A model generated the notes under the pieces. That model was not told the DNA's origin. It was given only the letters and a program-made list of their open reading frames with translations, and did no database searches. From contig NW_026889764.1 in assembly GCF_033153115.1 (NCBI RefSeq), positions 1,612,001 to 1,676,000 of the forward strand: a stretch of DNA of 64,000 bases, written 5' to 3'. Source of the stretch: Saccostrea echinata (lineage: Eukaryota). Shown in pieces: positions 1 through 64,000 of the stretch. The first letter of the stretch is position 1; each line of letters opens with the position of its first letter. A program made the position numbers and the translations under genes.

Positions 1-149
1 TAAACTACAAACAGTTTTGAAAATATTCATAAATTAAGCTTTGAATGTTAACTTAATTATGCCCTTGCAATATTGAATTTAATAGATGACGTCATGTTTA
101 ATTAAACCACGTGCATGCCACATCACGTGACTTGTCTAAATGAAATGTG

Positions 150-1700
150 AAGCTAATGAACATTGATCATGCTCAGAAGTCCACTTAAACAATACAAATT
201 GTGAAAAGAGCCAATGCAGACCTCTGAAAACCAAGTGGGATCAGGTGCCATAGAGGAAAAAGCAAACCCTGTCGACTGGTCACACCCGGCGTACGGTCTG
301 CTACGTAGTACATTCGAGCTTGTTTTTCCGCCACCTCAGCTGCATTGCATTAACTGTTAGATAGTAACCTGTCTCCGCTTAAAAATTGATTGTACTCAGA
401 ACATGCTCTTGCTTACAAAATCATTTGGGAGAAATGAACACCATATGTAGTTGACAGTGTAATCAGTTGGGAGACATGAAAACCATATGTAGCTGATAAT
501 GGAATATTATTGCATAAATAGATGAAGTTGATGATGGAAAAATTGAAGTCATCCCCTACATAGTTTAGTGAATAGTTGGCATTTAACCTCTAAAGTCATT
601 AAATCATCCAAGTATAGAACAGATGTAGCAGATTCTTAATTTTGATGTTTTTTTATTTTTATGATATATCGATCCACTATGAATGGAAAAAAAGATAAAA
701 CGTCGTGTAGAATTGAAGGTCACTACGAGAGTTTTCATGGAGAAGGTTCGGCTAATACTAGTAAAGGAACACAATCAGTGCCAGTCAAAATTCCAACATC
801 TCAAGATTGTTTGAAGACCTGGCTCCGGGGCCATAAAACTGAGACGAGCTTACTTTTGATCTCAGTCTCACTTTTCCACTATATATTCCTTTTGCAAAAG
901 AGAATAAGATCAAAAGTAAGCGTCTCAGTTTTATGGCCCCGGAGCCTGGTCTCCCAAGACTAAATAGACACTGTAAATGAGGAATTCCAGCTTCTTTTTA
1001 ATATCCACTTCAGAGTATTTATGTGCAGAATTAGGATTATTATTTAGCAAAGTAAGTTTGTAGATGAACAATTACAAGATCTGAAAAGTTTCGAGTTCCG
1101 TTTTTACTGAAGAAGCAGTTGTCTGATATCAAAAGTGCGGGTCATTCATTCATCGTGAAGAACGATGATATAAAGTGTAGAAAAGTCGTATGTCATGATT
1201 ATATAAATTTTGGATACAAATGTGATTTTAAATATTTAAGTTCTTTAGGATTTTGAGAATCAAAATTTTGTTTAAATGCGGTCTTGAAAATGTTGTAGTC
1301 AATACGCTTGCAGTCTCTCCCTCATAGCAGTTGATATATTAGGGGCTTGGTAGAAATATTCCTAGATATTCTGTTTATCTTTGTAAGGGTTACTAAGAAA
1401 TGATGGAATTCAGTATACGTATGGCAAATCTATGGCAAATCTAATTCACCTCTCTTTACTGGAATATTAGTATTTAAAAATGAAATGTGATATTGCAGAA
1501 TCTAAATCTGTGGGTATAAGATGGATTACCAGATATGGAATTAAAGCTAAGATCTTCTAAAATACAATTGTAATAATGAGCATTACAAACGAAGACAACA
1601 TTGTTACAAACTTTTTTCAGCTGGAATCATAATATACAGTATAGTATTTCCGATTCTTTAATCATTTCCAGTCTACTTAAAACGGTAGGATAGTTGGAGC
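150..1700 (-). mobile_element. Degenerate Penelope-like element (Naiad-type) reverse-transcriptase remnant, interrupted by a MITE
   Basis: The minus strand shows decayed RT motifs: TYDFSTLY at 1170-1193, a VFKQS..VGI.TGTDCVPLL-like segment (~745-820) and a DFNFSIINF-like segment (~520-555). The shared 3' module lies at ~160-292. Boundaries are approximate. Confidence 0.75.
821..946. mobile_element. Foldback MITE with ~40-bp near-perfect inverted arms
   Basis: GGCTCCGGGGCCATAAAACTGAGACG(AG)CTTACTTTTGATCT is mirrored by AGATCAAAAGTAAGCGTCTCAGTTTTATGGCCCCGGAGCC. It sits inside the RT remnant. Confidence 0.75.
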
Positions 1701-1879
1701 ATTTGCGTTTGCATTTGCCTTTTTTATTGTCTATTAATTCTTTAACTTACTTTAAAACTTTTCATCCATTATGACAAAGGGTCGAAGTATTACCCTTTAT
1801 ATTTAGAATATGAATTGATATATTACACTGATAATCTAAGTGTCTGTTACCCTTTTCACAAAAAATCTTACTACTAAGA

Positions 1880-2066
1880 TGAAAATTTTTACCCAATCAT
1901 GACAAGGAGCACAGGGCGGGTGTGACCGGTCGGCAGGGGATGCTCACTCCTCTATGGCACCTGATCCCACCTCTAAATGTTGAGGTCCGTGTCTGTTCTG
2001 CTCCAAAATTTGTATCGTTTCATTGGACTTTCGAGATTGAATACTGTTCGTTATCTTCATATTTCA
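1880..2066 (+). mobile_element. Penelope-like element 3' terminal module, inverted relative to the 150-1700 copy
   Basis: CATGACAAGGAGCACAGGGCGGGTGTGACCGGTCGGCAGGGGATGC...GTTCGTTATCTTCATATTTC matches the sequence following the RT stop in the 63305-64000 copy. Confidence 0.8.
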
Positions 2067-2144
2067 CTCAAGACAGAGGGCGCTTAAAGTTAGAATATTT
2101 ATTCGAGCTTCATTTTTGTGAATCTTGAGTCTTATATACCGGTA

Positions 2145-2175
<31 letters not shown>

Positions 2176-3502
2176 ATTAAACACAATGTTTGACTTCGTC
2201 TATCGCTGCACGGCAGGAATGGTTCCGACGTCGTTATGACGTTTCTTTTCAGCACTCATTTTTCAGTTTAATCGCTTATCTTTTTAACTTCTCACATGCT
2301 TTTTTTTAAAGTTTGAGATGCAGTACTAAAAGTATTTGAACTTTGTCCAAATATTTCGAAATTCATTCCTTCTTGCGTAAATCTTAAGAATCATCAGATT
2401 CAAAACGATATATATATATATATCTGTTTGTGTGTTGTATAAAGATTAACCAGCAGGACAAAGTTCTAAGGAAAGCAACATTTTTGAATTTAAAAAAGTA
2501 ATGTACATGTAGATTAAAACAAAAGAAGTATACCAGTCTGCGAGTATATCTGTCACGTCAGCTGTTGTTAATTCTTTATCACGCAGCAAATGCTTTAACA
2601 TCAAACATGACAAGAGGCTACCATACTGCAATGTATTCAGAAAATATATAAGCTTATTATGACAGGGCGTATAAATACGCATAGCTAATTAAGTATCCTG
2701 CCATGGATTTATTTTTGTATTGAATTAAGTACTGATTGGGTTTCTGATCTGATTACTATATGAGTGATTCATACTGAATATATACGCCTTTTCATTAGAA
2801 AACCCAAAAGTAATTATACTCAGTAGTCTCACTACTTTCCAAGAGGAAAAAATAAGTATTCTACCTTACTTTTTTTTTCTATAATCAAAGTATATGGTTT
2901 CATATTTTCAGGGAAAGGTGGGTGGGGTGGGTACTAAAAACATGAAAAAAGTGTCCAAGAAAAAGACATGCAGGCTTCCACATTATGAAAAATCTCGACC
3001 AGAGGGTTATTACGCATATGCCTCATCCACGATCTACACGACATAACGGGCTGTATTTGAGTGAAAAGAAAGGACAAATCTGAGCAAAAGTTAAATGTAA
3101 TTAACAAGCATCCTGAAATTCATTATGAAATACAAATTAAGTACATTCACTTGATACCTAGTTAGAAAAAAAAATGTGTAAAAAAACTACCGAAAAAGTG
3201 GAGGATGTAAAATTCACAAAAACTCAAATAAAGTAGACATGCATTAATTTTATTTTGAGCTCTTTGAGATATTGAGTTTGCATTTCTATTTCTAATCATT
3301 CCTATCAGAAAAAAGAGGCTTAATTCGTACCATTATATCAAATCCGCATCAGAAACTGTCAAGTCTTCGTTGCAGATACCGAGGAATGCATGATAACTAT
3401 GTCTCGAGGCGTGCTTTTTTAATGATCTGATTTTGAGATGAAGTATTTAAGTCCAAGATATCTAAGAGTCTTTTTCACGTCGTCTCTGACCCCGAAGCAA
3501 AC

Positions 3503-4150
3503 ATGTCGTCTTCAGGCGTTGATACAATGGTCGTTTCTCAGTTTGTTGAAAGCAAAGTCAGAAAATGGTTTCAACTAAATAACCTCAAGCGCAATGGATT
3601 CATAAGTAAACAGGACTATTCAGACATGACGGCTACATTCATCAAAGAGTTTGATTTAGACGAGAAAAAGGCACAAGCCATTCGAAACTGGTTAGAAAAC
3701 GGTTGGGAAATTTTGATTAAGAAAGGAGAAGATATCACAGCGCAAGGTGGCTCGGGTGGAGTGTCACCAGAAAGTGCGCCCAAACTTCTAGAAGTAGGAA
3801 GGAAGATGCGAGAAAATGGCAACATTTCTGAAAACGAGTACATTGCAGCTTTTAAAGAACTTGTTGGCTTCAATAAGAATTTGTTTGTCGAAACCTTTGC
3901 AGGTATGGTAGGGAGCTTTTTTGACGCCTTCGATGTGAACAACACTGGTTATTTAATCAGCGAAAATTTTCAAAAGGGTATGAAGTGTTTTGGAATGACT
4001 AATTCAGAGGCAGTAGACACGATGTTTAAAGCCATGGATACAAAGAAGGAAGGAAAGATCGATAAAGAAACATACGTCGGTCACTGGATCGAATTCATGA
4101 CGGGGGATAACAAGGAAGGGGTGATTGCACAGTTTTTATGCAGAATGTAA
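3503..4150 (+). CDS. Sarcoplasmic calcium-binding protein/calexcitin-like four-EF-hand protein, single exon, 215 aa
   Basis: Typical SCP-family layout: KVRKWFQLNNLKRNGFISKQDY, GNISENEY, FFDAFDVNNTGYL, MFKAMDTKKEGKIDKETY..WIEFMTG. A TATA-like TATTTAA lies at ~3444. Confidence 0.85.
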   Translation: MSSSGVDTMVVSQFVESKVRKWFQLNNLKRNGFISKQDYSDMTATFIKEFDLDEKKAQAIRNWLENGWEILIKKGEDITAQGGSGGVSPESAPKLLEVGRKMRENGNISENEYIAAFKELVGFNKNLFVETFAGMVGSFFDAFDVNNTGYLISENFQKGMKCFGMTNSEAVDTMFKAMDTKKEGKIDKETYVGHWIEFMTGDNKEGVIAQFLCRM

Positions 4151-4578
4151 AAACTTTCATTCTACAAGTCCTACATGAACTCAAGTTTATCTTTGGCACT
4201 TAGAATCCTTGTCAGCTGAATGAATGATAAATGTTTAAACTGTATGTTGTGACCGTGTAAATTTATTCTCATTGAAAATGTAATGTTTTGTTACACTTTT
4301 CAAAACAGAATGCTAAGTATATATACCCTCAGTCATTGTATGTATTTTAGACTTTTAAATGGAGAAATATGATGTTAATTACATGTGGAAAAACGAACAT
4401 TCTACTTTTTGACTCGTTATTTCTTTATTTTCCTGGGAGGGGGATACTGTAAAAATACAGGCAGCATTAGTACATATACAGGTATTTAAAAAATCGAGAA
4501 CTGCGCCGTGAGATGAAACTCGTTCATACAAATCATAATCAAATCTCTCTCTCTCTCTCTCTCTTCTCTCTATTTATA

Positions 4579-4982
4579 TACTGTAAAAGTGGAATATATT
4601 GCGATGGTTTTAATTTCACTATGTTCGCGATCAAAGATTTTCGTAAACATTGAGCCATCGTGAATATTATCGACATATCAAAGTAGTATTCATATATAAA
4701 ATGAAAATACTTTCCATATACCTTAAAAACTATAATATTTTATACGAGTAAAAGAGTAAACCATTGATAATCATTTGAAACTTCCAGAGGTTGTAAGTTT
4801 CTTAAAATATAATATATACTCCACAACAACATTCTTTGCTTTAAAGGATTTTTTTTCTTTCAAAATTACAAATAGAGTTTATGAAGAAAAAATTAATATC
4901 CGCGAAATTAAACCACCGTGAAATGTACCAGTAAAGAAAACCGTGAAATATTGCACACGTGGAATTAAAGATGTTTACAGTA
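4579..4982. mobile_element. Non-autonomous DNA transposon (TACTGTAAA...TTTACAGTA ends)
   Basis: Short terminal inverted repeats, TA flanks and subterminal TTCGCG/CGCGAA/CGTGAA motifs. Confidence 0.6.
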
Positions 4983-6533
4983 TATAGCTAATGAAAGGCT
5001 GCGCAAAATAATTCATGCTCAACATTTATTCACCGAAACAAAATACAAATACCCTTTGTTTTAACCATTGCCTCCTGATCACACGGACAAATTATTTGGG
5101 ATTCACTCTCATAGTACAGAAGGATGCTACAATTAATAAGTGAACTTCAAGCTGGAAGTCGTTCACGGTAGGAATGAATAGTGTATTGTAAATATTCTCG
5201 TGTTTAATGCTTTTTAACAAAGTTTTGAGAAGACGAGATATCAATTTACAGTCTTGATCTTCTTGCTTTTACTTTGACAATGAATGTCAATCTTGTATGT
5301 ATTTCATAAGAAGAATTGTCTGTTTGCGAATTTTTTACACTTCATATCTTGAAATTAATTGTCTAAGCAAACTTACATATTCATATGCTCCATAATCGTG
5401 GGTTTACATTAATAATCATGGGTGTACATAAGTAATAGTGGGTGTACATTTATAAGTAATATTTTCATGTCATACCTTCGCAATTCCTTTGAATATTTAC
5501 CATATTAAATAAAACACTTTTCTTTTTTTTATACGTTGTTTATTTCAGAACCATTCGAACGCTAATTTAAAAAAATATTCTTTTGACTGTGCTATACATA
5601 CATGTATGATATCGACAGCAATATTATTCTACAATGAGATAACCTGGAATTTATATTTAAATGTACGTTTCATGTTCCTATATCAGGATGCTCAGAAGGT
5701 GCAGAATTTAACCCCCTCAATAAATAAATAAATCAAACAAAAAAAAAAAAAAAAAAAAAAAAAACTGAACAATAATAATAAATAAATAAAATGATTTTTG
5801 CATATTAGCGGATCGAAGAAACCATATTATTACACGAATATTTAATTGACGAATGTATAAAGCTTATAAAAGCAAAACACTTTAAGTAAATAATGTAGTA
5901 AAACCACATCTTTAGCACTAGAATACTACAATTGGGAACGGATTTACAGAAACATAATTTTACATTATATGCATATAGCCTTAAACAAATAAAACCAAAA
6001 TGTAGGTATCTGGCGATGATTTAAATGAAAATATTCGTATGTGTTAATGTGGAAAATGTATGAAGGAAAAAAAATCATTGACTTTCCTTATCTAGTCTGG
6101 AGATTTTTGCACAGTATTGAAAAAATTCAAATCTCTTTTATCAATCAGTACTTATTGCGTATATTAATAGTTAAATTTTGCCAGGCTGTTTTGGAGAACA
6201 AAACTTTTGATGATATCTCATGATTTGTGACTTGTGTCTCCTTTGTAACACGTGATCGTTTTTAAGACACGTTGATTCTCTCAGGTGAATCAATTGATCA
6301 GGATTTCTTGCATAGATGGAAATAAATCGTTCTCTTGGGAATAATCCGGATAATTCCTTGTGCAGTTCTTCACAATACGAATTTTCCCACACGTTTCAAA
6401 TCCCCACACGTTCTATCAATAGCTCTTTACATTCGATGCTTACATTAACGAATCTCAAATTTTATTACATGGATTTTTTAGAGAAAAAAAATTCAGATCA
6501 GTTAACAATAAAGCTTCTCTTCCTCTTTTATGG

Positions 6534-9500
6534 CTAAACATTGGTATCATCACCTTCCTCAATGTTAGATATGAAATACATGGGGTTCTCTTTTGTGACC
6601 CCAGAGTTCTGATCAAACGCTTCATCCATTGTCAGATATTCATCTTTAATGTTAGATTCCTTTATGTGACGAGCATTACTTCTCCTACAATAGGAACACA
6701 GACTCAATTAATAGATCGAGGGCTGTGAATAATTGCAGATTGCTCTTCTTCGAGAAAAGGCTTTATAATTCTTCCAGTATCTCCTTGAATCAAAAATGCA
6801 AGCAAATCTGCCAATAAGGAAATACTTATATATAGACAATTAAAAACGTTACAGATGACATGCCACATTTATTATGCCAAGTGTTGTAACATTTTATCTA
6901 AAAGGTTTTGAAGACAAACAATAGAATCATTTTATTACCTTGGGACCAATTTTCATGAATTGTTCAAACTTTATCAGTAAGAAGAGACGCAATTCAAGAG
7001 CAAAGATTTCGTTATGAAAGGTATTGCTTGTATGTTGACATTTGTCGGGGCTGGTGATGGTTATACATGAAATCCATGAAAATTAAAATCCTTCCGAAAT
7101 ATTTTGATTGTACGACATGTGTTCTTTCAGACCTGTATTATACTTACTTTAATTTTACCACGACAATAATGATGATGACGAGTAAGAGGAAGCCACCTCC
7201 TGCCCCGGCTAGTAGGGGAATATTCTGTTTTATCCAACTCTAAAAGTTTAAATATGTTAAAGGTATGAAAGCCTCTTTACTTCAAGAAATAATAGAAAAC
7301 ACCGGAGTAAAATTCTTAGTTGAAAACATTTATAAAATTATTCAGAAAACTGGGTTCTATCAGACAATTATGATATGAATTATAAGTAATTACTTTAGTT
7401 TTGCTCATATACATTCAATTTGATTGGCTGATACAGACAGAGACACGTTTTGTTTTTAATATAATATATATACTCAAGATATATTACTAAAGTCAGGTAC
7501 TCTTCAAACAATAGCTCTGAAAAAATATAGTTCCATTCATAACCAAGAGATACAACATTCCATTCATAACCAAGACATACAACATTACAACAAATGTAAA
7601 GAATAATGATATGTATGTAACATGTGAAAGAAAACAAAATAAACGTTAAAAGTTTTTTCACCAGAAATGCAAATTAAAAGTGTTCATATTCCTACACTAG
7701 CTGCCTCTTCAGTCTTTTTCACGGAAATATATAGGTCAATCTTCGATTGATAATGATAAATCTTTTCACCAATTATATTACTTTCATGATTATTGTTTGT
7801 TAATTGTCGTACATTTACCTCTAAGAGAGAATGTAATGAAATAAATGGAGATAACGAACAGTATTCATGCTCAAAAGTCCATTAAACATTACAAAATAGG
7901 TGCATAGCAAACACGGACCTCCAAAACATCAGAGGTGGGATCACGTACCATGGAGGAGTGAGCATCCCCTGCCGGCCGGTCACACCCGCCGTGTGCTCCT
8001 TGTCATGATCGGGAAATAACGGAAAAATCCGTCGACAATTCAGTGTGTAAATAATGGCCTAACAATTAATACGAAGAACGTCAGTCAGCATTTGACTCAA
8101 TGATAAATTGTATTTGCTGACAAGGTCATTGTATCGACCAAAGAACTTACGAAATGATGACTTTAAACGAGACAGTTGATATTCTTGTTTCATCAACTTG
8201 TTTGTCAATAATTTACCTCGTTTTAGAAATTGTACATACGTAGAACATGCTCTTGCGTATCGAATCAACTGAGAGATATAAACTCCGTAGGTGATGAAGG
8301 TATTTTGCTGCATAAGTAAGGGAAGTTGACGATCGAAAAGTTAAAGTCATCACGTTTATCATAAAGCTTGGTTGTTAGATTACCATTAACATCTTTTTCA
8401 AGTAAAATATCCAAATATGAAACAGATGTGTCAGACTCTCTGGTATCTTTTAAATCATTAATAATTGTATGTGGTTTTTTAACTTTTTTTTTTTTTTATT
8501 AAATAACGAAATTTTATTATACAACAATCGTAACTTCGCGGCAAAAAAAAGGGTGTTTTTCCGAGCTCGCCGGAAAGGTCTGCAAAGATGCGATTGACAA
8601 TCTCATCGCACGTGTGTAGACCTAGGCTATTTGGTCTTGCAAGCACAGGTGTGTGCACTGTTTGCTAGTGGCGCTTAGATTGGCGACAGTATTTGCTACA
8701 TGTATGGACATGAAGAACTATACAACAGTGCAGTTTCAGAAATCATCTGATCACAGTGAAAATTCGAGTAAATAAAAAGTCGAATATCTTGGATATGGGT
8801 TGTGGCGGTCAGACAGATTCTATCACCGGTGGTGTCAGATAGCTCAGTTGGTAGAGCACCTGACTGGAGATTCAGGGGGCCCGGGTTCGAATCCCGGTCT
8901 GGTCTGCTGCATTTTTCTCCCCTCCCGTTACAGGGGTAACCCATATCTATTCTTGTTTACAATAACTTGTACTTGTATATGGGGACACGAGCGCAAAAGT
9001 TTGTGCTAGTTTTTAAATGGTAATACACGTATTACCAACGTAGAATAAAGCACGTAAAGTAAAATTTAAGCCCCGTTTCTGGATGTCTCTTTAAACAATG
9101 TGACAGTTTACATGCAAATACGCCGGCATATTTCATGAAGCGCGTTAACGCTTCATGATAAATATGCCAGCCTGCAGCGTTTTAGTTCATGTACCTCATG
9201 AATTTTCAAAAATTAAATTCATTTCTTATATTTACATTATTTTTCTGATGATTTGCCACAAATAACGCCATTCAACTGTCATTTTTAAAGCAAAACAGTT
9301 TGTACTATAGTTTTGACGTCAAGTAAGGTATTATGACGTTACAATGGAGATATTGATGTCCATTCATGGAAGTTCATGAGAAAATTAACTGTATTCTATT
9401 TTGTAAAGAATCATGTGGGAAATTTATTGTAAATGTAAATATATATATATATACCTTTTTATTTGCATTATCTTTGGTTTTAAATCTTGCAAGCTCAAAA

Positions 9501-12500
9501 GGAAAAGCTGTTCTCAATTGCTCCGTTGACATCTCTTTCAATTTCATCTCTAGGCGGTCACGTGACAGGGGTTTTCCATCACAAATGACTGGAACTTGAA
9601 AGTCTGTATTTCCATTGCTAATTGAAAAGAAACATTTATAAAGTTTAAGGAATATGTGCATTCATCAAATTTAATGAAAGTTTATACAATTAAAACAAGG
9701 TCTTTCATAACGGTTATAAGTTAGCGTTTTCTGAATGTGTTAGACATAAATACTATATACCGGGTTATTTTCGCCCTTTCACACCGGCAATCAATTTGGC
9801 CCCATTTTGAATTCGCCAAAATTCAGATCTTTTAAGAGATAATGTTGTTTTCTTTGGATTCGTCCGTTTTAAATTCGCCAAATTGCGACGAGGGCGAAGG
9901 GGGCGAAATAAAACGTGGACGAAAATTTCCCAGTATACAGTATATATACTACATAAGCTATTTAGCCTTAGGCGCTAAATAGATTACATAGCTTATAGAT
10001 TACATATTATATTACAAATGTTATATGTTTACAGCATTTTATTTTAATATTTAGAATAGCAATATTCTTCGAACAGAACAGTGTATAATCGACAATTTTT
10101 TTATTCATAATGATGCATATACACATGTATATTAAAAACAACAAATTACGAGAACGTATTGCTTTTTACGATCTTTTAAACATGGAGAATATGCTGCATA
10201 CCAATATGCTGCATTATACCTGTATGATAAGGCATGATCTTTTGACAGTATGCTGACGTCATGACACAAAGAGGTACATATAATCCGTAAGGAGTTTTCT
10301 ATTTTGTTAAGATCTTTATCTGAGATATGTCCAGTAAACTCCAGATTGACCTTCTCCACTCCGATTAATCCTAAAATAATAACAATATACATGTATCTAC
10401 ATATTATATTATAGTACTTTTGAATTTTTCAGTTTCAGTTATTTTTAAAGTTATATAATAATATATTGTCGGAGTTGTGTTATATTGGATATTACAGCGC
10501 TTTAGTAATTTTTTTTTTTCTGCAATGATAACAACTTCTAAACCCCGAATAACACAACAAAGAAAGATAGTTTATTGTTTATATTTATGAAACATGTTCT
10601 TTCTTCATATAAATATTTCCAAGAACGTTGTAGTATTTCTTTGCAAATGATTGATCCTCCCCCCCCCTTTTTTTTAACCCTACCCCGTTCTCGAATTGGA
10701 GGGGGATCGAATAATTTTGAAAGAACGTAGAAACATGACGACTTTTGTTACCGATTGAAAAGAAAATAAAGTTCAATATAAACTTTGAACTCTTTCTTAT
10801 GCCTCCATCATTGTTCTTGGGGTCCATAATTTGAATAAACGTGATAGTGGCAAAAATATGAGGATGCCTGTGTATGTAATTTGTCCATATGAGCACATGG
10901 TATTCGAGCAGATCTGAAAGATTTCTTTCTGGATTATGGAACAGTTAAATTTTCACAACATTTAAGATATTTGCATTGAAAATTGAAACAAATGCGGCTT
11001 AGCATCTCTTAAGAAGATTTTGAATTTTCCTCCCTCTAATTGATTTCTCTAGATGAAACTTTGAACTCTCTTCTTAAACAATCCAGAAGAAGTTTAAGAT
11101 ATCATGTGTTACTTTTAAATGTTTGACAATTGTAGAAAGAAAAATATTTGACTAAATATTAGGAAGAAATTTTAAATATTGATTTTTTAGTGTAATAATT
11201 CACACGACCTGTTAATGCAACCTTCCATAATGCACTAACATTGGACAAGGTAAAGCAGCTTTCAAATATACCTATTCAACTTAACTTCGTAAACTATTGA
11301 ATAAAAATAAATAGGATGCATGCCTACTGTGGGTTTTCCATTCAATATTTCACAAGTTCTGCCTGAATGTCCTTCCCGGCAATTACATGTAAATGACCCC
11401 TCAGTGTTGACGCATATTCCGAATCCGGAGCATTTTTGTTGTTCGCATTCATCTATATCCTCATCGCATTCAACGCTTTTCCATCCATCTAAACATTCAC
11501 ATTGGAATGATCCCTGCAAATTCCGACAGGATTTCATATGTTTACACCGGTTTTCCTCACATTCGTTTACGTCATCATTACATTGTCGTCCTCTCCATCC
11601 ATGTAGACAGCTACAGTTATATCCACCAGCAAAATTACGACACGTCGATCCGTGGAAACAAACATCGTTGTTGCATTCATCAACGTCATTCTCACAACGT
11701 TTACCTGTCCAAGAGGAAGGACAATTACAGTGAGCACTACCACGGGTATCAATGCAAGTTCCACCATGTTCACAGGAGAGAATATTGTTTTCGCATTCCT
11801 TTATATCTTCTGTACACGCTGTGCCACCCCAACCTGGTTTGCAGTGGCAAGAATAACTACCATCAGTATTAGTGCAGTTATAACTATTTATTGTCGAACA
11901 AAAGCTAGAAAACTCACACTCGTTAAGGTCTCTATCGCATGCTTCACCAACCCAACCTTTCTGACAAGTGCAACTGAATGACCCTGGAGAGTTAATGCAT
12001 TGAGAGGCATGTTTGCAGTCTCCTGTTGAGCATTCATTTACGTCTTCCTCACATGAAGGACCTGTCCAATATGGAGGACAGATACAATTATAGCTACCGA
12101 TATTATCTACGCATGTTCCTCCATTACTACAGACTTCAATTTTACACTCATCAACATTTATGTCGCATTCCATACCAGTCCATCCAGGAAAACATTCACA
12201 CTGAAATCCTCCAACAATATTTGTACAGTTTCCTTTATTATTGCATATATTTTGTAAACATTCATTCACATCATGTGCACATGTAGTACCTGTCCAGTTT
12301 GGGGGACATATACAGGAGAAGGAACCGAGAGTATTTTGACAAGTACCGCCATTGAGGCAGGCGTCATTGCGAAGGCATTCATTAACATCCGCCTGACACC
12401 GATCTCCTTGATACCCAGAATTACACACGCATTGGAAGCTTCCGGCCGAATTTGAACAGTTACCATTATCATTGCAAATGTTTGGCTTCAAACATTCATT

Positions 12501-24607: not shown

Positions 24608-27600
24608 TACAGAGAGTAACACTGTTCTATACTTTTATACGCCTTTTCAAAAAATGACATCATCAGCTGATCTTATACTATTGCAATTATTGCAAGAGCC
24701 ACTAATGCCATTTACTTGTTTGATATTTCAGACAAAAAAATATTATACAGTGCATCCGTATTTTTGTAGCTAGCTGGTGCGTCGTACATGGAGGTCCATG
24801 AAGCAGGTGGAGGCATTCATTTCACCGTGGAAAAGACAAGAAATGCATCCCAAGATGAATTGTATGTCAGCTTTAGCAAACGCCTTTATGATATGTTATC
24901 TACCGGAACCACGTGCGTTGAGTGTAAGAGTGGATACGGACTCGATACAGAAAGTGAAATAAAAATGCTGGAAGTGATTGAAACTGCCAAACGAGAACAT
25001 CCACTGACGATATCATCTACTTTCTGTGGCGCTCATGCTATTCCAAAGTATGGTTGTAACTCTATATCTTTCTTTTGTAAAGGGAATCTTAAAAAAGTAG
25101 ATAATGCAAAGAAATTTTAAAAAGAATTTGGCTTTCTAATGCTCTCTAATTTATGTTTTTAAACAAGTTCAATATTCTAGAGGGTCCACTGCGGAAAAAG
25201 CAACAGATGACGTCATAAATAAACAACTTCCTGCCATAACCAATCTCATGAAAGATGGGAAACTTCATGTCGATAATATAGACGTCTTTTGTGAGAAGGG
25301 AGTGTTCGATTTAGAACAGTCGCGAGCTATATTGAAGGCAGGAAAAGAGGCGGGTTTGAACATCAATTTTCATGGTGATGAGTTACATCCACTAGGTGGT
25401 GCTGAGGTAATGATTTGGCTGTAAATAAGATACTTACAGATTAGTATTCCATAGTGATCTTCTTTAGTCCGGATTAATTAGGTACTAATTTTACCTTCCT
25501 TTTTCAATACGTGAACATTGAATTATTTATAAATAATAGAGTCTGATCACTATTACGCTTTGTAATAGGATCATTAGCCATATTTAGAATAGCACTTAAT
25601 TAAAGATCTTTCTTACATGTTAAAACAGATGTTTTAAGGAATATGATGCTGTGTAATTTACTAGTATGCAATACCATAATGTTTACTCGTATGCAGTACC
25701 ATAGTGGAGTGAAATAAACTGAGATCATATGTTTCAATATGCTATACATGAACTTTTAGATGGGGGCAGAACTAGGTGCCCTCGCAATCAGTCATTTGGA
25801 GGAGATATCGGACAAGGGGATCGCCACCATGGCCAAATCTGGGTCAGTGGGCGTGGTCCTCCCCACGACAGCCTATATCCTGAGACTGAAACCTCCACCT
25901 GTCATGAAAATGATCGAAGCCGGAATGGCGGTAGCGCTAGGTTCAGATTTCAACCCAAATGCTTTCTGTATGGCAATGGTAAAATTCTTTCAAAATTTTA
26001 CTCTATAAAATGATAAACTTGCCCTGAAGGGAACAAAAGAAATATGTATGAAATTAAGAAAACAAATCAAGTGTACATGTTTTTTAGGGCAAGAATTATT
26101 TAACTACATGTACATGTAACTATTTTTTGGAATTTGATCTATACCGATGTTTAGAACTATCTTTGACTAAATACTCTACAAATGGGTGAGTGGGGGACAT
26201 TATGTAAATTTGAATTGAATTTCTTTTAAGTACAGCTGTACATGCGTTAATATTACCGAATAATTAACGTCCATTCTAAATTTATAATTGGTACATTTTA
26301 ACATTTACAATTAATTTCTGATAACTTAAAGTGAATACATACATCAATATCTTGTGCTAATTTGTTATTTTATGACCACATTAACTTGCGGACATTCTAT
26401 ACAGTGCTGAAAACGTGACGATCCTTTGATACGGAATGAAACTTAGCTCGCTTTTCTTTAGAACTTGGTAGATTAATTTGTCTTTCGCGTTCATTTTATT
26501 CTTCAGCCGACAGTAATGCATCTTGCTTGCGTGCTATTGCGGATGACGATGTCAGAAGCTTTAATTGCCGCCACCCTTAATGCAGCATCCGCTGTTGGCT
26601 TATCTAAAGATTATGGATCACTGTCACCAGGAAAATACGCTGATATGGTCATTATTGATGCGCAAAGGTTAGAAATATTATATTTATTAATCAATGGGAA
26701 TACGAATGAAATTTACAGAAGCAGCTTTGCTATCATCAGAATCTGGGTTGATATGTTTTGCATTGTAAATGATTGTAACAAGACATTATAGCATACTTAA
26801 GATTGAATGTGAAGATAAAAACAAGCTCCGAAATCCAGTGAAACAATACAGATTTGGAGCAGAGCAAACACGGATCTCTGAAAACATCAGAGGTGGGATC
26901 AGGTGCCATAGAGGAGTAAACATCCCAACATCCCCTGTCAACCACTTATACCCGCCGTGTGCCCTTTGTCATGATCAGACAAACGAAGAAGTATGAAAAT
27001 AATAAAAGACGTCAGTCAATACTCGACCTAACGGCAGATTGTATTTGCAAATAGTCATATTGTGTCGACCTTAGAATTTGCTAAATGTTGCCTTTAACAT
27101 GAGAAGAAAACATTTCCTGTTCAATATATCGACGAGGTATTATCAATTAACAATTGTTACTTCCATCCACTTGTCGATTCAATATATATCCAAGTGAACT
27201 CGAAATGAAAGACACCACAGAGTCTGTCACATCTGTTTCATCATATTTTGATATTTTACTGATTATAGACGTTAAGGGCCAATTAACAACTAAACTGTAT
27301 GACAAACGAGATGACTTCAGCTTTTTCATCGTCAACTTTCCATATTTATATCCAACATCATCTGCATATGGAGTTTATCTCTCCCAACTGATTCGATACT
27401 CAAAAGCATGCTCTAGGTATGATCAAATTTTAAACCGGTGCAGGTTTCTGACAGATAAGTTACAGGGATTTCAACAACCTTGTTTAAAGTCAGCATTTCG
27501 TAAATTCTATGGTCGTTATAATCACCGTGTAGCAAATATAACCTATCATGGAGTCGTATTTTGACTGACTGATATATTAGGTCTTAGTTTTTATATGAAA

Positions 27601-27929
27601 CTTTGCTAAGGAATATTCAGACTACCAGATAAATACATAGGGCTCACGGCGGGTGTGACCGATCGGCAGGACCTAGGCACCTGATCTCACCTCTGGAACT
27701 TCTAGGTGTCCGTGTTTTATGCCCCGTTCACAGATTTGTATTGTTCGTAGCATTTTTTCTCTTTTAGGTCGATCACGGTTCGTTATCTTCATCATTTTCA
27801 CTTGAAACAAGATTGGTTTTTTTTAGGTGGGAGCATTTGATCTACCAGTTTGGAAATCACGATAAAATCATAGAATACGTCATCAAGGAGGGAGACATCC
27901 TTCACACAAAATATGAATGTTGTGGATAG
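21300..27929 (+). CDS. AMDHD1: Imidazolonepropionase (HutI), amidohydrolase domain-containing 1
   Basis: Phase-consistent GT-AG exons: 21300-21451, 21780-21957, 24770-25047, 25181-25406, 25760-25978, 26507-26667, 27827-27929. Motifs: [70 protein letters not shown] at ~28009. Confidence 0.95.
22069..24607 (+). mobile_element. Helentron-type non-autonomous element carrying a ~168-bp satellite array (oyster Cg170-like)
   Basis: 5' ACAAGAGGCCCAAGGGCCTTAACGGTCACCTGAGT; tandem monomers containing GAGCCCCGCCCTAACACCAGAACCCCTGACCCTGGGGCCATGAA spaced ~168 bp; (GACG)n; 3' palindrome AGGTCACCTGAGTGACTCAGGTGACCT. Lies in AMDHD1 intron 2. Confidence 0.85.
26800..27110 (-). mobile_element. Penelope-like 3' module, inverted arm
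   Basis: GCAAACACGGATCTCTGAAAACATCAGAGGTGGGATCAGGTGCC...CCCGCCGTGTGCCC. Confidence 0.8.
27130..27800 (+). mobile_element. Penelope-like (Naiad-type) RT C-terminal fragment plus 3' module
   Basis: [53 protein letters not shown]. Confidence 0.9.
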
Positions 27930-28056
27930 AGATGTATAGGATTCACCAATCATATCCACTGTCTCTTTCTACTGACAAGTTTGCAATTAATCATACTCCA
28001 ATGCACGTAATAAACGCATTAAAAAAATTAGATGTCTACTTTTTTTTCATTATATA

Positions 28057-28059
<3 letters not shown>

Positions 28060-28132
<73 letters not shown>
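28060..28132. repeat. Compound (TA)n(GA)n microsatellite
   Basis: Read directly from the sequence. Confidence 0.95.
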
Positions 28133-28136
<4 letters not shown>

Positions 28137-28547
28137 CTATATATAAATACAATGTATATTCATGTATTGGGGATGGCAATCGAATACAGAATATTGCCAA
28201 TCGGTTAACCGAAAGACGTTCCTACCGATTAATCTGCTAATCGTATCGAATTTTTTTGACATATTTCATCATTGTAAGCTCTATTCAAACAAACAGGATG
28301 ACTATAAAAGTGTTATATTATGTTTAGATTTTATCAGAACACTGTATATATTTTATTTCAATATATTTACATTTCCAAGGTCTTTGTCCGAGATAAAATT
28401 TCAAATAGTAAAAATACTCTATTTCTACATAAATCTACTGGTTCATCGATAGGCATGGTGAAAAAAAATCACGTGCGGGGCGGGACAAATAGAGACAGAA
28501 GCGGGGCTTGTAGCACGTGAATTTGCAGAATCAAGAGCATATGAATA

Positions 28548-28709
28548 TAGGGAATAACTGTCAGATTTTTTGGTTTCATGACAATGATCAATCGATTGGC
28601 TTGCGTGATAATTTTATGCATAAACGCCTTCGGCGTTTATGCAAATTATCACGCGAGCCAATCGATTGATCACATCATGAAACCAAAAAATTAGACAGTT
28701 ATTCCTTAA
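28548..28709. mobile_element. ~160-bp near-perfect palindromic MITE (Crypton-like ends)
   Basis: GGAATAACTGTCAGATTTTTTGGTTTCATGA...GATCAATCGATTGGCTTGCGTGATAATTT is mirrored by AAATTATCACGCGAGCCAATCGATTGATC...TCATGAAACCAAAAAATTAGACAGTTATTCC. Centre: CATAAACGCCTTCGGCGTTTATG. Confidence 0.75.
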
Positions 28710-29614
28710 TTCAATAGGGAAATTTTTTTAGAAACCCTTGAAACAGGCCTGAAGTATCGGCTACATTAAAGAATTTTCAGACCAGATGTCACGCAAGTTC
28801 TTTCTGCATTGTCACCATAATCAGAGCTAACAAAATGTGAACTATCGCTTAATTTACAGTGTTTGATTTACATGTTTAATAATATAATTTGATAGATAAC
28901 TGCAAAGGATAGAAGAGGTAAAAACATTATAACCAGTTAATGGTACTCAATGACCATTTAACAGAAATCATTAAAGAAACACAGGAGAGACTGAATTACG
29001 ACAATTAATTGTTTAAACAGCAATTAACATCTTCAAAACTGACCAATTATCACTACGGTATCAATCAGTAGAGCATTAATCATCTCCAAATCAGCTCAAA
29101 TAGATAGAAATTAAATACTAACATTTCAGAAATTTTTATTAGTTTTCTTTTGTTGAATTTTCGGGAAATTACGTTCAAATTTACATACGTTTTTATTTTT
29201 CCGACTATCCGACTACAGATTTTCTAACCAATTACCGTCATTTCAACCGAATAACAGGTTAAACAGTTACAAATTGAAATCCCTAATATATATGGAATTT
29301 AGCCTATTAATTGACTGATAGAATAAAAAAAATCCTCCCAAACATTGTCAGCAATGGTCAATAAAATTTAAATCAATAAATTAAATGACAAAAGCAGTCT
29401 AGCCTCAATTGTTTTCATAAATAAAACTCTAATTCCATAGATGATATTGTTTTATTGTTACATTGTATAAGTTGTCAGTGCTTTTGATTGATTCCAAAGC
29501 ATGTTCAGTGATTGAATACCCTGACAATTTGTTCACGTTCTCATGAAATGCTGTCACCAATACGGCAAGGTAGAGATTTCTATCAAATCTGCATGACCAA
29601 GATAAAGTTTTCTC

Positions 29615-40032
<10,418 letters not shown>

Positions 40033-40299
40033 TGTCTCTTGTATTATTGCTAGCTGGAATTACAAAATTCGAGGAAATTCGAATAGTAAATAAGATTTTG
40101 CACAGTACATACAATATTTTGCAGTTGGTAAATAAATAAAAGATTTTACAAGTAATAAAAAAAAGATCCGTGCAAAGGAGTATTTCTTTCTGAACTAAAA
40201 GATGACAACAAAATAAAATTAACGCATACATTTATAACCTGTCAACAATCTTCAAAGGCTACAAGTATCCCTCTCAGGCCTCTCTGTTTACAATATCCG

Positions 40300-40393
40300 T
40301 GGCAACAATCCACTCGGAACACCTCGCACCCTTTCAGTCTTTACTTCCGTTTGTGGATGAGTAGAAGTCGAGCCCGGAATCAAAGGAAAGGAA
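40300..40393. promoter_or_regulatory. Compact bidirectional promoter between CFAP100 and RPP30
   Basis: The ATGs are 361 bp apart, head to head. ETS-type motifs ACTTCCG (~40343) and CCGGAA (~40374). Confidence 0.5.
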
Positions 40394-43300
40394 ATGTCGT
40401 ATGCTGACTTGAGTGTGCAGATTTGTGACAGGAAAATATTGCTGGAAAAGATTGGACTAGCAATAAAACGTAAATATATCTTTGTTTCTCTCTCCATTGC
40501 CATAAAAATTAAAATGTTACAGGAACGAAGTTGGCGGTGCTTTTTCCCACGTGTTTACAATTACAGTATCTTGATCCCGTTTGGAATATAATATTTTAAA
40601 TTTGTATATTTTAGTTGGATATGAAGTTATTGCAGTAGATATTGTACACACACCCTCAAAAAATGTTATGAAGAAAAAGAAAAAGCAGAAAGACCAGGTA
40701 TGTATTTTGATAAGAATCGTGTCTAATAAAATTTTTTAGAAGTGCTGATTCAGAATAGTCAGGACATGATCCACAGTTGGATGGAGTACATCCTAACTCT
40801 TGGCTTTGTGTTAGCATACCTCAATGATAATTTTATTGGTACTCTCTTAAGCATAGGAGTTTTGGTCTATTTTTTAGAGTGTCATTTTTATGCAATATTA
40901 TAGGCTGGTGATGGAGTGATGAAAGCTTGTACATTAAAACTTACAGATGAAGAATTAAAAAGTCTCCAAGTAGGTATAAGCACATAGATCTACAGCATAA
41001 TATGTCATACATGTACATTTCAACTATGATGTCAGATTTATTTTGCACTGGAAATGGAGCATAGCTTTTTTTTTTACAGGTTGACACCAAACGTGTTAAG
41101 ATTCTGAGCCGAGTGACCTTGAACGTTTCTGACAGTGACCAGTTGCAGTATTTGGTAATAAACAATTGTGACATGAACTCAGATGTTACATACATTAAAC
41201 ATCATACATCATATTTATAAATTCAACAGAGCTTTAGCCATGTTTGTCTTTAATTTTAATTGTTTTTGTGGAAAATAACTTTTTTTCAAGTTCCAATTTA
41301 TGTACTTAATATACTTGAAAGTACCCCCACAAAGAAGATTCTGTAATTCATTCTAAGTAAACCTTGTGATATACTGAGGCAGTTGGTCATTTAACTACTT
41401 TCTACACTACCAAACAGGCTCATAGGAAGCTCTTTCAGTTGGGGGGGGGGGGTAAACATTTTCAGGTTGGGGGGGGAGGGGGCACTACCAAAACAAGAAC
41501 ACCTTGATGAGCTGAAAAAAGGTCATCAGTCATAATTATTGAGGGAGTACATCTATATTAAAGTAACTTTGATTTCTATAGTATACTATATATCTGACCC
41601 GCCTTATGATATCCAGAGGGAATAAAACCAGGATTTTTACATGTTTTATTCAGAACACTTTATAGGTTGCTGAAACTTAGGGTCACAAAAACCTCCAAAA
41701 TTTCTGAAGTACAGTATGTTAAGGTTTCAGCAACTGTCTGTGAATATTGTTAGCAATATAGCACAGTATACAATGTAAAACAACAGCAAAATTACTTAAC
41801 GAACATGCTATATATGTAACCTGATTGGACTTATTGTTCTTTAGATGTCTCCAGAAGTTCAGGAATATGACATTGTTGCTGTTCGACCAACATCTTCTGA
41901 AATCTTTGCTGTAAGTCCATTTATCACAGACACAATATTGTTACATTTCACATTTGTGTATTACTGCAGTTTGGTTTATACACAGATAAGGTTAAATAAA
42001 AAGTGTTCCACCTAAAAACAAAATGGCATTGAGTGTGATGTAGTCCTTTAATTTTGCCAATTTTTAAATACTAAAATAAATAACTAGGATGATTCAAATA
42101 ATTTTTTTCCAGAAAGCTGCAAAGTATGTCAACTTAGATATAATTCAACTAGAAATGGAGAAAAATACCAAAGTTATAACACCAGGAGGTCTTAGTGAGG
42201 TGAGTACTGTTGTTAGATATAGAGAAAATCAAAAAAGTTATAACACCAGGGCGTCTAAGTGAGGTTAGTACTGTTAGATATAGAGAAAACCAAAAAAGTT
42301 ATAACGCAAGAAGTCTAAGTGAGGTTAGTACTGTTAGATATAGACCTGCCTTATGATATCCAGAGGGAATAAGACCAGGATTTTTACATGTTTTATGCAG
42401 AACAGTTTATAGGTTGCTGAAACTTAGGGTCACAAATTATCATAATTTATGACCATTAAGACACGAATGGATAACCTTGTCATTATGTCGTATGTTTTGG
42501 AGGTCTCTTTATTGGGATTCTGTTTGAGCAGGGCATACAGAAGGGAATCCATTTTGAGATCCAGTATGGTCCTGCCATCAGAGACAGCTCTGTAAAGAGG
42601 TATCTTATCTCCAACTCCCAGCTTCTGGCCAGCTTCAGCAAATCTAAGGTTTGAATATATAACACTAGCAAATATTGGACATGTTTGATAGAAAAGTAAG
42701 GTGCTGGTATTCACATCACCACTTAATTTATGGACTCATGAGTCCTCATGGGGATGGAGAGAATACGTATGAGGGATGCTCAAAAATAATGGGGACTTGT
42801 TGCACAAATAAGAAATTGATGACATAGACACAATCAGAAAGTTACACATACATTGTAATATAACAGAATCTTTATTTATATGCTGAGCTCCAGATAATTT
42901 TTTAGCTCAAAGTATAAGAACTACGCACGCTAACTCTCGATTCCCGCCTACATTTTACACCGATTTCATTCAATACCAATGGCAATTTGGCTGCAAATTC
43001 TTTGTTGAATGCAAAGGACAGTTCAATGGTAATTGACTGATAATTTTAATGCCAGTGTTAAATAGTTAATTACCCCTAATTGCAGCTCTTTAAATAAGGG
43101 GGGTAGATGATATTTTCCATTGAAATCGGGCTTTCAAGCATCAATACATTGTAAAATATTCTTGGATATGAATAAATGTTCCTTAAATCTTTTCTTAAGT
43201 TTTACGCATATAAAATTAAACATATTTTATTAATAAATTACAATGTTTTAGTTGTAAAACCCTTTGAAATTGGTGAAAAATAAGCATTTTTGTAGTTTTT

Positions 43301-43403
43301 TTGTCTGTAAAATTATGTTCCCCCCCCATGAAACACAAAAAGCTTTGGTATGAATTTGTGAAATAACAGTCTATATTACCTGTAAAAAGGAATTTTTGTT
43401 TCA

Positions 43404-43438
<35 letters not shown>

Positions 43439-46400
43439 AGATGTTTTAAAAATATTTTCCGTTTTCCGTTGATTTCTATAGTGAAAAACACAAGTTTTAC
43501 CCAAATTATAGAGTTACCTCTTTTTATTTTCCCATTGAAGTAATGTTTTATGAAAATTCATATAAATATCTATATAAATATGAAAAATCATTCAAATATG
43601 TTAACTTTTGAAAATTGACTTGGAGGTAGGTGGGAGAACAATGCTATCGTTCGCAGTTCTTTACTGCCTGATTTTCAAATCAATGCAGATTTTGCTTTTC
43701 AGCAAAAATAATTAAAGAGTACTCTGAAATCTATTGGTCTTTTGACATATACATGTAATGTGATTTTTAGCTTGTTATCGAAATAAGTGTTTTGAAAGAG
43801 GAATGTAAAAAAAGGACAGTTTCTACATTTATCAATTAGGTTAATGAAATTTTAAAATTTTGTCAGCTTTTAGCTATACATGTAAGTGAGAAACATTTCG
43901 TTTCTTTCACCAGAAAGACCCTATGGTAGGCAAAGTTACTTGTACCACGGGCACACAGAACTCCATTTAAGATTAGGCCTATATCGATCGTAGCAAGAGT
44001 TACGGAGAAAAAAATCTTTCCTTCGGCCAGATTAAATAAATCTTTAGATTTTCATCCCCACCTGCCCCTCTCAAAATGTCTTGCCCCGTTGTTTTCCTTA
44101 TTATTTTTTTTTTGTTATCAAAAATATATATAATGTTTTACTATATAAATTGTTGGTAAAAGTTTTAGAGTTACTCCCCGTTTGCATTTAATGTCAGGTG
44201 GTGCTATTTATAGCACAGGCACACATGGAAAGCAAAAAATTTGGAATTATTTTCATACAATTAATAAACGTCTAGGTTATTCCGTATACGCTTATAAATC
44301 AAAATTACCTTTTGATAAAAATTCAAACACTGAGCTGAATTTACTTCACATAATTAGCTAAATCATACTTGTATCATTCAATCCATCGTACGAAGTACTT
44401 TCGTAGTGTAATGCTTATTTATAATTGCTAATGCGCAATTGTACGCTCTGTTTTAATTTTTAATGCATATTTTGAAAAATTCAATGCATATTTCTGCAAA
44501 TACGCACCTTACCTGGAGCTCTGTATATGGTAAGCAAAACTTTATATCATAATGTTGTAAACTGATATCAATTTGGGTGATTACTTAGGATATATCACAA
44601 AGTGCAGTTAATTCTTCAACATCATGGGATTCATAGAATTATTTTATTTTTAAGATTAATGGATTAGTTTCTCAACATTTTCCCTGAGTGTTTGTTACAC
44701 AATTTGGGTTACCTTATCCACTCGGCATAAACATCCGTTTACCATTTCTGGACCACCTTGAAAATTATGAAACCAGTATAGCATGTTCTAGTTTGTTTTT
44801 AAACCACAAACTGTAGATATTTCTGAAATATTGTTTAACTTCGATCCCTGTCAATTACATTCTTAATAGTCCAGATCAACAATTCATCGATGATCTTCTG
44901 TCCCCTCCCAGATTATCTTTTACTGAGGTTCTATCATCCAAAATTCTCTTTTTGCTATTTGTGGAAAGGTGTTGGTAATGGTTTATTCCATGTTTCATCA
45001 GGAATGTTTTGAGTCTCTGTTGGCTTTTTCTGAGCATTACACATGATTTAATAAAAGTGCACTGCTCCATCAAATCACTTGATATTTGCAGTTGTTTTCA
45101 AAGGAATCACATCAGAGAAAAATCACAAGGTTTCAGATAGTACTTCAAATAATTACTTCAGAAATCTAAATAAATAATCATACAACAATAAAAGGAAACT
45201 TAGAAAATTGTTGAATTATATCGCAAAAAATGGAAATTTTTTGATTAAGTGGTTTTCAAAATTTTTGCTCAATCGGCTTTATTAAAAGGTAAATTTTTTT
45301 TAGGAGATATTGATTAATATAAAATAATTTTACCAAAAATTTAGTGGAACCTTTAAGAAACATATATTTCTGAAAATTCTTTACTATTTGACGTCTGTAT
45401 GGGTATGTACATGTATAATAGCAGAGTCCACATAATTTTTGAACAGCCCTCGCACATGTAAACAAGTTACCACTTAACCCAGGACATGTTAGTAACTTGC
45501 TGGTTTTGTAACACTTTTTTTCTTAAAATATGTAAAAAGGGTGTTTTATTTCAGTTTTTTTTTTAAATTTGAAATTGTGTTAAAATGCAGTTACTTGAAC
45601 ATTACGTACTTTGACTAGATAAAATACAACCATCTTTAATTTCAGAATATCATAATTTCCAGTGGAGCAGAAAGGGTATGCATTTTTTAGAATTAAAATA
45701 AGGATCTGTATTATTCAAATTATGTACATGGATGTACATCAAAGTCATACATGTGATATGTACCGGCGGTAGGCAAAATGTACAGTTTTTTTCGAGCCCA
45801 TTCATCGTGTACCGGCGGGACACCAAAATTCACGGAATATGAAAATTTGTACAGTTTTTTGAATTTCTCGCTAAATGCCGCCATTTTCCTCTCATTCTCA
45901 TTCGCTCGACACTGGAAAACGTCACCTGTGTTTGACACTTGACCTTCTGATAATTGTGTAGTGTACACAAACTGTCGCGTGTGAAGGTGTGAATTTGTGA
46001 ACTGCCAATTGGGATAATTATCTTGCTATAAATCCGTTGGGATAATTATCTTGCTATAAATCTGTATGCCCCTTTAGGTAGCTTTATTTTTAAAGGGGTA
46101 CTTAATTATAACTGTTAATGTTTCGTAACTTGATTGAAAAAAATTAAGCCAACTTCTAAAGTTGATATACACGACTTAATATACTTGAATCTGACCCAGA
46201 TCTCCGTAGGTATAAAATATACGATGTTTATTACCATGATTACCGCTGAAATAAAGGATATATAGTTTTAAGTTTTTATGTACTGAAATTTATGTATGAT
46301 TTTATTTGCTGCTGTTATTTAGAATTGCTGATGTATATATCAGTAATATGAACAAGATGTAAATTGGAGACATTGACTCTCACGTTAATACTATATAAAG

Positions 46401-60357: not shown

Positions 60358-62800
60358 TATAGACAATAGACAATATAGACAATATTTATTTTCCAATCAA
60401 GGGCCCCCAGAGAGGCATGAAAGATACATTAGTAGACAAAGGCAGTACATTATCAATAAGGAGATAAATTTAAAAAAAAAATGTAAAAGTAAAATACATA
60501 CATTGCAAGTTGTTGTGCTTTACAATGTCATATTAAACGATTAGAGAGGTAGTTTCCAAGTTGAAGTAAAACATTCATATTTTCACATGTAATGATCCAA
60601 AAATATTTTTGAGAACTATCTAAGCTATTAAAACTTTTATTATGTTTCTGTGCTTCATTTATAAGTTTGGTTCTTTTTTCTTTGTAAAAAGGACAATCTA
60701 TGGTAAAATGTATTTCATTTTCCACTACATTCAAATGACATTTTTCACATATTCTTTTATCTCTTTCTAGTCCAATATATCTACCAGTTTCAATTTTTAG
60801 CCTGTGAGAAGATATTCGTAATCTGGTTATGCCCCTTCTAAAGTCAAAGTTATTCAGTAATGTTAAATATTCTTCACATTGGAAATTACTCATAAGATTT
60901 ACATAAGAATCCAGTTTTCCAGAAGAACTTTTTTCTTTAGAATTGAACCAAGAGCAAATAAACTTTTTGCGGATTTGATGATTGATGACAATTTTGAATT
61001 TAGATAGACTCAAAGAGGAGGCATTTTTTGATATTTCTAAAATATTCAAAAATTCAAGTATACAAGAGAACCAGGAGTCTCTACTTGTACTAAGTGTTTT
61101 GGAATTGATATAAGCATTGTACAGAAGAGAATTGTTATCAGAATTTTCCAATCTATGCCAATATAATAACATTGATTTTATGATATCAATATAATACGGA
61201 AATCTTTTAAGTTCTGACATTACTGCAAATTTTGCACTTTTCTTATGAACACCCAGTATAAATTTACAAAACTTCAAATGTAGCTTGTCAGGTTCTGAAA
61301 AATTATATACATTGTCAATTGAGATACCATTTCTGAATCGTGATGAATGAGGGCTAAACACACCCCATATTTTGCTGCCATATAACAGTATTGGCTTAAT
61401 TGTATGGTCAAAAATATGTAGACTAGTTTTAACAGGAGGATGAAAAGCTAAAATATCTTTACATAACTTAAAATAAAATTTCAAACCTTTTTTGTACAAT
61501 GCATCTTTAGCCTGCGAAAAAGTACCTGATGCAGTGAAATAAACACCAAGATATTTATAATTAGTAACATTTTCGAGTATACTATTATTCAATAAAAGTT
61601 TATTCTTCAACAATTTACCAGATTTATTAAAAACTAAGACTTTTGTTTTATCAACATTTACACTTAAACACCATTTTTGACAAAATTCATCTAATGTGTT
61701 TAGCTTTTGTTGAAGACCATTGGCTGAGGCTGATAACAGAACAACATCATCAGCATACAATAGACAATGTATTCCTAAATTATTAAGTGTACCAGGGTCC
61801 GGTGTACTAGACAACATATTTGGTAGATCATTAATAAATATTTTAAATAGATTTGGGCTCAGATTGTCCCCTTGTCTTACACCCAGTTGCGTATAGAAAG
61901 GTTTTGTTAAATAATTTCCTATTTGGATATGCGACCTGCTTTTGGAATACATATTTTTTATTAAATTGTAAAAATTACTTCCGACTCCTATTTGTAGAAG
62001 TTTTAACTTTACACAATCATGTAAGACATTGTCAAAAGCTTTACGGAAATCAACAAAACATGCATATAGCTTTCCTCCTTGATGACAATATTTCTCAACA
62101 AGAGATTTCAGAATGAACATATGATCAGATGTTCTACATGCTTTAGAAAAACCAATTTGGTATCTGCTTATGATATTGTTTTCTTCTAAAAATTTGTCCA
62201 ATCTCGAGTTTAAGATGGAGTTGAATAATTTACTTATGTTACTTGTTATTGTGATTCCTCTATAATTTGTAGGGTTACTTGGGTCACCTCCTTTGTGAAG
62301 AGATACCATATATCCATTGATCCAACAACTGGGGTATATACCATAAATAAGGCAGTTATTAAATAATTTTAAAAGACAATGATTAAAAACATGTTGACCA
62401 TATTTTAGCATTTCATTACAAACAAGGTCCAGACCAACAGCTTTATTATTTTTCAGTTTTTTGATAGCTTTAGATAATTCCCCTTCTGTTATCTTCATGT
62501 CCAACTCATTAAAGCACCTAAATTTTTCTAGATCTGCAATTAACTTGCTTTTTGATAATTTGAATACGGTCAGTAAAAGTGTTGTCAATTTTGTTTAATG
62601 AATTAAAGTGATCTAGCCATGTATCTGGGGATATTAAGTCAGCAAGAACTTTAGCGTCTCTATCGTTTCTTAATTTTGATAGCATACCCCAATAAGCTTT
62701 TGGATTATTTTTATGAAGTTCACTTATTTTGTTCAACATATCTGATTTAAATTTCCTTTGTTTATATTTTACAGTTTTAGAGTACTCTTTCAGTAGTCTG
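60358..62800 (-). mobile_element. 5'-truncated non-LTR retrotransposon (RTE-X/CR1-superclade-like) with RT and C-terminal Cys/His knuckle
   Basis: ORF 60528-62588: NYRGITI, YQIGF, FVDFRKAFD, GVRQGDNLSPNLF, LLYADD, YKYLG, RICEKC..ENEIHF..DC. An upstream frameshifted piece (62518-62739, NPKAYW). No APE domain present. 3' tail AATAAA+(ATTGTCT)n. Confidence 0.9.
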
Positions 62801-63304
62801 TATTACCCCACCTCTGATGATTTTTCGATGAAATCCTGGCTTACGATTGGTTGAAGTCTGTCACGTGAAGGGGGTGTATTACTTATACCTAGTCGCTTGA
62901 AAATCAATACATGGTTGATGCGGAGTTATCGTTCTTTTGTAACACTTCGAGCAACTCAAATGCACGAGGTTCGCGGGTATCTGTTGATAAGTAAAAAGTT
63001 AATCAACGTAAGTAACGAGATATAACCTTTTTCTCGCTTTACTGAAAGTCTTCGAAACAGTACTGTCAGTACGTTATGAAACACTCGCAAAACAACATTA
63101 CGTAACACAACGTGACGTCATAATAGGCATTGTATGAGAGATGAAACATATAGCAGAGAAAAACAATTTTACAAGCCACAGACAATACATAAATATTTCA
63201 TCGGTGGGGTAAATTCGTTACATAGTTTTGTAACTATGTAACTAATAATACCTGCCACGTACCTGTGGGATTCTAGGGAAAAAACTGAAGACTGTACTAA
63301 AAGA

Positions 63305-64000
63305 AATATATGGAGATAACGAACAGTATTCAAGCTCAAAAGTCCATTAATCAATACAAAATAGGAGCAGAGCAAACACGGACCTCCAAACATCAGAGGT
63401 GGGACCAGGTGCCATGGAGGAGTGAGCATCCCCTGCCGACCGGTCACACCCGCCGTGTGCTCCTTGTCATGATCGGGAATTAAAGGACAAATCCGTCGAC
63501 AATTCAGTGTGTAAATAATGGCCTAACAATTAGTATGAAAAACGTCAGTCAGCATTTGACTCAATGATAAATTGTATTTGCTGACAAGGTCATTGTATCG
63601 ACCAAAGAACTTACGAAATGATGAATTTAAACGAGACAGCTGATATTCTTGTTTCATCAACTTATTTGTCAAAAATTTACCTCGTTTTAGAAATTGTACA
63701 TACGTAGAGCATGCTCCTGCGTATCGAATCAACTGAGAGATATATACCCCGTATGCAGGTGATGAAGGTATATGGCTGCATAAGTAAGGGAAGTTGACGA
63801 TCGAAAAGTTAAAGTCATCACGTTTATCATAAAGCTTGGTTGTTAGATTACCATTAACGTCTTTTTCAAGTAAAATATCCAAATATGAAACTGATGTGTC
63901 AGACTCTGTGGTATCTTTTATCTCAAGTTCACCAGGATATATCGTATCGACATAAGAATGAAAATAGCCATTGTTGATTGACAATACGTCGTCGATATAT
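63305..64000 (-). mobile_element. Penelope-like (Naiad-type) RT C-terminus plus 3' module; continues beyond the window
   Basis: [59 protein letters not shown]. The ORF stops after the thumb with no C-terminal GIY-YIG. Confidence 0.9.

Follow-up and report, generated by a model that had tools for sequence, protein, structure and literature searches.

The window (the whole stretch of 64 kb analysed here) carries near its end, on the minus strand, the C-terminal part of a Naiad reverse transcriptase (RT) ORF (63523 to 64000 and beyond); this host copy is 5'-truncated and continues for ~775 nt past the window. About 60 nt past the stop codon of the ORF lies a structured RNA module of 93 nt (63370-63462, minus strand, from outer stem to outer stem), followed by the 3' tail of the element (63299-63369, minus strand). 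Loose RNA-read ends and alignment to the full element place the end of element copies at ~63303-63308, some 60-70 nt 3' of the module. An earlier note on this DNA had described a structured module of ~110 nt at about nine places; the structure and its recurrence were borne out, while the length had to be reduced to 93 nt. Exactly nine copies were detected in the window by nhmmer, with the window copy as the query (weakest E-value 6e-8), and the same nine were recovered by a covariance model built from 14 copies.

The other eight copies are located at 196-314 (minus strand; subfamily C, decayed), 1886-2010 (plus), 7893-8019 (minus; subfamily A), 16283-16407 (minus; subfamily B, decayed), 17246-17373 (plus), 26850-26985 (minus; with an 8-nt duplication), 27619-27736 (plus; subfamily B, with an internal deletion) and 59863-59993 (plus; decayed). 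Eight of the nine lie directly 3' of RT remnants on the same strand. The module indeed remains recognisable where the neighbouring RT is decayed, as had been remarked, but this persistence is partly trivial, since 5' truncation retains 3' ends. A sample of 80 unselected stretches of 10 kb from the genome (923 Mb) contained 33 matches to the module and 55 to the wider 3' end, from which ~40,000-60,000 module copies are extrapolated genome-wide.

The window also encodes a LINE-type RT frame of 688 aa (60528-62594, minus strand; RVT_1, E 1e-37), separate from Naiad, an EF-hand protein frame of 237 aa (3437-4150, plus) and an uninterrupted EGF-like repeat frame of 622 aa (11262-13130, minus). A tRNA-like sequence (8833-8905, plus; 51.6 bits in Rfam) is possibly the head of a SINE, and tandem arrays occupy 23014-24321 (unit of ~168 nt), 33204-34118 (~47 nt), 34400-36300 (~27 nt) and 56427-57739 (~165 nt).

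The Naiad host element

The host is a Naiad Penelope-like element (PLE), and the module is located in its 3' UTR/pseudo-LTR. Likeness to published oyster consensus sequences points to an oyster-type genome. The N-terminal GIY-YIG domain and the CxC and DKA motifs expected of such a host were all present. The 5' part of the ORF in two copies, L032 and L046, matched PF01541 (GIY-YIG; E 9e-4 and 5e-3, respectively, both under the curated cut-off), with the RT located 3' of this domain in each. The ORF of a third copy, L035, carries the motifs CSC and DKA; CxC and DKA motifs between EN and RT are Naiad features (PMC8557442). L032 is a full-length copy, in which pseudo-LTRs at 5682-5857 and 8933-9108 each contain a module, 3.25 kb apart. 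L046 likewise has an upstream pseudo-LTR, and L041 an inverted copy, so that the Naiad traits of partial tandems forming pseudo-LTRs, 5' truncation and inverted copies are all encountered here. A group of other loci (L336, L341, L356, L357, L386 and others; 18 of the 200 matches listed) share one and the same junction between unrelated sequence and the module, of which the 3' two thirds are kept; these probably represent another repeat family that carries a Naiad fragment.

Architecture and conservation of the fold

Read in the RT sense, i.e., on the minus strand with descending coordinates, the module begins with the 5' strand of the outer stem P0 (63453-63462), which pairs with 63370-63381 and shows compensatory changes between subfamilies A and B and in a pearl-oyster-type copy, L158 (see below). 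There follow an invariant CGGGUG (63447-63452), a 10-nt palindrome (palindrome 1, 63437-63446), a short linker ending in an invariant CAG (63433-63436), the 5-nt 5' strand of helix P2 (63428-63432), an invariant GCUYAC (63422-63427) and 3-4 further nucleotides. The second half consists of a palindrome of 6-8 nt (palindrome 2, 63412-63417), an invariant CACCYG (63406-63411), the 3' strand of P2 (63401-63405), the hairpin P4 (63382-63400), which is variable in sequence and length and has an A-U closing pair, and the 3' strand of P0 (63370-63381). CGGGUG and CACCYG are complementary and form the two strands of the pseudoknot helix P1.

The outer stem, the hairpin and the GGGAU/AUCCC and GGUG/CACC pairings suggested previously are all present in the sequence, as is the TCAGAG hairpin arm in the copies near 26870 and 220. 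The two last pairings had been described as competing; on the contrary, they are compatible and together make up one pseudoknot. If the two palindromes form duplexes and are counted as helices, each half of the predicted structure would contain a four-way junction (P0, palindrome 1, P2 and P4). Beyond P2, the model places an internal loop, with GCUYAC on one side and CACCYG on the other, and the pseudoknot would join junction and loop.

Within the genome, 179 near-complete 3' ends were collected, which fall mostly into three subfamilies of 73, 67 and 24 members (a sample biased by the queries). Subfamilies A and B are identical at 48 of 53 positions in the core of the module, compared with 40 of 56 in the upstream 3' UTR, 74 of 90 in the last 90 nt of the RT and 42 of 55 in the tail. 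The core is thus better conserved than the upstream UTR, and it is between subfamilies, rather than in survival beside decayed RT, that real constraint is visible. The differences between A and B do not disrupt pairing in the outer stem or the hairpin, and the AU/UA swap between them at the centre of palindrome 2 leaves the hexamer palindromic. In an alignment of 14 sequences, 94% of the cells at the 30 proposed pairs were paired and 11 of the 30 pairs showed two-sided change, counts that are inflated by relatedness, with few divergent rows and many of the two-sided changes contributed by L158. None of 500 shuffles scored as high, and controls in which the pairing was slid gave 30-46%; by this count the fold covaries. 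P4 showed two-sided change at three of its six pairs in alignment A1. Other P2 variants were sought in the same genome, and only decayed copies of the main family were seen among the 100 of 909 matches listed.

A broader comparison was made with the 54 Naiad consensus sequences in the supplement of PMC8557442, of which the 3' ends of 34 were inspected by eye, the families being named by file order. The module was recognised in 12 of these 34, namely in three oysters, an ark clam, a pearl oyster, four hemichordate families, two of Clytia and one of toadfish; the last was assigned by its place in the supplement file and is likely a fish. By these calls the module extends over four phyla, from a hydrozoan to a likely fish. 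In the 12 families, 58 of 60 P2 pairs are intact, and each of the five positions shows two-sided changes. Pairing is complete in both palindromes (G-U allowed), with 60 of 60 pairs in palindrome 1, which occurs as nine different decamers, and 36 of 36 in palindrome 2, which occurs as eight different hexamers. CGGGUG, the CAG, GCUYAC and CACCYG are each found in 12 of 12. P1 itself is invariant and two-sided covariation in it was absent from the 12 families, with a single U-to-C change in CACCYG of one family turning a G-U pair into G-C. These cross-phylum counts, like the twister and hammerhead calls below, were made by eye on consensus sequences and not with R-scape or Infernal.

A general pattern of the module gave 34 matches in prokaryotic and viral collections. 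In 33 of these only about two of five pairs were formed on average, and none of the 33 chance matches completes both palindrome 1 and P2. The remaining one, L158, is a 407-nt Naiad 3' end of pearl-oyster type with every feature of the module; its contig, in a bacterial assembly, is most likely an animal contaminant. A narrow pattern search of metagenomes yielded seven oyster-like copies, and an RT query against viral contigs gave no matches.

No Rfam family matched the module in a scan of the window at E<=1, or in scans of L144 and L158 at E<=5, which answers the comparison with catalogued families that had been proposed; permuted or dimeric forms could evade the models behind these negatives (hatchet, hairpin, glmS, VS and others). 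No paper on the module was found in the literature searched, which excluded subscription journals and bioRxiv supplements, and among six passages of the HRIMA motif alignments (PMC10085705) listed for the core hexamers none has its architecture. This RNA fold is strongly conserved and lies outside the families catalogued so far.

In both palindromes the two central nucleotides are complementary as well, something not called for in a hairpin loop. For palindrome 1, a folding program gave -13 to -17 kcal/mol for the duplex, against ~0 for its own hairpin; palindrome 2 cannot form a hairpin, because the hexamer pairs up to its centre. Intermolecular pairing is therefore the simplest reading. In co-folded homodimers both palindromes were intermolecular in four of four sequences, and the outer stem, CGGGUG/CACCUG and the hairpin were retained in all four (a pseudoknotted P2 is beyond the program). 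Dimerisation brought no unusual gain in energy, 14-30 of 150 shuffles doing as well, and monomer folding energy was no better than that of shuffles (z -0.3 to -2.0). The case for a dimer therefore rests on conservation and not on energy. On the modelled pairing, the RNA likely joins a second copy through both palindromes, and the tolerated G-U pairs argue for function at the RNA level, as they lie on the RT-sense strand. The structure proposed in the earlier note contained no palindromes; it survives as a covarying fold with neither a hammerhead core nor an Rfam match, and the two palindromes that it omitted are likely the key to the mechanism.

An alternative hairpin, formed by the purine strand of P2 and the pyrimidines that follow it, was also considered and was rejected as a general feature. 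It is predicted in the bivalve families, takes a different register elsewhere and is absent in the fish family; it is possibly a folding intermediate.

Relation to self-cleaving ribozymes

Our preferred interpretation, held with some confidence though well short of certainty, is that the module is a self-cleaving ribozyme in the Naiad pseudo-LTR that acts as a dimer and has a fold not yet catalogued. Two pseudo-LTR copies in one tandem transcript would pair through both palindromes, and this pairing would complete the four-way junction and the internal loop, which hold CAG, GCUYAC and CGGGUG/CACCYG. The paired RNA would then cut itself, so that element RNA of unit length, or able to circularise, is freed from read-through transcripts, and lone copies in host mRNAs would remain uncut. 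The Y-A step of GCUYAC (63424/63423) is put forward as a candidate cleavage site; this is a guess from likeness to L1 of twister sister, and one that we would sooner expect to fail than to hold.

The design has a precedent in canonical PLEs. These carry minimal type I hammerheads in both pseudo-LTRs, whose helix III is a palindrome and whose active form, a dimer of tandem copies, cleaves weakly (PMC4209133, PMC6765202). A loop-less palindrome is likewise present in all 12 module families, and two copies per transcription unit in L032. The module differs from these hammerheads in having two palindromes instead of one and in its predicted pseudoknot and four-way junction. The hammerhead core blocks CUGANGA and GAAA are absent by eye from all 12 families, which, together with the lack of an Rfam match, agrees with what had been noted for the window.

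By eye, of the remaining 22 inspected Naiad ends, seven contain a twister-like motif, six a hammerhead-like motif in which GAAA comes first, one to three a hammerhead-like motif in normal order, and six nothing, four of the latter being flagged as incomplete. No inspected end showed two kinds of motif (34 of the 54 consensus sequences, by eye), and three kinds occur among the four families of Clytia. Inferred from position, the module is most likely a third ribozyme, since its place is taken in other Naiads by two ribozyme classes, whose dimer design it has in common. The idea of a substitute self-cleaving RNA, raised in the earlier note, thus gains some indirect backing, from this common location and from the palindromes. 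The wider proposition, that the Naiad pseudo-LTR accommodates three ribozyme types interchangeably, this module among them, stands in our judgement evenly between true and false.

The twister-like motifs (Mgal, Bpla, Mphi, Scon, Mmer, Movir-1 and Chem-4, by eye) are circularly permuted, with palindromes instead of P1. Found in mussel, clam, jellyfish and hydrozoan Naiads, they resemble the module in their 3' position, in the palindromes that replace a helix and in size. The twister core blocks themselves (UAA at L1, the GAGGG strand and the UCCCAAGC-type P4 loop with its T1/T2 pseudoknots) are absent from the module when it is compared with the Rfam twister-P1 consensus, and no Rfam match was obtained. 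The authors of the Naiad study do not mention the twister-like motifs, and the main text of PMC8557442 contains neither 'twister' nor 'palindrom'. That paper reports only a lack of canonical hammerheads, and its supplement marks the module-bearing Naiad-1_Chem as 'HHR_core' without giving a location. GAAA precedes CUGA in the 3' ends of Bfor, Chem-3, Amil, Movir-2, Plae and Obim (by eye), an order described in PMC10085705 as a non-circular permutation; these blocks are possibly type-SGC permuted hammerheads in animal retroelements. A twister-P5 search of the oyster genome itself gave no match, with the control silent too. Two ordinary type-P1 twister-like motifs occur in that genome, at L295:1483-1541 and L293:1483-1534 (Rfam E 8e-9 and 0.45, below the gathering score), and neither adjoins a Naiad RT.

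The HDV fold, which occurs in retrotransposons, is characterised by P1.1, a P4 arm and a catalytic cytosine in J4/2, between the 3' strands of P1 and P2. With P1 5', P2 5', inner region and P1 3' in this order, the module is similar to the first half of HDV. It nevertheless has no P1.1, P4 arm or J4/2 cytosine, there being 0 nt between P1 3' and P2 3' in 12 of 12 families, and the place where cleavage would be expected is enclosed by the outer stem. Pistol (PMC6154101) shares a local pattern of AG, pseudoknot strand and GC (its A32-G33 and G40-C41); the module differs from it in having U at the position of G42, in its connectivity and in lacking both the AAA linker and the G-U cleavage step that pistol has between P3 and P2.

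Cleavage was sought in two kinds of data. No pile-up of read ends within the module was seen in three unstranded oligo-dT RNA runs of one study, probably from a related species, with reads mostly 85-95% alike. Read depth rises from ~2x at the ORF start to ~900x at the 3' end of the element and follows the gradient of genomic copies, so the reads derive mostly from truncated dead copies in host transcripts. In the genome, points of 5' truncation are scattered evenly over the module and do not cluster at the candidate site; scripted lists gave 19 external junctions over +10 to +16 (60 loci) and eight over +20 to +35 (30 loci). An early hint of a peak at the end of palindrome 1, seen by eye, was gone in two further junction lists. 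Both tests have low power, because full-length RNA is scarce and the one PLE reconstituted so far (PMC11167929) took uncut RNA as its template.

A non-catalytic role has also to be weighed, in which the module would dimerise the RNA and load the RT, presenting the internal start site to it and joining two element RNAs or both ends of one, in the manner of a retroviral dimer signal or a telomerase-RNA-like pseudoknot. We consider this improbable, yet the most serious of the rival explanations. It would account for the tandem and inverted insertions, the covariation and both palindromes fit it equally well, copies stop only 60-70 nt 3' of the module, and the failure to detect a cut site in read ends or truncation points is as it would predict. 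In addition, PLE RT, a predicted dimer, starts at an internal site immediately beyond the pseudo-LTR (PMC11167929). In the reconstituted PLE of that study the hammerhead cut only with the protein present, and insertion in vitro did not depend on cleavage, which counts against the ribozyme reading. The region bound by the protein lay at the ORF start and not at the ribozyme, which speaks against an RT-loading role. Moreover, related Naiad RTs use twister-like or hammerhead-like RNAs at the same place, and a swappable activity fits this better than a specific RT ligand.

It is less probable again, and on balance distinctly unlikely, that the module belongs, in heavily rearranged form, to a known class, of which twister sister/TS-like (lantern) is the most plausible. 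Here GCUYAC leaves P2 directly, as does the L1 strand G59-C60-U61-C62-A63 of twister sister, in which position 62 is unconstrained and an A8-to-U change can be accommodated (PMC5660989, PMC11620745); both have a four-way junction at the other end of P2. The opposite strand, however, reads ACCYG where twister sister has GCNAG, and its complementarity to CGGGU is better explained by the predicted pseudoknot, which is foreign to that class. An SL4-type hairpin, which in twister sister docks on L1, is absent from all 12 families, and the window gave no Rfam match to twister sister at E<=1. Function at the level of DNA, with the module as an internal promoter or endonuclease site in the pseudo-LTR and the palindromes as protein sites, appears very improbable. 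PLE pseudo-LTRs do contain promoters and palindromes are typical of DNA sites; these palindromes, in contrast, keep their symmetry and not their sequence and accept G-U pairs, and there is covariation in three separate long-range stems, features for which a double-stranded DNA element would have no need.

Significance for Penelope-like elements

Small self-cleaving RNAs are so far divided into only about a dozen classes, and the addition of one from animal genomes, if true, would be notable in itself. Hammerhead-less Naiads were taken by Craig et al. (2021) as a sign that PLE ribozymes may be dispensable or parasitic. Three interchangeable ribozyme types, if real, would overturn the view of ribozyme-free Naiad transposition, and if most Naiad families carry a dimer-gated ribozyme at this place, RNA processing would be a conserved need of PLE transposition. 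Dimer gating, if true, would also explain how the genome tolerates tens of thousands of transcribed copies. Even without cutting, the module would represent a conserved dimer-forming RNA beside a telomerase-related RT.
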